Source: Candidatus Aldehydirespiratoraceae bacterium
GTDB taxonomy: Bacteria; Actinomycetota; Acidimicrobiia; Acidimicrobiales; Aldehydirespiratoraceae
DNA length: 64,000 nt
Direction: 5' to 3'
Assembly: GCA_965214565.1 (NCBI GenBank)
Contig: OZ243951.1
Coordinates: 2,579,166 to 2,643,165, forward strand
Position numbers and translations under genes: made by a program. How positions within the stretch are numbered: position 1 is the stretch's first letter; each line of letters opens with the position of its first letter. Below, piece after piece: positions 1-64,000 of this stretch. Below the pieces are notes generated by a model. That model did not search any database. It had not been told where the DNA came from and saw only the letters and a list, made by a program, of their open reading frames with translations.

Positions 1-1
1 C

Positions 2-562
2 CGTGCAGCCAAGGCCTCGGGGCTCCCGGTCACCGCCGAAGCTGCAACCCACCACTTCTCTCTGACCGACGCGTGTTGCGCGAGTTACGACCCGGTTTTC
101 AAGGTTCACCCACCACTGCGCACTGAAGCGGACGTGGCTGCGGTCAAGGAGGGTCTCATCGACGGCACGATCGACGCCATAGCCACTGACCATGCACCTC
201 ACGCTCCCAAGTCCAAACAGCAGACATTCGCTGACGCCCCCCCGGGGATGCTCGGACTCGAAACCGCCTTCGCGGTGGCCAACACCCATCTCGACATGCC
301 GATCGAGTCCCTCCTCGCGGCGATGTCGTGGCGACCGGCGGCCATTGCTGGACTGACCGCGGAGCACGGCGGCCTCATCAAAGAGGGCAGCCCGGCCAAC
401 CTCGCGGTGATCGATCCCAAAGTCGTGTGGACGGTCTCTGCTGCAGAGATGGCGAGTCGCAGTTCCAACACGCCCTATGACGGAATGGGACTCCGAGGAA
501 GAATCCGCCACACGATCTACAAAGGAGAGGCCGTGGTTGTCGACGGCGAAGCGCAGCGATGA
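2..562 (+). CDS. pyrC: dihydroorotase, C-terminal part (5' end outside window)
   Basis: Frame is open from the window edge. Contains ...HHFSLTD...FKVHPPLR...IDAIATDHAPH... typical of dihydroorotase. Stop overlaps the carA start. Confidence 0.9.
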   Translation, partial: RAAKASGLPVTAEAATHHFSLTDACCASYDPVFKVHPPLRTEADVAAVKEGLIDGTIDAIATDHAPHAPKSKQQTFADAPPGMLGLETAFAVANTHLDMPIESLLAAMSWRPAAIAGLTAEHGGLIKEGSPANLAVIDPKVVWTVSAAEMASRSSNTPYDGMGLRGRIRHTIYKGEAVVVDGEAQR

Positions 563-1658
563 GCGGTTCTGGCCCGATTCGCCCGTATCGGCTGGTGTTG
601 GCGGACGGGGAAGTGTTCGAAGGCGAGGGCATCGGTGCTGATCCAGACGGCGGTGTCGCTTCGGGAGAGGTCGTGTTCAACACCGTTCTGTCCGGTTATC
701 AGGAGGTGATCACCGATCCTTCCTACGCGGGACAGATCATCACCTTCACCTACCCGCACATCGGCAATTACGGGGTGAACGCCACCGACGAAGAGGCCCG
801 CAGGCCGTTCTGTCGAGGTGTCATTGTCCGCGACCTGGCCCGTCGGCACAGCAACTGGCGTTCGGAGGGCGATCTCGACGCTTTTCTTCGAACCCACAAT
901 GTCGCCGGTATCGCGGGGGTCGATACCCGGCGGCTCACCCGCCATATCCGCGACTTCGGGGCGATGCCCGGCGCGTTCGGCGACACAGAAGCATCCGAAC
1001 TGCAAGCCGCGGCGAACTCAGACCCGACAACGAGCGGGGTCGACCTGGTGGGGCTGGTGTCCACCGACAAGCCCTACACGGTTGGTAGTGCGCGGCGCAG
1101 GGTTGTTGCTTACGACCTCGGTATCAAGTCCACGATGCTGCGTCACCTGTCGACCATGGCGACAGTGACGGTCGTGCCAGCGGACACTCCCGCGGCCGAT
1201 GTGCTCGCCGAGGGTCCCGACGGGGTCTTCCTGTCCAACGGCCCGGGTGATCCGCAGATGGCCGGCTCGATCGTCGGCGAACTTCCGAAACTGATCGGTC
1301 GCCTGCCGATCTTCGGGATCTGCCTCGGGCACCAGGTCCTGTCGCTGGCGCTGGGCGGCAGCACGTTCAAGATGAAGTTCGGCCACCACGGCGGCAACGT
1401 TCCGGTCATGGACCTTCGCAGCGGCAAAGTCGAGATCACCAGCCAGAACCACAACTTCGCGGTGGAGACAGGCTCTGTTCCAGATGTCGTGGAGACGCAT
1501 GTGTGCCTCAACGACGGCGCCCTCGAGGGGATGTTCCACAGGGACCTTCCGGTGTTCAGCGTGCAGTACCACCCTGAGGCCGGGCCCGGGCCCCACGACA
1601 GCCGCTACCTGTTCAAGGATTTCGAGCGGCTCATGGATACGAAAGGCTTGGTCGCATA

Positions 1659-1659
<1 letters not shown>
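559..1659 (+). CDS. carA: carbamoyl-phosphate synthase small (glutaminase) subunit
   Basis: 366 aa with the glutamine amidotransferase triad region ...[10 protein letters not shown]...VQYHPEA...; sits between pyrC and carB. Confidence 0.95.
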
Positions 1660-5004
<3,345 letters not shown>

Positions 5005-5013
5005 GCCTGCGAT

Positions 5014-5110
5014 GAGTGGGCACTGGGTGGCTAAGCACTGGGTGAGTGGGCACTGGGTGGCTAAGCACTGGGTGAGCGAGCACTGGGTGAGCGAGCACTG
5101 GGTGAGTGAG
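5014..5110. repeat. 15-bp imperfect tandem repeat, about 6.5 copies (GAGYGRGCACTGGGT / GGCTAAGCACTGGGT)
   Basis: Read directly from the sequence. Fills the carB-pyrD spacer and is bracketed by the identical 10-mer GGTGAGTGAG at 4996-5005 and 5101-5110. Confidence 0.95.
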
Positions 5111-6027
5111 TGATGGTCGAGCTCACGACCTCGGTGGGCTCGGTGAGTCTCAAAGCGCCGGTGTTGACAGCCTCGGGCACGGTCGGTCACGGCGCGGAGT
5201 TCGCCCGTTACCTTCGTCCCAGCGAACTCGGTGCAATAGTGGTCAAGTCGATGAAGGCAACGCCGTTCCAGGGAAATCCCGCCCCGCGGGTTCACCCGAC
5301 CCCCGCCGGGATGATCAACAGCGTCGGACTTCAAGGACCCGGAGTGTCGCACTGGCTTGAACATGAACTGCCGGCCTTAGAGACCGCAGGCGCCACCGTC
5401 GTGGCCAGCATCTGGGGAAACACCGTCGACGAGTACCGTCAGGCAGCCGAGGCGCTGTCGGTGGCACCTCCGTGCGTAGTCGCGGTCGAAGTCAACGTGT
5501 CATGTCCCAATCTCGAAGACCGCAGCCGAATTTTCTCCCACAGTGCCCAAGCAACATGCGAAGCGATCGAGGCCACCAGTAGATGCGGCCGACCCCGTTG
5601 GGCCAAGCTCAGCCCCAATGCCCCGGACATCGCCGAGATCGCCGCGGCCGCACATTCCGCCGGTGCTGAGGCCGTCGTCTTGACGAACACCCTGCTGGCG
5701 ATGGTGATAGACCCCGAGACCCGACGCCCCGTATTGGGTGCGAAGCGAGGAGGTCTGTCGGGAGCAGCGATGCGCCCCGTGGCGGTTAGGGCGGTATATG
5801 ACGTGCACGAAGCGATCCCAGCTCTACCGATCGTTGGCGTCGGCGGCGTCGCCAGCGGCGTTGACGTGGCCGAGTTCCTTTTGGCCGGTGCCTCGGCGGT
5901 CGAGGTCGGCACTGCCACGTTCGCTGATCCTCGGGCGCCGCGACGAATCCTCGACGAGTTTGAACAGTGGTGCAAACGTCATGGCGTCACGCAACTCGCT
6001 GGAATCATCGGAGCGGGCCACGAGTAA
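5110..6027 (+). CDS. pyrD: dihydroorotate dehydrogenase, class 1 type catalytic subunit
   Basis: 305 aa with ...ASGTVG...NSVGLQGPG...VEVNVSCPN...LTNT...GGLSG...IVGVGGV.... Start is GTG 5110 or ATG 5113. Confidence 0.9.
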   Translation: MMVELTTSVGSVSLKAPVLTASGTVGHGAEFARYLRPSELGAIVVKSMKATPFQGNPAPRVHPTPAGMINSVGLQGPGVSHWLEHELPALETAGATVVASIWGNTVDEYRQAAEALSVAPPCVVAVEVNVSCPNLEDRSRIFSHSAQATCEAIEATSRCGRPRWAKLSPNAPDIAEIAAAAHSAGAEAVVLTNTLLAMVIDPETRRPVLGAKRGGLSGAAMRPVAVRAVYDVHEAIPALPIVGVGGVASGVDVAEFLLAGASAVEVGTATFADPRAPRRILDEFEQWCKRHGVTQLAGIIGAGHE

Positions 6028-6079
6028 CTATCGGCGCGGATAATTGCCTTCGTTTCTCTCGGCCTCTAGTGTTTCTGTC

Positions 6080-6394
6080 ATGTCTAACCCTCCAAAGTTG
6101 TCAGACGAGGCGCGAGCCGCAGCACTTGCAAAGGCAACCGAAGCGCGAAAGGCCCGTCGAGAGTTAAAGCAGTTGTTGAAGATGCGATCTTTGACTCTTG
6201 CCGAAGTTTTCGAAAAGGCCGACTCAGACGAAATCGTTGCAAAGACGAAGACGTTGGCCGTGATCGAGTCGCTTCCTGGGGTAGGGAAAGTCAAGGCCCG
6301 GCGTGCCATGGAAGACATCGGTATTGCGGAGAACCGCCGTCTTCGGGGTCTTGGCCAGAAGCAGAGGGCTGAACTTCTGGAGCGGTTCGGCTGA
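6080..6394 (+). CDS. mihF: integration host factor, actinobacterial type (mIHF)
   Basis: ...LPGVGKVKARRAMEDIGIAENRRLRGLGQKQRAELLERFG; conserved position upstream of gmk-rpoZ. ATG 6080 is preferred over the track start 6044. Confidence 0.85.
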   Translation: MSNPPKLSDEARAAALAKATEARKARRELKQLLKMRSLTLAEVFEKADSDEIVAKTKTLAVIESLPGVGKVKARRAMEDIGIAENRRLRGLGQKQRAELLERFG

Positions 6395-6426
6395 CCAGAG
6401 TCTGCTATGAGGCTGGTTGATCGACG

Positions 6427-6984
6427 GTGATTGCGGCCTCAGACCAGTTGGTCGTTGTCATCTCCGGCCCGGGTGGGGTTGGGAAGGGTACGCTGGTTGC
6501 CCGGCTGTTGGACCGGGACCACCGGCTCTGGCTCTCGCGTAGTTGGACGACCCGCGCCCGGCGTCCAGGCGAGTCGATGGAGGCATACCACTTCACGAAC
6601 AGGGAGTTCTTTGACCGACACATGGAGGCCGGCGGATTCCTCGAGTGGGTGGACTTCTTGGACTACCGCCAAGGCACACCGGTGGTACAGCCACCCCCGG
6701 GACATGATCTGGTCTATGAGATCGACGTCTACGGAGCCAAGCAGATCCGTGAGCACTTTCCCGACGCGCTGTTGGTTTTCGTCGATGCTCCTTCCCGTGA
6801 AGCCCAGCGGGCTCGCTTGGTCGGTCGCGGCGACCCCCCGGACAAGATTGAAGACCGCTTGGCCTGCGCCGACACCGAGTTGGCCACAGCGCGAGAACTC
6901 GGTGCGAGGATATTGATCAACGGCGACCTCAATCGGGCGCTCGAAGAGTTGGAAGCGTTGATTCGCGAGCGTCGCGGGAGCTAG
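6427..6984 (+). CDS. gmk: guanylate kinase
   Basis: P-loop VISGPGGVGKGT and ...SRSWTTR.RPGE..G..Y.F. Confidence 0.9.
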   Translation: MIAASDQLVVVISGPGGVGKGTLVARLLDRDHRLWLSRSWTTRARRPGESMEAYHFTNREFFDRHMEAGGFLEWVDFLDYRQGTPVVQPPPGHDLVYEIDVYGAKQIREHFPDALLVFVDAPSREAQRARLVGRGDPPDKIEDRLACADTELATARELGARILINGDLNRALEELEALIRERRGS

Positions 6985-7063
6985 TGCCGCTGCTACGCTT
7001 GTATGTCGGTTGAACACCACGCGGCTGACGACACAGTTCGTCGACGTCTCGGGAGAAGGCACA

Positions 7064-7372
7064 ATGGCACACGGCTATGACACGATGATGAATCCTTCGA
7101 TTGAGGGCCTCCTCGACGATGTCGGCTCCAAGTTCCGACTCGTCACGCTCTCTGCCATGCGGAGCCGCGAAATCACGAACTATGTGGGGCAACTCGGCCG
7201 AGGTATGGGGGCGTCGATACCTCCCCAGGTTGCGTCCACGGCCAGCAAGCCGTTGTCGATCGCCTTCGAGGAAATCGCTGCGGACAAGATCATCGCCGTC
7301 GACGTCGACACGGAAGCCGGAGCAGAAGCCGAATCCGAAGGTGGAACCGCTGCGGACTTTGTGGGTGCCTGA
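7064..7372 (+). CDS. rpoZ: DNA-directed RNA polymerase subunit omega
   Basis: ...NPSIEGLLDDVGSKFRLVTLSAMRSREI...; synteny gmk-rpoZ-coaBC. ATG 7064 is preferred over 7010. Confidence 0.85.
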   Translation: MAHGYDTMMNPSIEGLLDDVGSKFRLVTLSAMRSREITNYVGQLGRGMGASIPPQVASTASKPLSIAFEEIAADKIIAVDVDTEAGAEAESEGGTAADFVGA

Positions 7373-7399
7373 CCCGAGCAACAGGGCGGTGGCTGGCAC

Positions 7400-8656
7400 A
7401 TGACCACGCTCTCCGGTCGACGCATCATCCTTGGTGTGACCGGCGGAATCGCCGCCTACAAGGCGGTTGAGATCTGTCGTCGTCTAGTTGACGCCGGTGC
7501 GCATGTCACTCCGGTTCTTACTGCAGGCGCCCTGAAGATGGTCGGTGAGGCCACCTTCTCGGCGTTGGCCAGCGAACCGGCGCGCACTTCTCTGTTCAAC
7601 GATCCCTCGAGTCCGATTCCGCACACCGTCATGGGTCGCAATGCTGACTTGGTGCTGGTGGCTCCGGCGACGGCGAGGGTCATTTCCGATATTCGCACGG
7701 GACGCTCGGCTGATCTCTTGACGGCCACGATTCTCGCCACCCGGGCACCGCTGATGATCTGCCCGGCGATGCACACCGAAATGTGGGAACAGGTGTCTGT
7801 GCAGGAGAACCTCGAGGTGCTGCGTGGCCGTGGCGTGCATGTCGTTGATCCAGAGAGTGGCCGACTCGCTGGAGGAGACTTCGGCCTCGGGCGACTCGCC
7901 GAGCCGGCATCGATTGTGACTGCTGTCGGGAGCCTGCTGGCCCCGAACGATCCTGGTGGCCCGAGTGATCTTGGAGGCCAGAATGACCTTGGAGGGATGC
8001 GGGTGCTCGTCACCGCCGGCGGGACTCGCGAGCCAATTGATGCGGTCCGATTTGTGGGCAACCGGTCCTCAGGCAGACAAGGCCATGCCCTCGCACGGAA
8101 CGCGGCGGAACGAGGTGCTGACGTTGTGTTGGTTACAACCAACGCGCTAAGCGCTCCGGGCGGCGTTCGCATCGTGGATGTGTCCACGGCCGAGGAAATG
8201 CATCGTGCTTGCACCGCTGAAGCGCCCGAGGCTGACCTGGTCGTGATGGCCGCAGCGGTCGCAGACTTCCGGCCGCACAGAGCAGTGGATCGCAAACTCA
8301 AGAAGGACGAGGGGATCCTCAGTGTCGAGTTCGAGCCCACGGCCGACATCCTTGCGTGTCTGGGTGCCACCAAACCCGATGGTCAGGTCCTGGTCGGATT
8401 CGCTGCCGAAACCGACGACGTCGAAATTAACGCGGCGGAAAAGCTCGACAAGAAGAACCTGGACATAATCGTGGCGAACGACGTGTCCAAACCCGGTGTC
8501 GGATTTGAGCATGAGACCAACGAGGTTGTAGTGCTACGGGCGGACGGAGTCCGGCAGCACCTTCCGCTGTGCAGCAAGGGCGAGGTGGCCCGTGTCGTGC
8601 TTGATGCCGCCGTTGAAACCCTTAACCGACTCGACAATTCACAGGAGCAAGAGTGA
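7400..8656 (+). CDS. coaBC: bifunctional phosphopantothenoylcysteine decarboxylase / phosphopantothenate-cysteine ligase
   Basis: 418 aa. N-terminal flavoprotein domain ([12 protein letters not shown]..., PAMHTEMW) and C-terminal DFP domain ([22 protein letters not shown]). Confidence 0.92.
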
Positions 8657-9855
8657 CTCGCTGGACCTTCACCTCTGAGAGCGTGACCGAGGGCCATCCG
8701 GACAAGATGGCAGATCAGATTTCAGACTCAATTCTCGATGCCATGTTGGCCCAGGACGAAATGAGTCGTGTGGCCTGCGAAACCATGGTGACTACTGGAC
8801 TTGCGATCGTGGCCGGTGAGATCACCACCGACGCCTATGTGGATATTGCCGGCACGGTACGTGAGACGATCAAGGAGATCGGCTACGACCGTGAAGCCTT
8901 CGGTTACGACGGCAACACCTGCGGGGTGATGGTCACGATCGACGACCAGTCGCCGGACATCTTTCTGGGACTCACCGCGTCTGAAGAGGTTCGTTCCGGT
9001 ATTGCCGGAGAAAAAGACGCACTCGACATGCAGGGGGCCGGGGATCAGGGGATGATGTTCGGCTACGCCTGCGATGAGACTGAGGAACTGATGCCGTTGC
9101 CCATTCACCTCGCTCATCGGATGGCCGAACGCCACGCCGAGGTCCGCAAGGCCGGGACGATTCCCTATCTCCGACCGGATGCCAAGACCCAGGTGACTTT
9201 CGAGTATGAGGGCAGCAAACCTGTTCGGCTCAAGACCGTCCTGGTCTCCACCCAGCACAATGACGGCATCGACCGCGACTCGATGATTCGGCCCGATCTG
9301 ATCGAGCATGTGATTGCTCCGGTCATTCCCGCGGAGTTCGCCGACGACAACTACGACGTCTACGTCAACCCGACGGGCCGTTTCGTGATCGGTGGTCCCG
9401 TGGGGGACTGTGGACTCACCGGACGCAAGATCATTGTCGACACGTACGGTGGGATGGCTCGCCATGGCGGTGGTGCATTCTCAGGCAAGGATCCTTCGAA
9501 GGTCGATCGTTCGGCTGCCTACGCGGCCCGCTGGGTGGCAAAGAACTTGGTCGCCTCGGGAGCAGCAAGCCGCTGTGAGGTTCAGGTCGCCTACGCCATC
9601 GGCATGGCCCGCCCCGTTTCGATCCTTGTCGACACCTTCGGCACGGAGACTGTCGAAAAGGTAGCGATCGACGCAGCCATCGACGACATATTCGATCTCC
9701 GTCCAGCCGCGATACTCCGCGATCTCGATCTCCGTCGTCCGATCTACCGCAAGACCGCCGCATACGGGCACTTCGGCCGTTCGAGCGACGACGGCCTGTT
9801 CCCCTGGGAGCAGACGAACCGGGTCGACGACCTCGTCTCAGCATTGGGACTCTGA
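8653..9855 (+). CDS. metK: S-adenosylmethionine synthetase
   Basis: ...[13 protein letters not shown]..., [27 protein letters not shown]. Confidence 0.97.
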
Positions 9856-9863
9856 GGTTCCGC

Positions 9864-11630
9864 TTGCCGAAGTCGAGCTCGGGAGGACCCGACCGCAAGG
9901 TCGTGCGGGTTGTTCCCGATGTGTTGGGGATCAACAGAGAGTTCGACTACTACGTTCCCGAGGCGTGGCACCGCGATGGTCGCGCGGCCCGGCTGAGCGT
10001 GGGTTCGATGGTGCGGGTGTCTCTGGCGGGAAGGCGGGTGGGCGCCTGGGTGTGCGCTCTCGATGTTGAACCGGCCCAAGGAGTGGAGCTGGCCCCGTTG
10101 AGAACCCTGCGCGGCATTGGACCCGACGCCGAGATGCTCGAACTGGCTTCCTGGGCGGCGTGGCGTTGGGCTGGCAGCAGAGTGAAGTTCCTGCGTGCTG
10201 CTTCACCGCCCTCGATGCTCGCGGGAGTGCCGCGGGGCGCGAGCCGCGACCCTGTGCCGTCCGGCCCCGCGGACGTGTTCTCGCGGGCATTCGAGCTGGC
10301 TCGGGAACGTGGCGTCGCAGTGGTCAGGACCCCACCGATCAGCGACGATGTGTCGTTGGCTCTGGAAGCTTGCAGAGGGGGCGACGCGTTGTTGCTACTC
10401 GCAGACTCCGCTAGGGCCCGTCGCCTCGGGATCGCCTTGCGCCGTGCCGGCGTCAGGATCGCTCTAGGGGTTCAGGAGTGGTCTGTGGCCGCCAGCGGGG
10501 CCACGGTGGTCGGGACTCGGTCGGCGGTCTGGATGCCCATGCCGCGGCTTTCCGGGGTGGTTGTCTTCGACGAGCACGATGAGTCGCACGCCGAGCAGTC
10601 GACTCCTGCCTGGAACGCTCGGGAGGCCGGTCTGGAGCGGGCCCGCCGCCGCGGTGTGCCGGTCGTGCTCAGTTCTCCGGTGCCGTCGCTCGAGGCACTG
10701 CGCTCCGGTCCTCTGCTTCGGCCTGACCGTGCTGCGGAGAGATTGGGGTGGCCGAGGGTGGAAGTGCTCGATCGTCGTGCCGAGGACCCGGCGAAGGTGG
10801 GCCTCTTCGCCGAGGGTGTCGCCGGGGTGCTCCGGGGCGAGAGTCGGGTCGTCTGTGTGCTGAATCGCAGGGGACGTTCGCGGCTGTTGGCCTGCACGGC
10901 GTGCGGCGAGCTGGTGCGTACGCTCGACGGTACCTCACCCATGGTGCTTGAAGACTCCGAGCTTCGTTCGCCTGATGGCAGCGAGGTGCGTCCGCCGGTA
11001 TGCGCCCTATGCGGAGACACCCGTTTGAAGAACCTCCGAGCAGGGGTGACACGCGCCAGGGAAGAATTGGAAGCTCTGGTCGGCGAGGCAGTCGACGAGG
11101 TCACCGCGTCGACTGTGGCGCAACCGGCGAGCCGAGTGGTGATCGGAACCGAAGCGGTGCTGCATCGCATCGTCGCGGCCGATGTCGTCGTGTTCTTGGA
11201 CCTTGACCAGGAACTTCTCGCGCCTCGCCAGAGAGCCGTGGAACAGGCGATGGCGCTGTTGGCACGGGCTGCTCGTCTACTGGGGCCGCGCAACTCCGGT
11301 GGGTGCCTCGTGCTCCAGACCCGCCAACCGGACCATGAAGTTGTGCGGGCGGTGACACGCGCCGACCCGTCGATCGTGGCGGTCGCGGAGCGCGATCGGC
11401 GCAGATCCGTGGGTATAGCGCCCTACGGAGCACAGGTTCTGGTCTCCGGTGCAGGAGCGGCAGAGTTCATCGGCACGCTGGGCCATCGGGCCGGGGTTCG
11501 AGTCCTCGGCCCCTCCGACGACCGTTGGTTGTTGCAGGCCGACACCCATGAGCCGCTCCTCAACGCCATCGAAGACACGCCCCGCCCCGACAGTCGTCTG
11601 CGGATAGAGGTCGACCCGCTGCGGGTGTGA
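9864..11630 (+). CDS. priA: primosomal protein N' (actinobacterial short form)
   Basis: Position after metK. Zinc-ribbon pair ...LLACTACGE...PPVCALCGD...; 588 aa. Start codon is uncertain (TTG). Confidence 0.75.
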   Translation: MPKSSSGGPDRKVVRVVPDVLGINREFDYYVPEAWHRDGRAARLSVGSMVRVSLAGRRVGAWVCALDVEPAQGVELAPLRTLRGIGPDAEMLELASWAAWRWAGSRVKFLRAASPPSMLAGVPRGASRDPVPSGPADVFSRAFELARERGVAVVRTPPISDDVSLALEACRGGDALLLLADSARARRLGIALRRAGVRIALGVQEWSVAASGATVVGTRSAVWMPMPRLSGVVVFDEHDESHAEQSTPAWNAREAGLERARRRGVPVVLSSPVPSLEALRSGPLLRPDRAAERLGWPRVEVLDRRAEDPAKVGLFAEGVAGVLRGESRVVCVLNRRGRSRLLACTACGELVRTLDGTSPMVLEDSELRSPDGSEVRPPVCALCGDTRLKNLRAGVTRAREELEALVGEAVDEVTASTVAQPASRVVIGTEAVLHRIVAADVVVFLDLDQELLAPRQRAVEQAMALLARAARLLGPRNSGGCLVLQTRQPDHEVVRAVTRADPSIVAVAERDRRRSVGIAPYGAQVLVSGAGAAEFIGTLGHRAGVRVLGPSDDRWLLQADTHEPLLNAIEDTPRPDSRLRIEVDPLRV

Positions 11631-11641
11631 GGCTCAAGGAG

Positions 11642-12175
11642 CTACTGCTGGGATTTCGACGTCCAGTTGGTGCGGCGGGTTTCGTAGAGGGCGATTGCGG
11701 TTGCGATTGCGACGTTGAGTGAGCCGACTTTGCCGAGTTGGGGGATGAAGGCGATGTCGTCGCAGACTTCTAGTGTGTTGGGAGTGATCCCTCGATCCTC
11801 GTGGCCGATCACCAGAGCTATGTCGCCGGACAGATCGGTGTCGTGAAGCGGCGAGGCATCGCTGGTGAGTTCGAGTGCGATTACCCGGTAGCCGTTGGCC
11901 CGTGCCGCGGTCACTGCCGCAGGACCTGAGTCGATCTCCGTCCAACTCAAATAGCGGGCGCTTCCCAGAGCGGTCTTGTCGACTTTGTCGTGGTCCGGCG
12001 AGGTGCCTTTGGCGATCCACAGGTGATCGATGCGCTGCGCGGCTGCAGTGCGAACGATCGAACCGACGTTGAACGGGTTGGCCACGCCGTCGAGGATCAG
12101 GGCAAGCCGACCTGTGGTTCGCTGACGCCAAGAACGGTGAAGCCGTTTCATGCCCGTGCCGTCGAGTTGTGCCAC
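11642..12175 (-). CDS. TrmH/SpoU family RNA 2'-O-methyltransferase
   Basis: ...LDGVANPFNVGSIVRTAAA...IALVIGHEDRGI...IPQLGKVGSLNVAIATAIALYE. The N-terminus was trimmed because the track ORF overlaps the upstream gene by 166 nt. Candidate starts are GTG 12175 (TAGTG overlap) or ATG 12151. Confidence 0.8.
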   Translation of the reverse strand: MAQLDGTGMKRLHRSWRQRTTGRLALILDGVANPFNVGSIVRTAAAQRIDHLWIAKGTSPDHDKVDKTALGSARYLSWTEIDSGPAAVTAARANGYRVIALELTSDASPLHDTDLSGDIALVIGHEDRGITPNTLEVCDDIAFIPQLGKVGSLNVAIATAIALYETRRTNWTSKSQQ

Positions 12176-12783
12176 TAGTCCTCCCGTGGGTTGACTTCGA
12201 GTATGCGATAACCCGAGCGGCTGACCAACCGAATTGTCGGGAATCCTTGGTCTGTCAGCCAACGACTCAGAGAATCGCTGCCCAGGTGTTTCTGGACGAC
12301 GAGATGGGCCCGGCCGTCGGGGTTCAAGCGGCTGAGCCACGTCTCAAGCAGTTGATGCAACGCTTGTTTGCCGATCCGGATCGGTGGGTTGGACAGGATT
12401 CGGTCGAAACGAACGCTCTTTGGTACCTCAGTGGGAGGCGCGACAGTGATGCGGTCGCCGGCACCTAACGCCTCGGCATTGAGTTCGGTGAGTGTCCGAG
12501 CCCGAGTATTGGTATCGACAGCCCAGATTCGACCTGTCGCAGTTCGCAGTGCAGTGACGCAGGCAATGGGCCCCCAGCCGCAGCCGAGGTCGAGGGCCAC
12601 CGTGTCGTCCTCCACCCGAGGAGTCTCTGTTAGCAGCAACTTTGTACCGGGATCGAGCCGATCGGAGGAGAACACTCCCCGGTCTGATGTGAGTGTCACG
12701 GACAGGTCAACGAGGTTGATCTCGACCCGCGAAGGTCTAGAGGCCACCTTCGGGTCTTGATCGAAATAGTGAGCCGTCCCCAC
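12175..12783 (-). CDS. class I SAM-dependent methyltransferase, RsmC-like small methyltransferase domain
   Basis: ...SDRGVFSSDRLDPGTKLLL...LDLGCGWGPI...ILSNPPIRIGK... Confidence 0.8.
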   Translation of the reverse strand: MGTAHYFDQDPKVASRPSRVEINLVDLSVTLTSDRGVFSSDRLDPGTKLLLTETPRVEDDTVALDLGCGWGPIACVTALRTATGRIWAVDTNTRARTLTELNAEALGAGDRITVAPPTEVPKSVRFDRILSNPPIRIGKQALHQLLETWLSRLNPDGRAHLVVQKHLGSDSLSRWLTDQGFPTIRLVSRSGYRILEVNPRED

Positions 12784-12844
12784 AGCCGCGACCGTACTGC
12801 ACCCTCAACGCCATGGGCGTGGATCTTTCGGTTAGCCTGAACGG

Positions 12845-13450
12845 GTGAGCAGTTACGACATTCGTGTCATTGGGGATCCCGTGTTGCGCCAGAGTGCGCG
12901 TCGGATTACCGACATCGACGGCGCGCTCGTGCGACTTGCCGACGACATGATCGAAACGATGTACGAAGCACCAGGTATCGGGCTCGCGGCTCCCCAAGTA
13001 GGAGTACAGAAAAGGTTGTTTGTATGGGATATGGGCGAAGGACCAAAGGTGATCGTCAACCCCGAGATCATCGAATCGGACGGCGAATGGCTCTATGACG
13101 AGGCATGCCTGTCGGTTCCCGGGTTGTCCTGGGAGATAGTCCGCCCCAAGACGGTTCACCTGGTCGGTCGCGACCTCGACGGCAACGAGATGTCGTTCGA
13201 GGCCGATGAACTGGAGGCGAGGTTGTTCCAACACGAGCTCGATCATCTCGACGGCACCCTGCTGATTGAGCGGCTCGACTCAGACACCCGCAAGACCGCG
13301 CTCAAGACGATCCGCGCCCTGCAGTTGGCGGAGGCCATGCCAACATCACGAGCCGTCGGATCACGCAGCGCCACGAATGCGAGCGATGAAACTGCGAGTG
13401 GCATAGCAGCGAGCCCCAAGGCTGCGAGCCAAGGCCTAAGGCTGCCGTGA
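12845..13450 (+). CDS. def: peptide deformylase
   Basis: Motifs GIGLAAPQVG, EACLSVPG, QHELDHLDG; has a C-terminal low-complexity extension. Confidence 0.95.
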   Translation: MSSYDIRVIGDPVLRQSARRITDIDGALVRLADDMIETMYEAPGIGLAAPQVGVQKRLFVWDMGEGPKVIVNPEIIESDGEWLYDEACLSVPGLSWEIVRPKTVHLVGRDLDGNEMSFEADELEARLFQHELDHLDGTLLIERLDSDTRKTALKTIRALQLAEAMPTSRAVGSRSATNASDETASGIAASPKAASQGLRLP

Positions 13451-14349
13451 CCATTCCGCCACCGGCGGAGATTCGACGCATCGTCTACTTGGGCACGCCC
13501 GCCACCGCGGTGCCGCCCCTGCGCGCGCTGTGCCGCGTCGGCTACGAGATACCCCTGGTCGTCTCGCGCCCCGACACCCGAAGGGGACGTGGCGCATCCT
13601 TTGAACCGAGCCCGGTGAAAGCGGCGGCGCTCAATCTTGGTCTGGACGTCAGCGACGACATCGAGGACCTGTCAGAGGTCGGCGCCGACCTCGGCGTGGT
13701 GGTTGCGTACGGTGAGATCATCCCAGCAGCGCTCCTCGAAGAGTTGGCGATGCTCAACCTTCATTTCTCGTTGCTGCCGCGTTGGCGTGGAGCCGCACCG
13801 ATAGAGCGGGCGTTGCTTGCAGGCGACGAAGTCACGGGCGTGTCCTTGATGGCCCTTGAGGAGGGCCTCGACACCGGTGCCGTCTTTAAGGTGGCTGAGA
13901 CGCCGATCGACCCCGACGAGGATTGCAACACCCTGAGAGACCGGCTTGTAGACCTTGGAACCGAACTATTGATCGAGTCGCTTTCAGAGGGGCTCGGCCG
14001 GCCGCAGCCGCAGCTCGGCGATCCGCTCTACGCCGCAAAGATCTCCGCTGAGGACCGCCATATCGACTGGACCCGACCGGCCGTCGAGATCCACCGGCAG
14101 GTGCGTGTCGGTGGCGCTTGGACCAGCTTTCGTGACCAGCGTTTCAAGATCTGGCGTACCGCACCGGTAGATGCCCCGGTCACCGGCGTGCCAATCGACG
14201 CTCCAGCCGGATCGATCAGCGGGCAGTTCGTGGCAACGGGCGAGGGGCTGATCGAGTTGCTTGAAGTACAGGCCCAGGGTCGCACACGTCAAGTTGCATC
14301 CGCCTGGCGCAACGGAGCCAAGCTCACCCCCGAAGACCGGTTCGTCTGA
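13447..14349 (+). CDS. fmt: methionyl-tRNA formyltransferase
   Basis: ...NLHFSLLPRWRGAAPIERA...; overlaps the def stop. Confidence 0.93.
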   Translation: MTIPPPAEIRRIVYLGTPATAVPPLRALCRVGYEIPLVVSRPDTRRGRGASFEPSPVKAAALNLGLDVSDDIEDLSEVGADLGVVVAYGEIIPAALLEELAMLNLHFSLLPRWRGAAPIERALLAGDEVTGVSLMALEEGLDTGAVFKVAETPIDPDEDCNTLRDRLVDLGTELLIESLSEGLGRPQPQLGDPLYAAKISAEDRHIDWTRPAVEIHRQVRVGGAWTSFRDQRFKIWRTAPVDAPVTGVPIDAPAGSISGQFVATGEGLIELLEVQAQGRTRQVASAWRNGAKLTPEDRFV

Positions 14350-14354
14350 GGCAC

Positions 14355-15512
14355 ATGACCGACTCTTTGCGATCCGCTGGGCCTCTGGTGTCCGCAGACG
14401 CCCGCCGGATCGCGATCGAAGTGGTGGTTCGCATCGAGTCGGAAGGCGCCTACGCCAACGTTCTGCTGCCGAGAATGCTGGCTAAGACAGAACTTGAAAC
14501 TCGCGACAGGGGATTGGTGACCGAGTTGGTCTACGGGTCCACTCGACGCAAGCGGGCTCTTGACCATGTCGTGGACCGCTTCCTCATGTCCGATCCACCT
14601 CCGATTGCGCGCGCCGCCCTCCGCGTCGGCGCACATCAGCTCATTGAGATGGGCACACCACCGCACGCCGCGGTGTCGACGACGGTACAGGCGACCCCGA
14701 AGAGGTTCCGCGGGCTCGTCAACGCCGTTCTGCGAAAGGTCGCGACCGCGGCTTCGGCTGGTATCGAATATCCGAGCCGGGCAGTCGCGTTGAGCTATCC
14801 GGACTGGATCGTGCGTCGCCTGATCGAGGAACTGGGTGAACAGCGAGCCCTGGATGCCCTGAGCGCGATGAACCTCCCGGCTCGTAGCCATCGTCGCGAG
14901 GACGGCTACATCCAGGACCAGAGTTCGCAGCAGGTCGCCGCCCTCGTTCCGGCGGCGCGCGGTGACCTGGTGCTGGACCTCTGCGCCGCCCCGGGCGGAA
15001 AGTCAACAGAGATTGCTGGCCGGGGAGCGTCGGTGGTCGCGGTGGATCTGCACCCCGGCCGCGCCGGCCTGATAGCAGGCAACGTCCACCGTCTGGGGTA
15101 CCGCGGTCAGCTTGAGGACAATGGTGTGGCGGTCGTTGTAGCTGACGGCACTGCACCGCCGTTTCCGCCCGGCACGTTTGACGCTGTGCTGGTCGACGCG
15201 CCGTGTTCGGGTCTGGGCGCGCTGCGTCGTCGCCCGGACGCCCGTTGGCGGATCAAACCCACCGATATCGGCGTCCTGGCAGCTCTGCAGCAAAGGCTGT
15301 TGGAGAGCGCTGCGCCGCTGGTGGCACCGGGAGGAACGCTAGTCTACAGCGTCTGCACACTCAGTTTCGCAGAGACCAACGAGGTTGTCACCGCGACCGG
15401 CGCAGAGCTTGCTGCGCTCAGTTTCACCGAGCAGTCAAGCAGTCTGCTGGTGCCCACCGTCGACCGGGACGGCATGTTCTGGTCAGTCTGGAGCCGCGCG
15501 GGAGGCCACTAG
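14355..15512 (+). CDS. rsmB: 16S rRNA (cytosine-C5)-methyltransferase, RsmB/Sun family (lacks the long NusB-like extension)
   Basis: ...DLCAAPGGKS...VLVDAPCSGLGALRRRPD...LVYSVCT...; def-fmt-rsmB synteny. Confidence 0.88.
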   Translation: MTDSLRSAGPLVSADARRIAIEVVVRIESEGAYANVLLPRMLAKTELETRDRGLVTELVYGSTRRKRALDHVVDRFLMSDPPPIARAALRVGAHQLIEMGTPPHAAVSTTVQATPKRFRGLVNAVLRKVATAASAGIEYPSRAVALSYPDWIVRRLIEELGEQRALDALSAMNLPARSHRREDGYIQDQSSQQVAALVPAARGDLVLDLCAAPGGKSTEIAGRGASVVAVDLHPGRAGLIAGNVHRLGYRGQLEDNGVAVVVADGTAPPFPPGTFDAVLVDAPCSGLGALRRRPDARWRIKPTDIGVLAALQQRLLESAAPLVAPGGTLVYSVCTLSFAETNEVVTATGAELAALSFTEQSSSLLVPTVDRDGMFWSVWSRAGGH

Positions 15513-15556
15513 CCCTGGTCGCGATGGTCACAACCTGTCACGCACGCGGGCGCAGC

Positions 15557-15661
15557 CGATGGTTTGCGGGCCACGTCGAGACAGTGGTGAGCCGGGACAT
15601 CGCCGAACTCGGCGACATCCGGCGTGCCGCCATATTGCCGCAGATGCTGCGACTCGCTTCG
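15557..15661 (+). pseudogene. possible relic of a DUF4143-type AAA ATPase gene
   Basis: About 35 codons, RWFAGHVETVVSRDIAELGDIRRAAILPQMLRLAS, resemble the Y..tY.eRDv..l..I.....f..flrl.A segment of that family. There is no start and no N- or C-terminal remainder. Confidence 0.3.
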
Positions 15662-15759
15662 CCCCGTCCTGAGCGTCCCCCGCCTGAGCGCGGAAGCGAA
15701 GGGTCGACGGTATATCCGCGCCTTACCACTCGTGGGTGTTGCGCGTATATCGTCGAGGC

Positions 15760-16320
15760 ATGGCCCACGACCACGGCGACGATTCCCCCCACGAGTACAG
15801 CAATGGCCACGATTTGCCGCATGGGGACGACACGGTTGAGGCGCCTCTTTTGGCGAAAGTTCTGACGGTCTCAGACGGTGTGGTGCACGGCACCCGCGAG
15901 GACCGCTCTGGAGAGGCTCTGCAGACTCGCCTTACCGCAGCGGGCTGGACCGTCGAGCAACGGACGGTGACCTCCGACGGTGAACGCCCCGTTGCCGAGA
16001 CCCTGACACGTCTGGCGCAGGACTTCCACGGCCTGATCGTCACCACGGGCGGCACAGGGTTCGGCCCCCGCGACCAGACCCCCGAAGGCACCCGGGCAGT
16101 GATCGACCGCGAGGCCCCGGGGTTGGCGGAGGTCATGCGACTGGTGAACCCACTCGGACGGTTGAGCCGTGGAGTGGCCGGAACCCTCGGCACCGCCCTG
16201 ATCCTCAACACTCCGGGATCATCGAAGGGATGCATTGAGACTCTAGAAGCGGTACTTGACGTGCTCCCCCACGCGGTCCGGCTGCTGGTCGACAACGCCG
16301 ATCCCCACCCTCACAGCTAG
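15760..16320 (+). CDS. mogA: molybdenum cofactor biosynthesis protein MogA/MoaB family
   Basis: ...VLTVSDG...REDRSGEAL...IVTTGGTGFGPRDQTPE...PGLAEVMR...PGS.KG. Confidence 0.85.
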   Translation: MAHDHGDDSPHEYSNGHDLPHGDDTVEAPLLAKVLTVSDGVVHGTREDRSGEALQTRLTAAGWTVEQRTVTSDGERPVAETLTRLAQDFHGLIVTTGGTGFGPRDQTPEGTRAVIDREAPGLAEVMRLVNPLGRLSRGVAGTLGTALILNTPGSSKGCIETLEAVLDVLPHAVRLLVDNADPHPHS

Positions 16321-16325
16321 CGGGG

Positions 16326-17345
16326 TTGTGTGTGAACCTCGACGAGCACTACATGGGGCTCGCGATCGAAGCGGCTCGACAGGCTCGGCATCGAAGCTCC
16401 CCGAACCCGTGGGTCGGGGCGGTGCTGCTCCAGACCGACGGTACGGTCGTATCGGGTGCGACGAAGCCGCCCGGAGGAGCCCACGCCGAGGTTGTGGCCC
16501 TCACCGAAGCGTCGCAGACACGGGGCGCGACCCTCTACAGCACGCTTGAACCCTGCAACCACAGTGGCCGAACCGGTCCCTGTACGGAGGCATTGATCGA
16601 AGCGGGGGTCACCCGGGTCGTCGGGGCGATCGAAGATCCGGACCTGTTGGTCGCAGGCCGCGGCTTCGAGCGCCTCCGTCAGGCTGGCATCGAAGTCACC
16701 GTCGGTGTGCGCGCCGCGGAGGTCAATGCACAGCTGCGGCCGTACCTGCACCATCGTCGAACCAACCGGCCGTGGGTGGTGCTGAAACTGGCGGTAACCC
16801 TCGACGGCCGCACAGCCGCGCCCGACTCAACGTCTAAGTGGATCACCGGAAGGGCCGCACGGACCGATGTTCACCACCTGAGAGCAGTCTCTGACGCCAT
16901 TGTGGTGGGTGCGGGTACTGTCTGCAGCGACGATCCGTCGTTGAGGGTGCGCCACTGGCCCGGAGACGACCGAACCGTTGACCCCCGAGAGGTTGTGAGC
17001 CCTAGCCGGGTGGTTCTCGGTGCGGTCCCGGCCGACGCCAAGATCCACCCCTGTCTCGAATGGGACGGAGGACTCGAGGAACTGCTGTTGCACCTAGGTG
17101 GCGTCGGAGTGGTGCAGTTGATGGTGGAGGGCGGCCCGACTGTGGCGCACTCCTTCCACAGCGCAGGTTTGGTCGACCAATACGTCGTCTACCTAGCGGC
17201 GGCGGTCATGGGCGGCGACGACGGAGCCCCGCTTCTGCGCGGGCCCGGTGCCACGACCATCGACGAGGTCTGGCGCGGCAGGATTGAAGAAGTTCGGAAA
17301 CTGGAAGACGACCTGAGGATCGATGTCGTGAAAAACCCCTCCTAG
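16326..17345 (+). CDS. ribD: bifunctional riboflavin biosynthesis deaminase/reductase
   Basis: ...SPNPWVGAV...HAEVVAL...LEPCNHSGRTGPC... plus a C-terminal RibD_C reductase domain. Confidence 0.93.
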   Translation: MCVNLDEHYMGLAIEAARQARHRSSPNPWVGAVLLQTDGTVVSGATKPPGGAHAEVVALTEASQTRGATLYSTLEPCNHSGRTGPCTEALIEAGVTRVVGAIEDPDLLVAGRGFERLRQAGIEVTVGVRAAEVNAQLRPYLHHRRTNRPWVVLKLAVTLDGRTAAPDSTSKWITGRAARTDVHHLRAVSDAIVVGAGTVCSDDPSLRVRHWPGDDRTVDPREVVSPSRVVLGAVPADAKIHPCLEWDGGLEELLLHLGGVGVVQLMVEGGPTVAHSFHSAGLVDQYVVYLAAAVMGGDDGAPLLRGPGATTIDEVWRGRIEEVRKLEDDLRIDVVKNPS

Positions 17346-17371
17346 TTGCACAGCGCGGCGCTACCCTCGGC

Positions 17372-18250
17372 GTGGTGTTGAAACTGGTCATCCCCAAAGG
17401 GTCGCTCGAGAAAGCGACGTTGGAACTCTTCGAAGCGGCTGATCTGACTGTCGAGCGCGCTTCGTCTGTCGCCTACAAGGGGTCGATTGCTGATCCTCGT
17501 ATCGATTCGGTTCGTATTCTGCGTCCCCAGGAGATTCCGGGATATGTCGCGGACGGACTGTTCGATCTTGGGATTACCGGTCGAGACTGGATCGAGGAGA
17601 CCAACAGCGACGTCGAGAGCCTTGGAGAACTCAAGTATTCCAAGGCGACTTCGCGTCCGATTCAGATTGTGCTGGCAGTTCCCCAGGGGTCGCCCTGGGA
17701 GTCAGTCACGGATCTTCCTGACGGCGTCAGAGTCTCCACAGAGTATCCCGAGATCACCCGGCGGTTCTTTGAAGAGGCCGGGATCGATGCCGACATCCGT
17801 CTCAGCTACGGAGCGACTGAGGCGAAGGTCCCCGACATCGTCGACCTGGTCGTCGACATCACAGAGACGGGACGGGCGTTGCGCGCCGCGGGCCTGCGAA
17901 TTATCGAAACGCTTTGCACCTCCTACACCGAACTGATCGCCAACCCCGCATCGTTCGCCGACCCGGCCAAGGCGCACGCAATGCGTCAGGTCAACACGCT
18001 GCTGCAGGGTGTGCTCGAGGCGCGGGGCAAGGTGCTGGTCAAGATGAACGTGCCGGCAGAGCGCCTTGATGAAGTGATTGAGCTGCTTCCCTCCATGAAG
18101 TCCCCCACGGTCAACGAGCTCTTTCGAGGCGCGGGATATGCGGTTGAGACCGTTGTGGCCAAGTCTGAGATCAACATCTTGATCCCGGCACTGCGTGATC
18201 ATGGGGCGAGCGACATCGTCGAGCTGCCGATCGCCAAGATCGTTGCCTGA
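17372..18250 (+). CDS. hisG: ATP phosphoribosyltransferase, long form
   Basis: ...LKLVIPKGSLEKATLELF...LGITGRDW...DLVVDITETGRAL... with a C-terminal regulatory domain. Confidence 0.92.
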   Translation: MVLKLVIPKGSLEKATLELFEAADLTVERASSVAYKGSIADPRIDSVRILRPQEIPGYVADGLFDLGITGRDWIEETNSDVESLGELKYSKATSRPIQIVLAVPQGSPWESVTDLPDGVRVSTEYPEITRRFFEEAGIDADIRLSYGATEAKVPDIVDLVVDITETGRALRAAGLRIIETLCTSYTELIANPASFADPAKAHAMRQVNTLLQGVLEARGKVLVKMNVPAERLDEVIELLPSMKSPTVNELFRGAGYAVETVVAKSEINILIPALRDHGASDIVELPIAKIVA

Positions 18251-18264
18251 ACCCCGGACGATTC

Positions 18265-18729
18265 TCAGTCGGAACCGGCCCCAGCCCGGCCCTTGATCTG
18301 CACGAACGCCATGCGGACCTGGTCGAGAGCATGGGACACTGCTGCTTCGTCGTCGCCGAGCCGCCCCGACAGACCGTCGACGAGGGCGCTCAAAGCGTCG
18401 ATGGCCACTGTCGCCTCAGCAAAGTTGGGGTTCTGCGCTGAGAGATGGAGCGCCGCCAGCTCGTACAGACCCATGGCGTGGTTTGCGACGATTGTGGCGG
18501 CGGGAGTGTTGATAAGCCGTTCGCGGGCCTCGGCCATCTCCTTGACCATCTCCTCGGCTGTCGCCCGCTCGGTGGGACTCAGATCGTCGAGGCTCATTCC
18601 CTCCGGTAGGGCGGCTGCTATCTCGTCATCGAGGCTCTTGTCTGGTGTCGGCACAGCACCGTCAGCGGGATCGGATGGTGTCGGGCGATCTACGGGGTGT
18701 TCCCCGCCGGGTGTCCACAAAGAACTCAT
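18265..18729 (-). CDS. DUF1844-like conserved actinobacterial protein
   Basis: ...IVANHAMGLYELAALHL...ALVDGL...; conserved position divergent from infC. Confidence 0.7.
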   Translation of the reverse strand: MSSLWTPGGEHPVDRPTPSDPADGAVPTPDKSLDDEIAAALPEGMSLDDLSPTERATAEEMVKEMAEARERLINTPAATIVANHAMGLYELAALHLSAQNPNFAEATVAIDALSALVDGLSGRLGDDEAAVSHALDQVRMAFVQIKGRAGAGSD

Positions 18730-18938
18730 GCTGATACGCTATCGCTGACAATTCCAACACCGAAGTGGGGGAATCCCGAAGGGAGCCTCCCCACCTGGCC
18801 ACAGATCGTCGGTTTCGGCGGTCACCGTGCGTCCAGGTCGACGAATCGGCAACGCTCCGAGTGGGTGTGATCGTGGATGTCGACATTCCGGTATCCACTA
18901 CACGACGGAGGTTTCGTGCTCACGAGGAGTCCAGGGCG

Positions 18939-19553
18939 ATAGCACCGCCAAACAACGAGCCAAGGATCAACGAACGGATCCGAGCCAGAGAAGTCCGACT
19001 TGTCGGGCAGGACGGCGAGCAGATTGGCATAACATCACTATCCGAAGCGCGCAACATCGCTCAAGCCGCAGATCTCGACTTAGTCGAGGTGGCGGAGCAG
19101 GCCAACCCCCCGGTCTGCCGGATCATGGATTACGGCAAATGGCGATACGAAGCCGACCAGCGGGCCAAAGAATCCAAGAAGAAGTCTTCCAACCTAACGG
19201 TCAAGGAGATGAAGTACCGACCCAAGATCGGGCCCGGCGACTTCGACACCAAGACCCGCAAGGTGGCCGAGTTCCTCGGCGGAGGGCATAAGGTCAAGGT
19301 CACGATCATGTTCCGAGGTCGAGAGATGCAGCATCCCGAACTGGGTCGCCAGATTCTTGATCGGGTGTCCGACGCTGTGGCCCATGTCGGCAAGGTTGAG
19401 TTCCATCCTCGCCAGGACGGCCGCAACATGGTGATGGTGTTGGCCCCCGACAAACGGGCCCAAGCTCGTCATGAGAAACAGAAACGCAGAGAGGTGGAGG
19501 ACTCGGCCGCAGTGACCGAGCCGGATACCGCACAGCAAACACCAACCGAGTGA
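18939..19553 (+). CDS. infC: translation initiation factor IF-3 (probable non-canonical ATA start)
   Basis: ...INERIRAREVRLVGQDGEQIGI...LDLVEV...PPVCRIMDYGKWRYE.... The track start 18765 adds about 58 non-conserved residues. In-frame ATA at 18939 lies 9 nt after GAGGAG. Confidence 0.85.
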   Translation: MAPPNNEPRINERIRAREVRLVGQDGEQIGITSLSEARNIAQAADLDLVEVAEQANPPVCRIMDYGKWRYEADQRAKESKKKSSNLTVKEMKYRPKIGPGDFDTKTRKVAEFLGGGHKVKVTIMFRGREMQHPELGRQILDRVSDAVAHVGKVEFHPRQDGRNMVMVLAPDKRAQARHEKQKRREVEDSAAVTEPDTAQQTPTE

Positions 19554-19625
19554 TCTGTCGGCGGCAGCACCGCCGGGGATCGTCCAAATCCATAGAACCG
19601 AGAATCACAGAGAACCGAGTATCAA

Positions 19626-19817
19626 ATGCCCAAGATGAAGACGCACAAGGGTGCACAGGCCCGCTTCAAGCGCACCGGCTCAGGCAAGCTGAAGCGTCGC
19701 AGCCAGAACAAGAACCACATCCTCGAGAAGAAGTCCCCGAAGCGCAAACGCCAGCTTCGCAGGCCGGCTTCGGTGTCTCCAGCTGACGAGCCGCGCATCC
19801 GCGACCTCGGCATCTGA
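19626..19817 (+). CDS. rpmI: 50S ribosomal protein L35
   Basis: [24 protein letters not shown]... Confidence 0.95.
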
Positions 19818-19891
19818 AGCGCGACCACTGAAGCCGCGTCCACCGGGCCGCATCCAACGAATCCGCCTAGAACAGGGAAAGGGAGCACACA

Positions 19892-20254
19892 ATGGCAAGA
19901 GCTAAACGCGCCGTACATTCCAAGAAACACCGCCGGGTCGTCCTTGAACGGGCAAAAGGCCATTACGGCAACCGTTCGCGCAGTTTCAAGTCAGCGAACG
20001 AGTCGGTCATGCACGCGGGCAACTACGCGTTTCGTGACCGCCGTGCTCGCAAGGGCCAGTTCCGCAAGCTGTGGATTCAGCGAATCAACGCGGCCTGCCG
20101 TGAGAACGGCACCTCCTACAGCCGCTTCATCGCAGGTCTGAAGGCCGCGGAGATAGAGGTTGACCGCAAAATGCTGTCAGAGACCGCGATCCACGATCCC
20201 GCCACGTTCACGGTGCTCGTCGAGACGGCCAATGGAGCGCTGGCCGACGCCTGA
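19892..20254 (+). CDS. rplT: 50S ribosomal protein L20
   Basis: MARAKRAVHSKKHRR...AFRDRRARKGQFRKLWIQRINAA... Confidence 0.96.
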   Translation: MARAKRAVHSKKHRRVVLERAKGHYGNRSRSFKSANESVMHAGNYAFRDRRARKGQFRKLWIQRINAACRENGTSYSRFIAGLKAAEIEVDRKMLSETAIHDPATFTVLVETANGALADA

Positions 20255-20295
20255 GCGCGGTTCGGATCAGACAAGCGAGCGACACCCCGCTCAGA

Positions 20296-21099
20296 ATGGA
20301 CCGAGACCCCGTCAAGGGTCCGAACAATCGCCGAGTCGTGGAACTGCGGCGTCTCATCGACCGGCCGGGCGCCAACCCCGCCGAGACTGTGCTTGAAGGG
20401 GAGCGGACAATAGGAGAGGCGCTCGACGCTGGAATACGCCTGACCACGGTCGTGGTCCCGGAACGCGGGATCGAAGGCTTCGACAGATCTTCGTTGCGTC
20501 CGCGCCTCGACGACTCCGTTGAGGTTCTGGTGGTTCGGGACAAGGCTTTCGAGCGGTTGGCTCCGTCGGTGACGCCTCAGCCGATGTTGGCGGTGATCGA
20601 ACGCCCGGTAGCTCGGATCCCGCCCGACTTCGGCGTCGACGACTTCGCACTGGTGCTCGTCGGAGTTGCTGACCCGGGCAATGTCGGCACGCTCATCAGG
20701 GTCGCCGACGCGACAGGCGCGGTTTGCGTGGTGGAGGTCGGCGGCGCGGACCCGTGGCGCCCTAAGGCTGTTCGTGCCTCGGCAGGTTCGGTGCTGCGAG
20801 TCCCTGTGGTGAGCGGATACGACGTGCATGAGACGTTGCGTCGGCTCCGTGGCGCTGGGGCCAAGATCGTCGCTACCGACGTGCGTGAGGGACTGCGCCA
20901 CGACAGCGGCGTGCTCAAAGGGCCGTTGGCGATAGTGCTCGGCTCGGAGTCCGGCGGCCTAGACCGTTCCATCGATCCGCTGGTCGATGTGCAGGTTCGC
21001 ATAGACATGCCCGGCAACGCTGAATCACTCAACGTGGCGATGGCGGGCACGTTGCTGGCCTTCGAGGCCAGCAAGAATCAGCAAGTTCGTGAGCAGTAG
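20296..21099 (+). CDS. TrmH family RNA methyltransferase (TsnR-like, group 3)
   Basis: ...GVADPGNVGTLIRVADA...AIVLGSESGGL...IDMPGNAESLNVAMAGTLLAFE; conserved after rplT. Confidence 0.85.
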   Translation: MDRDPVKGPNNRRVVELRRLIDRPGANPAETVLEGERTIGEALDAGIRLTTVVVPERGIEGFDRSSLRPRLDDSVEVLVVRDKAFERLAPSVTPQPMLAVIERPVARIPPDFGVDDFALVLVGVADPGNVGTLIRVADATGAVCVVEVGGADPWRPKAVRASAGSVLRVPVVSGYDVHETLRRLRGAGAKIVATDVREGLRHDSGVLKGPLAIVLGSESGGLDRSIDPLVDVQVRIDMPGNAESLNVAMAGTLLAFEASKNQQVREQ

Positions 21100-21171
21100 G
21101 CAGCTCTCTTGGCGAAGAGACGTCGCTCTCTGCTCCTGTTCGTTTCGCGCGCTGGACCGCTGGGGCAGGGG

Positions 21172-21453
21172 CTACGAAGCCAGCAGGTCGGCGTCTTCGG
21201 GATGATCGCGGATGTAGGCAGCGGCGAATCCGCACAGGGGCAGGATTGTCCTGTTGTTGGCCCGCAGGTCGTCGAGCATGCCCCGCATCAGTTCGTCGGC
21301 CATCCCCCGGCCCCGCATCGACGGGTCCGTCTCCACATGGGGCACCACCAACGTTTTGCCGTCGATCCGGTAGTCGGCGATCGACACGATGCGGTCGTCG
21401 ACCACCAGTTCATAGCGTTGACGTATCGGATTGTCTCGAACTTCGAAGGTCAC
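21172..21453 (-). CDS. small GNAT-like N-acetyltransferase (YjdJ-type)
   Basis: ...NPIRQRYELVVDD...VVPHVETDPSMRGRGMADELMRGMLDDLR...ILPLCGFAAAYIR.HPE. Start trimmed to GTG 21453 to avoid the pheS overlap. Confidence 0.7.
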   Translation of the reverse strand: MTFEVRDNPIRQRYELVVDDRIVSIADYRIDGKTLVVPHVETDPSMRGRGMADELMRGMLDDLRANNRTILPLCGFAAAYIRDHPEDADLLAS

Positions 21454-21513
21454 GCAACGAAGTCTCCCAGATAATGGGAGCCAACGCGTCAACCCACCTC
21501 GTAACCTGTTCGG

Positions 21514-22515
21514 TTGATGATTGAGACGCTCCGCCAGACCGCCGCTGAGGCGCGGGCCCGACTGGCCGAAGTCGCCGACCTTAATGCGCTGGTGCAACTC
21601 GACGTCGAGTTCCTAGGCAAGAAGTCCGCGCTGACCCTCGCCAAACGGCAGCTCGGGTCGCTCGCTCCCGAACAGCGCAGAGCCACCGGCCAGGCGCTGA
21701 ACGAGATCCGCGCGGCGATCGAGGGTGCGGTCGGTGCTGCCCGGGAACGCCTGGAGCGGGCCGCGCTGAACGAGCAGCTCGAGGCTGAGAGGCTTGATCT
21801 CACCGAATTCCGCCGAACCGCACGACGCGGTTCGCTCCACCTCGTCACCCAGGCCCGCGACCGGCTCGAAGACGTCTTCGTCGGGATGGGATTCACAGTC
21901 GCCGAGGGCCCCGAAGTTGAATCTGCCTGGTACAACTTCGAGGCGCTCAACATTCCTGAGTGGCATCCGGCCCGCGGCAGTTTCGACACGATCTTCGTGA
22001 ACCTGGGAGAGCCTGAGGAGGTGATGCTCCGTTCGCATACCTCCCCGGTCCAGATCCGCACGATGGAGAATCAGAAGCCGCCCATCTACATTGTCGCACC
22101 GGGCAGGACGTTTCGGACCGACACTGCCGATGCGACCCACCTTCCGGCCTTCAACCAGATTGAGGGCCTGGTGGTAGACCGGGGGATCACCATGGGCGAT
22201 CTGGCGGGGACGATCGACGAGTTCGTGCACGCCTTCTTCGGTGGCGGCGTCAAGAGCCGACTGCGCCCCTCGTACTTCCCGTTCACCGAGCCGAGCGCAG
22301 AGTTCGACATCTCCCGCGCCGACGGAACATGGCTGGAATTGGGCGGGTGCGGCATGGTGCATCCCAACGTTCTGCGCAACTGCGGAATCGACCCCGAAGA
22401 ATGGCAGGGGTTCGCGTTCGGTTTCGGCATCGACCGCCTGGCAGTGATGCGCCACGAACTCGACGACATCCGTGAACTTGTAAACAACGACGTGCGGTTC
22501 TTGAGGCAGTTCTGA
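21514..22515 (+). CDS. pheS: phenylalanine--tRNA ligase alpha subunit
   Basis: ...LRSHTSPVQIR...APGRTFRTD.DATH.P.FNQIEGL...FPFTEPSAE...GCGMVHP.VL... Confidence 0.96.
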   Translation: MMIETLRQTAAEARARLAEVADLNALVQLDVEFLGKKSALTLAKRQLGSLAPEQRRATGQALNEIRAAIEGAVGAARERLERAALNEQLEAERLDLTEFRRTARRGSLHLVTQARDRLEDVFVGMGFTVAEGPEVESAWYNFEALNIPEWHPARGSFDTIFVNLGEPEEVMLRSHTSPVQIRTMENQKPPIYIVAPGRTFRTDTADATHLPAFNQIEGLVVDRGITMGDLAGTIDEFVHAFFGGGVKSRLRPSYFPFTEPSAEFDISRADGTWLELGGCGMVHPNVLRNCGIDPEEWQGFAFGFGIDRLAVMRHELDDIRELVNNDVRFLRQF

Positions 22516-22570
22516 TGAAGGTGACCCAATGAAGGTGATCCTATGAAAGTGACCCTATGAAAGTGACGTT
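22515..22570 (+). repeat. 14-bp tandem repeat x4 (ATGAARGTGAYSYT) at the pheS/pheT junction
   Basis: Read directly. ATGs at 22515, 22529, 22543 and 22557; the first three open 5-codon ORFs (MKVTQ, MKVIL, MKVTL), each ending in a TGA that overlaps the next ATG. Confidence 0.95.
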
Positions 22571-24956
22571 GTCCTGGCTCAGGGAGTTCGCGCCTGGTAT
22601 CGACGGTGATCCGAACGAGCTGAGCGAGACCTTGAGCGCTCTCGGCTTGACCGTGGAGGAGATGACTCCCATCGGCGACATCGTCGATGGTGTGGTATTG
22701 GCGAAGGTGCTCGACCTCAGGCCCCATCCCGCAGCCGACAAGATCCAACTCGTCGATGTGGATGCCGGCGACGGAGAGGCGCTGCAGGTGTGCTGCGGGG
22801 CTTTCAACATGGCCGTCGGGGATCTGATTCCCTTCGCCGTGCCAGGGACCGTCATGGCCAACGGCTTGGAGATTAAACAACGCAAGATGCGAGGCGAAGT
22901 GTCGTCCGGGATGTGTTGCTCGGGGGCCGAGTTGGGTCTCAACGACGACCACGAGGGAATCCTCGTGCTCAACGACCGCGTGGTTTCGGGAGCTGAACTT
23001 GGAATGGACCTGGGCGCTGCCATCGGTCTGGAACCCGACGTGTTGTGGGACCTCGAGGTGAACGCCAACCGGCCCGACGCCATGTCGGTGGCTGGAGTGG
23101 CGCGCGATCTGGCCGCCGCGCTCGGTGTCTACTTCTCCTACCCGGACTACAGCGTCGACACCGACACCTACTCCGCAAACGAGAGTGCCGACGAGCTCCT
23201 GACAGTTGAGATTCTTGATCCGACACTGTGCGGACGGTTCGTTGCGACCGTGCTGCGCGGAATCATCGTGGGGACGTCGCCGCAGTGGCTCGCTGACCGG
23301 CTGGTGTTGGCGGGAATGCGTCCGCTCAACTCGATCGTCGACATCTCCAACTATGTGATGCTCGAGTTGGGTCAACCCAACCACACTTTCGATCTGGCCA
23401 CGATCCCAAACGGTCACCTGCGGGTGCGACGGGCTATGCCCGGTGAGACGCTGACGACCCTCGACGGCCTGGAACGTGAACTCACCGCCAACGACGGTGT
23501 GATCACCAACGACTCGGACCAGATCGTCAGCCTGGCGGGAGTGATGGGCGGAGCAACCACCGAGGTCTCCGAGCAGACGACCGACGTGCTGTTGGAGATG
23601 GCCTGGTGGGATCCGCCGACCATCTCGCGCACCGTCAAGCGGCTCAATCTGGTGAGCGAGGCGTCGAGCAGGTTCCGACGCGGCGCCGATTGGGGCGAGA
23701 ACATCGACCGTTCGATGCAACGCTTCATCCAGCTTGCGACACAACTCGGGGCCACTGCGGCGCCGGGGTTTGTGGACGCCGCCGGCGACACCCCTGATCG
23801 GACGCCCCTGGCTGTACGCAGCGCCAAGATCAACGGACTGCTCGGCACCGACCTGAGCGCTGCTGAGATGGCCGGGCATCTGGCTTCGATCGGCTTTGCA
23901 GCCGATGTGGTCGCGTCCGACAGCGGCACGGAGGACTTGGCTGTCACGATTCCCACATGGCGCTGGGACACCGAGACCGAGACCGATGTGGCTGAAGAGG
24001 TGGCGCGCCTGCACGGCTACGACAACATCGCCAGAACGGTTCCCAGAGGGTCCATTGCCGGGGGGCTTAGCGACTATCAGGTGCGTCGTCGTCTGGTTCG
24101 TCAGGTCCTGCTCGGGTTCGGATGCGATGAGACCTTCCCCATGCCGTTCCTGGCGCCGGGCGACCTGCTGAAGGCGGGCCTCGCCGACAACGGGGTGACC
24201 CTGACCAACCCGCTCGTCTCCGAGCAGTCGGTGTTGCGCACGTCGCTGCTTCCGGGCCAGCTCAAAGCGATCGCCTACAACCAGTCCCATCGCAGCGTGG
24301 ATGTTCGCTTCTTTGAGATCGACCACGTCTATCTGCCGCCCCCGAAAGATCAGGTGCTTCCGGACGAACATGAGCACCTCGCGGTTGCGCTGGCAGGCTC
24401 TGAAGCCCCCGAGGCGGTCGCGGCCCTCGATCTGCTCGAACGTGAGCTGGGTCTGCCGAACGTTGTTCTGCGCTCAGCGTCACCCCCCGGTTTGCACGGC
24501 ACTCGTTCTGCCGAGGTGGTGGTCGCGGGTCGAAGCGCCGGAGTGGTCGGGGAGGTTGACCCGTTGGTTCTAAAGAACTACGGAGTGACTGGGAGAGTGG
24601 CCTGGCTCGAGCTCGACCTGGGCGCTCTCCTGGGCGGACCCCGTAGAAGCCACAAGTACACGCCCGTATCGAAGTACCCGTCGAGTGACGTTGATCTGGC
24701 GTTCGAAGTCCCCGATGAGGTGGCTGCCGCGGCGGTTGAGAGTTCGCTGCGCAAGGCGGGCAAGGGTCTGCTGACCGACATCGAACTGTTCGATGTCTAC
24801 CGGGGCGAGGGTATGCCGACCGGTACTCGGAGCCTGGCTTACCGCCTGCGGTTCCAGGCTCAGGATCACACTCTGACCGATGCCGAAGTGGCCGACGTCC
24901 GCCAAGCGTGCATCGATGCAGTGTCCAAGCGTCACGGCGTGCCTCTGCGAAGCTAG
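22557..24956 (+). CDS. pheT: phenylalanine--tRNA ligase beta subunit
   Basis: 799 aa with MKVTLSWLREF..., a tRNA-binding domain, and B3/4, B5 and FDX-ACB domains in order. Confidence 0.95.
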   Translation: MKVTLSWLREFAPGIDGDPNELSETLSALGLTVEEMTPIGDIVDGVVLAKVLDLRPHPAADKIQLVDVDAGDGEALQVCCGAFNMAVGDLIPFAVPGTVMANGLEIKQRKMRGEVSSGMCCSGAELGLNDDHEGILVLNDRVVSGAELGMDLGAAIGLEPDVLWDLEVNANRPDAMSVAGVARDLAAALGVYFSYPDYSVDTDTYSANESADELLTVEILDPTLCGRFVATVLRGIIVGTSPQWLADRLVLAGMRPLNSIVDISNYVMLELGQPNHTFDLATIPNGHLRVRRAMPGETLTTLDGLERELTANDGVITNDSDQIVSLAGVMGGATTEVSEQTTDVLLEMAWWDPPTISRTVKRLNLVSEASSRFRRGADWGENIDRSMQRFIQLATQLGATAAPGFVDAAGDTPDRTPLAVRSAKINGLLGTDLSAAEMAGHLASIGFAADVVASDSGTEDLAVTIPTWRWDTETETDVAEEVARLHGYDNIARTVPRGSIAGGLSDYQVRRRLVRQVLLGFGCDETFPMPFLAPGDLLKAGLADNGVTLTNPLVSEQSVLRTSLLPGQLKAIAYNQSHRSVDVRFFEIDHVYLPPPKDQVLPDEHEHLAVALAGSEAPEAVAALDLLERELGLPNVVLRSASPPGLHGTRSAEVVVAGRSAGVVGEVDPLVLKNYGVTGRVAWLELDLGALLGGPRRSHKYTPVSKYPSSDVDLAFEVPDEVAAAAVESSLRKAGKGLLTDIELFDVYRGEGMPTGTRSLAYRLRFQAQDHTLTDAEVADVRQACIDAVSKRHGVPLRS

Positions 24957-24959
24957 CCA

Positions 24960-25004
24960 GCCCATGCACACGCCGGCCCATGCACACGCCGGCCCATGCA
25001 CACA
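24960..25004. repeat. 16-bp tandem repeat, about 2.8 copies (GCCCATGCACACGCCG)
   Basis: Read directly; begins immediately 3' of the pheT stop. Confidence 0.9.
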
Positions 25005-25102
25005 TTGTCAACCAATGGTTCAGTTAGTTGCTGTCACGATTGCGCTAGACCTCCTAACGAAATCGTGCTAGCGTGTAACCGATTTTCGAGGAGAGGGGAC
25101 GG

Positions 25103-26473
25103 TTGACCGAGATTCGAGCCAAGGCTCAAGCCCACTTGGTGCCGCATTTCACGCGTGGCGATGCTTGGCAACGCGACGACTTGCTGGTCATAGACCGAGG
25201 CGAAGGCTGTTACGTCTGGGACACCGGGGGCGACGAATACCTTGACGGTCTCTCAGGGTTGTTCTGCACCAACCTCGGCCACGGTCGCAGTGACCTGACC
25301 GCGGTCGCGGCCAAACAGATGGACAAACTGGCCTTCAGTCCCACCTGGAGCTACGTCCACCCCTCGTCCATCGAAGCGTCGTCGCTGATCGCGTCGCTGG
25401 CACCCGCCGACCTCAACCGAGTGTTCTTCGTGAACTCCGGCTCAGAGGCGGTGGAATCGGCTCTCAAGTTTGCGCGTTGCTACCACTTGGCGAACGGCGC
25501 ACCGAATCGCCAGAAGGTGATAGCCCGCCGTTGGGCCTACCACGGGACCACCCTCGGCGCGCTGGCGGTGACGGGCATTCCCAATTTTCGTGACCCCTAC
25601 GAACCGATACTCGGCAGCTTCGTGCGCCATGTCGACAACACCCTCGGCTGTTCCGACCAAACAGGACCCGCCTCCGAACTGCCGTGCGTCGCCGCGGTTG
25701 AACAGGCGATCCTCGCCGAGGGTCCCGAAACGGTGGCAATGGTGATCGCCGAGCCGGTCCAGAACGGTCGGGGAGCGCTGGTCCCGCCTGACGGCTACTG
25801 GCAGGAACTGCGGCGTATCTGCGACACCCACGGCGTGCTGCTCTGCGCGGACGAGGTGATCAACGCCTTCGGTCGTCTCGGCCACTGGTTCGGCAGCGAG
25901 CGCTACGACGTCGTTCCAGACATGATCACCTTCGCCAAAGGCGTCACCAGCGCGTATGTGCCGCTCGGGGGTCTGATCGTGCGGGACCCGCTGGTCGAAC
26001 GGGTGTGGGACTCGCCCTCTGCGATGTTCGTACACGGGGCGACCTTCGGCGGCCATCCCGTAGCCACTGCGGTGGCGGTGGCCAACATGAACGCCATGCG
26101 CGACGAAAAAGTCTTCGACGGCGTGCTGGCCAACGAGGAACGTCTAGTCAGTGGCCTGCGCGCGTTGATGGAGTCCCACGCCTGCGTCTCCGACGTGCGG
26201 GGGACCGGCTACTTCTGTGCCGTGGAATTGATGCGTGACCGTGCCGCCGGCATCCATCTCACCGACACAGAGTTCGCTGAACTGTTACCGGGAGGTGTTC
26301 TGGAACGATTCGTGCGCGAGGCGCGCGTTCTGGTCCGGCCCGACTCTAGAGGCGCCGCCATGTTGGCGGTTGCGCCGCCGCTGGTGGCAGATGCCACCGT
26401 GATCGACGACCTGCTCGCGCGGGTCGACCAAGTGCTCGACCGCGTGGGCGGTTGGCTGAAGGTCTCAACATGA
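25103..26473 (+). CDS. tpa: class III (omega) aminotransferase; candidate taurine:pyruvate aminotransferase by context
   Basis: 456 aa with ...NSGSEAVE...DEVINAFGRLG...FAKGVTSAY (PLP Lys). Clustered with tauABC-like genes, pta and xsc. TTG start after GGAGAGGGGA. Confidence 0.75.
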   Translation: MTEIRAKAQAHLVPHFTRGDAWQRDDLLVIDRGEGCYVWDTGGDEYLDGLSGLFCTNLGHGRSDLTAVAAKQMDKLAFSPTWSYVHPSSIEASSLIASLAPADLNRVFFVNSGSEAVESALKFARCYHLANGAPNRQKVIARRWAYHGTTLGALAVTGIPNFRDPYEPILGSFVRHVDNTLGCSDQTGPASELPCVAAVEQAILAEGPETVAMVIAEPVQNGRGALVPPDGYWQELRRICDTHGVLLCADEVINAFGRLGHWFGSERYDVVPDMITFAKGVTSAYVPLGGLIVRDPLVERVWDSPSAMFVHGATFGGHPVATAVAVANMNAMRDEKVFDGVLANEERLVSGLRALMESHACVSDVRGTGYFCAVELMRDRAAGIHLTDTEFAELLPGGVLERFVREARVLVRPDSRGAAMLAVAPPLVADATVIDDLLARVDQVLDRVGGWLKVST

Positions 26474-26504
26474 GACCACGGAATATCCATTGGAGGGTAA
26501 TCAA

Positions 26505-28535
26505 ATGAAGAGACTACTGGTATTGCTTATGGTGCTCGGCCTCATTGCCGCGGCCTGCGGCGACGACGACTCCGCCGACGGCGGCGACGACGGCGGCACA
26601 ACGACTCCCGAAGAAACCGGTGACGACGGCGACGACGGCGATATGGGTCTCGATGAGTTGAACGTGGCGTACTTCTTGGAGTGGCCGACCGCGAATCAGG
26701 TGGCTCAGGCCGAACAGACTTATGACGCTGAGCTGGGTCTGACTGTGAACTGGATCCCGTTCGCGTCGGGTGGTGACATGGCTCAGGCGATGGAGGCCGG
26801 CGACATCGACATCTCCTATTCGCAGGGTCTGACGCCGTTCGCGAACTTCGTGACCGGTGGGTCCGACCTGCTGTTGGTCGGTGTGGCGGTGACCTATGCC
26901 GACGCCGACAACTGCGTCGCGGGAGCCGACTATGACATAACTGCTGACAACGCCGCGGAGACTCTGGTAGGCCAGAGCATCTATACGCCGTTGGGCAACG
27001 TCACGCATTTCAAGTTGTTGAAGATGCTCGAGCATCTCGGAGTGGACTCCTCGTCTGTGGAGTTGATCCAGTCTGAGGGTGGTCCTGCTGCTGTTGCGGC
27101 TCTGGACTCCGGTGATGTGGCCATGGCCTGTGCGTTCGGCGGCGCTGTCAACCAGATGATCGCCAATGGCGGCAATCTGGTGATGACCGGTGCGGAGCAG
27201 GAGGCCATCGGTATCCGTGTGTTCGACATCATCTCGACCACCGGCGACTTCGCCCAGGCGCATCCCGACATCGTTACTGCATTCCTGCAGGTGACCGAGG
27301 ACGCCAACCGGGCCTACAACGCGGACCGTACGCCGTTCATCGACACGATCGCTGAGGCGGCCGGCATGGATCGTGAACCCACGATTGCTCTGCTCGACGC
27401 ATTCACTTTCCCCGAAAAGGAAGCGCAACTCTCTGATGCCTGGTTGGGCGGCACGGTGCAGTCCACCATGAAGGAGCAGATGGACTTCTTCGTGGCCCAG
27501 GGAGAGATCGAATCGGCACTGCCGAGCTACGACTCCTTCGTCGACACCAGCTTCCTCGAAGCCGTTGAAGGTGGCGCAAGCATGGGCGACGACGTCGAGG
27601 AGATGATGGTCCCTGATGAGTTGAATGTGGCGTACTTCTTGGAGTGGCCGACCGCGAATCAGGTGGCTCAGGCCGAACAGACTTATGACGCTGAGTTGGG
27701 TCTGACTGTGAACTGGATCCCGTTCGCGTCGGGTGGTGACATGGCGCAGGCGATGGAGGCCGGCGACATCGACATCTCCTATTCGCAGGGTCTGACGCCG
27801 TTCGCGAACTTCGTGACCGGTGGGTCCGACCTGCTGTTGGTCGGTGTGGCGGTGACCTATGCCGACGCCGACAACTGTGTGGCCCATCCTGACTACGGCA
27901 TCACCGCTGACAACGCCGCGGAGACTCTGGCGGGCCAGAGCATTTATACGCCGCTTGGTAATGTCACGCATTTCAAGTTGTTGAAGATGCTTGAGCATCT
28001 CGGAGTGGACTCCTCGTCTGTGGAGTTGATCCAGTCTGAGGGTGGTCCTGCTGCTGTTGCGGCTCTGGACTCCGGTGATGTGGCCATGGCCTGTGCGTTC
28101 GGCGGCGCTGTCAACCAGATGATCGCCAATGGCGGCAATCTGGTGATGACCGGTGCGGAGCAGGAGGCCATCGGCATCCGTGTGTTCGACATCATCTCGA
28201 CCACCGGCGACTTCGCGGATGAGTACCCCGGGGTGGTGGCCGCATTCCTGCAGGTGACCGAGGACGCCAACCGGGCCTACAACGCGGACCGGTCGCCGTT
28301 CATCGACACGATCGCTGAGGCGGCCGGCATGGATCGTGAACCCACGATTGCTCTGCTCGACGCGTTCGCTTTCCCCGAAAAGGACGTGCAGCTGTCTGAT
28401 GCCTGGTTGGGCGGCACGGTGCAGTCCACCATGAAGGAGCAGATGGACTTCTTCGTGGCCCAGGGCGAGATCGACTCGGCACTGCCGAGCTACGACTCCT
28501 TCGTCGACACCAGCTTCCTCGAAGCCGTCGAATAG
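26505..28535 (+). CDS. tauA: lipoprotein with two tandem TauA/NMT1-type sulfonate/taurine binding domains
   Basis: Signal peptide plus lipobox-like LIAAAC. Two roughly 306-aa modules, about 95% identical, each with ...W..F.SGGDMAQAMEAGDIDISYSQGLTPFA... similar to E. coli TauA. Confidence 0.85.
   Translation: MKRLLVLLMVLGLIAAACGDDDSADGGDDGGTTTPEETGDDGDDGDMGLDELNVAYFLEWPTANQVAQAEQTYDAELGLTVNWIPFASGGDMAQAMEAGDIDISYSQGLTPFANFVTGGSDLLLVGVAVTYADADNCVAGADYDITADNAAETLVGQSIYTPLGNVTHFKLLKMLEHLGVDSSSVELIQSEGGPAAVAALDSGDVAMACAFGGAVNQMIANGGNLVMTGAEQEAIGIRVFDIISTTGDFAQAHPDIVTAFLQVTEDANRAYNADRTPFIDTIAEAAGMDREPTIALLDAFTFPEKEAQLSDAWLGGTVQSTMKEQMDFFVAQGEIESALPSYDSFVDTSFLEAVEGGASMGDDVEEMMVPDELNVAYFLEWPTANQVAQAEQTYDAELGLTVNWIPFASGGDMAQAMEAGDIDISYSQGLTPFANFVTGGSDLLLVGVAVTYADADNCVAHPDYGITADNAAETLAGQSIYTPLGNVTHFKLLKMLEHLGVDSSSVELIQSEGGPAAVAALDSGDVAMACAFGGAVNQMIANGGNLVMTGAEQEAIGIRVFDIISTTGDFADEYPGVVAAFLQVTEDANRAYNADRSPFIDTIAEAAGMDREPTIALLDAFAFPEKDVQLSDAWLGGTVQSTMKEQMDFFVAQGEIDSALPSYDSFVDTSFLEAVE
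26652..28532 (+). repeat. 963-bp direct tandem duplication (2 copies, in frame, 321 codons per unit)
   Basis: GATGAGTTGAA(C/T)GTGGCGTACTTCTTGGAGTGGCCG starts at 26652 and again at 27615. Long identical stretches are interrupted by a few clustered substitutions. Confidence 0.95.
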
Positions 28536-28656
28536 AAACCTCCTGACCACAGCCGGGCGGCCGTAGTCGACACAGACCAGTCGGCAACGGTTGCCCGGTT
28601 AGGGTCAGCCAAGCAATAATCGCCGCGGGCCAACATGTGGCCAGAAGGGGGATTAC

Positions 28657-30027
28657 GTGGATTCGATCGTTCAAGGTCTGGCCGATGTATACGACGTCAT
28701 CACCTATGTGATCGCCCGGGGTGCCTACTGGCTGTCGGTCGCGTTCTTCGTGTTGGCAGCGGTCGGCGCAGCACTGATGTTCATTGATCTGCTGAAAACT
28801 CCCTCACGGCGCTTCCTAGACGCAGACCACGCCGCGAAGCCCAGCGACGGCATCGTATTGATCGGCCAGCTCATGGCGGGAATGTCGCTTGTCGGCGGAG
28901 TCGTGCTGGTGTTCCGCGACACCGCTTCGCCGTGGCAACCAGCAGCGGCCCTGCTCGGTGGAGCGGCGCTGCTCACTCTCCTGTTGGTGTACAGACGAAC
29001 TGACGAATCCAAACAGGCCGGGATCGTCCGGTACGTCTGGCTCGCCCTCGCCGTCGCCGCAGTGGTGGCCGTGATCTTGGCGTACATGCAGCGCGAAGAC
29101 TCTTCCATCCCTTTCCTCGGCCTGCTCTTGGCGGTGTTCGTGCTGGCCCGAGCCTGGTTCTCGTTGGCTCGTCCCGAAGTCCACTTCGACCCGTCCCAGG
29201 TGGAGGTCGCGCGTGAGTCCAAGACCGAGAGTCCGCTTGTGGTCGAACAGCTCGGAATGGTCTACGAACTGCCCGACGGCGGCAGTGTGGAGGCCCTCAA
29301 GGACGTGACGTTCACGCTTGAGCCCGGACGCCTGCTCACCCTGCTCGGGCCGTCGGGGTGCGGTAAGACCACTCTGCTCAACATTCTCGCCGGTTTCCTG
29401 GCCCCCACCGCCGGCGAGGCGAAGCTCGGCAACGATGTGATCACCGGTCCCAGCCAGGAACGGGGCATGGTGTTCCAGCAGGGGGCGCTGTTCGAGTGGC
29501 TCACCGTCAACGACAATGTCGGTTTCGGAGCTCGTATGAACGGCCGGTCCCGGCCTGCTTCCCGGGAGGCGGTGCAGGACCTGCTTCGCATAGTCGGCCT
29601 GTCGGAATTTGGGGAGAAGGCGGTCTACGAACTCTCTGGAGGCATGCAACAGCGTGTGGCGCTGGCCCGCTGCCTCGCCAACGACCCCAAGATCATCCTC
29701 ATGGACGAGCCGCTCGGCGCGCTCGACGCTCTGACCCGCGAGAAGATGCAGAGTCTGGTTCTCAACCTGTGGAACGAGACCGGCAAGACCATCGTGCTGG
29801 TCACCCACAGCGTCGAGGAGGCGCTGTATCTGGGCGATCAGCTGTTTGTCATGGCCCCGCGCCCCGGTCGTATAGAACGGGTCTACGACCTGCCGTTCGC
29901 TCAGCAGGCGCTGACCGCGGACGCCCGAGAACTGAAGACCTCCCCCGAGTTCATTGCGACGCGAGAGGAGATCCTGTCGATGATCTGGGAGATGGAGGAG
30001 CAGATCATGGGAACGGGAGGCCAGTGA
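28657..30027 (+). CDS. tauB: NitT/TauT-family ABC ATPase with a roughly 190-aa N-terminal multi-pass membrane extension
   Basis: Walker A GPSGCGKTT, signature LSGGMQQR and Walker B ILMDEP. The N-terminus has about 5 hydrophobic segments. Confidence 0.85.
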   Translation: MDSIVQGLADVYDVITYVIARGAYWLSVAFFVLAAVGAALMFIDLLKTPSRRFLDADHAAKPSDGIVLIGQLMAGMSLVGGVVLVFRDTASPWQPAAALLGGAALLTLLLVYRRTDESKQAGIVRYVWLALAVAAVVAVILAYMQREDSSIPFLGLLLAVFVLARAWFSLARPEVHFDPSQVEVARESKTESPLVVEQLGMVYELPDGGSVEALKDVTFTLEPGRLLTLLGPSGCGKTTLLNILAGFLAPTAGEAKLGNDVITGPSQERGMVFQQGALFEWLTVNDNVGFGARMNGRSRPASREAVQDLLRIVGLSEFGEKAVYELSGGMQQRVALARCLANDPKIILMDEPLGALDALTREKMQSLVLNLWNETGKTIVLVTHSVEEALYLGDQLFVMAPRPGRIERVYDLPFAQQALTADARELKTSPEFIATREEILSMIWEMEEQIMGTGGQ

Positions 30028-31088
30028 TGGCTGAAGGTCCTGGAGGGCACGCACTCAAAGACAACATCGACCAACAGGCCAAACAGTCGAACTGGCCGTT
30101 CAACTGGATGTTCCAGAAGAAGGGGGCGAGTGCCCGCAAGACCGTGACGTTCGGCGACGCCTCCGAGGTGAGCGGCGCGCTGCCGTGGACTGTGGTCAGT
30201 CTGGTCGTGATTCTGCTGGTGTGGTTCCTGGCGACGACGGTCTGGGGCCTGCCGTCTGAATGGGTGGACTACGGAGACGAAGTGCGTGCCGGTCTCACTG
30301 AGGATGAGCGCTACCGCCAGCGTGACCTGCTTCGCGACTGCGACAAGGCAGCCGACGACCCCTCAGAATTCCCGGGACTCCCACCCTGTTCGTACACCCA
30401 GTGGCTCAGCGAATCGACCCTTCCCCACCCACTGCAGGTGTGGGACGCGACCTGGGACTTTGCTCGCAACGGCTATAGCGGATTCACGCTTTGGCAACAC
30501 CTGTGGGTGAGCTTCAGCCGTCTGGCGAAGGGCCTGTTCTGGGGGGTGGCCATCGGTGTGCCCATCGGGTTGGCCATGGGCCTGTCGAATCGCTGGCGGG
30601 GCGTGTTCGACCCGGTGGTCGAACTGCTGCGGCCGATACCCCCTCTGGCTCTGATCCCGTTGTTCATTGTGTGGTTCGGAATCGGCGAGGAAGGCAAGGT
30701 CAACCTGCTGCTGTTCGCGGCCGTCTGGATCATGGTCATCGCGGCGCGCTCGGGGGTGCTCGCGGTCAACACCACCAAGGTTCATGCCGCCTATTCTCTG
30801 GGCGCGTCGAAGGCTCAAGTGTTGCGTCACGTGATCCTGCCCAACGCGCTGCCTGAGATCTTCACGGGGTTGCGCGTGGCGATCGGTGTGTGCTGGGGCA
30901 CTCTGGTTGCTGCTGAACTGCTCGGTGCCAGTTCCGGACTCGGTTTCACGATCTTCAAGGCCCGCCAGTTCTTCCTGCTCGACCTAATGCTGTCGGCGGT
31001 GATCCTCATCAGCATTCTGGGCGTGAGCATGGATGTGGCCATGCGCATGGCCGAGAAGAGGTTGATCCCCTGGCGGGGGAAGGGCTGA
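30027..31088 (+). CDS. tauC: NitT/TauT-family ABC permease
   Basis: ATGA overlap with the tauB stop. C-terminal BPD-transporter fold ...LRPIPPLALIPLFIVWFGIGE...; the upstream 177 codons of track ORF 29496 are out-of-frame tauB. Confidence 0.85.
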   Translation: MAEGPGGHALKDNIDQQAKQSNWPFNWMFQKKGASARKTVTFGDASEVSGALPWTVVSLVVILLVWFLATTVWGLPSEWVDYGDEVRAGLTEDERYRQRDLLRDCDKAADDPSEFPGLPPCSYTQWLSESTLPHPLQVWDATWDFARNGYSGFTLWQHLWVSFSRLAKGLFWGVAIGVPIGLAMGLSNRWRGVFDPVVELLRPIPPLALIPLFIVWFGIGEEGKVNLLLFAAVWIMVIAARSGVLAVNTTKVHAAYSLGASKAQVLRHVILPNALPEIFTGLRVAIGVCWGTLVAAELLGASSGLGFTIFKARQFFLLDLMLSAVILISILGVSMDVAMRMAEKRLIPWRGKG

Positions 31089-31098
31089 TCGCTTCGCT

Positions 31099-32034
31099 GT
31101 GAGCGTTCTCGAGGGTTGGTACAGCAGCGCGCGGGCGAACCCGCAGCGCATCATCCTGGCCGATGCAGACGACCGGCGGGCTGTCGGAGCGGTCGATCGG
31201 CTCAATGCACAGGGTCTGGTCGAGGCATTGGTGGCGGGCAGGGACTTCGGCTCGCTCGCCGAGATCGCCCATGATCCCGCGGAGCGCCTCGTTGAGGAAC
31301 TGGCCGGGGCAGAGACGGGACCGTGGGCCGGACGTCGTCTCGACGTTGACGATCCACTGGTGATGTCTGCGGCTCTGGTCAAGACAGGCTGGGCTGCGGG
31401 GTGCGTGGGTGGCGCGAGCCGTTCCAGCGCCGAGGTGGTGCGGGCCGGTTTGCGGGTGCTCGGGGTCGCGCCTGGGGTTGAAGCGGTGAGCAGTTGCTTC
31501 TTCTTCGTGCTGCCCGACGGCCGCGCAGTGGTCTACGGCGACTGCGGGGTGCTGCCCGATCCTGACGATCAGCAACTGGCCTCGGTGGCGATCTCGAGCG
31601 CGGCCACGTTCGCTCAACTGTCCGGCGAGGAGCCCCGTGTCGCCATGCTCTCGTTCTCAACCAAGGGGAGTGCACAACACCCGCGGGTCGACAAGGTGCG
31701 CAGCGCAACCGCGATTGCTCAGCAGGCCGCGCCAGGTCTGAAGATCGACGGCGAATTGCAGTTCGATGCGGCGTGGGTCCGAGCGGTCGGTGAGGTCAAG
31801 GCGCCCGGTTCCGAGGTTGCCGGCAGAGCCAATGTGTTCGTCTTTCCGGATCTCGACTCCGGCAACATCGCATACAAGATCACCGAACGGCTGGGCGGCG
31901 CGCTTGCTTTCGGACCTCTGCTGCAGGGGTTGAACGGTGTGTTGCATGACCTCTCGCGGGGTTGTTCTGAAGACGACATCGTCAACGTGGCGGTCATCGC
32001 CTCAATCCAAGCCTCCGCGCTGCGCTCCCTCTAA
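31099..32034 (+). CDS. pta: phosphate acetyltransferase (PTA_PTB-only short form)
   Basis: ...FPDLDSGNIAYKI.ERLGGA.A.GP.LQGL...DLSRGCS.DDIVN... Confidence 0.85.
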   Translation: MSVLEGWYSSARANPQRIILADADDRRAVGAVDRLNAQGLVEALVAGRDFGSLAEIAHDPAERLVEELAGAETGPWAGRRLDVDDPLVMSAALVKTGWAAGCVGGASRSSAEVVRAGLRVLGVAPGVEAVSSCFFFVLPDGRAVVYGDCGVLPDPDDQQLASVAISSAATFAQLSGEEPRVAMLSFSTKGSAQHPRVDKVRSATAIAQQAAPGLKIDGELQFDAAWVRAVGEVKAPGSEVAGRANVFVFPDLDSGNIAYKITERLGGALAFGPLLQGLNGVLHDLSRGCSEDDIVNVAVIASIQASALRSL

Positions 32035-32058
32035 CGTCTTGGTGATAGCCTCTAACGG

Positions 32059-32661
32059 ATGAGCGGACTGCCCAGGCGGACTCTGGACCAGGCGCAAGTG
32101 GTCGAGTGCGCCTCTTCTCTGGCAGACAGCGAGGGCTTCGACGCGGTCACACTCACTCGCGTTGCTGACGAACTCGGTGTTCGTCAACCAGCGCTGTATC
32201 GCCATGTCGAAGGGTATGACGACCTCGTGAAACAACTGGCTCTGAGAGGTCGCGAGAAACTCGCCCGTTCGCTGACCGAGGCAGCCGTCGGTGTGTCGGG
32301 CCCCGAGGCCGTCGTAGCAATCGGGCGGGCCTGGCGGGAGGTCGTGAGGACTCATCCTGGCCTGTATGCCGCAACCGACCGACATCCCTGCGCGGGCGAT
32401 GTTGAATTGGAGGAGGCGGTGGAGAGGATCGTGGGGGTCATTGCGCGGTCTTTGGGGAGCTTCAGCATCGACGAAGCTGAGCGTGTTCATGTGGCGCGCG
32501 GGTTGCGGAGTTCTTTCCACGGGTTCTCTCATCTTGAGTCTGGTGACGGGCATCCACACGAACACGACCTTGATGACACGTTCGATCATCTGCTGGAGCT
32601 CTTGATCGCCGGGATCCGCCATCTGGAGCGGGATTCTGCGCTAGATAGTCTTGCGGACTAG
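32059..32661 (+). CDS. TetR family transcriptional regulator
   Basis: N-terminal HTH ...GFDAVTLTRVADELGVRQPALYRHV... Confidence 0.85.
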   Translation: MSGLPRRTLDQAQVVECASSLADSEGFDAVTLTRVADELGVRQPALYRHVEGYDDLVKQLALRGREKLARSLTEAAVGVSGPEAVVAIGRAWREVVRTHPGLYAATDRHPCAGDVELEEAVERIVGVIARSLGSFSIDEAERVHVARGLRSSFHGFSHLESGDGHPHEHDLDDTFDHLLELLIAGIRHLERDSALDSLAD

Positions 32662-32683
32662 TTATAGGCTCTTACAACCGTTT

Positions 32684-32705
32684 CGGAATGTAGTCGGAAT
32701 GTAGG
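32684..32705 (+). repeat. 11-bp tandem duplication (CGGAATGTAGK x2) overlapping the xsc Shine-Dalgarno
   Basis: Read directly: tttCGGAATGTAGTCGGAATGTAGGAGGAAGCATG. Confidence 0.85.
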
Positions 32706-32712
32706 AGGAAGC

Positions 32713-34479
32713 ATGACCCGGATGACCCCCAGCGAAGCGTTCGTCGAAACCATGGTTGCCAATGGTGTGACCACCGTCTTCGGGATCATGGGCAGCGCGT
32801 TCATGGACGCCATGGACATTTTCGAGCCCGCAGGCATCGAGTTGGTACCTGTGGTCCACGAACAGGGTGCCGCCCACATGGCCGACGGCTACGCCCGGGT
32901 CAGTGGTCGCCATGGAGTCGTCATCGGCCAGAACGGCCCCGGCATCTCCAACTGTGTGACGGCAATCGCGGCCGCCTTCTGGGCACACAGCCCCGTGGTC
33001 ATCGTCACCCCCGAAGCCGGGACGATGGGAATGGGCCTCGGCGGTTTCCAAGAAGCCAACCAGCTGCCGATGTTCGAGGAGTTCACCAAGTATCAGGGCC
33101 ACATCAACAACGAGAATCGCATGGCCGAGATCACTGCCCGCTGCTTCGACCGGGCGCTGTCGGAAATGGGTCCGACACAACTCAACATTCCCCGTGACCG
33201 CTTCTACGGCGACATCAACGTGGATATCCCGACCCCGATGCGCCTGGACCGGGGCCCCGGTGGTGAGCGAACGCTGAACGAAGCGGCGGACCTGTTGGCC
33301 CAAGCCCAGTTCCCGGTCATCGTCAGCGGGGGCGGCGTCGTGATGGGTGACGGCATGGCCGAGACGATCGCCCTGGCCGAGAGACTCGGCGCCCCGGTCC
33401 TCAACAGCTACCTGCACAACGATTCGTTCCCCGCCGGCCATCCGCAGTGGTGCGGCCCACTGGGCTATCAGGGCTCGAAAGCCGCGATGAAACTGATCGC
33501 GCGGGCTGATGTGGTGCTGGCGCTCGGCACCCGCCTGGGGCCGTTCGGTACCCTTCCCCAGCATGGTCTCGACTACTGGCCGGCCGATGCGAGGATCATT
33601 CAGGTAGACGCCGACTCGAAGATGCTCGGGCTGGTCAAGAAGATCGATGTCGGAATCTGCGGCGATGCCGGTGCCGCCGCGGCCGCTCTGACCTCGCGGT
33701 TGGCGCAGCGCACGCTGGTAGCGGACGGCAACCGCGTCGAACGGGAGTCCACGATGCGCGCTGAGAAGTCAGCCTGGGAGGCCGAACTAGACGACTGGAC
33801 CGAGGAGACCGACGACTTCAGCATCGACATGATCAAGGAGGCAGCAGCCGAGGAGGGTAGTTGGCTGCACCCCCGCCAGGCCCTGCGCGAACTGGAGAAG
33901 GCGATGCCGGCTCGGGTGATGGTGTCCACCGACATCGGCAACATCAACTCGGTATCCAACAGTTACCTGCGTTTCGAGGAGCCCCGGTCATTCTTCGCGG
34001 CCATGAGCTGGGGCAACTGCGGTTATGCGCTGCCCACCATCATCGGCGCCAAGAAGGCTGCCGACGACCGTCCCGCGGTGGCGTACGCCGGTGACGGTGC
34101 CTGGGCAATGAGCATGGTCGAGGTGATGACCGCGGTGCGCCACGACATTCCCGTCACAGCAGTCGTGTTCCACAACCGCCAATGGGGAGCAGAGAAGAAG
34201 AACCAGGTCGACTTCTACGGTCGCCGGTTCGTGGCCGGGGAACTCGAAGGTGGCGAGAACTACGCCCACATCGCCGACGCGATGGGGGCGACAGGTGTTC
34301 GTGTTGACCAGCTTGATGACGTCGGGCCGGCGCTGGAGCGGGCGATCGACGATCAGATGACGAAACGGCAGACCACGGTGATTGAGGTCATGACCACCAA
34401 GGAACTCGGCGACCCCTTCCGCAAGGACGCCCTGAGTCGCCCGGTCCGCCACCTGGAGAAGTACGCCGATTACACCTAG
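32713..34479 (+). CDS. xsc: sulfoacetaldehyde acetyltransferase (ThDP-dependent)
   Basis: 588 aa ThDP enzyme with ...GIMGSAFMDAMD...HEQGAAHMADGYARVSGRHGVVIGQNGPGISN...GGFQEANQLPMF.... Identified from family resemblance plus the tpa/pta/tauABC context. Confidence 0.8.
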   Translation: MTRMTPSEAFVETMVANGVTTVFGIMGSAFMDAMDIFEPAGIELVPVVHEQGAAHMADGYARVSGRHGVVIGQNGPGISNCVTAIAAAFWAHSPVVIVTPEAGTMGMGLGGFQEANQLPMFEEFTKYQGHINNENRMAEITARCFDRALSEMGPTQLNIPRDRFYGDINVDIPTPMRLDRGPGGERTLNEAADLLAQAQFPVIVSGGGVVMGDGMAETIALAERLGAPVLNSYLHNDSFPAGHPQWCGPLGYQGSKAAMKLIARADVVLALGTRLGPFGTLPQHGLDYWPADARIIQVDADSKMLGLVKKIDVGICGDAGAAAAALTSRLAQRTLVADGNRVERESTMRAEKSAWEAELDDWTEETDDFSIDMIKEAAAEEGSWLHPRQALRELEKAMPARVMVSTDIGNINSVSNSYLRFEEPRSFFAAMSWGNCGYALPTIIGAKKAADDRPAVAYAGDGAWAMSMVEVMTAVRHDIPVTAVVFHNRQWGAEKKNQVDFYGRRFVAGELEGGENYAHIADAMGATGVRVDQLDDVGPALERAIDDQMTKRQTTVIEVMTTKELGDPFRKDALSRPVRHLEKYADYT

Positions 34480-34547
34480 CTTGCTGGCCAGTACCGAGCT
34501 TTGCTGCTACGGCGCGGCTGAGTGGTCGGCACTGCTTGTAGGTCGGG

Positions 34548-35075
34548 TCAGGTCGGTTGCGCGGGGCCGGTGAGTGAACTCAACAGGGCGTCGATTGCCT
34601 GGTCGGCGATGGCCACCATCTCGTCGTCGGTGCGGTCCTGGATGGGGTGCTCGGTCAGGACGTGGGCTATGTCACCCCCGAGGCTCCTGCTCTGCTGCTC
34701 CGCACCGTCGGCGAACTCGACGGTGGCGACGAACACTCCCGGAATGCCCCTGCGTTCAAGATCGTTGATGTCGTGCACACTGCACGTCGTGCAGGAACCT
34801 CAATCGGCGAGCGCTTCGATCACCGCGTCGCACGACACAGCGATCTCATGGCGCAGGTCGACAGGGGCCGGCTTGGTGAAGGTCGGCTTCTTGTAGCGCT
34901 TCACCTCGGCACCCAGCTCGGTCAGCTTCTTCTGAACTCGATCGAGAAATATGTCTCCGCGGGGTTTGGAGATGTCGAGCAGTCCGACCGTGAGCCCGTT
35001 GAGAGACTCGGGTCTGGCGACACGCTCACGTTTCTCAGGCCGCAATTCAGCTGTGGGATCCAGTACAACAGTCAT
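34548..35075 (-). CDS. candidate selenoprotein, 175 aa, in-frame TGA (Sec) at 34802-34800 in motif ALAD-U-GSCTTC
   Basis: Track ORFs 34800..35075 and 34548..34778 are in the same frame, separated only by TGA plus 7 sense codons. The second ORF has no ATG or SD (its M is a GTG inside a hairpin). There is a hairpin downstream of the TGA and an ATGA overlap with the upstream gene. Confidence 0.6.
34772..34799 (-). promoter_or_regulatory. SECIS-like stem-loop(s) 3' of the in-frame UGA
   Basis: mRNA reads UGA GGUUC CUGCAC GAC GUGCAG UG UGCACG. Two mutually exclusive 6-bp hairpins are possible: CUGCAC/GUGCAG with loop GAC, or CGUGCA/UGCACG with loop GUG located 20-22 nt after the UGA. Confidence 0.45.
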
Positions 35076-36520
35076 CGAGTGATCTCCTTTGTGACGGTCA
35101 CGCTACCGGTTGCGCCCGAAACCCAGCCGGCGATGGTGGTGGAGAACAGGCCTGCTCGGCTGCCTCCATGCACGACATGGATGCCTCCGGGCGGGAATTT
35201 CGGCAGTTGGTGGCCCGCCAGGAACGCGGGCATTCCCTCCTCGATTCCGTCGGCGCCTGCGACTATGTCGTCACCGTCGATCATCAGCAGCGCTTCGAGT
35301 TCTGCCAGAAAGCGGGCCCTGTCCCAACCGGCATCTCGATACCGGGCCATATGTTCGGGACTCATCACGATCACGGTCTCCATCTGCATCACCATCCTCG
35401 GGCTGACGTTGACGCACAGCATCTCGGCGAAGTGCCTGGTGAGCGATTCGGCCGAGCGGGACTTCTGATCAAACATCAGTCTGGGGCCCTCTCCTGGAAA
35501 CAGGGTGACGGTCGAAGCGGATCGATCAAAGCCGCGAGACTCGGCGTACGTGTCGAATGCGCTGCCCTCCTCGTCCTCGGCGAAGCACAACCCGATCTTC
35601 GAGGGACTGCCCTGGGTTGCACGGTCGACGCCTCCCGGTCTTCCACCACCGACGTTGCGGATGACCAACTGCAGGGCCCGACCGATCGTGGAGTTGGCGC
35701 GGTTGCCCTGGCCGAGCAGGTTTGTGCCGCTGTTCATGCCGATCTCGGCCCGGACGGGTCCGTTGACGATGAGGATCGGCCCGACCGGCATGGTTGTGGC
35801 CAACAGTCCGTGCATGTTGAACTCGTCGGTACAGGCGGCCGCGACCGCGGTCAGCACGACAGGCAGGTATTCGGGCCTGCATCCGGCCATCACCGCGTTG
35901 ATGGCGACCTTCTCGACGGAGCACTCCACGAGATCTGGCGGGACGACGGCCACAATCTCGTCGGGGGCGCGGCTCGTGCCCTCGAGCATCCGCAGAACCC
36001 GCGCCTCGGTGGGTGGCACAACGGGCATTCCGTCGGTGAATCCGCGGTCGAACATGGCTTCGATGTCGTCTTCGAGTGAGGCCAGTTCGAGCCGGCGACT
36101 CTTGAGTCTCGAACCCGAGAAACGCACGGCGAGTTCGTCGCTGAGGTTGGGATCGACGCTGAGGGAACCGCACCCCGGTCTGAAGTCGGGAAGGTCGGTT
36201 CCGAGGTGCTCGAGTCCGCTGAACTCCTCCCACTGTTGGCGGGACCAGCCGACAATGCGGTCGGCTTCGGAACCGTTGTCGACTCGCAGCAGTGTGGGGA
36301 CCGTCTCGATCTGGTTGTGCCATGACATCGCCAGGTCTTCGTCGTGGACGACCCACGGCGCGGCTTGAGGGAAGTTGGGGTCGTCCTGGGTGACGACTGT
36401 GATGTCGGCGCGTTCAGCCATGTCGGTGAGGACTGGGGCCACCAGTACACATGTGGGGCAGTCCTTCTTGACTACGGCTACGAGACCGTCTGGGAGTGGA
36501 GCGGACTGCGGACTGGTCAC
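35072..36520 (-). CDS. thioredoxin-fold (CPTC) N-terminal domain fused to a roughly 330-aa conserved domain of unknown function
   Basis: ...VVKKDCPTCVLVAPVL...ETVPTLL... then ...GMPVVPPTEARV...AINAVMAGCRPEYLPV...GQGNRANSTIGRA.... 482 aa with good coding periodicity. Confidence 0.75.
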   Translation of the reverse strand: MTSPQSAPLPDGLVAVVKKDCPTCVLVAPVLTDMAERADITVVTQDDPNFPQAAPWVVHDEDLAMSWHNQIETVPTLLRVDNGSEADRIVGWSRQQWEEFSGLEHLGTDLPDFRPGCGSLSVDPNLSDELAVRFSGSRLKSRRLELASLEDDIEAMFDRGFTDGMPVVPPTEARVLRMLEGTSRAPDEIVAVVPPDLVECSVEKVAINAVMAGCRPEYLPVVLTAVAAACTDEFNMHGLLATTMPVGPILIVNGPVRAEIGMNSGTNLLGQGNRANSTIGRALQLVIRNVGGGRPGGVDRATQGSPSKIGLCFAEDEEGSAFDTYAESRGFDRSASTVTLFPGEGPRLMFDQKSRSAESLTRHFAEMLCVNVSPRMVMQMETVIVMSPEHMARYRDAGWDRARFLAELEALLMIDGDDIVAGADGIEEGMPAFLAGHQLPKFPPGGIHVVHGGSRAGLFSTTIAGWVSGATGSVTVTKEITR

Positions 36521-36624
36521 CCGTCAACTGTGGCACAAGAAGAAGTTGGCGGTCACGCTGACAGAAGCGACATCTGTCACACTCGGTGTGCGAGGCCTGT
36601 CGGCTCGCGTACGGTGAAAAAGCA

Positions 36625-37530
36625 ATGGGGGATAAGCAAGAGACTGTGGTCGTGTCGTTCCACGGCGTTCGCGGTTCGACGCCGTGCAGTTGCCCCACGG
36701 TGCAGCGCTACGGAGGGAATACCAGTTGCGTTTCGGTGGAAACCACCGATCACGACCCGATCGTTCTGGACCTGGGAACGGGCCTGCGCCCGTGGGGTTG
36801 TGCGATGTCACCCCAGAACGGGTTGACACTGCATGCGTTGGTCACGCATCTTCACTGGGACCACATCCAGGGTCTGCCGTTCTTTGCACCGCTGCTCTGT
36901 GCGGACACCACGCTGAACATCTATGGGCCCACTGAACATCCAGAGTCGCTGGCGGAGGCGTTCGGTCGGTTCATCGCTCCGCCGTTCTTCCCGATCCGTA
37001 CCGCAGAACTTCCGGCTACGATCAATTTCCACGAGGTCAGCAGCAGCGACTTCGTGCTGGGCCTCGCCTCGGTGATGGCGAGACCGGTGCCCCATGTCGG
37101 CAACACCAACGGGTACCGGCTCAATCTGCATGGCTTCTCGATCGCTTATATTCCCGATCACCAGGAGCCGATCCACGATCCGGGACATGTCGATGAATCC
37201 GTTCTTGAACTGTGCGACGGTGCCGACCTGTTGATTCACGACGGGCAACTGTGGCCCGAAGAACTTGCGCTGAAGCAGGCTTGGGGCCACTGCACGCCCG
37301 AGTACGCACTCGAGGTCGCCCGCCAGGCCGGGGTCGACACACTGGCGTTGTTTCATCACGACCCCTCTCACGACGACGCCTCAGTCGACGAGATGGTGCA
37401 GCGTTTGGGCGAACGGGGAGCGGAAGCAGGCGTGAGCACTGTGCTGGCGGCCAAAGAGGGCACGAGCCTGACATTCTCCGTGGCGAACAAGCCTTTCGCC
37501 AGCCTGCGCGAGCAGTCCGTTCGGCCGTAG
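36625..37530 (+). CDS. MBL-fold metallo-hydrolase
   Basis: ...LVTHLHWDHIQGLPFF... (HxHxDH). ATG 36625 preferred. Confidence 0.8.
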   Translation: MGDKQETVVVSFHGVRGSTPCSCPTVQRYGGNTSCVSVETTDHDPIVLDLGTGLRPWGCAMSPQNGLTLHALVTHLHWDHIQGLPFFAPLLCADTTLNIYGPTEHPESLAEAFGRFIAPPFFPIRTAELPATINFHEVSSSDFVLGLASVMARPVPHVGNTNGYRLNLHGFSIAYIPDHQEPIHDPGHVDESVLELCDGADLLIHDGQLWPEELALKQAWGHCTPEYALEVARQAGVDTLALFHHDPSHDDASVDEMVQRLGERGAEAGVSTVLAAKEGTSLTFSVANKPFASLREQSVRP

Positions 37531-37541
37531 AAGGGAACCGG

Positions 37542-38045
37542 ATGTCTATTGACTCAAGTGAGTTCCGACGGGTGCTCGGACACTTCCCCACCGGGGTGAC
37601 AGTGGTGACCGCCCCGACCGAGCAGGGTCCTGTCGGTATGGCGATCGGGTCTTTCGCGAGCGTCTCGCTGGATCCTCCGCTGGTGATGTTCTGTCCGGGC
37701 AAGGAATCGGCGACCTGGGCGAAGATGGCCGGGACGGACCGTTTCTGTGTGAACGTGCTCGGCGAAGACCAAGCGGATGTGTGCGGGGTGTTCGCCAGCA
37801 AGGCCGATGACAAGTTTGCTGGGGTCGAATGGAGCACCAGAGTCACCGGCTCCCCGGTTCTCGGCGGCTCGATTGCGTGGATCGACTGCGAGGTCCATGC
37901 CATACACGACGGCGGCGACCACGACATCGTCGTAGGTCTGGTCAAGGGACTCTCGACCGAGAGCGGCTCCGAAGACGAACCGGGGAACAGCAGGGGCCCC
38001 CTGCTGTTCTACCGTGGTGGCTACGGCCGTTTCGAGCGGATCTAA
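37542..38045 (+). CDS. flavin reductase family protein (NAD(P)H:FMN oxidoreductase domain)
   Basis: ...FRRVLGHFPTGVTVVT...G.A.GSF.SVSLDPPLV.FC...; start trimmed to ATG 37542. Confidence 0.85.
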   Translation: MSIDSSEFRRVLGHFPTGVTVVTAPTEQGPVGMAIGSFASVSLDPPLVMFCPGKESATWAKMAGTDRFCVNVLGEDQADVCGVFASKADDKFAGVEWSTRVTGSPVLGGSIAWIDCEVHAIHDGGDHDIVVGLVKGLSTESGSEDEPGNSRGPLLFYRGGYGRFERI

Positions 38046-38563
38046 TGCCGATTTACGCTCTCGGTGACCGCATCCCGGAAATCGACGCTGACGCCTACGT
38101 CCATCCGGATGCGACCCTCATCGGCAGCGTGATCCTCGGCCCGCAGAGTTCTGTTTGGCCCAACGCGGTGATCCGCGCCGATGACAACGTGATCAGTATC
38201 GGACGGGGCTCGTCGATCCAGGACGGCGCGGTGCTGCATTGCACTGAGGTGCATTCCACGGTCATCGGCGACTATGTGACGATCGGCCACCTGGCTCATC
38301 TCGAGGGCTGCCAGATCCTGGAACGTTCGCTGGTCGGCAGCGGTTCGGTGATTCTGCACGATGCGGTTGTCGGGCCCGAGGCGCTCATCGGAGCGTCCGC
38401 GATGGTTCCAGCCAAGATGGTCGTGCCCGCCTTGGCGATGGCGCTGGGGGTGCCGGCTAGAATCCGCGAGAACGCACTCACTGAGGGAGCCAACAGCCTC
38501 AACGTAGAGAGTTACATCCGCCGTGCTCGCTACTACCCTTCTCAACTGCGCCGAATCGATTGA
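38045..38563 (+). CDS. gamma-carbonic-anhydrase-like / hexapeptide-repeat protein (YrdA/PaaY family)
   Basis: MPIYALGDRIPEIDADAYVHPDATLIGSV.LG..SSVWPNAVIRAD...; TAATG overlap with the upstream gene. Confidence 0.85.
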   Translation: MPIYALGDRIPEIDADAYVHPDATLIGSVILGPQSSVWPNAVIRADDNVISIGRGSSIQDGAVLHCTEVHSTVIGDYVTIGHLAHLEGCQILERSLVGSGSVILHDAVVGPEALIGASAMVPAKMVVPALAMALGVPARIRENALTEGANSLNVESYIRRARYYPSQLRRID

Positions 38564-38648
38564 CTCAGCAGCGCAGAAACCGTAGACGTTCGGCCTCTTA
38601 TTTGTTACTATCCAGATAGGAGAAATATGTCGAGCAGCGCCTCTAGGA

Positions 38649-40079
38649 GTGATCACGATGACATCCACTGAGATTGGGACATCCACAGACATCGGCGTCG
38701 ACCTCGGCAAGTACCAACTGGGTTGGAGCGACGAGGAAGACTACGTCTTCAAGCCCCAGAAAGGGCTCAACGAGGAGATCCTCCGCGAGATGTCGTGGCT
38801 CAAGGGCGAGCCTCAGTGGATGCTCGACTTCCGCCTGAAGTCGTACCGGCGATTCGGCAACCGCCCGATGCCCCACTGGGGCGGCGACATGTCCGACATC
38901 GACTTCGACAACATCTACTACTACATCAAACCCACCGAAGAACTTAGCGACGACTGGGACGACGTCCCCGAGTCCATCAAGAACACCTACGAGAAGCTCG
39001 GCATCCCCGAGGCTGAGCGGAAATATCTCGCCGGGGTTACCGCCCAGTACGAATCCGAGGTCGTATACCACCGCAACCGTGAAGACCTCGAAGCACAGGG
39101 TGTGCTGTTCTCCGACATGGACACGGCGCTGCGCGAGTACCCCGACATGGTCAAACGGTACTTCGGCAAGGTCATCCCTCCCAACGACAACAAGTTCTCT
39201 GCGCTCAACAGCTCCGCCTGGTCGGGAGGCTCGTTCATCTACGTGCCCCCCGGCGTCGAGGTCGAGATGCCGTTGCAGGCCTACTTCCGGATCAACGCCG
39301 AGAACATGGGCCAGTTCGAGCGCACCCTGATCATCGCTGACGAGGGTTCCAAGGTGCACTACATCGAGGGCTGCTCAGCACCGACCTACACGTCCGACTC
39401 ACTGCATTCAGCAGTTGTCGAGATCATCGTGAAACCGTCGGCGCGGGTGACCTACACCACCATCCAGAACTGGTCCGACAACGTGTTCAACCTGGTCACC
39501 AAACGTGCCTACGTGGAAGCTGAAGGGCACATGGAGTGGATCGACGGCAACATCGGCTCGAAACTGACCATGAAGTACCCGGCGGTTGTGCTCGCCGGCC
39601 CCAAAGCCTCCGGTGAGGTGCTCTCTGTTGCGTATGCCGGGCCGAACCAACATCAGGACACCGGTGCCAAGATGACTCACGTGGCACCTGAGACGACCTC
39701 CAAGATCGTCTCGAAGTCGATATCAAAGGACGGTGGCCGCACCTCGTATCGAGGTTTGGTGCGGGTTGAGGACGATGCGTACGGCTGCAAGAGCCATGTC
39801 CAGTGCGACGCCCTGATCCTCGATGAGGATTCCGTCTCCGACACCTACCCTTACATGGAGGTCGGTTCGGGCGATGCCGTCATCGGCCATGAGGCCACGG
39901 TGAGCCGGGTCGCCGACGAGCAACTGTTCTATCTGCAGAGTCGCGGCCTGACAGAGGAGCAGGCGATGGGCATGATCGTCAACGGCTTCATCGAGCCGGT
40001 CACCCGCACTCTGCCGATGGAGTACGCAGTCGAATGGAGCCGCTTGATCGAACTGCAGATGGAGGGAAGCGTCGGCTGA
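38649..40079 (+). CDS. sufB: Fe-S cluster assembly protein SufB
   Basis: ...YIEGCSAP.Y...LHSAVVE...TIQNWS..V.NLVTKRA...; alternative start ATG 38658 after TAGGAG. Confidence 0.95.
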
Positions 40080-40182
40080 CGCTCTGCAGGTTGACCCCTG
40101 CTGATCCACCCCTGCCGGTTCGCTCGACAGATCAGTCAATCGGGTTAGTGACGCAGCGAGATCACTGCGCGACAATAGGGGC

Positions 40183-40539
40183 ATGCCGATGCGCCAGGAC
40201 TGCAAGTACTTTGAATCCCGCACGTATGCCAACGGCGACACCGTTCGCAAGTGCGACCTCGACCTTGCTCCCGAAGCACCTTGGCGCTGTCCTGACGAAT
40301 GCCCGAAATACACCCGCCGTATGGCGGATGTGAATTGGAGCCACGGATCGCTGATCACGCCGGTCACGCCGGCAGAACCTTCGAGTCTCGGCAGCGACGA
40401 CAGCATCGGTGCGTTGCTCGACGCTGCCGAGGACATCATCAACGAGGCCGCGCCTGAGGTGCTACAGGAGATCGAAGCTGAGCACCAGAGAGCCTCGCGC
40501 CGCGGGTTGGGTCGTTTCCTTCGCCGGCGCCCCCGCTGA
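40183..40539 (+). CDS. hypothetical small Cys-rich protein inserted between sufB and sufD
   Basis: 118 aa with C7-x16-C24-x11-C36-x3-C40, an acidic middle and a basic tail (RRGLGRFLRRRPR). No family recognised. Confidence 0.45.
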   Translation: MPMRQDCKYFESRTYANGDTVRKCDLDLAPEAPWRCPDECPKYTRRMADVNWSHGSLITPVTPAEPSSLGSDDSIGALLDAAEDIINEAAPEVLQEIEAEHQRASRRGLGRFLRRRPR

Positions 40540-40692
40540 GAGGGGCGGCTCACGCCGGGCGTGGCCGGAGCCGCAGTTGGTTCTGGCGGGGGAGAGGGTT
40601 GCGGGGTGAGTGAATCTGGTGCCGCTCGACGGCGGCGGCGGTAGCATTGCCCGTGTTTACCGGCCCTCGGGCCTTCTTCATCGGGCAGGGTC

Positions 40693-41961
40693 ATGACTGA
40701 ATTCTCAACAGATGCCGCAAGGGCCCTGGCTGGCCCGTCGTGGCTCGTTGATCGCCGCGTGAGCGCAGCAGAGGACTTCGCCGCGGCGGTACCGCCGGAC
40801 GTGGCCGACGAGGAGTGGCGCTACAGCGCAATCCGGGAGTTTGACCTTTCTGAGTTCGTTCCCTCATCGCAGACCGGCCCCGCTCCGACGCCTGATTTCG
40901 AGCTTGACTCGTCTGCTGTGGTCCGCAGCGTCAACGGGCGGATCGTCTCGGTCGAGTCGGCCGATGAACTCAGTGCCGCCGGTGTCTATGTGGGTCCGCT
41001 CGCAGGTTCTGAGCAGGGACCCGACCTGCTGGGGGCGGTGGGCAGCGAGGCGGCGGGCTACTTCACGATCCTCAATGACGCCTTCGTGGCAGACCCGGTG
41101 CTGATTCGAGTGCCACCGGGCGTTGTACTGCGCAAGCCGATCGTGGTGACGCATTATCTGACCGGTTCCGGGGCCGCCGCGTTCCCTCGGTTAGTTGTCG
41201 ACATCGGTGCCGATTCGCAGGCCGAAGTGCTTGATCACCACACATCCGACAGCGGCCCTCTGCTGGTCTGCCCGGTGACCGAGTTAGACGTGTCGCCTGC
41301 GGGCCGGCTCGGATACTTGAACGTGCAACAGCTCGGTTCAAACACCTGGCAGTTCTGCTCGCAGTTGGGGAGGGTTGGGCGCGACGCCAGGCTGACGGTC
41401 TCCACAGCGGCTTTCGGCGGCGGCTATGCCCGGACGCGGTCCGATGTGCGCCTGGTGGGCCGCGGTGCCGATTGCGACCTCTCGGCGCTGTACTTCGGTG
41501 ACGGTCGACAGGGACTCGATTTTCGAACCTATCAGGATCATGTCGCTGCGGACACGACCTCCAATCTGCTCTACAAGGGTGTGGTGAGTGAAGAGTCCCG
41601 CAGCATCTACACAGGTCTGATCCGGGTGCGTCCCGATGCTCGCGGAACCAACGCCTTCCAGACCAACCGCAACCTGAAACTCGGCGATGACGCTTGGGTT
41701 GAGTCGGTCCCGAACCTTGAGATCGAGAACAACGATGTGCGCTGCAGCCATGCATCCGCGGTGGGCCCTGTCGATGAGGAGCAGCGGTTCTACCTGGAGA
41801 GCCGCGGCGTTCCCGCCGGTGAGGCGGAGAGTCTGATCGTGGCCGGGTTCCTGGGCGAGGTGCTAGAGACGTTGCCCGTGCGTGCCGCGCATGAGACGCT
41901 CAGGTCTGCGATAGACGCCAAACTGAGCCGCCAGAGGCGATCCGAGGGGGCCGCGTCGTGA
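40693..41961 (+). CDS. sufD: Fe-S cluster assembly protein SufD
   Basis: ...LLYKGV....S..IYTGLIRV...A.GTNAFQTNRNL.L......S.P.LEI..NDV.CSHAS.VG... Confidence 0.9.
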   Translation: MTEFSTDAARALAGPSWLVDRRVSAAEDFAAAVPPDVADEEWRYSAIREFDLSEFVPSSQTGPAPTPDFELDSSAVVRSVNGRIVSVESADELSAAGVYVGPLAGSEQGPDLLGAVGSEAAGYFTILNDAFVADPVLIRVPPGVVLRKPIVVTHYLTGSGAAAFPRLVVDIGADSQAEVLDHHTSDSGPLLVCPVTELDVSPAGRLGYLNVQQLGSNTWQFCSQLGRVGRDARLTVSTAAFGGGYARTRSDVRLVGRGADCDLSALYFGDGRQGLDFRTYQDHVAADTTSNLLYKGVVSEESRSIYTGLIRVRPDARGTNAFQTNRNLKLGDDAWVESVPNLEIENNDVRCSHASAVGPVDEEQRFYLESRGVPAGEAESLIVAGFLGEVLETLPVRAAHETLRSAIDAKLSRQRRSEGAAS

Positions 41962-42347
41962 GCGTTCACGTGTTGTTTCCCCTGGTCGAGCTTGAAGCGG
42001 GCACGGCGCGCAAGGTGGAATTGGAGGGGTATCAGATCTCGCTTGTGCGGATCGATGACGACGTGTATGCCATCGGCGACATCTGCAGTCACGAGGACGT
42101 CTCTTTGTCCGAGGGCTATGTCGACACCGAGGAGTGTCTGCTCGAGTGTTGGCGCCACGGGGCGATGTTCAACCTGAAGACTGGCGATGCCGAAACCCTG
42201 CCGGCGATCCGTCCTGTACCGGTGTATGACGTGTCGGTCGTCGACGGAATGATACAGCTGGTGATCGATGAGGGGTCCGAACCTGCGGTGAAGACACGAG
42301 GGCCCGCGACTTCGTACCAGGCGAATGGGGGGCGTGGCGATGAGTGA
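41958..42347 (+). CDS. Rieske [2Fe-2S] ferredoxin-like protein
   Basis: CSHEDVSLSEG...CWRHGAMF (CxH...CxxH); the usual actinobacterial suf-operon member. Confidence 0.85.
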   Translation: MSVHVLFPLVELEAGTARKVELEGYQISLVRIDDDVYAIGDICSHEDVSLSEGYVDTEECLLECWRHGAMFNLKTGDAETLPAIRPVPVYDVSVVDGMIQLVIDEGSEPAVKTRGPATSYQANGGRGDE

Positions 42348-43155
42348 ACTCGTGATCGAGGGCCTGCGGGCCCGGGTAGGTGGACAGGAGATTCTCAAGG
42401 GCGTCGATCTGGCGATGGCTTCGGGAGAAGTCCACGCGGTGATGGGTCCCAACGGGTCGGGAAAGTCGACTTTGGCCCACGTACTGGCGGGCCGTCCCGG
42501 GTTCGAGGTGCTCGGCGGCTCGGCACGGCTCGACGGCGTCGAGCTGTTGGATCTGCCGGCTTGGGAGCGAGCCCAGGCGGGTCTGTTCCTGGCGATGCAG
42601 TATCCGACGGAGGTTCCCGGAGTAGCGCTCGCCGACCTGCTGCGAGCGTCGGTGAGCAGCAGCGACGATGCCGATGAGATCGAATCGTCGATGCGCGTCG
42701 AGGCCGAGCGCATTGGTTTCGACGAGAAGTTCCTAGCAAGGCCGCTCAACGTCGATCTCTCCGGTGGTGAGAAGAAGCGCAATGAGACGCTCCAACTCGG
42801 AGTGCTGCGTCCCCGTTTCGCGATCCTAGACGAACTTGACTCGGGCCTCGACTTCGACGCCTTGCGCTTGGTCGGTGCACGGGTTGAGGCAGCGACGGAG
42901 GAAGACTCCGTGGGGGTGCTTGCCATCACCCACTACAGCCGCTTGTTCGAGCAGCTCCGGCCCGACACCGTGCATGTCTTTGCCGGGGGACGGATTCAAC
43001 AGACCGGTGGCGCCGAGTTGGCTCAAGAGTTGGAGGACACCGGTTACGAACGTTGGAGTGATGCGTCGCCGGCCGTCGCATCGTCGGCAACACTGCGCGC
43101 GGAACCTTCCGCCGAAGGCCCCTTGGCGGATCCGTTCGCCGATCCGCTCGCTTGA
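42343..43155 (+). CDS. sufC: Fe-S cluster assembly ATPase SufC, copy 1, with C-terminal Ala/Pro-rich tail
   Basis: GPNGSGKST...LSGGEKKRNE...AILDELDSGLD...AITHY. Confidence 0.9.
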   Translation, partial: SELVIEGLRARVGGQEILKGVDLAMASGEVHAVMGPNGSGKSTLAHVLAGRPGFEVLGGSARLDGVELLDLPAWERAQAGLFLAMQYPTEVPGVALADLLRASVSSSDDADEIESSMRVEAERIGFDEKFLARPLNVDLSGGEKKRNETLQLGVLRPRFAILDELDSGLDFDALRLVGARVEAATEEDSVGVLAITHYSRLFEQLRPDTVHVFAGGRIQQTGGAELAQELEDTGYERWSDASPAVASSATLRAEPSAEGPLADPFADPLA

Positions 43156-43182
43156 ATCGTGTAGCTGGGGCAGACTGCAGCC

Positions 43183-43470
43183 ATGGCTACAACTCTGCTG
43201 AGCGGCGATGAGATTACAGACCTGTTGGCGGAGTTTCCCGAGTGGCGACGTGAGGGCGATCGTCTGTGCCGTTCATACCAGTTCGACGATTTCGTTGAGG
43301 CATTCGGTTTCATGGCCGAAGTCGCGCTCGTCTCAGAAAAGCTGTTCCACCATCCGGAGTGGAGCAACGTCTACAACCGGGTGGACGTTGCCATCACCGA
43401 CCACGCCGCGGGTGGAATATCAGAAAACGACCGCGCCTGGATAAAGCGAGTCGAACGACTCGGCAGGTGA
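43183..43470 (+). CDS. pterin-4-alpha-carbinolamine dehydratase (PCD/DCoH family)
   Basis: ...FDDFVEAFGFM..VAL.SEKL.HHPEWSNVYNRV.V... Confidence 0.85.
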   Translation: MATTLLSGDEITDLLAEFPEWRREGDRLCRSYQFDDFVEAFGFMAEVALVSEKLFHHPEWSNVYNRVDVAITDHAAGGISENDRAWIKRVERLGR

Positions 43471-43498
43471 ATCCTGTCCAACCCGAACGAAGGGGACG

Positions 43499-43981
43499 CT
43501 ATTCGTCGAGCGCTTGGGCGAGGGTGTTCCAGCTCAATGTCGCGCACTTGATCCGTATCGGGAACTTGACCACACCGCGCAGCGCTTCCAGATCGCCGAG
43601 TTGCATGCCGTCCGAGGCGCCCTCGAGGTCTATCCCCAGCGCGGTTTCGCTGCCGTCGCCGCCGATATCGGTTTCGTGGATCGACATGAGTCCCTTGAAG
43701 GCCACGATCAGCTTCCGGGCGTCTTCAACCGTCTTGCCCTTGATCGCCACCGACATCATCGACGCCGATGACTGACTGATGGAACAACCCTGGCCCCCGA
43801 TCGCGACATCGTCGATCACGCCTGTGTCGTCGACTTGCAGGTAGACGATGATCTCGTCACCGCACAACGGGTTGAATCCCTCGGCACGGCGCGCCGGGGG
43901 AGTTTCGAGCTCTCCGCGATTGCGGGGTGTCCGGTAGTGGTCGAGGATGATCTCGCGATAGAGGTCTTCAAGGCCAATCAT
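43499..43981 (-). CDS. sufU: SufU-type Fe-S cluster assembly sulfurtransferase/scaffold
   Basis: ...LYREIILDHYR.PRN.G...NPLCGDE...GQGCSIS.SSASMM...KCATLSWN... Confidence 0.9.
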   Translation of the reverse strand: MIGLEDLYREIILDHYRTPRNRGELETPPARRAEGFNPLCGDEIIVYLQVDDTGVIDDVAIGGQGCSISQSSASMMSVAIKGKTVEDARKLIVAFKGLMSIHETDIGGDGSETALGIDLEGASDGMQLGDLEALRGVVKFPIRIKCATLSWNTLAQALDE

Positions 43982-43992
43982 CTTGTGGTCTC

Positions 43993-45222
43993 CTAGAACG
44001 AGAAGATTTCGTCGACCGCGCTGAGGGCGTCGGCGAGCTTGTCGAGGTCAGACTTGTCGTTGTAGACGTACAGGGAGGCACGCGAGGTGGCACTGGCGCC
44101 GAGCACGTCCATGAGCGGCTTGGCGCAATGGTGTCCTGCGCGCACCGCGATCCCGGACTGGTCGAGTACCTGGGCCACATCGTGGGGGTGCACATCGCCG
44201 TAGGCGAAGGACATCACGCCGCCGCGCTCCGCCGGTTCGGCCGGACCGTGGACGGTGATCTTGTCACCGTGGCGCTCTGTGAGTGTTCGCAGCGCGTATG
44301 CGGTCAGTTCAACCTCGTGTTGGCGGACATTGTCCATGCCGAGATCGCTGAGATAGTCGACGGCTGCACCGAGGCCGACCGCTTCGGCGACCATCGGTGT
44401 TCCTGCCTCGAATTTCCAGGGCACGTCGTTGGTCGTGTAACCGTTCTTGGTGACGTTGAGTATCATCTCTCCTCCGCCGAGGAAGGGCGGCATGGCTTCG
44501 AGGTGTTCGGCGCGGGCCCAGAGCACGCCGATCCCCATCGGTGCGAGCATCTTGTGGCCGGTGAAAACCAGGAAATCCGCGCCGAGCGCCTGCACGTCGG
44601 TGGGTACGTGGGGAACGTACTGGCTGGCGTCGACGACCATCAGCGCTCCGGCGTCGTGAGCCCGTTCTGCCAGTGCGGAGATCGGGTTGAGTGTGCCGAG
44701 CACGTTGCTCATGGCCGTCACCGACAGCAGTTTGGCCCCGTCGAGGAGCCGGTCGAGGTCGCTGAGATCAAGGTGGCCGGACTCATCGACTGGGATCCAA
44801 CGAAGTTCTATGCCTTTTCGGGCTCGCAGCATGTGCCAGGGAACGATGTTGGCGTGGTGTTCCATCTCGCTGATCACCACTGCGTCGCCGGCCTTGAGAC
44901 TGTGCTCACCCAAACAGTGGGCCAGAAGGTTCATCGACTCGGTTGCGTTCTTGGTGAAGACGATCTCGGCGCTCGATTCTGCGTTGATGAAGGCCCCGAC
45001 TTTGGCTCGGGCTCCCTCGAGTGCGTCTGTTGCCCGTACCGCGAGCTCGTAGCTGCCGCGGTGGACGTTGGCGTTGGTCGTCTCGTAGTAGTCGGTCATT
45101 GCGTCGATGACCGCCTGGGGTTTCTGGGAGGTGTTGGCCGAGTCGAGGTAGACGAGCTGTTGGCCGTGGAACTGCTGGTCGAGTAGCGGGAAGTCGGATT
45201 TGACGTTTGAGCGGAGAGTCAT
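43993..45222 (-). CDS. sufS: cysteine desulfurase SufS
   Basis: ...NANVHRG...EHHANIVPW...FTGHKM..P.GIG...RAGHHCA.PL... Confidence 0.93.
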   Translation of the reverse strand: MTLRSNVKSDFPLLDQQFHGQQLVYLDSANTSQKPQAVIDAMTDYYETTNANVHRGSYELAVRATDALEGARAKVGAFINAESSAEIVFTKNATESMNLLAHCLGEHSLKAGDAVVISEMEHHANIVPWHMLRARKGIELRWIPVDESGHLDLSDLDRLLDGAKLLSVTAMSNVLGTLNPISALAERAHDAGALMVVDASQYVPHVPTDVQALGADFLVFTGHKMLAPMGIGVLWARAEHLEAMPPFLGGGEMILNVTKNGYTTNDVPWKFEAGTPMVAEAVGLGAAVDYLSDLGMDNVRQHEVELTAYALRTLTERHGDKITVHGPAEPAERGGVMSFAYGDVHPHDVAQVLDQSGIAVRAGHHCAKPLMDVLGASATSRASLYVYNDKSDLDKLADALSAVDEIFSF

Positions 45223-45225
45223 GTT

Positions 45226-45981
<756 letters not shown>

Positions 45982-46125
45982 GCGTTCCAGTTTACGAGCG
46001 CTGCAAGTTTCGCACTACGGCCATAGGAGAAATTGCCGGAACGGCGGTGACCCGGGTCCGACACCGCAAGGATTCCGGAGCGGGGCCGATTGGACTTGTG
46101 GTGGTGGAGTCGTAGAGTGCAGCGC

Positions 46126-47241
46126 ATGAACTTTGCATTCTCAGAAGAGCAGGACCAGTTGCGTGAGTTCGTCCGCAGCTTCTTGGAAGACAAGTCGCCT
46201 GAAACCTCAGTACGTGAACAGATGGACACCGAGGTCGGCTATGACGACGCAGTCTGGAGTCAGATGGCGGAGCAGATGGGCCTGCAGGCGCTGGCGATTC
46301 CCGAGGAGTACGGCGGCCAGGGATTCGGATTCGTGGAGCAGATCGTGGTGCTCGAGGAGATGGGTCGGGCGCTGCTCTGCGCCCCGTACTTCTCATCGTG
46401 TGTGCTGGCGGCCAACACGCTGCTGCACAGCGGCGACGAGGACGCCAAGAACGCCCACCTTCCAGGAATCGCCTCTGGAGAGACCCGGGCGACGCTCGCA
46501 TTCACCGAGGAGAACGGTCGCTGGGACGAAGACGGCATCACCATGGCGGCATCGAACGACGGTGGTTCGTGGACCCTCGACGGCACGAAGATGTATGTGC
46601 TCGACGGGCACACCGCCAATCTGATCCTGGTCGCGGCCCGCAGCGATGCGGGAGTGTCGCTGTTCAGCGTTGCCGCTGACGCCGACGGCCTCACCCGGAC
46701 CGCGCTGTCGACAATGGACCAGACGCGCAAGCAGGCCAAGCTGGAGTTCGCCGGTGTGGCCGCCGAACTGATCGGTAGCGACGGAGCCGGTTGGGATGTG
46801 TTGGAAACGGTGCTCGACTTGGCCGCGGTGGCCCTCGCGGCAGAACAGGTGGGCGGTGCGCAGATGTGTCTGGACATGTCGGTCGAGTACGCCAAGGTCA
46901 GAGTGCAGTTCGGTCGCCCGATCGGGTCCTTCCAGGCCATCAAGCACAAGTGTGCCGACATGCTCCTCGAAGTCGAGTCGGCCAAGTCAGCCGCCTACTA
47001 CGCGGGCTGGTGCGCGGCTGAGATGAACGATGAGCTGGGCCAGGTTGCTTCCTTGGCTAAGAGCTACTGTTCAGAGGCGTACTTTCATGCCGCCGCGGAG
47101 AACATCCAGATCCACGGTGGCATCGGCTTCACCTGGGAGCATCCCGCCCATCTCTATTTCAAGCGGGCGAAGAGCTCTGAGTTGCTGTTCGGAGACCCGA
47201 CCTACCATCGCGAACTGCTCGCCCAACGCATCGGCATCTGA
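46126..47241 (+). CDS. acyl-CoA dehydrogenase family protein
   Basis: MNFAFSEEQ..LR...R.F......; ...QFGRPIGSFQAIKH.CADM...; ...IHGGIGFTWEH.... Confidence 0.88.
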   Translation: MNFAFSEEQDQLREFVRSFLEDKSPETSVREQMDTEVGYDDAVWSQMAEQMGLQALAIPEEYGGQGFGFVEQIVVLEEMGRALLCAPYFSSCVLAANTLLHSGDEDAKNAHLPGIASGETRATLAFTEENGRWDEDGITMAASNDGGSWTLDGTKMYVLDGHTANLILVAARSDAGVSLFSVAADADGLTRTALSTMDQTRKQAKLEFAGVAAELIGSDGAGWDVLETVLDLAAVALAAEQVGGAQMCLDMSVEYAKVRVQFGRPIGSFQAIKHKCADMLLEVESAKSAAYYAGWCAAEMNDELGQVASLAKSYCSEAYFHAAAENIQIHGGIGFTWEHPAHLYFKRAKSSELLFGDPTYHRELLAQRIGI

Positions 47242-47266
47242 GCGGATACTGGCGGGGTGACGCGGC

Positions 47267-47710
47267 TTGGTCTGGGTCTTCTTCGCAGTCGGTGCGGTAG
47301 CCGTCATCCTGATCGCTCTCGTGGCGGTCGGAAAAGCGGTTGCGGAACTGGAAACCGAACGAAGCCCTGCCGTCTATGACCTCAACGACGCGGTGGAATG
47401 GATCGCCCAACGGCTTCCCGACGAGGTGACAGCCCGGATCTCCTTCGACGACGTCAGGACCCTGCTTCGTTGGCATCTCGACTGGTTCCAGGAGGCAGGT
47501 GTGGCCTCGCGTCATGGTGAGGAACTGGCCACCGATCAGGTCCGAGTCGATGGAGCGGTCGCCCCCCATGATGCAGCGATCGACGCGATCGTGGCCCGTT
47601 CGCTGGCTGTCGGCGGCCCTGAAGCCGTCGACGTGGTCTGCGTGCTCGACCTCCAGATGAAGTATCTGACGGCGATCGGTGCCGTCGGCGACGAGGTCGA
47701 CGACTCGTGA
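47267..47710 (+). CDS. hypothetical protein with one N-terminal transmembrane helix
   Basis: TTG start, hydrophobic N-terminus VWVFFAVGAVAVILIALVAV, GC3-rich frame. No family recognised. Confidence 0.5.
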   Translation: MVWVFFAVGAVAVILIALVAVGKAVAELETERSPAVYDLNDAVEWIAQRLPDEVTARISFDDVRTLLRWHLDWFQEAGVASRHGEELATDQVRVDGAVAPHDAAIDAIVARSLAVGGPEAVDVVCVLDLQMKYLTAIGAVGDEVDDS

Positions 47711-47971
47711 ACCGCAGAAATATCCCACACGACCGACTGCTTTTGTGCTTCACTATTGGCACCAAAGAAAGGAGGTGGTCCCGCAGTGTGTAGAAGATCT
47801 GTGACCTTGGAGGTGGCTGGCCGCTAGAACAGCTGCTGGACCACTGGCGCAAACCAAGCCAGCTCCACCCCTGGGGCTAGGTGGACCGGGAATATGTCAC
47901 GCCTGGTGCGGTGCCGCAAGGTGCCACCACTCCCTGGGATTCCAGCAAACATTGTTTTCGAGAAATACTCA

Positions 47972-48020
47972 AGAACCGTCCTGGGGCTGTCGTGGCCCTG
48001 GGACGGTTCTCTTTTTCTTC
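47972..48020 (+). terminator. strong rho-independent terminator
   Basis: The 16-nt arm AGAACCGTCCTGGGGC (47972-47987) pairs fully with 47995-48010 (two G-U pairs). Loop is TGTCGTG, followed by CTTTTTCTTCC. Confidence 0.8.
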
Positions 48021-48083
48021 CGTGGGAATCGCTGATCACCGTGAATCGCCGATTCCTGTCGTTGCTGCCGCTATGTTTCCTGC

Positions 48084-48275
48084 ATGGAACGACCGGCTCG
48101 ATTTCAAAACAGCCGCTTTCTGGGTGACAAGCGGGTTCAGGTGGTATACGACCTCGACGACGTGGCTGAGACCGCTGTCATCGAAGAACTCGCCAACAGC
48201 GAGCATGCGTTGGCGTTCGGACCCGACACCCTTGCCGAAGCCCGTAACCGCGGCTACCGCTTGCGGTCCGTCTGA
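48084..48275 (+). CDS. possible small protein (63 aa or shorter)
   Basis: High GC3 and protein-like composition from ...VQVVYDLDDVAETAVIEELANSEHALAFGPDTLAEARNRGYRL. No recognisable RBS and no family. Confidence 0.3.
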   Translation: MERPARFQNSRFLGDKRVQVVYDLDDVAETAVIEELANSEHALAFGPDTLAEARNRGYRLRSV

Positions 48276-48294
48276 CTAGCGGGTTGCCGGACTA

Positions 48295-49065
48295 GTGGAC
48301 AGGAGCTTCACGGTTGATGGCATCGAGTTGGAAGCCCACCTCGCTCGACCCTCCCAGAATCACAGCACGGCCCAACCAGGGTTGGTGATCGCGCACGGTT
48401 TCCCGGCTGAGGCCGGTGGTGGAATCAACTCGACTTCAAGCTTTCCCGGTCTTGCTGATCGGGTCGCCACTGAATGCGGTTGGGCCGCGCTTGCGTACTC
48501 CAGCCGCGGGATTGCAAAGTCTGGCGGCGATTTCTCGCTGGAGGGCTGGTTGCGGGACCTCAAGGGAGCGATCGCGTTCCTGCGTGAATCAGTGCATTGC
48601 GACGGCGTCTGGCTTCTCGGATTCGGTACGGGCGGCGCTCTGGCGGTCGAGGCCGGCGCCGCGGACGAGACGATCCGAGGCGTCTGCGCCGTGTCGTTGC
48701 CAGCGGACTTCAGCGACTGGGCACGCAGCCCTCGCAAGCTGTTGGTGCTCGCACGCGAGATGGGAGCGATCCGCGACAGCGCCTTTCCAGACGACTTCGG
48801 ATACTGGTCGCAGCAACTGCGTTCCGTGGATGCCAGCGAAGCGGCGACGCGCCTGTCGCCGCGTGAGCTGTTACTGATTCATGGCAGCGAAGATGATGTC
48901 GTGCCGGTGCTCGACACCCGTGCCGTTGCCGACGCGCATGCTTCTGCAGACTTGCGGATCATCGACGGAGCCAGCCATTACCTGCGCCACGACCCCCGTG
49001 CCATCGCGGTGGTCCTCGGCTGGCTGGACCGCCAACGCAACCGACTGCGTTCCGAGTTCGGGTGA
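48295..49065 (+). CDS. alpha/beta hydrolase fold protein
   Basis: ...LVIAHGFP...LLGFGTGGALA...LLIHGSEDDVVP...GASHY... Confidence 0.75.
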   Translation: MDRSFTVDGIELEAHLARPSQNHSTAQPGLVIAHGFPAEAGGGINSTSSFPGLADRVATECGWAALAYSSRGIAKSGGDFSLEGWLRDLKGAIAFLRESVHCDGVWLLGFGTGGALAVEAGAADETIRGVCAVSLPADFSDWARSPRKLLVLAREMGAIRDSAFPDDFGYWSQQLRSVDASEAATRLSPRELLLIHGSEDDVVPVLDTRAVADAHASADLRIIDGASHYLRHDPRAIAVVLGWLDRQRNRLRSEFG

Positions 49066-49096
49066 AGCGCAACCGCCGGCGCGGTTCAGGGCGAAT

Positions 49097-49675
49097 CTAC
49101 TGGCTGTTGATCCGGCGCTTCTCGCGAAGCCTCCCAAGCGCGGTCGGGTCACCGAGGTCGGCGACACTGCGGAGGTCTTCGGTTGCGAAGACTCCGGCAA
49201 CGGCCTCCCAACCGTCCGGTTTGCAGTCGAAACGCTTGGCCAGAATGGCTATGAGAATCTGGGATTTGACCGGGCCGTAGCCGGGTACCGCCAACAATCG
49301 GTCGTAGAGCACGTCCGCGTTGTCCGCATCTTCCCAGATCGAGGCGGCAGCTCCCTGATATTCCTCGACTAGGTGCTCGCACAGTTTGTGGATTCGGCGT
49401 GCCATCATGGCCGGAAAGCGATGGATTGCAGGTTTAGCAGCGGCGAACGCGACCAACTCCTCAGGGTCCATCGCGGCGATCTCGGCGGCGTCGAGTGCGC
49501 CGCCGAGCCTCTGGGCCAGTCGCAGGGGTGAGGCGAAAGCCCACTCGATGGGGATCTGCTGGTCGAGCAGCATGGCGATCATGAGCGCCAGCGGATCGGT
49601 GTTGATCAAATGGTCGGCGTCCGGGTCGCCGCTGACCACGAGCGTGCCGCGGCGGTGCGGGCCGGGCTCAGGCAC
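49097..49675 (-). CDS. HhH-GPD-type base-excision-repair family protein
   Basis: ...LIAMLLDQQI....AF..P..L..RLG.LD...IA....E.L......KPA.HRFP..MA.RI..L...L...Y.G.A..IW...LPG.G..K..I....L. Start trimmed (GTG 49675) because the track ORF overlaps aceE. Confidence 0.6.
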   Translation of the reverse strand: MPEPGPHRRGTLVVSGDPDADHLINTDPLALMIAMLLDQQIPIEWAFASPLRLAQRLGGALDAAEIAAMDPEELVAFAAAKPAIHRFPAMMARRIHKLCEHLVEEYQGAAASIWEDADNADVLYDRLLAVPGYGPVKSQILIAILAKRFDCKPDGWEAVAGVFATEDLRSVADLGDPTALGRLREKRRINSQ

Positions 49676-52385
49676 CGGTGTCTGGATGGGCCGGGTCGGG
49701 ACGGTAGGGGTCGATCCCTGCATCGGCAATAGCACGGCTGACTTCTTCACGGGTGGCGGTGCCTTCTTCGAGCATGGCCGACAGGACCGCAACGACCACG
49801 TTGCGGGCATCGATCTCAAAGAACCGACGAAGTGCTTCGCGGGTGTCGGAACGACCGAACCCGTCGGTTCCGAGGACATGCAGCGGGCGGGGCGTCCAGC
49901 GCGCGATCTGGTCGGGTACCAGGGTCATCCAGTCCGACACGGCCACTATCGGTCCTTCGCTGTCGGCAAGCCTCCGGGCTACGTTGGACAACTCGGGTGC
50001 GCGCTCGGGCGACAGCCGGTTGCGACGTTCCACGTCCAGCGCATCGGCGCGGAGTCGTTTGTAGGAGGTGACGCTCCAGAGTTCGGCGCCGATGTCGTAT
50101 TCGTCGGCAAGTATCTGTTGGGCCTCGCGCGCGGCGAGGTTCAGGGTTCCCGAGAAGAGGATGGTTGCACGGCGTTCCGGCCCGTCGGGACCGTCGTCGA
50201 ACTTGTAGATCCCGTCGGTGATGTCACGGTCCTGCACATGGTCGGGCCGCGGCGGCTGTTCGTAGTTCTCGTTGTAGATCGTGATGTAGTAGAACACGTC
50301 CTCACCGTCGGCTGAGCGCCCGTCGGGGTACATCCGGTGCAGACCGTGGCGCAGAATCGTGCCGAGTTCGTAGGCGAAGGCGGGGTCGTAGGCCTCGCAC
50401 GAGGGGACCGTGGAGGCCAACAGCATGCTGTGGCCGTCCTGATGCTGCAGCCCCTCGCCCAACAGCGTGGTCCGGCCGGCGGTGGCACCCATCAGGAAAC
50501 CGCGCGTTCGAGCGTCAGCTGCTGCCCACAGCGAATCGCCCACCCGCTGGAAACCGAACATCGAGTAGAACGTGTAGAACGGGACCATTGGAACACCGCT
50601 GTTGGCAAAGGCGGTGCCGGCCGCGATCCACTCGGCAGTGGAACCGCACTCGGTGATGCCCTCCTCGAGGATCTGTCCGTCCTCGGATTCGGCGTAGGAC
50701 AGCAACAGGTCGTGGTCGACCGGTTCGTAGAGTTGGCCCTGCGGCGCGTAGATCCTGAACTCGCGGAACAACGAGTCCATTCCGAAGGTTCGGGCTTCGT
50801 CGGGGACGATCGGCACCACCCGTTCACCGAACCGCTTGTCTCGGAGCAGGTCCCGCAACACTGCGGTGAAGGCCATGGTGGTCGACACAGGCCGCCCCGA
50901 AGACCCCTTCTGAAGGTCTAGGAAGGGTGTTTCGTTCGGCAGCTTGAGCGGTCGCCGGTCGCGCACGATGCGGCTCGGCAGGGGCCCGTCTAGGGCGCGC
51001 CGCCGCCCCATCAGGTACTCGCGCTCCTCTGAGTCTGGTGACGGCCGGTAGTAGGGCGGTATCCCGTCTTCGAGCGACTCTTCGGAGATCTCGTCCTCCA
51101 TCTGGAGCCTGGCGCGCAGTTCCAGGAGTTGTGCCTTGGTCATCTTCTTGATCTGGTGGGTGGCGTTGCGTCCCTCGAAGCCTTCACCGAGGGTCCAGCC
51201 CTTGATGGTCTTGGCGAGGATCACTGTCGGCTGTCCGGTGGTCTGGGCGGCGGCTTTGAACGCCGCGTAGACCTTCTGGTAGTCGTGGCCCCCGCGGGGA
51301 AGTTCCTTGAGGTCGTCGTCGTTGAGATGCACGACGAGTTTGCGCAGTCTCGGGTCGGGTCCGAAGAAGTTCTCGCGGATGTAGGCGCCGTCCTCGACCG
51401 CGAAGCGCTGGTACTCGCCGTCCACCGTCTCGGCCATCTTGTTGAGCAGCACCCCGTCGACGTCGCGGTGGAGCAGTTCATCCCAACGGCTCCCCCATAT
51501 CACCTTGATGACGTTCCAACCTGCGCCGCGGAATACTCCTTCGAGCTCCTGGATGATCTTGCCGTTGCCTCTCACGGGACCGTCGAGCCGCTGCAGGTTG
51601 CAGTTGACGACCCATTTCAGATTGTCGAGTCCAGAGCGGCCTGCCAACGAGATGGCTCCCAGGGTCTCGGGTTCGTCGCATTCGCCGTCGCCGAGGAAAC
51701 TCCAGACATTGCTCTGTGACGTGTCGTCGATCTTGCGTTGGTGCATGTAGCGGTTGAATCTGGCGTGGTAGATCGAATTGATCGGACCCAGGCCCATCGA
51801 GACCGTGGGGTACTCCCAGAACTCCGGCATCAGGCGGGGGTGCGGATAGCTTGAGAGGCCGTTGCCGCCGACTTCCATACGGAAGTTGTCGAGCTGCTGT
51901 TCGTTGAGGCGCCCTTCAAGGTACGCACGTGCGTAGATCCCGGGTGCAGCATGACCCTGGAAGTAGACGTGGTCGCCGGGAAGTCCGTCCTCCTTGCCTC
52001 TGAAGAAATGGTTGAAGCCGACTTCGTAGAGCGCCGCGCTCGAGGCGAACGTCGACAGGTGGCCTCCGATGCCGTCGGCGGTCTTGTTGGCACGGATAAC
52101 CATCGCCGCAGCGTTCCAGCGGATTATCGCACGGATGCGGCGTTCGATGTTCTCGTCTCCGGGGAAGAAGGGCTGTGACTCAGCGGGGATGGTGTTGATG
52201 TAGGGCGTGCCGGTCGTCGGGGGAACGCCGATCTGCAGTTCATTGGACCGTTCGAGAAGCTTGGCGAGCAGGTATCGGGCCCGAGCCTGGCCCTGCCCGG
52301 CGTGGACAGCATCGAGGGAGTCGATCCATTCGGTGGTCTCGTCGGGGTCGATGTCGGGCAGTTGGCGGGAGAAATGGTCAGCCAT
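49668..52385 (-). CDS. aceE: pyruvate dehydrogenase E1 component, homodimeric type
   Basis: About 905 aa from MADHFSRQLPDIDPDETTEWIDSL...; ...GGHLSTFASSA.LYEVGFNHFFRG...GDGE.DEPE.... The track start 52556 adds 57 non-conserved residues. Confidence 0.93.
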   Translation of the reverse strand: MADHFSRQLPDIDPDETTEWIDSLDAVHAGQGQARARYLLAKLLERSNELQIGVPPTTGTPYINTIPAESQPFFPGDENIERRIRAIIRWNAAAMVIRANKTADGIGGHLSTFASSAALYEVGFNHFFRGKEDGLPGDHVYFQGHAAPGIYARAYLEGRLNEQQLDNFRMEVGGNGLSSYPHPRLMPEFWEYPTVSMGLGPINSIYHARFNRYMHQRKIDDTSQSNVWSFLGDGECDEPETLGAISLAGRSGLDNLKWVVNCNLQRLDGPVRGNGKIIQELEGVFRGAGWNVIKVIWGSRWDELLHRDVDGVLLNKMAETVDGEYQRFAVEDGAYIRENFFGPDPRLRKLVVHLNDDDLKELPRGGHDYQKVYAAFKAAAQTTGQPTVILAKTIKGWTLGEGFEGRNATHQIKKMTKAQLLELRARLQMEDEISEESLEDGIPPYYRPSPDSEEREYLMGRRRALDGPLPSRIVRDRRPLKLPNETPFLDLQKGSSGRPVSTTMAFTAVLRDLLRDKRFGERVVPIVPDEARTFGMDSLFREFRIYAPQGQLYEPVDHDLLLSYAESEDGQILEEGITECGSTAEWIAAGTAFANSGVPMVPFYTFYSMFGFQRVGDSLWAAADARTRGFLMGATAGRTTLLGEGLQHQDGHSMLLASTVPSCEAYDPAFAYELGTILRHGLHRMYPDGRSADGEDVFYYITIYNENYEQPPRPDHVQDRDITDGIYKFDDGPDGPERRATILFSGTLNLAAREAQQILADEYDIGAELWSVTSYKRLRADALDVERRNRLSPERAPELSNVARRLADSEGPIVAVSDWMTLVPDQIARWTPRPLHVLGTDGFGRSDTREALRRFFEIDARNVVVAVLSAMLEEGTATREEVSRAIADAGIDPYRPDPAHPDTGA

Positions 52386-52504
52386 ATGTGTGTCTATTCT
52401 CGCAGGACTTTTCGGCTTTGGTTGAAGCTGTTGCCGGTTTTGCCGAAGTGCACTGTGCGTTCGGAAGAGGCCGTGCGCTCGGGAGACCGTGTTCGGGAGG
52501 GGGA

Positions 52505-53176
52505 GTGGTTGGAAGTCTCGGACAGAAGTTGCACAATGGGCGCATCGGTACTTCACCCAGCAATCCGGTCCCAGTCAGGACGGTCTTTACCGACGGTGCC
52601 TGTCAGGGCAATCCCGGCCCCGGTGGTTGGGGCTGGGTGGTGCCCGACGGTCCCTGGGCCAGTGGTGCACAGGAAGTGACGACCAATCAGCGGATGGAGT
52701 TGACGGCGGCTCTCGAAGCGGTGCGAGCGTTGGGCGGTCCGCTTCAGGTGGTTTCCGATTCGACCTATGTTGTTCACTGTTTCCGTGACCGCTGGTGGGC
52801 TGGATGGCTGCAGCGCGGGTGGCGAACCTCCTCCAAGAAGCAGGTCTCCAACCGAGACCTGTGGGAACCTCTGATCGACTTGTACCGCAAAGCATCCGAT
52901 GACATCAGCTTCGTCTGGGTCAAGGGGCACTCCGGCAACCGCTGGAACAATGTTGCAGACCACCTCGCGGTTGAAGCCGCGCGAGCTCAGACGGGTGCTG
53001 GAGGCGAGGACCTGAACGGCATCGACCTGGGAAGGTTCGGCCTCTCCGGCGGCTCAGGCACCGGCAGCCAAGGCATCGGCAGCCCAGGCAGCCCAGGCGA
53101 CTCAGCAGGATCAGGCAGTCTCAGCCTGCCGGGACTTGAGCCTCCCGAAGAGGAAGAGGAACTCAAGCTTTTCTGA
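52505..53176 (+). CDS. rnhA: ribonuclease HI with a Gly/Ser/Pro-rich acidic C-terminal tail
   Basis: ...VFTDGACQGNPGPGGWG...TNQRMELTAALEAV...SDS.YV...W..GW...GW......V.N.DLW..L......W.WVKGHSG...N..AD.LA..A. Start uncertain (GTG 52505 after GGGAGGGGGA). Confidence 0.85.
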   Translation: MVGSLGQKLHNGRIGTSPSNPVPVRTVFTDGACQGNPGPGGWGWVVPDGPWASGAQEVTTNQRMELTAALEAVRALGGPLQVVSDSTYVVHCFRDRWWAGWLQRGWRTSSKKQVSNRDLWEPLIDLYRKASDDISFVWVKGHSGNRWNNVADHLAVEAARAQTGAGGEDLNGIDLGRFGLSGGSGTGSQGIGSPGSPGDSAGSGSLSLPGLEPPEEEEELKLF

Positions 53177-54062
53177 GAGCGTGCCGCAGTGCATCGGCGA
53201 GATCCGGTTGACAGAACTGGTAGCCGCCGGCCAACAACGCTGCGGGTTCTACTCGCTGGCCGGCGTACAGCAGCTGCTGGGTCAGCTCCCTTCCGAACTT
53301 GGCCCACATCACCGCTTTGGGCGTCGGCAGAACTGTTGGACGCCCCAGCACCTGTCCGAGGGTCTTGGTGAACTCTGCGTTGGTGACGGGATTGGGTGCT
53401 GTCATGTTGACAGGTCCGCTGACGTCTTTGTCGAGGAGCCAGATGATGCCCTGCACCATGTCCTGGATTGATATCCAACTCAGCCATTGGCATCCGTCGC
53501 CGATGCGTCCGCCGATTCCGAGTTTGAAGAACGGGAGTTGGGCCTTCAATGCGCCTCCGTCGGGCGCCAACACCACACCGGTGCGAAGATATGTGAGCCG
53601 AGTGGATTCCTGTGCGGGAACAGCAGCCCGTTCCCAGGCGCGCACGACGTCCGCGAGGAAGCCTTCCCCGGCTGAGCTGATCTCATTGAGTCGCTCGCCT
53701 CCCCGGTCTCCGTAGAGGCCGATGGCCGAACCCGACAGGAACACCGACGGAGGGTTCTCGGCAGCGGCGATCGCGTTCGCCAACAGCGCCGTAGTCGTGG
53801 TCCTGCTCTCGAGTATCCGGGTCTTCTGGGCTTCGCTCCAGCGTCTGTCCGCAATCGGTTCTCCGGCTAGGTGTACCACCGCGTCGATGTCTTCAAGGGA
53901 GTCTTCAGCCAACTTGCCGGACGCGGGATTCCAGAATCTGGCTTCGGTGTGGTCGTCGGTGCCGGACCGCAGTAGACGAACCGGTGTGTGGCCTGCGGCT
54001 TGCAGCGCCTTGACCAGCGATGTCCCGATCAATCCGGTGGACCCGCTCACCAGTACTCGCAT
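53163..54062 (-). CDS. TIGR01777/YfcH-like SDR family epimerase (DUF1731 C-terminus)
   Basis: MRVLVSGSTGLIG..L...L...GH.V..L.R...; 299 aa. Confidence 0.85.
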   Translation of the reverse strand: MRVLVSGSTGLIGTSLVKALQAAGHTPVRLLRSGTDDHTEARFWNPASGKLAEDSLEDIDAVVHLAGEPIADRRWSEAQKTRILESRTTTTALLANAIAAAENPPSVFLSGSAIGLYGDRGGERLNEISSAGEGFLADVVRAWERAAVPAQESTRLTYLRTGVVLAPDGGALKAQLPFFKLGIGGRIGDGCQWLSWISIQDMVQGIIWLLDKDVSGPVNMTAPNPVTNAEFTKTLGQVLGRPTVLPTPKAVMWAKFGRELTQQLLYAGQRVEPAALLAGGYQFCQPDLADALRHALRKA

Positions 54063-54158
54063 CGTCGTCCTCCCATCTCACTTCTCGTGCTTGGTCGAGT
54101 CAGCCTCTATGCTTGCGCGAATCATAGAGTGCCGAGTTCTTCAGGGAAAGGCCCAAAG

Positions 54159-54395
54159 GTGTCAGACGAACAGGTCAACCAACGGAGAACAAGGCCCGGA
54201 CTCGGCAAGTTCGTCGCTGCTGCGCTGGTGGCTGCGGCGCTGGTCGCTTTCGTGGTTCAGAACACCGACAGTACTCCGGTTCAGTGGTTCTTCATCGACC
54301 GCAGTGCACCGTTGTGGCTGATCATTGTGGTGTCAGCAGTCGCCGGCGCCGTTCTCAGCGAGATTCTGGGCTGGATCATCCGCCGCCGCCGTTGA
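54159..54395 (+). CDS. LapA/DUF1049-like small membrane protein
   Basis: GTG 54159; two TM segments with ...FVVQNTDSTPVQWFF...PLWLIIVVSAVAGAVL...RRRR. Confidence 0.6.
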   Translation: MSDEQVNQRRTRPGLGKFVAAALVAAALVAFVVQNTDSTPVQWFFIDRSAPLWLIIVVSAVAGAVLSEILGWIIRRRR

Positions 54396-54456
54396 GGGTC
54401 CCGGAACTGAGCGACACGCGACTCGTGCTGCACCCCACCCGAGCGACGGTCCCTCG

Positions 54457-54897
54457 CTAGTTGATGCTGACCACAACGCTGACGATGGCGACGCACAGTA
54501 CCAGCAGCGTCAAGAAGTTGGCGTAGAAGACGCTCGCTCGCCGCTCCGAGGCTTTGGCCGCCTGCTCGACAATCCCGGCGAGAGCAAGGTGGACAGTAGC
54601 AAAGCCTTCCCTCATCTCGGCGCGGACCGTGTTGAGACCGACTTCCAAGTTGGTCCTGGTTGACTCCTCAAGGGCCTTGAGGTCCTCTTTGGTGGCGAAC
54701 TTCTCGGCTAACCTCTCAAGGTCTTCTTTGGTGGCGAACCTCTCGGCTAACCGTTCAAGGTCTTCTTTGGTGGCGAACTGTTCCCAGCCGCCTGGTGGAT
54801 GGTTATCCATAATGTAATGCGCCTGTTCAGGGCCTAGTTTTTCAACCAGTCTCTCGAAAATCGCTACTCGTTGCTGCTCAGCTTCGATATAGGACAC
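54457..54897 (-). CDS. tail-anchored coiled-coil protein with 13-aa tandem repeats (FATKEDLERLAEx)
   Basis: GGGAGGTG plus 7 nt precedes GTG 54897. Three ATKEDL(E/K)(R/A)L repeats and a C-terminal TM LTLLVLCVAIVSVVVSI. Confidence 0.65.
   Translation of the reverse strand: MSYIEAEQQRVAIFERLVEKLGPEQAHYIMDNHPPGGWEQFATKEDLERLAERFATKEDLERLAEKFATKEDLKALEESTRTNLEVGLNTVRAEMREGFATVHLALAGIVEQAAKASERRASVFYANFLTLLVLCVAIVSVVVSIN
54687..54782. repeat. 39-bp tandem repeat, about 2.5 copies, inside the coiled-coil gene
   Basis: CTTTGGTGGCGAAC(T/C)TCTCGGCTAACC(TC/GT)TCAAGGTCTT is repeated at 54687, 54726 and 54765 (partial). Confidence 0.9.
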
Positions 54898-57800
54898 TAC
54901 TAGACACCTCCCTGCCAATTCAGGAATGTTGCGCTTGGATCAGGGGGAAGTCTGAACACTGCCTGTGCGACGCCGCGCCGCCTATCGCGGACCATGATAC
55001 ACAAAAGATAACTAAGATCATTGTTTAGCATTGAAATTCTTGAGAGCCGACCCTAGCCTCCAGTGCCTGGATCCACCGGTGAGGGCCGTGACGACCAGCA
55101 AGGCTGTCGGCGCTTGTTGCGATCGAATCGCAGAGCCGGTAGCGCGGCAACGCTGGGATCTGGTTAGGGTCGTCGGTTCGTGAACAACTTCCTCCTTGAT
55201 CGCGATCCGACGACTTGGGCAGCACCGGAGCGGTTTCCGTCTGCGCTTGTCCCTGGCGGAGTGTTCGTCCAGGACGCACCGAGCGGCTTGGAGGTGACGG
55301 TGGTCCGCGCTACGCGGCGGCCGTCCGCTGCGGACTTGCGCGACGGATGGTCGAAACGGCGGGCTGGCCGCGCCAGCCCTGTGCTGCTCGTGGCGTTCTA
55401 CCCGACGACCGAAGGCGAGCGGGTGTCTCTGTGTGGTCCAATCGGAGACCCGCCGCTGGTGCATCGCGACCTCGAGGTCTCGCAGGTCGAGAGACTGGCT
55501 GAAGTTGCACTGAGTGAGCCGAGCCACCATGCCGCCACTCGCTTCCTGCTGGCAGCGGCCTCGGAGTTGGACTCCCCGTTTCCGGGTCTCCGAAACGTCG
55601 GTTTGTTGGCGACCCAGGAGCTCAGAGTCGGCGTTCCTGATCGGCCCGACTGGGTTTCGGCCACCCGCAAGGCCTCAGTCTTGCTGGGAAGGCGGGGGCG
55701 TCGTCTGGTTGAGGGCCTGGGGTTCCGAATCGAAACTTTGTCTACCAACGCCCAGATGCTCACAATCAACAACCGCAAGCACGCGGTGGCGGTGTTCTGT
55801 GATGACGACGAGCCTTTCGAGGCGCCGTCGGGCCGGTTCGACAACACCTCACCGGTTTCTAGGGCGCTTGCCCTGGCCGATCAGGAGCGGGTCGATTGGG
55901 TGATCCTCACACGATCCTCGGAGATCCGCCTCTACGCCGCCCGTCCCGACACTGGCGTGGGTCGGAAGGGCCGGGCTGAGACGTTCGTGGAATTGAACCT
56001 TTCCTTGGTTCCCGACGATTTCGCGGGCTATCTCCAATTGCTGTTCTCCGCCGACGCCCTTCGCGACGACGGCACCCTCGAGCAGATTCTTGAGCGGTCG
56101 GCTGACTATGTTGCCGAGTTGGCTGTTCGCTTGCGTGAACGGGTGTACCACGAAACGGTGCCGACCCTGGCCAGAGCCGTCGCCGCTCGGCTCCAATCTG
56201 AACCGGGCAGCGAAGGCTTGAACGAGAGCGACCTGGCCGGAGCCTACGAGCAGGTGATGGTGATCCTGTTCCGGCTGTTGTTCGTGGCCTATGCCGAGGA
56301 CAAGGACCTGTTGCCCTACCGCTCCAACGGCAAGTACGCGGACCACTCGCTGTCGCACAAGGCCCGTCTGCTCGCGGAGGATCGCCACAAGGGCGCAGAC
56401 GACTACGACGCGGGCTCCACTGATCTGTGGGACGACGTGAAGCAACTGTGGGGTGCAGTCAATCTGGGCAACCGCGACTGGGGCGTGCCTGCCTACAACG
56501 GTGGCCTCTTTTCTTCTGATCCCCAGGTGAGTCATTCGGGGGCGGCCATTGCTGAGATCACACTCAACAACGCCGAGTTCGGCCCAGCCCTGTCAGCAGT
56601 GCTGGTGGACGAGGGGTCCGAGGCCGAGGGCGTGGGCCCGGTGGACTTCCGCTCTCTGTCGGTGCGGGAGTTCGGCACCATCTATGAAGGCCTGTTGGAG
56701 TCGAAGCTGTCGGTGGCCCAAGACGACTTGACCGTCAAGTCCATCAAGGGCAAGGAGAATTACGTACCCGCCTCCGATGATGACGAGGTGGAGGTGCGAG
56801 CAGGTGAGGTGTACTTCCACAACCGTTCCGGTGTCCGTAAGGCAACCGGCTCCTACTTCACCAAGCCGTTCGCTGTCGAGCACCTGCTCGACAGCGCCCT
56901 TGAACCGGCCCTAGACGATCACATCGCCCGCTTGGACGGCCTGCGGGAATCCGGTGACGACGCCGCGTTGGCCGAGGCGTTCTTCGACTTCCGATGTGCC
57001 GACATAGCCATGGGCTCGGCTCACTTTCTGGTGGCCGCGGTCGACCGCATCGAGGCCCGCCTGTCTGCGTGGTTGACCCTTCATCCCGTCGCGGCGGTGA
57101 CTGCGGAACTCAACCGGCTGCGCAACACAGCGCTCGAGGCGCTGGGCGATCTCGCCGACGCCACCGAAGTCGAACAGTCTTCCCTGCTGCGCCGCCAGGT
57201 GGCCCGGCACTGCATCTATGGAGTCGACAAGAACAGCGTCGCTGTCGAACTGGCCCGGCTCGCGATCTGGGTACACACCTTCGTTCCCGGTTTGCCGCTG
57301 TCGTTCCTCGATCACAACCTCGTCCAAGGCGACAGCCTGACCGGCGTGGCTTCGGTCGACGATGCAGCTGCCGCCGTGAAGCCGAGGGGAAGCAGAGCGG
57401 ATTCGTCGTTGTTCGTGTATCTGTTGGAGGAACTGCTGGAAGAGTGTCTGGGGCCGTTGGCCAGGCTCGGGCGCCTCAACGATGCCGACAAGTCCGAGAT
57501 CGACGAAGCACGCGCCGCGCGCGCAGAGACCCGCGAAGCTGTCGCACCGGTCAGGTCGGTGTTCGATGTGGCTTCCGCGGTTCGTGCCGGGGCCATCAAG
57601 ATTCACAGCGATTTCGATTTCAGCCCGGAGAGCATCGCCGCGTTGGCGCAGGAACCAGAAGTTCAGGAAGCTGTCCGCCGGCTCACGCCCGTCCACTATC
57701 CGACAGCTTGGCCTGAGGTGTTCGCCCGAACCGGAAAGAGCGGCTTCGACTGTCTGCTCGGCAACCCACCCTGGGAGAAGGTAGTGGTGGACCGAGAGGT

Positions 57801-58142
57801 CTGGTGGGGCATGCACTTGCCCGGTGTCCGCGCGCTTCCGGTGGCGAAGCGCCGCGCACAGATTGATGCTCTGGAGGCTGCTCGGCCGGATCTGGCTGCT
57901 GAGTTCGAGAATGAGCACAAGCGGACTGAAGCATTGAAGTTGGTGCTGCGAGCCACGTTCGCGAACCTCGGTTCTGGCCAGACCGATCTCTATAAGGCCT
58001 TTGCCTGGGCGAATTTCGCACTCTGCAGTGAAGGCGGAAGGCTCGGTATTGTGCTTCCCCGTTCGGCTGTGTCAGATGCGGGCATGGCCAACTGGCGCAA
58101 GGAGATCGTCGCCGTACCTACCGGAGGCGCACAGGTCCGCGC

Positions 58143-58158
58143 GGGGGGGGGGGGGGGG
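58143..58158 (+). repeat. G16 homopolymer tract inside the methyltransferase coding region
   Basis: Counted directly: gc + 16 g + tg. Confidence 0.95.
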
Positions 58159-58169
58159 TGTCGACGCGA

Positions 58170-58351
58170 ATATCGGTGGCGACCGTCATCAACCACAAGG
58201 GATGGGTGTTCGAGGGGGTCCACAACTCCTACACGGTGGCGCTGGTGGCGGTCACCCGATCCTCTCGGTCGTCACCTGCCTCAACACCAAGCAGTGGGCG
58301 TTCGACGGTCTCGACGGCCGATACACGGTCGCGCTGGTCTCGGTACGAAAG
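58170..58351 (+). repeat. two adjacent paralogous 30-codon modules offset by 92 nt (different frames)
   Basis: A1 (58170-58259) is ISVATVINHKGWVFEGVHNSYTVALVAVTR. A2 (58262-58351, -1 frame) is LSVVTCLNTKQWAFDGLDGRYTVALVSVRK. Confidence 0.85.
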
Positions 58352-58604
58352 CTCAACCGCAGAGCTGAACCAAGGGGGTGGCTTTGACGGCGACCCCGAC
58401 GAGCCCCACGTTGCCGTCTACCCGGGGCCTGCGAGTTCACTGACCCAGTTTCACGAGTTGGTGGACGGTAAACCCGAGCTGATCCCAGTCTCTGAGTTCA
58501 CGCGGTGGTCCAACACTGCCGCGTTCCCCCAGATACCGACCCGCCCTGCCTTTCGGGTATGGCGCAAGATCAAGGCGCATCCCCGCTTCGACGGTGCAGA
58601 TCTG

Positions 58605-58624
58605 CACACACACACACACACACA
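58605..58624 (+). repeat. (CA)10 dinucleotide repeat inside the methyltransferase coding region
   Basis: Counted directly; encodes HTHTHTH in the 58158 frame. Confidence 0.95.
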
Positions 58625-58625
58625 C

Positions 58626-58836
58626 CGCTGGCGATTCCGTCCGGTCCAAGGCGATCTCAACTCAACGAACGACAGAAAGAGGTTTCTCAAGGACGACGGG
58701 CGTGGGGCTTCCATCCAGTCTCCGAACTTCACTCGACTCACGACAGGTCCAGATTCGTGAGCGACGATGGTATTTCCGCCCGTCACGAGAACTCGACTCC
58801 ACCAATGACAGGAAACGGTTCATGAAAGACGATGGA
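58626..58836 (+). repeat. three tandem paralogous 22-25-codon modules, each in a different reading frame (offsets 74 and 65 nt)
   Basis: B1 is RWRFRPVQGDLNSTNDRKRFLKDDG (frame of 58158). B' is AWGFHPVSELHSTHDRSRFVSDDG (frame of 58505). B2 is RWYFRPSRELDSTNDRKRFMKDDG (frame of 58594). Confidence 0.85.
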
Positions 58837-59594
58837 GCGGCCGCAGGCACAGCAACCCCAACGAATCTCGTCTGGCCTGTTTGCTCTGGAAAGAGTTTCA
58901 ACCTCTGGCGGCCGGATACAGGCGACTATTACGACAGCGTTGTTGCCGCGAGTATCACCGCGCACCTACAAGAAAAGCGATATCGGCGGAGCAGAGTCAA
59001 GTCTTCAGCTTTCTCTCAGATCGATGAAGCGCTGCTGGCCGATCCAACAACTCTGGCCTGCATGAGAGCAAGGATCGTATTTCGCAGGGTAGCTAGGACT
59101 ACCGATACTCGTACTTTTGTGTGCGCCCTTGTCCCACCCCACAGAGTCACCACAGAAGCCGCCTCCTATTTCGAACAGGTCCGAGGGGAGATATCCGACG
59201 AAGCGTATCTGTTGGGGCTTCTGTCGTCGATGATTTTCGATTGGCAACTCCGCCGTGTCATGGAATTGACCCTCAGTTTTACGGATCTTATGGCGACATC
59301 CCTCCCCGACCCTGGTAAGGGTCACCCGGTGCGTGATCGGGTTGTTGCGCTTGCTGGGCGGCTCGCCGCGACGGATGAGAGGTATGCGGATTGGGCTGCC
59401 GAAGTCGGTGTACCTATCAGGTCAGCGAACGATGAGGAGACCAAGCAGGACCTGATCTGCGAACTCGACGCGTGCGTCGCCCACCTCTACGGGTTGGATG
59501 AAGACGACCTCGCGGTGATCTACGAGACCTTCAGCGAAACCGTCGACTACACCGACCGCTACGCGGCGGTCCTTCAACACTTCAGGAGGTTGGC

Positions 59595-60314
59595 ATGAGC
59601 AATGCATACGATGAATCGGCCGATCAGATCGGTTGCATCGACGGCTCGGTCCTTCGTGTAACCATGTGCGGAACGGAGGTCCACCTGAAATTCGGTGACA
59701 AGATCGCGCCGCTTTCCCATATGGCAGTTGAGCGCCTAACGACGCTGCTGCAATCAAAGAGCCGAGACAGTCCTGTATCGGTCGCAGCACCGAAAGGGCC
59801 GTCTCGACGCATGGGCGCGGCTGTCAATCCCGGTGTTGCCGAACTCCTCGGGACCGGTCTCGTCGACGACGGCACCGTACTCACGCTTCGCCACCGTGGA
59901 ATTGAGCACACCGCGACTGTGAGCGCGAACGGTCAGATCGCATTCGACGGACGTCTCTACGACAGCCCGTCGGGTGCTGCACAGGCTGCTTGTGAGGGTG
60001 CATCCGTGAACGGCTGGACCGCATGGAAGCTCTTCGACGGTTCGGCTATCGACGAGAAGCGCTGGCTGTTTCGCGCCGGTGACTTTCCGGGCCAAGGCCA
60101 CAGCTACGCGGATTCCAGCGCAAAGGAAATGCGACAAATTGCCCTCAGGTGGGTGGAGCACGCACTAGATGCCCGTCTTGACCCAGCCGAACCCGGCGAC
60201 GAAGTTGAGGTCTTTCTTGGCGGCCATGGGTATGCGGAAAGCACCTTGGAGTCGTATCGAAGGCACCTCCGTAATTGGCGAGACCTTTACGGCGGTGGCG
60301 CGGCAGAGCGATGA
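59595..60314 (+). CDS. RAMA/DUF4357-like modified-DNA reader domain protein
   Basis: ATGA overlap with the methyltransferase stop. Central ...LLGTGLVDDGTVLTL.HRG.EHTATV.ANGQI.FDGRLYDSPSGAAQAA.EGASVNGWTAWK... pattern. Confidence 0.6.
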   Translation: MSNAYDESADQIGCIDGSVLRVTMCGTEVHLKFGDKIAPLSHMAVERLTTLLQSKSRDSPVSVAAPKGPSRRMGAAVNPGVAELLGTGLVDDGTVLTLRHRGIEHTATVSANGQIAFDGRLYDSPSGAAQAACEGASVNGWTAWKLFDGSAIDEKRWLFRAGDFPGQGHSYADSSAKEMRQIALRWVEHALDARLDPAEPGDEVEVFLGGHGYAESTLESYRRHLRNWRDLYGGGAAER

Positions 60315-60354
60315 GCGCCTCTCAACTCGAGCACTGCGGGGATTCGCCTGGTTT

Positions 60355-60669
60355 TCAGGTCTCTGCCTCTTCGTCTTCAGGGAGGAAGTACGACGTTCCG
60401 TCGTCGCGGAACACCCGCATCCTGATGATTCCCTGCCTTCCCAGGTCTACGAGCGAACCGGGGTACAGGTGCCTGAGCACATCGCGTTCCTCCTCGAGCA
60501 GTGAGGTCAAGCTTCCCGGTGGGAATCTGCCGCAAGGAAACTTTCTCTCGAACTCCTCGAACGCGGCCTGCTTCTCCTCGAGAGGACGAAGATGGGGCGG
60601 CACTGCCGGACGCTCGCCCGGATCGAATTCGTTCTGCCCTTCGGTGGCGTGGCGGCCAGCATTTATCAT
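60355..60669 (-). CDS. hypothetical 104-aa protein, opposite strand, inside the defence island
   Basis: ATG start, protein-like acidic sequence ...GIIRMRVFRDDGTSYFLPEDEEAET. No family recognised. Confidence 0.4.
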   Translation of the reverse strand: MINAGRHATEGQNEFDPGERPAVPPHLRPLEEKQAAFEEFERKFPCGRFPPGSLTSLLEEERDVLRHLYPGSLVDLGRQGIIRMRVFRDDGTSYFLPEDEEAET

Positions 60670-60735
60670 GAATCCGATGCTACAGAGATTTCATGCAATT
60701 GCAACTACTTTTGATTCTGGGCTCGGAGTAGCGGC

Positions 60736-63700
60736 ATGAATGGGAATGTGAAGCCGGAGTTCGTCGTCAATCGTGACGGTAGGACAGTGTCTGAGGCGCT
60801 CTCCGGGTTCATCTCCCATGCGGCCACCGGGTTTGTCGGTGGGGCATCCCTCGATGTCGTCACCGCCTACTTCAACGTCGGCGGCTACGCGTTGCTCGCT
60901 GATTCGCTGAACCAACTCACCGGTGTGCGACTGCTCCTCGGAGCGGAGCCGACCCCGCCGGAGAACCCCCGCAGGGAGCTGCACTCGGAGTCGGCGAATC
61001 CCCAGCGGGCAGCGCGTAGCCGTTTGCGTCGAGCGCTCGACGGTCATGAGCAGAACCTCATCATCGAGCGGGACCACCTCGGATTCAGTCAGGAAGTCGA
61101 TGCCGCGACTCGCCGACTGCTTGAGTGGCTTCAACTCGACACGGTCCAGGTGCGCCGGCTTGAGCACCGCTTCATCCACGGCAAGGCGTTCCTGGTCAGC
61201 GACCATTCCCACGGTGTGGTGGCCGGATCGTCGAACCTCACGTATGCCGGGTTGACGACCAACCTGGAGTTGAACCTCGGGAACTATTCCCCTCACGTCG
61301 TCGGGCAGGTGAAGGACTGGTTCGATGAGTTGTGGGCCGAGGCGGTCGACTACGACCTCGCAGCGCTGTTCGAGTCCCGCTTCGAGCCCCATTCCCCGCA
61401 GCTCGTGTACCTGCGGATGCTGTGGGAGTTCTACGGCTCGGAATTACAGGATGAGGCGTCGTCCGAAGGGGCATCGCAGATCCACCTGACCTCTTTCCAG
61501 TCCGACGGGCTGTTCCGTGCTCGACGCATCCTCGAAGAGCGTAACGGGGTGCTGATCGCCGATGAGGTCGGTTTGGGCAAGACGTTCCTGGCGGGGGAGT
61601 TGATTCGCGAAGCGGCGCTGGATCGTCGCCAGCGAGTACTGGTCATCACGCCGGCCACGCTGCGCGACGGGCCGTGGAAGGCGTTCAGGTCAGAGCACAA
61701 CCTGCCCATGGAGCTCGTGTCGTATGAAGAGCTCATGGCCGACGCTCGTTTGAACCCGGAGCACGCGTCGGCACACAAACTCGAAGCCACGATCAACGAC
61801 TACGCGATGGTGGTGATCGACGAAGCCCACAATCTGCGCAATCCCAGTACACAACGGGCATCTGCGATCCGCACGCTGTTGGCCGGATCACCGCCCAAGA
61901 AGCTGGTGATGCTCACCGCCACCCCGGTGAACAACAGCTTGTGGGACCTGTACCACCTGCTCGGATACTTCCTGCGCAACGACGCTGCGTTCGCCGATGC
62001 AGGCATCCGCTCGCTCCGCGACCACTTCGCCAAGGCGATGAATCTAGACCCAGACGACCTGACCCCTGAGCATCTCTTCGACGTGCTCGACGCGGTGGCG
62101 GTACGGCGAACTCGGTCGTTCGTCAAACGCTTCTATCCCAATGACACGATCAGGGTCCGCGGCAAGGAGCAGGCCATCGTCTTTCCGACCCCACGGGTCC
62201 GCAAGATCGACTACAGGCTCGACGATGTGCTGCCCGGATTCTTTGACCGGTTCGCTCATGCCCTCGACCCCGAAGCCGGCGCCGATGATCCTGATGCTCT
62301 CAGCCTGGCACGGTACGCCCCGTCTCAGTATCACCTCGACAACGGGGTTGAGGCGTATGAAGTCCAGCTCGCAGGCCTGCTGCGGTCGGGTTTGCTGAAA
62401 CGCTTCGAGTCTTCACCGTACGCCTTCGCCGAGACATGCCAGAAGATGGCCACGAGTCACGACGCATTCCTGTCGTTGCTCAACAACGGGCGTGTGGCCA
62501 CCGGCGATGCTCTGGCCGACTGGATCGCCACCGATTCCGACGAGATCGACGAGGCACATGCCGACACCTACCTCGACGCGATCGTCGGAGTGACCGACGA
62601 CGCTGCGGCCTATGACCTCGACCGCCTCCGTGAGCACGCCGAACGTGACCGAGACCTGCTCAGGTCCTTCGCGGCCGAGGCCCGAACCGTCACTCGATCC
62701 GATGATCCCAATTTGACTGTTCTGGTTGAGGAGCTTGCCGCTATCGCAGCCGAAGCTGCATCCGAAGGCATCGGTCCTGCCGATGAAGGAAACCGTCGCA
62801 AGGTGCTCATCTTCAGCTACTTTGCCGACACGGTCGACTGGATCTATGAACATCTCGTCGCCGTGGCGCAGAGCGATCAACGCCTAGCCCCATACAGGGA
62901 CCGCATCGCGTCGTTGTCCGGCAGTTCTGGCACTGACAGCAAGAAGTCGGTGCTCTGGGGATTCGCACCTCAAACCACCGATGCTCCTGAAGGCTTCAAC
63001 GATGACCTGTTCGACATTGTCGTGACGACCGACGTGCTCGCGGAAGGAGTCAACCTCCAACAGGCCCGCCACATCATCAACTACGATCTGCCCTGGAACC
63101 CGATGCGCCTGGTTCAACGACACGGACGGATCGACCGCATCGGGTCGCACCACAAAGAAGTCTTCCTGAGCTGCGTCTTCCCCGACGACCGTCTCGACGA
63201 TCTGCTCGGTCTCGAAGAACGCTTGCACACCAAACTCGCCCAAGCAGCCGCCAGCGTCGGCGTGGGCGAGGTGCTTCCCGACCAGGCCGCTCAGGTTGAG
63301 ATCAACTTCACCGAGACGCGAGAGGAGATCGAACGCCTTCGCAACGAGGATGCAGCAATCTTGGAACGGGGCGGCACCGGCCGAGGCGCACTGTCAGGCG
63401 AGGAGTTCCGCCAAGAACTGCGCCAGGCGCTCGAAGACAACGACCTGGCGCATCAGATCAAAGCGCTCCCCTGGGGATCGGGGTCGGGAATGGCGGTCGC
63501 ACCCGACGGGCGACCCGGTTACGTGTTCTGCGCCCGGATCGGCGACCACCCCCGACCGCTGTTCCGCTTTGTCGAGACCGGACCCGAGGCAGAAGTGGTC
63601 GACGAGACTCTGGCCTGCCTTCACATGGCCCGCCCCCCCTCAGGCTTCAATACGGAGCGGCGGTTGGCCGACACTGCCATCCATGGTGCCTTCGCTGCCT

Positions 63701-64000
63701 GGGAAACCGCCCGAGACCACATTGTCGACGGCTGGAACTTCATGGCCGACAAAGCCAACCTGGAACCGAAGATCGTCCCGCGCCTCCGCCGAGCGGCGGA
63801 GATCCTCCGAGAGAACCCACCGTCCCGACTGACTCAGGATGCGATCGACCGGGCCATCGACGCCATCAATGCCCCCTACTCTGAACGCACCATCAGAACC
63901 TTCCAAAAAGCCATGCAGAGCACCGGCGATCCGTCCGAACAAGCTGAAAAAATCCTCGGAGTGATCGACTCCCTGGGTCTGGAACCCTACGTCCCCCCTG
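60736..64000 (+). CDS. PLD-family (HKD) nuclease domain fused to an SNF2/DEAH helicase; 3' end outside window
   Basis: Not in the ORF track because it has no stop. I translated 1,088 codons without a stop. Motifs: HKD FIHGKAFLVSD...GSSNLT; helicase I ADEVGLGKT, II VIDEAHNLRN, III LTATPVNNS; V/VI VLAEGVNLQ...LPWNPMRLVQRHGRIDRIG. GGAG lies 7 nt upstream of ATG 60736. Confidence 0.85.
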   Translation, partial: MNGNVKPEFVVNRDGRTVSEALSGFISHAATGFVGGASLDVVTAYFNVGGYALLADSLNQLTGVRLLLGAEPTPPENPRRELHSESANPQRAARSRLRRALDGHEQNLIIERDHLGFSQEVDAATRRLLEWLQLDTVQVRRLEHRFIHGKAFLVSDHSHGVVAGSSNLTYAGLTTNLELNLGNYSPHVVGQVKDWFDELWAEAVDYDLAALFESRFEPHSPQLVYLRMLWEFYGSELQDEASSEGASQIHLTSFQSDGLFRARRILEERNGVLIADEVGLGKTFLAGELIREAALDRRQRVLVITPATLRDGPWKAFRSEHNLPMELVSYEELMADARLNPEHASAHKLEATINDYAMVVIDEAHNLRNPSTQRASAIRTLLAGSPPKKLVMLTATPVNNSLWDLYHLLGYFLRNDAAFADAGIRSLRDHFAKAMNLDPDDLTPEHLFDVLDAVAVRRTRSFVKRFYPNDTIRVRGKEQAIVFPTPRVRKIDYRLDDVLPGFFDRFAHALDPEAGADDPDALSLARYAPSQYHLDNGVEAYEVQLAGLLRSGLLKRFESSPYAFAETCQKMATSHDAFLSLLNNGRVATGDALADWIATDSDEIDEAHADTYLDAIVGVTDDAAAYDLDRLREHAERDRDLLRSFAAEARTVTRSDDPNLTVLVEELAAIAAEAASEGIGPADEGNRRKVLIFSYFADTVDWIYEHLVAVAQSDQRLAPYRDRIASLSGSSGTDSKKSVLWGFAPQTTDAPEGFNDDLFDIVVTTDVLAEGVNLQQARHIINYDLPWNPMRLVQRHGRIDRIGSHHKEVFLSCVFPDDRLDDLLGLEERLHTKLAQAAASVGVGEVLPDQAAQVEINFTETREEIERLRNEDAAILERGGTGRGALSGEEFRQELRQALEDNDLAHQIKALPWGSGSGMAVAPDGRPGYVFCARIGDHPRPLFRFVETGPEAEVVDETLACLHMARPPSGFNTERRLADTAIHGAFAAWETARDHIVDGWNFMADKANLEPKIVPRLRRAAEILRENPPSRLTQDAIDRAIDAINAPYSERTIRTFQKAMQSTGDPSEQAEKILGVIDSLGLEPYVPP

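Follow-up and report, generated by a model that had tools for sequence, protein, structure and literature searches.

The gene tauA2, situated at 26505–28535 on the forward strand of the 64,000 nt stretch analysed here (the window), codes for a lipoprotein of 676 aa (plus stop) that carries two TauA-type substrate-binding domains in one chain, as seen from the ORF and from profile and database matches. We observed the same architecture in 33 other species-level genomes of Acidimicrobiia, many of them assembled at the chromosome scale. The domains most probably stem from an old tandem duplication, have been kept alike by gene conversion, and make up a lipid-anchored two-domain receptor for TauBC, the importer encoded in a taurine catabolic operon.

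If TTG is used as a start, the ORF extends over 26490–28535 (+) and codes for 681 aa. The ATG at 26505, giving 676 aa, is almost certainly the true start; a Shine-Dalgarno motif GGAGGG (26492–26497, +), read from the sequence, is located 7 nt 5' of it. The 676-aa product is identical to the database protein P0003, and an identical protein is located on a 3.23-Mb contig. By sequence pattern, the product is a bacterial lipoprotein, with an N-terminal signal peptide and a lipobox (MKRLLVLLMVLGLIAAAC, 26505–26558, +) ending in the cysteine of LIAAAC (codon at 26556–26558); the pattern MKRLLVLLMVLGLIAAAC-GDDD is kept in relatives. From the lipid-anchor cysteine an acidic low-complexity tether of 31 aa (26559–26651, +) leads to domain 1 (d1, repeat arm 1; 26652–27569, +; residues 55–360 in the 681-aa numbering, used throughout). 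A linker of 15 aa (GGASMGDDVEEMMVP; 27570–27614, +) then joins d1 to domain 2 (d2, repeat arm 2; 27615–28532, +; residues 376–681), and the junction EAVEG[R/G]...DELNV is shared among the two-domain relatives of the window clade. An opposite-strand ORF of 678 aa (26514–28550) was not counted as a gene; mirror ORFs of this kind are typical of DNA with a high GC content.

The two arms are collinear direct copies of 918 nt with a period of 963, and direct comparison in register bore out the in-frame tandem repeat reported in the initial annotation. The copies had been called near-perfect there; the identity is indeed high, but with 48 mismatches per 918 nt (94.8% identity) the wording was too strong. 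Twenty-three codons differ only synonymously, while 15 residues differ in the 306-aa domain (95.1% protein identity). The mismatches are clustered, with the longest clean run of 182 nt compared to 81 expected (permutation P=0.0009), and the three patches of amino acid differences quoted earlier were correct, corresponding to residues 145–149, 256–263 and 311–312. Tandem Repeats Finder reported no repeat, since the period of 963 exceeds its longest period of 500; the repeat was therefore measured directly. Each half matches the Pfam NMT1_2/NMT1 and SsuA/TauA models; these matches, the ORF and the lipobox agree with the earlier description, in which a single lipoprotein holds two full TauA-like domains. 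An AlphaFold2 model of the full two-domain protein (alignment of 32 close homologues) had a mean pLDDT of 42 and was set aside.

The gene order tpa-tauA2-tauB-tauC-pta-tetR-xsc, all on the forward strand, is that of a taurine catabolic cluster. The first gene (25103–26473) codes for a class-III aminotransferase (Pfam Aminotran_3, 7.2e-82), probably taurine:pyruvate aminotransferase (Tpa); its score of 570 bits with NCBIfam PRK06541 is slightly below the cutoff of 574, and it is conserved 5' of tauA in 56 loci. A taurine model was the best match both for tauB (ABC ATPase, 28657–30027) and for tauC (permease of 353 aa, 30027–31088), the start of which overlaps the tauB stop in TGATG. They are followed by pta (phosphate acetyltransferase, 31099–32034; PF01515 9.8e-89; NCBIfam PRK09653 313 bits with a cutoff of 310), a gene for a TetR-family regulator (32059–32661) and xsc (sulfoacetaldehyde acetyltransferase, 32713–34479; TIGR03457 equivalog 995.7 bits with a cutoff of 676.4). 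The same operon is present in independent NCBI gene calls, including those of an NCBI MAG, and sponge symbionts are known to have the same taurine pathway (PMC10356861).

The TauB protein has an N-terminal extension of ~190 aa (28657–29235) with five predicted TM segments; no solved structure covering TauB residues 1–183 was found. A homologue search with this membrane extension returned six fragments, all of the same lineage, in a word-index-limited search that says little on the spread. In three relatives (L006, L007 and L056) a loop of the TauB extension, predicted to be extracytoplasmic, harbours an inserted TauA domain that is circularly permuted; the window TauB has the extension without the TauA insertion. 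Relatives also show TauA fused to other binding-protein types.

Each domain belongs to the NitT/TauT substrate-binding proteins of the TauA/SsuA type (PF13379 3.1e-18 and PF09084 7e-14, two stretches each), and the score with TIGR01728 (SsuA_fam) was 182.9 bits compared to a cutoff of 163.5. The taurine models scored below their cutoffs, TIGR01729 (equivalog) with 277.9 bits, summed over the two domains, compared to 304.25, and PRK11480 with 181.5 compared to 490. The gene context is that of a taurine-specific TauA, which is encoded with TauB/TauC and taurine-catabolic enzymes.

Ligand contacts of the E. coli TauA include Gln30, Gly61, Gly79, Glu106, Thr132 and Asp205 (PMC6906117). In the family alignment S60, G61, G79 and D205 are conserved in the window domains and E106 is replaced by Asp, with all five residues identical in d1 and d2. 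A pairwise HMMER alignment had put Glu106 opposite Val143; this was replaced by Asp140/Asp461 in the family-wide alignment built via 57 intermediate sequences. Gln30 corresponds to Phe here, the majority residue among aligned relatives, and Thr132 to Val, with the loss of a side-chain contact alone; therefore, the geometry of taurine binding may differ. The domains d1 and d2 do not differ at any position corresponding to an E. coli ligand contact, which speaks against the altered ligand range proposed earlier. Both domains would thus bind one and the same ligand, presumably taurine or a close aminosulfonate.

Among the 120 homologues listed, 117 had two domains and three had three domains, many of them on contigs of 3–4 Mb. 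On the other hand, at least two long domain matches were found in just 4 of the 150 best cluster representatives from 1.84 billion clusters. Judged by this search, multi-domain TauA is rare overall, as the initial annotation had it for fused tandem binding proteins of the NitT/TauT family. A literature search on tandem TauA, and on these taxa plus taurine, found no earlier description. The copy number varies: several chromosome-scale relatives within the clade carry one domain alone, and the three-domain proteins P0001, P0002, P0005 and P0121 have differing linkers. The tether length was 25–44 aa in 33/33 two-domain proteins of the flank tree compared to 6–12 aa in 14 of the 23 single-domain relatives; the long tethers suggest that both domains are in use.

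The repeats evolve in concert. Across relatives, d1 and d2 of the same genome were 88–99.6% identical. Between clades, outside a short island described below, the identity was 0.833 for domains in the same position and 0.831 for domains in different positions, compared to 0.934 within a genome. The mean dS, also outside the island, was 0.235 within genomes (0.133 in the window) compared to 0.836 between clades, so the paralogues of one genome are closer to each other than the orthologues of different genomes, synonymous sites included. In the comparison of the window with its nearest relative (L028), 29 sites had changed together in both copies, 15 were positional and none crossed. Such substitutions in both copies of sister genomes, along with the clustering of differences, indicate that gene conversion within the gene repeatedly homogenises the copies outside the island, and account for the high d1/d2 identity there.

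The island has 12 codons. In the membrane-proximal domain it is of the H-type (DFAQAHPDIVTA; 27246–27281, +; residues 253–264) and in the distal domain of the Y-type (DFADEYPGVVAA; 28209–28244, +; residues 574–585). It is the sole internal segment that keeps a positional signal between distant clades; the extreme C-terminus likewise escapes homogenisation. The identity of islands between clades was 0.656 in the same position and 0.597 across positions, compared to 0.581 within a genome, and the d1-d2 dS of the island was about 1–1.15. We scored residue 258 in 34 loci and 117 clusters. The order was H,Y or N,Y (d1,d2) for 23 of the loci and 78 of the clusters, H,H for 8 loci and 23 clusters, and Y,Y for 3 loci and 16 clusters, while the reversed order Y,H was found in none of these loci and clusters. 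The patch 145–149 was dropped as a family-wide positional feature, with residue 145 being N, H or G at both positions across the family; it is positional among the closest relatives of the window alone.

The island could signify functional specialisation, in which it and the smaller patches (145–149) tune a position-dependent property and selection blocks homogenisation of the island. The property may be docking to TauC, domain-domain or linker contacts, or the affinity or ligand range as influenced by the second shell. The persistence of the positional signal in a never reversed order is what one would expect in such a case, as is purifying selection on each island type, to which the comparison between clades in the same position points (dN 0.316, dS 1.245). 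There is also a precedent in GlnPQ, the domains of which do differ in specificity and affinity (PMC8025302). Still, the first-shell residues are the same in d1 and d2, the island was homogenised in both directions in 11/34 genomes (H/H or Y/Y), and the single-copy relatives hold either type (16 H, 14 Y). Moreover, a diverged stretch can resist conversion mechanically, due to heteroduplex rejection, with no need of selection. On balance, we consider specialisation the less likely reading.

A broader reading is that the lineage has evolved a distinct organisation of the ABC importer, with the count of binding domains and their arrangement around TauBC as an evolving trait; we consider this rather unlikely. 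It draws on the presence of one, two or three TauA copies with matching tether lengths, on the TauA fusions to unrelated binding proteins, and on the five-helix TauB extension with a permuted TauA in its outward-facing loop in some genomes. The position-specific island would then adapt each domain to its proximal or distal place, the TauB membrane extension would scaffold or sense binding domains, and the permuted TauA could derive from the tandem gene via a duplication-then-permutation route.

The dynamic copy number (one, two or three domains) could also be produced by recurrent independent duplications in each lineage instead of one old event plus conversion. The other linkers of the three-domain proteins and of the relative L027 agree with such a scenario, and L027, with arms 99.5% identical and nested among single-copy genomes, looks like a recent, possibly independent duplication. 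However, the clade of the window has its junction and island order in common, and close genomes show positional orthology. For example, in the pair L011/L012 the same-position domains are 98% alike compared to 90% within a genome, with d1 matching d1 and d2 matching d2; over all genomes, the same-position identity exceeded the cross-position identity in 418/561 pairs. Recurrent duplication of the window gene is thus improbable.

Even less can be said for the very recent duplication, with a few new local changes, that the initial annotation proposed for the window genome. The arms with 94.8% identity and long mismatch-free runs do give this impression, and L027 does resemble such a case. However, the architecture, the one junction and the H-then-Y order span clades with flanking TauB/TauC only ~93% identical, and the two-domain form is present in the 33 other genomes and in at least 117 clusters. 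Fifteen d1/d2 difference sites of the window, including those in the patches 145–148, 256–262 and 312, are common to L028 and were therefore inherited, and the island dS is about 1.15. The window d1-d2 dS (0.144) is lower than the dS of 0.21–0.23 that separates d1 from d1, or d2 from d2, in the window and its nearest relative; an identity this high therefore reflects conversion and not youth. Taken together, the comparisons make a recent event very improbable and show the duplication to be old, predating the split of several sponge-associated lineages of Acidimicrobiia (with names such as Aldehydirespiratoraceae and Poriferisocius). That a single tauA gene, present as two strain variants, was set in tandem by the assembler, as the copy difference of ~5% might hint, is hardly credible given the in-frame fusion with a dedicated 15-aa linker, the identical protein on the 3.23-Mb contig, the same architecture in short-read MAGs as well as in dozens of independent assemblies at the chromosome scale, and the position-specific island order across genomes.

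Under the preferred explanation, an old duplication maintained by conversion, the receptor chain consists of the predicted lipid anchor, the 31-aa acidic tether, d1, the 15-aa linker and d2, and would serve the adjacent TauBC importer. By analogy with the tandem domains of GlnPQ, the two domains would double the taurine-capture sites held beside the translocator, provided that both dock productively. Intragenic conversion homogenises the copies, sparing the island and the extreme C-terminus. As the island has been erased in some genomes and one-domain relatives exist within the clade, there are lineages that can do without the second domain and without the difference between the islands.

It is mainly in importers of the GlnPQ type that binding domains in tandem are known, and there they are diverged and fused to the membrane subunit; tauA2 would be a homotypic, lipid-anchored tandem version in another transporter family. 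The relatives with one, two and three copies and varied tethers form a natural series in which domain number and reach can be related to the rate of uptake at low substrate. Sponges and their symbionts are recognised to exchange taurine as a currency, so the doubling of the receptor may reflect adaptation to the host. The gene is also a clean case of concerted evolution within a gene, with an island that resists conversion, and a caution that high identity of repeats need not mean a recent duplication.

Tandem repeats of bacterial surface proteins, e.g. the variable-length 'periscope' repeat proteins, evolve in concert. As in these, tauA2 has near-identical DNA repeats in one surface-protein gene, with copy-number variation and homogenisation by recombination. 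In contrast, the unit here is a whole 306-aa ligand-binding protein and not a stalk module, the copies number from one to three, and the island stays position-specific.

The cyanobacterial NrtC (nitrate) and CmpC (bicarbonate), of the same NitT/TauT family, are a precedent for a binding-protein-like domain fused to the ATPase and bear on the TauB insertion of L006, L007 and L056. The extra domain of NrtC is C-terminal and cytoplasmic, unlike the permuted TauA of these relatives, which sits in an N-terminal membrane extension, within a loop predicted to be extracytoplasmic. Of the proteins with solved structures, NrtC/CmpC (PDB 8WM7, 9U9Z) count among the closest relatives of the window TauB ATPase domain.

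With the E. coli TauA (PDB 6SSY, 6ST0) each window domain aligns near full length (E=3.5e-25), and tauB/tauC are adjacent in both cases. The E. coli protein, with ~30% identity to the window domains, is single-domain, soluble and periplasmic and works in sulfur scavenging, whereas tauA2 codes for a duplicated lipoprotein in a dissimilatory tpa-xsc-pta operon.

The closest parallel in architecture is GlnPQ of Lactococcus lactis and other Gram-positives, with the independent domains SBD1 and SBD2 in tandem, joined by a 14-aa linker (PMC8025302). Both systems have two class-II substrate-binding domains per chain with a short flexible linker (14 aa in GlnPQ, 15 aa in tauA2), held at the membrane beside a type I ABC importer, and the presumed gain is more sites near the translocator. 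In GlnPQ, however, the transmembrane subunit carries the domains as a fusion; they are of the polar amino-acid family and have diverged, with different specificities. The tauA2 product, of the NitT/TauT family, is a protein apart from TauC, which has its own gene; it has a signal peptide of its own and a predicted lipid anchor, and its domains are 95% identical, have the same predicted contact residues and are kept alike by gene conversion.

The window contains a direct repeat whose two arms start 963 nt apart. Comparison at that register placed its arms at 26652-27569 (forward strand), ending at the first in-frame position ahead of the linker, and at 27615-28532 (forward strand), directly followed by TAG. 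The initial annotation had thus described and located a real repeat, and the three patches of amino-acid differences quoted there were also correct in the arm comparison; the wording "near-perfect" was too strong for arms differing at 48 of 918 positions (94.8% identity). Tandem Repeats Finder did not report the 963-nt repeat because the longest period allowed was 500. We observed 23 codons with synonymous differences only and 15 residue differences within the 306-aa domain; the arm mismatches were clustered (longest clean run 182 nt vs 81 expected, P=0.0009).

The repeat lies in the tauA2 gene, an ORF of 681 aa (26490-28535, forward strand) whose true start is almost certainly the ATG at 26505, with GGAGGG read upstream at 26492-26497. 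The 676-aa product from this ATG is identical to the database protein P0003, located on a 3.23-Mb contig. An antisense ORF of 678 aa (26514-28550, reverse strand), internally repeated too, spans all of tauA2; we regard it as a mirror ORF arising from high-GC coding sequence.

By sequence pattern, the N-terminus of TauA2 is a signal peptide with the terminal lipobox LIAAAC, followed by a 31-aa acidic tether, domain 1 (residues 55-360 in 681-aa numbering), a 15-aa linker (GGASMGDDVEEMMVP, 27570-27614) and domain 2 (residues 376-681). Each half matched NMT1_2/NMT1 and, above cutoff, the SsuA-family model. The top match was the taurine equivalog TIGR01729, yet below its own cutoff. Among solved structures, E. 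coli TauA came closest (6SSY and related entries; E=3.5e-25), the alignment covering residues 13-301 of the 306 aa in a domain. Met, Asp and Glu are abundant in the inter-domain linkers, GGASMGDDVEEMMVP in the window and MMDDMMEETMEETMEDDMMMESMERP in the database protein P0005. Such linkers (window, P0005, P0121, P0122) persist even in lineages only ~55% identical, and their composition may reflect common origin or functional requirement.

TauA2 is a tandem receptor of the taurine type, conserved and derived from an old duplication whose copies evolve in concert. Searching 5.8 billion protein clusters gave 289 matches at E<=1e-10; of the 120 listed, 117 had two TauA domains and three had three, all from Acidimicrobiia MAGs and many on 3-4 Mb contigs. 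A locus scan with one genome per species gave 74 loci, 33 with two full domains and 30 with one, many in chromosome-level assemblies (Candidatus Aldehydirespiratoraceae, Poriferisocius and Poriferisodalis among the names). With the same form on so many large contigs and chromosome-level assemblies, the double gene is not an assembly artefact. In a tree of the flanking TauB ATPase and TauC, the basal lineages were one-domain and a derived clade was mostly two-domain, with a common junction (EAVEG[R/G], 5-15 aa, DELNV). The two-domain form is rare in the wider family: of the 150 top-ranking representatives from 1.84 billion clusters (50% identity), only P0004, P0121, P0122 and P0137 had at least two long TauA matches, and nearly all full-length relatives were single-domain proteins of ~330 aa.

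The two domains of one protein were 91-99.7% identical (median 95.8%), more than same-position domains across genomes (87-94%). At the DNA level, identity of the copies in one genome ranged from 87.6% to 99.6%, and the copies were each other's closest relatives in 18 of 34 genomes. In close genome pairs, domains grouped by position (98% for L011/L012 vs 90% within genome), and in 418 of 561 genome pairs identity was higher at the same position than across positions. Between distant clades, the positional signal was found only at residues ~235-280 and the C-terminal end. Mean dS was 0.235 within genomes (0.133 for the window) and 0.836 between clades. In the window, dS between the domains (0.144) was lower than to the nearest relative, L028 (0.21 for domain 1, 0.23 for domain 2). 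Both window copies jointly differed from both L028 copies at 29 sites; a like difference between the domains occurred in both genomes at 15 sites (residues 145-148, 160, 256-262, 312), and the crossed pattern at none. Therefore, the localised divergence proposed initially does exist as patches, but these are inherited and so far spared conversion rather than novel. The high identity outside the patches is due to conversion, not youth. With 33 two-domain species-level loci, a common junction and concerted evolution, the claim of a very recent duplication found no support.

Internally, the positional signal between distant clades was carried by a 12-codon island (residues 253-264 and 574-585). 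Outside it, same-position, cross-position and within-genome identities were 0.833, 0.831 and 0.934; inside it, 0.656, 0.597 and 0.581, with dS ~1.15. At residue 258, His (or Asn) in domain 1 with Tyr in domain 2 occurred in 23 of 34 genomes and 78 of 117 protein clusters, His in both in eight and 23, Tyr in both in three and 16, and the reversed order in none of either set. The whole motif was the same in both domains in eight genomes; among single-copy relatives, 16 had His and 14 Tyr. The homologous segment of E. coli TauA is 214-223 (DFAEKHPEVV), at the start of the helix after the strand bearing Asp205, a position predicted to be outside the first shell of the ligand. Selection may protect the island from conversion, as purifying selection within each island type (dN 0.316, dS 1.245) suggests; however, some genomes have the island erased, in both directions. 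Alternatively, heteroduplex rejection alone may protect it.

The E. coli TauA ligand contacts (PMC6906117) were placed by family alignment through 57 intermediate sequences. S60, G61, G79, E106 and D205 correspond to S93, G94, G113, D140 and D246 in domain 1 and to S414, G415, G434, D461 and D567 in domain 2, while Q30 and T132 correspond to F62 and V171, and F383 and V492. Most of the relatives aligned also have Phe where E. coli TauA has Q30. Since the domains agree at all seven predicted positions, the suggested altered ligand range is unsupported.

Taurine is converted to acetyl-CoA and sulfite by the established route of Tpa, Xsc and Pta. The tauA2 gene lies within a compact cluster, all on the forward strand: a class-III aminotransferase (25103-26473), tauB (28657-30027), tauC (30027-31088, with a start codon that overlaps the stop of tauB), pta (31099-32034), a TetR-family regulator (32059-32661) and xsc (32713-34479; TIGR03457, 996 bits vs cutoff 676). 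In an NCBI MAG, genes called independently showed the same order and sizes for nine genes, the double TauA there being 679 aa long and TauB 457 aa. The pathway is known from sponge symbionts (PMC10356861), and from this gene context taurine is the likely ligand, or else a closely similar aminosulfonate.

Between tauA2 and tauB, a 121-nt gap (28536-28656) holds a short palindrome rich in GC, GGCAACGGTTGCC, that lacks a T-run; the palindrome might stabilise or attenuate the transcript and so yield more receptor than transporter. TauC (353 aa) matched the E. coli-type model only from ~residue 124; its N-terminal part (30027-30400) comprises a single hydrophobic segment and ~70 aa with two Cys, RDCDKAADDPSEFPGLPPCSY, which may be an extracytoplasmic loop. 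TauB, starting at a GTG with a good ribosome-binding site before it, has an N-terminal extension of ~190 aa (28657-29235) with five predicted TM segments, without a Pfam match or coverage by any solved structure. The extension belongs to the 457-aa TauB called in the NCBI MAG, is kept in all close loci, single-TauA ones included, and is missing in the basal relatives L058 and L064. At three loci (L006:8143-10512, insert about 8476-9414; L007:8170-10539; L056:170-2575), ~313 aa of TauA origin interrupt the extension in frame between TM2 and TM3, a loop predicted by eye from the positive-inside rule to face the cell exterior. The insert corresponds to window TauA residues ~293-598 (82% identical), one repeat period in circularly permuted register across the domain 1-linker-domain 2 junction, and retains the predicted ligand-contact motifs.

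Copy number also varied among relatives. Single-domain genes nested in the two-domain clade, some in chromosome-scale assemblies, are probably collapses. The double gene of L027, with copies 99.5% identical and another linker, falls within a group of single-copy relatives and may have arisen by a separate duplication; three-domain proteins with other linkers were found too. At L030:5971-8072 and L044:5896-7879 the second TauA domain is broken between frames, by a possible frameshift or a truncation of the second copy; decay of that domain or a sequencing error may lie behind it. In this lineage, TauA is fused to a PotD-like polyamine binding protein at L061:5965-8145, to SBP_bac_5 (family-5) in P0123 and to Peripla_BP_6 in P0124, as are two TauA domains in P0122. 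In other lineages, the fusion partners of TauA-like domains are Ser/Thr protein kinase domains (P0130, P0138), a caspase domain (P0179) or ankyrin repeats (P0245), which suggests that the fold also serves as a sensor or in other roles outside transport.

The tether from the lipid-anchor Cys to domain 1 was 25-44 aa (median 35) in all 33 two-domain proteins of the flank tree, and bimodal in single-domain relatives, with just 6-12 aa in 14 of 23. A tandem receptor would need such a long leash if each of its domains is to get to the translocator, and we count the long tethers as evidence that both domains may be used. In the searchable literature, no prior description of such a tandem TauA was found. 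Tandem substrate-binding domains (SBDs) as such are already known; here they occur in a NitT/TauT-family lipoprotein. In GlnPQ, the Lactococcus lactis ABC importer with tandem SBDs, these are fused to the membrane subunit, whereas the TauA2 domains are not, belong to another family and, unlike the GlnPQ SBDs, are near-identical.

Follow-up and report, generated by a model that had tools for sequence, protein, structure and literature searches.

The described systems closest to the gene analysed here are the phase-variable restriction-modification (RM) genes, among them the Type III mod phasevarions and the Type IIG gene Cj0031 of Campylobacter jejuni (PMC4889913; surveys in PMC5909438 and PMC7383803). 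As the abstracts of these papers describe them, they are ON/OFF genes, with one productive frame and two truncating ones. In Mycoplasma bovis mod1, repeat phase variation is accompanied by a frameshift rescue (bioRxiv 10.64898/2026.04.01.715767), and Type I systems switch specificity by recombination between copies of hsdS or of the target-recognition domain (TRD) (PMC7394358). Here we report on a methylase gene of a sponge-associated Acidimicrobiia bacterium, in a window of 64 kb (the whole stretch of DNA that was analysed), in which G16 and (CA)10 were the only long simple repeats; both lie within this gene, and each is followed by copies of one module encoded in staggered frames. The earlier note on this DNA knew of no precedent for such copies, and our search of the literature likewise found no described case of a repeat-following module re-encoded in staggered frames.

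The methylase gene and its two repeat cassettes

The gene, which encodes a Type IIG-like or DrmMI-like N6-adenine methyltransferase of the gamma class, spans positions 55180-59598 and houses (CA)10 together with its modules B1, B' and B2; all features given below lie on the + strand. Its N-terminal methylase part (55180..58142, pos%3=1) extends up to the first repeat and contains an NPPW motif (catalytic motif IV, LLGNPPWEKV in the translated N-terminal ORF). This part matched the PADLOC profile REase_MTase_IIG PDLC03620 (E=1.9e-199, profile positions 53-987) and, also in profile searches, Pfam Eco57I (E=4.9e-12) and DrmMI (E=6e-66). The last part of the methylase domain, the M segment (58374..58595, GGGFDGDPDEPHVAVYPG...HPRFDG, pos%3=0, placed by the tblastn segment map), covers profile positions 1060-1125, and the C domain, which is the rest of the TRD (58837..59598), matched the same profile at positions 1092-1372 (E=2.6e-43). 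No nuclease domain was identified in the methylase N-terminus, and the reconstructed window protein gave no match in a sequence search of the PDB. The AlphaFold model (pLDDT 89) of a single-copy homologue, P0005, gave Foldseek matches to CamA, BREX PglX/BrxX, M.BseCI, M.TaqI and BpuSI (E 1e-12 to 1e-8); this model, of the homologue and not of the window protein, indicates a methyltransferase plus TRD fold for the methylase family.

Downstream, the ATG of an ORF with a RAMA domain (59595..60314; Pfam RAMA E=4.5e-15) overlaps the C-domain stop (ATGA, 59595-59598), and a gene encoding an HKD/PLD nuclease plus SNF2 helicase (60736..63969) continues past the window end. The latter showed 62% identity over 1091 aa to its counterpart in locus L081 (tblastn) and matched PADLOC 'HKD+Snf2' (2.5e-52) and DrmD (7e-44); it is likely the partner of the methylase. 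Because 81/85 loci carry this separate gene downstream, the system may be a DISARM-like one and not Type IIG in the strict sense.

The first repeat, SSR1, is the G16 tract at 58143..58158; most related loci carry a repeat at the matching gene position, with units that include G8-16, C9-15, TC/CT and 5-, 7- and 10-mers. Two modules follow it, A1 (58170..58262, ISVATVINHKGWVFEGVHNSYTVALVAVTRS, pos%3=0), which shares its frame with the M segment, and A2 (58262..58351, LSVVTCLNTKQWAFDGLDGRYTVALVSVRK, pos%3=2), which lies in the -1 frame relative to A1. By frame arithmetic, G17 or G14 leads to A1 and G15 or G18 to A2; at G16 the N-terminal frame fits neither module (OFF phase) and stops at the TGA at 58366-58368, so that in the window assembly the frame of (CA)10 is unconnected to the N-terminus. 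In the P0005 model the A-hairpin comprises residues 297-330 and the SSR1 site falls in the loop after the helix that precedes this motif-VIII-like hairpin; on this modelling, A1 forms a beta-hairpin in the catalytic domain of the methylase, with a resemblance to motif VIII. In the A1/M frame, the A2 DNA encodes a linker rich in Ser, Thr, Pro and Arg, stop-free in 55/56 loci, and the predicted linker peptide of the A1 path in the window is ...VAVTRSSRSSPASTPSSGR....

The A2 frame terminates in a candidate prfB-like +1 frameshift site (58373..58388, AGGGGGTGGCTTTGAC, that is, AGGGGG-TGG-CTT-TGA-C); the prfB consensus is CTT_TGA_C with a Shine-Dalgarno-type stimulator upstream (PMC3711429). A +1 slip on CTT would enter the M frame (GAC GGC GAC ...), and we infer that a prfB-type frameshift at the end of A2 may rejoin the ribosome to that frame; the predicted peptide at this junction is ...AEPRGWL joined to DGDPDEPHVAVYPGPASS.... 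Among the 57 loci having both A1 and A2, the A2-frame terminus is CTT_TGA in 37, CTT_TAA in 1 and CCT_TGA in 13, together 51/57, and in 51/57 an upstream GGGGG is separated by exactly 3 nt from the shift codon (variants AGGAGG, CGGAGG and AAGGGG); the motif is given as invariant at all 14 nt, yet CCT_TGA is present in those 13. Elsewhere in 2.16 Mb, only three loci (L022, L048 and L066) had the motif, with four upstream copies between them. It is found only where A is duplicated and is missing from single-A loci. The site of locus L062, GGGGGTATCTTTGA, has what we take to be the E. coli prfB sequence. Reinitiation in place of frameshifting after A2 was considered and rejected, because the M frame has no start codon for ~25 codons past the stop.

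The second repeat, SSR2, is the (CA)10 tract at 58605..58624, in the interdomain linker between the methylase domain and the TRD; in the P0005 model, residues 390-409 form a low-confidence loop at the corresponding place. Almost all related loci carry a repeat at the matching position, with units such as C10-28, CT/TC, GA, CCGA, (GACC)62, (AGCCA)36 and (GGGAGCA)41. Three modules follow, namely B1 (58626..58700, RWRFRPVQGDLNSTNDRKRFLKDDG, pos%3=0), B' (58700..58771, AWGFHPVSELHSTHDRSRFVSDDG, pos%3=2) and B2 (58762..58836, RRWYFRPSRELDSTNDRKRFMKDDG, pos%3=1), the last of which is fused to the C domain in the window genome. From their Trp codons at 58629, 58703 and 58768 they read WRFRPVQGDLNSTNDRKRFLKDDG, WGFHPVSELHSTHDRSRFVSDDG and WYFRPSRELDSTNDRKRFMKDDG, respectively, and the position of the (CA)10 tract, the Trp codons and the three frames reported in the earlier note were all confirmed on the sequence. 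Its remark that B1 and B2 differ mostly at synonymous positions also proved right, as 11 of their 17 identical residues use different codons. Each copy scored 48-54 bits with the module HMM, and these scores, together with the recurrence of the three types in ~50 other species, argue that the triplication is not due to chance. The three types hold distinct conserved residues (QGDLN, AELH.TH and REFD).

The frame arithmetic of the earlier note was likewise correct: (CA)10 leads to B1, whose frame stops at 58758-58760, (CA)9 to B', whose frame stops at 58823-58825, and (CA)8 or (CA)11 to B2 and the C domain in a frame open to 59598. Both stops lie inside the next module and overlap a potential start: GTGA at 58757-58760, held by B', joins the B1-frame stop to a GTG of the B' frame, and ATGA at 58822-58825, held by B2, joins the B'-frame stop to an ATG of the B2/C frame. 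At the same point of B' (+55) the B1-frame stop is [G/A/T]TGA in 44/51 loci and ATAA in one more. The predicted peptide of the B1 tail in the window is ...FLKDDGRGASIQSPNFTR... and that of the B' path is ...EVSQGRRAWGFHPVSELHSTHDR....

The dinucleotide cassette proposed earlier is supported, with the qualification that it is one of two in the gene (three in some relatives, where a third repeat comes with a second TRD ORF) and that the gene as assembled is OFF at SSR1. The earlier note mentions neither the break of the N-terminal frame at G16, nor A1 and A2, nor the prfB-like site. Its proposal that the repeat also chooses the C-terminus calls for revision. The B2-C fusion of the window is an arrangement found in a minority of loci (the window and ~12 other triple-B loci); in most relatives each B frame stops ~19 codons beyond its own module, and the C domain has an ORF to itself, with a start codon that overlaps the B2-frame stop (ATGA in 17 loci, GTGA in ~10). 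Dozens of such C-only ORFs, of 275-295 aa, occur in the relatives. The separate C ORF may be translationally coupled to the last B frame through the overlapping stop and start, with reinitiation; in the B2-C fused loci, the B1 and B' phases give a TRD only if reinitiation works.

Conservation, constraint in every frame and repeat variation

The comparison set comprised 80 species-level loci, 6 contigs obtained via homologous proteins and 7 metagenome contigs. Of the 7 contigs that a second metagenome scan gave, 2 were, by blastn alone, identical to loci in the set and 5 were further relatives. The layout described above is common to ~50-57 species-level loci of sponge-associated Acidimicrobiia, counts that are not independent since the loci are phylogenetically related. 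In these, long repeats stand at two fixed gene positions while the repeat unit varies by species; wherever both A modules occur, A1 shares the M frame and A2 is at M-1, with one exception (L034), and wherever the three B modules stand in order, the frame shifts by -1 from B1 to B' and again from B' to B2. Each of the three B modules is a distinct orthologous type across ~50 species. Distant homologues (proteins P0005, P0013 and P0018) consist of one ORF with one A, one B and no repeat, and judging from these sequences the single-copy, repeat-free, single-ORF form is most probably the ancestral state. An assembly artefact was discarded as an explanation, as dozens of assemblies made independently, among them chromosome-level MAGs, scaffold-level metagenome assemblies and ENA/JGI contigs, showed the same layout.

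Regex-based module statistics were set aside as ascertainment-biased, and constraint was examined instead with a frame-agnostic DNA alignment. In this alignment, third-codon-position variability followed the frame of the module concerned: the codon position with the greatest variability changed in step with A1, A2 (until the frameshift site), M, B1, B' and then B2, with the phase of the A2 frame over 58258-58386 and that of the M frame from the frameshift site on. This period-3 variability in each module's own frame led us to reject a DNA or RNA repeat element in place of coding sequence; Tandem Repeats Finder reported no tandem DNA repeat besides G16 and (CA)10, and Rfam gave no match. The segments that would be read through out of frame were stop-free in 55/56, 56/56, 50/50 and 50/50 loci, which amounts to one stop in ~8,500 codons of required read-through, as against 3.1% per codon in out-of-frame readings of the C domain. 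The boundary sequence between B modules was invariant at all codon positions, an invariance attributable to dual coding, the codons for DDG in one frame overlapping those for RRW in the following frame.

Repeats were concentrated in the gene, with a density across loci of 0.41 per kb as compared with 0.015 per kb in the flanks (28-fold). Two same-species contigs (L083 and L084) separated by ~60 SNPs over 10.8 kb had a single indel within the gene, (TC)15 versus (TC)22, which changes its phase from A2 to A1. Tract length at SSR1 and/or SSR2 also differed between pairs whose flanking coding DNA was at least 97% identical (97-98%); the pair L085/L086 had the same SSR2 length. The assembled SSR1 phases (none/A1/A2) were 26/14/14 and the SSR2 phases were B1 18, B' 18 and B2 16, counts that are approximate since repeat lengths can be mis-assembled in metagenomes. 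The window itself is OFF at G16 and in the B1 phase at (CA)10; no same-species copy of it was found by exact-protein look-up of the RAMA ORF or with a 24-mer from B1 in JGI metagenomes.

Probable frame selection and its alternatives

We consider it probable that the gene contains two cassettes, each made of a hypermutable repeat and modules in staggered frames, which provide multi-state frame selection. Replication slippage would alter the length of a repeat and change the reading frame downstream of it. With the element after each repeat encoded per frame (A1/A2 after SSR1, B1/B'/B2 after SSR2), the ribosome would read one intact copy and pass through the others out of frame, as a stop-free flexible linker. 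A1 would already be in the M frame, the A2 frame would be returned to it by the prfB-type +1 frameshift, and the third SSR1 phase would be OFF. After SSR2, the NTGA stop set inside the next module would end each frame ~19 codons past its own module, and the stop of the last B frame, which in most species overlaps the start of the TRD ORF, may hand ribosomes on. An ON/OFF contingency switch would in this manner have become a multi-state one, with A1, A2 or OFF at SSR1 and B1, B' or B2 at SSR2. The repeats may switch within a clone, and the modules may differ in function and the phases in phenotype. The frame-selecting role that the earlier note had suggested for the second repeat is supported by conservation in ~50 species, variability in each module's own frame, read-through that is stop-free in 50/50 loci, repeats of variable length and the even B phases. 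Furthermore, that the design is conserved across dozens of uncultured sponge-symbiont species points to a selected solution and not to an accident.

A bolder version of this reading, which we regard as possible and put forward tentatively, is that the gene is frame-multiplexed, the repeats using the three frames as an address for functionally different modules and so stochastically producing combinatorial isoforms as well as an OFF state. The modules available would then be two motif-VIII-like hairpins, three TRD-anchoring strands and, in relatives, a pair of TRDs, and isoforms would differ in specificity, in activity or in resistance to phage inhibitors. The recruited prfB-type +1 frameshift and the relay of overlapping stops and starts would be the frame-resolving hardware.

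An explanation that we hold to be unlikely is pure buffering, in which the repeats are kept for another reason (linker length, a mutational hotspot), the copies protect the gene, and the isoforms are equivalent, with no switch. Every SSR2 phase does give an intact B module, the assembled phases there are uniform (18/18/16), and the repeats sit in loops or linkers of the P0005 model; yet both sites have retained repeats whose unit length is not divisible by three, in many different units, and this speaks for selection on the capacity to shift the frame by mutation as such. SSR1 moreover retains a true OFF phase, the commonest assembled state there (26/54), and the B types keep their distinct conserved residues, both of which count against buffering. 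Should the enzyme work in each of the three SSR2 phases, the phenotype behind the maintenance of SSR2 would lack an explanation. It is also quite unlikely that the frame is chosen at the level of RNA or of the ribosome, with polymerase or ribosome slipping on G/C tracts to give a mixture of isoforms per cell. Frameshift suppression has been reported at the repeat of a phase-variable mod gene (bioRxiv 10.64898/2026.04.01.715767), and many of the tracts here are long homopolymers (G8-16 and C9-28). Against this, differences in DNA length were seen directly between near-identical genomes. Many species, moreover, use tetra- to deca-nucleotide units, e.g. (GACC)62 and (GGGAGCA)41, on which we know of no evidence for transcriptional slippage. 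Choice at the DNA level and choice at the RNA level are not mutually exclusive.

A single polypeptide carrying B1, B' and B2 in tandem, made through a series of -1 ribosomal frameshifts where the modules meet at GACGATGG, would agree with the position of each module in the -1 frame of the preceding one and with the invariant boundary, but we find it very improbable: no slippery heptamer (X XXY YYZ) is present at the boundary, each module is followed 19 codons later by a conserved stop, and a single B suffices in single-copy homologues. To pseudogene decay, in which the copies would be fossils of serial out-of-frame slippage duplications and only one ever mattered, we give almost no credence. 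The window N-terminal ORF is indeed broken at G16, with its stop at 58368, gene callers split the gene in many genomes, and distant homologues carry a single copy of each module. However, all copies are intact in ~50 species, with type-specific sequences that are orthologous across them; variability falls on the third positions of each module's own frame, read-through meets one stop in ~8,500 codons, and the frameshift motif, invariant but for the CCT form noted above, is confined to loci with a duplicated A. The one way to rescue decay, namely that the related loci stem from a single sequence recently copied by horizontal transfer, is excluded by their 50-90% divergence. The earlier note had offered such a fossil as its own alternative, and the three conserved types, the own-frame variability and the stop-free read-through refute it; it had also named single-module homologues, joined by stops or indels in B1/B' of related strains, as a sign of simple decay; the distant homologues are single-copy, and all copies are intact in ~50 species.

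Comparison with described systems

Multi-state frame selection, as proposed here, bears on how these genes are annotated, given that gene callers and pseudogene filters split or discard them, and dozens of 'hypothetical' database ORFs of 275-295 aa are pieces of this methylase gene. It would represent a new system for how defence methylases diversify, and the putative RF2-type +1 frameshift outside prfB is a possible new case of recoding. If the frame-multiplexed reading were true, the coding strategy would be one not previously described in any organism.

The candidate site at the end of A2 resembles that of prfB in its Shine-Dalgarno-like GGGGG, the 3-nt spacer, the CTT TGA C and a downstream ORF in the +1 frame. 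Unlike prfB, it is not part of a release-factor gene, and no autoregulatory logic is obvious for it; it would rejoin one of two repeat-selected frames to the main frame, and in the other path the same site is read in frame, as Gly-Gly-Gly-Phe-Asp. It also departs from the prfB consensus in a quarter of the A1+A2 loci (13/57), which have CCT TGA.

Helicobacter pylori futC combines a poly-C tract with a -1 frameshift cassette. As in futC and in M. bovis mod1, a repeat frameshift would be partly undone by a translational frame change, giving more than two expression states; in those genes the same protein is restored at a lower level, whereas the rescued path here carries a different copy of a structural module. 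In the lic loci of Haemophilus influenzae, a tetranucleotide repeat is preceded by several start codons that lie in different frames, and these loci share with the present gene the use of redundant frame-specific signals that make more than one repeat phase productive, with a graded and not a binary output. In lic, however, the redundancy resides in start codons upstream of the repeat, and here in modules of 25-31 residues downstream of it, in staggered frames. Type I hsdS switching is similar in that alternative copies of a part of the methylase are present at the locus and the choice among them is stochastic; there, in-frame cassettes are exchanged by site-specific or homologous recombination, and here the reading frame would make the choice.

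The phase-variable RM genes, so far as the abstracts cited above describe them, share with this gene a hypermutable repeat inside the coding sequence of a defence methyltransferase, with a tract length that sets the frame and differs between close relatives. They differ from it, within the same limits, in that the genes studied here carry two or three repeats each and encode the element behind every repeat again in the other frames, so that an intact module is obtained in 2/3 phases at SSR1 and in 3/3 phases at SSR2. Repeat phase variation is usually told as a binary process; in these methylase genes the coding sequence appears to have been rebuilt so that several frames are productive.

Modules and repeats of the methylase gene

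Three ORFs of the window (55180-58368, 58158-58760 and 58594-59598) are pieces of a single Type IIG-like/DrmMI-like N6-adenine methyltransferase. They match PADLOC PDLC03620 over profile positions 53-987 (E=1.9e-199) and 1092-1372 (E=2.6e-43); the methylase also matches Pfam Eco57I and contains an NPPW motif. A RAMA-domain ORF (59595-60314) lies downstream, followed by an HKD/PLD-SNF2 helicase gene that extends from 60736 to beyond 63969, past the window end. Since such a helicase gene is located downstream of the methylase in 81 of the 85 related loci, the methylase may belong to a DISARM-like system and not be a self-contained Type IIG enzyme. The wider neighbourhood comprises ordinary chromosomal genes (PDH E1, RNase H, epimerase). 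In some relatives toxin-antitoxin-type genes (RelB/YafQ, PIN) were found between or beside the methylase and helicase genes (L081 5926-6453, L083 9521-10015, L085 5840-6564).

The window contains only two long simple repeats, both inside the methylase gene: G16 (SSR1, 58143-58158) and (CA)10 (SSR2, 58605-58624). The latter is followed by three copies (B1, B' and B2) of a module of ~24 residues; their Trp codons (58629, 58703 and 58768) are 74 and 65 nt apart, which places the copies in frames 0, 2 and 1 (position modulo 3). The B1 frame stops at 58758-58760 and that of B' at 58823-58825, and the B2 frame is open to 59598. All these features of the (CA)10 cassette, already described in the earlier note, were borne out by the sequence, and so was its statement that B1 and B2 differ mainly at synonymous sites, as 11 of their 17 identical residues are encoded by different codons. 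Each copy scored 48-54 bits against an HMM of the module, and Tandem Repeats Finder did not detect them as DNA repeats in the window. The B copies are old, and their conservation is at the level of protein, not of DNA.

The window harbors a second cassette, absent from that note, in which G16 precedes two staggered-frame copies of a 31-residue methylase hairpin (58143-58351). A1 (58170-58262, frame 0) reads ISVATVINHKGWVFEGVHNSYTVALVAVTRS and A2 (58262-58351, frame 2) reads LSVVTCLNTKQWAFDGLDGRYTVALVSVRK. The N-terminal ORF is in frame 1; with G16 it therefore reads neither copy and stops at 58366-58368, so that in the assembly the gene is OFF at its first repeat. The (CA)10 frame is likewise unconnected to the N-terminus in this assembly.

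An AlphaFold model of P0005, a single-copy homologue (pLDDT 89, pTM 0.87), matched gamma-class adenine methylases with a C-terminal target-recognition domain (CamA, BREX PglX/BrxX, M.BseCI, M.TaqI, BpuSI). In this model the SSR1 site is a loop following helix 284-296, and A is a beta-hairpin (residues 297-330) bearing W.F.G, which we take to resemble motif VIII (M.TaqI F196). The SSR2 site is a low-confidence interdomain linker (390-409), and B comprises the first strand of the recognition domain (411-415) and the next loop. The modeled positions place the repeats and the out-of-frame residues in loops, and the duplicated units are, as modeled, self-contained structural elements.

Conservation of the layout and selection on each copy

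A scan of species-representative genomes yielded 80 loci, many from chromosome-level assemblies and nearly all from sponge-associated Acidimicrobiia (e.g. Ca. Poriferisocius, Poriferisodalis, Aldehydirespirator), and 13 more contigs were obtained from ENA and JGI. Among the hits of a protein search were dozens of ORFs of 275-295 aa, from Acidimicrobiia and from MAGs of sponge symbionts, that comprise the C-terminal part only; it also yielded fragments with out-of-frame translations of A2 and B1/B', and more distant intact homologues with one A and one B.

In every locus with both A copies, A1 is in the frame of M (the last part of the methylase domain, between the A modules and SSR2) and A2 in the -1 frame, with the single exception of L034 (6396-6753). 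There, A1 is outside the M frame, an extra (C)12 lies between A2 and M, and the prfB-like motif described below is lacking, which may be a different solution for the same purpose. Most loci without SSR1 have a single A. The B copies of relatives are of three distinct conserved types, B1 (...VQGDLNATTDRHRF[LI]NDDG), B' (...VAE[LF]HATHDR..F[VM]NDDG) and B2 (...VRE[FL]DAT.DR.RFMNDDG), in successive -1 frames without exception. Four or five B modules occur in L066 (5778-6115), L048 and L073, where additional B2 copies keep to the successive -1 frames.

Selection was examined by a frame-free test, in which loci chosen by blastn to the window DNA were aligned as DNA and per-column diversity was binned by position modulo 3 (unique sequences: 19 in the A region, 40 in the B region). 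The most variable position was 2 at 58159-58257, 1 at 58258-58386 and 2 after about 58375, that is, the third codon position of A1, of A2 with its tail, and of M, respectively. Following SSR2, it was 2 at 58625-58708 (B1), 1 at 58697-58753 (B') and 0 at 58760-58834 (B2), again third codon positions. Variability tracks the third codon position of each copy, and every A and B copy is therefore subject to purifying selection in the frame that it occupies.

The read-through that frame selection requires is also preserved. A2 DNA was stop-free in the M frame in 55/56 loci, A1 DNA in the A2 frame in 56/56, and both B1 DNA in the B' frame and B1 plus B' DNA in the B2 frame in 50/50. This amounts to one stop in ~8,500 out-of-frame codons, against a background of 3.1% per codon in out-of-frame readings of the C domain (the rest of the target-recognition domain). 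The unused third frame of the A region had a stop in 25 of 56 loci.

These results bear on the two readings offered earlier, a cassette in which the CA tract chooses module and C-terminus by frame, or a fossil of out-of-frame slippage duplications. The distant homologues are indeed single-copy, each being one repeat-free ORF with a single A and a single B (e.g. Arthrobacter L074, 1367 aa, and L080, 1376 aa), as simple decay would have it; the decay itself was not found, as the three B types are conserved in relatives and their read-through is free of stops. Together with the unstable repeats and spread phases presented below, these observations support and extend the frame-selecting reading. 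Intermediates were also observed (L076, ORF 3515-7873; L047, ORF 3461-7834), consisting of a single full-length ORF with one A and two B copies, in which the SSR2 repeat is in-frame and encodes a peptide repeat, and one B copy is read out of frame as a linker.

Probable rejoining of the downstream frames

The A2 frame terminates ...RKLNRRAEPRGWL* at 58373-58388 (AGGGGGTGGCTTTGAC, AGGGGG-TGG-CTT-TGA-C), where an SD-like GGGGG, a 3-nt spacer and CTT TGA C make up, by sequence, the prfB +1 frameshift signal (consensus in PMC3711429). A +1 slip here would land exactly in the M frame. Among the 57 loci with A1 and A2, the A2 frame ends in CTT_TGA (37), CCT_TGA (13) or CTT_TAA (1); GGGGG lies exactly 3 nt upstream in 51/57 (variants AGGAGG, CGGAGG, AAGGGG), and the spacer varies (TGG, TAT or CAT). 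All 14/14 nt of GGGGGTGGCTTTGA are invariant across relatives, including sites synonymous in both frames. The motif occurs once in the window (0.06 expected by chance); across the 2.16 Mb of loci, the only copies outside this site are four that lie upstream, in three of the loci. It is confined to loci with duplicated A, being absent from the 12 loci with a single detected A module and no sign that A1 is simply degenerate. Reinitiation after A2 is not a plausible alternative, since the M frame lacks a start codon for ~25 codons. A dedicated motif of the frameshift type, as judged from its sequence, thus lies exactly where the A2 path must rejoin, and +1 frameshifting probably occurs at this site.

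Following SSR2, in 45/51 loci the stop of the B1 frame lies at +55 of B' (GTGA 30, ATGA 12, TTGA 2, ATAA 1), and in 42/51 that of the B' frame lies at +55 of B2 (ATGA 22, GTGA 18, TTGA 2). These stops arise from the codons for F-[V/M/L]-N in B' and B2; B1, preceded by no module, mostly has F-[L/I]-N there, with W, F, R, H or N in some species. The C domain is fused to the last B module in 25 loci, the window among them; elsewhere it forms a separate ORF starting (M/V)-[ST]-x-VWPVYKG, whose start codon, ATG in 17 loci and GTG in about 10, overlaps the B2-frame stop. In the window, GTGA (58757-58760), ATGA (58822-58825) and ATGA (59595-59598) link the frames of B1, B', B2/C and the RAMA ORF. These three overlapping tetranucleotides may form a termination-reinitiation relay, in which ribosomes would move on at each NTGA overlap and so reach the recognition-domain ORF. 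B1 and B' are conserved although neither frame extends into the C domain; this implies that a core with B1 or B' at its end is useful, and hence that the recognition domain must be supplied in trans.

Several relatives have two tandem recognition-domain ORFs (L019 and L030, both 6380-7420; also L009, L012, L016, L017, L044, L053 and L073), with a third repeat (G11-24; G13-18 in loci such as L019 and L030) near the end of the first. The second begins MSDATPSS...; its start lies in an ATGA that overlaps a different frame of the first, which accounts for many "MSDATPSS" database proteins. The third repeat may control the choice between the two domains.

Repeat instability and known phase-variable systems

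Across relatives, the long repeats are found at two constant positions of the gene, with a density of 0.41 per kb in the gene versus 0.015 per kb in the flanks, and their unit varies between species: G8-16, C9-28, CA, CT/TC, GA, CCGA, CGGT, (GACC)62, (AGCCA)36, (GGGAGCA)41 and several 10-mers. Those at the SSR2 position include very long coding repeats (L032 ~6571, (GACC)62; L022 ~6637, (GGGAGCA)41; L035 ~6752, (AGCCA)36). Two contigs whose C ORFs are identical, with ~60 SNPs between them in 10.8 kb, have a sole indel within the gene, (TC)15 versus (TC)22 at SSR1, which changes the A2 phase to the A1 phase. Locus pairs 97-98% identical in flanking coding DNA also differ at SSR1 and/or SSR2. 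Assembled phases are spread: none, A1 and A2 in 26, 14 and 14 loci at SSR1, and B1, B' and B2 in 18, 18 and 16 at SSR2.

Together, these results show an architecture that is conserved and under selection: the length of each repeat determines the module copy to be read, and SSR1 has a true OFF phase. The phases B1, B' and B2 may differ in phenotype, candidates being module function, linker length, fused versus split enzyme and recognition-domain dosage. Literature searches found no description of such an architecture, and we consider it a variant of repeat-driven phase variation whose coding design was not found described. The futC locus of H. pylori and the lic loci of H. influenzae are among the nearest known systems. 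Also near are the binary phase variation by which repeats switch Type III and Type IIG methylases (PMC5909438, PMC4889913), frameshift suppression at the repeat of a mod gene (bioRxiv 10.64898/2026.04.01.715767) and prfB recoding (PMC3711429).
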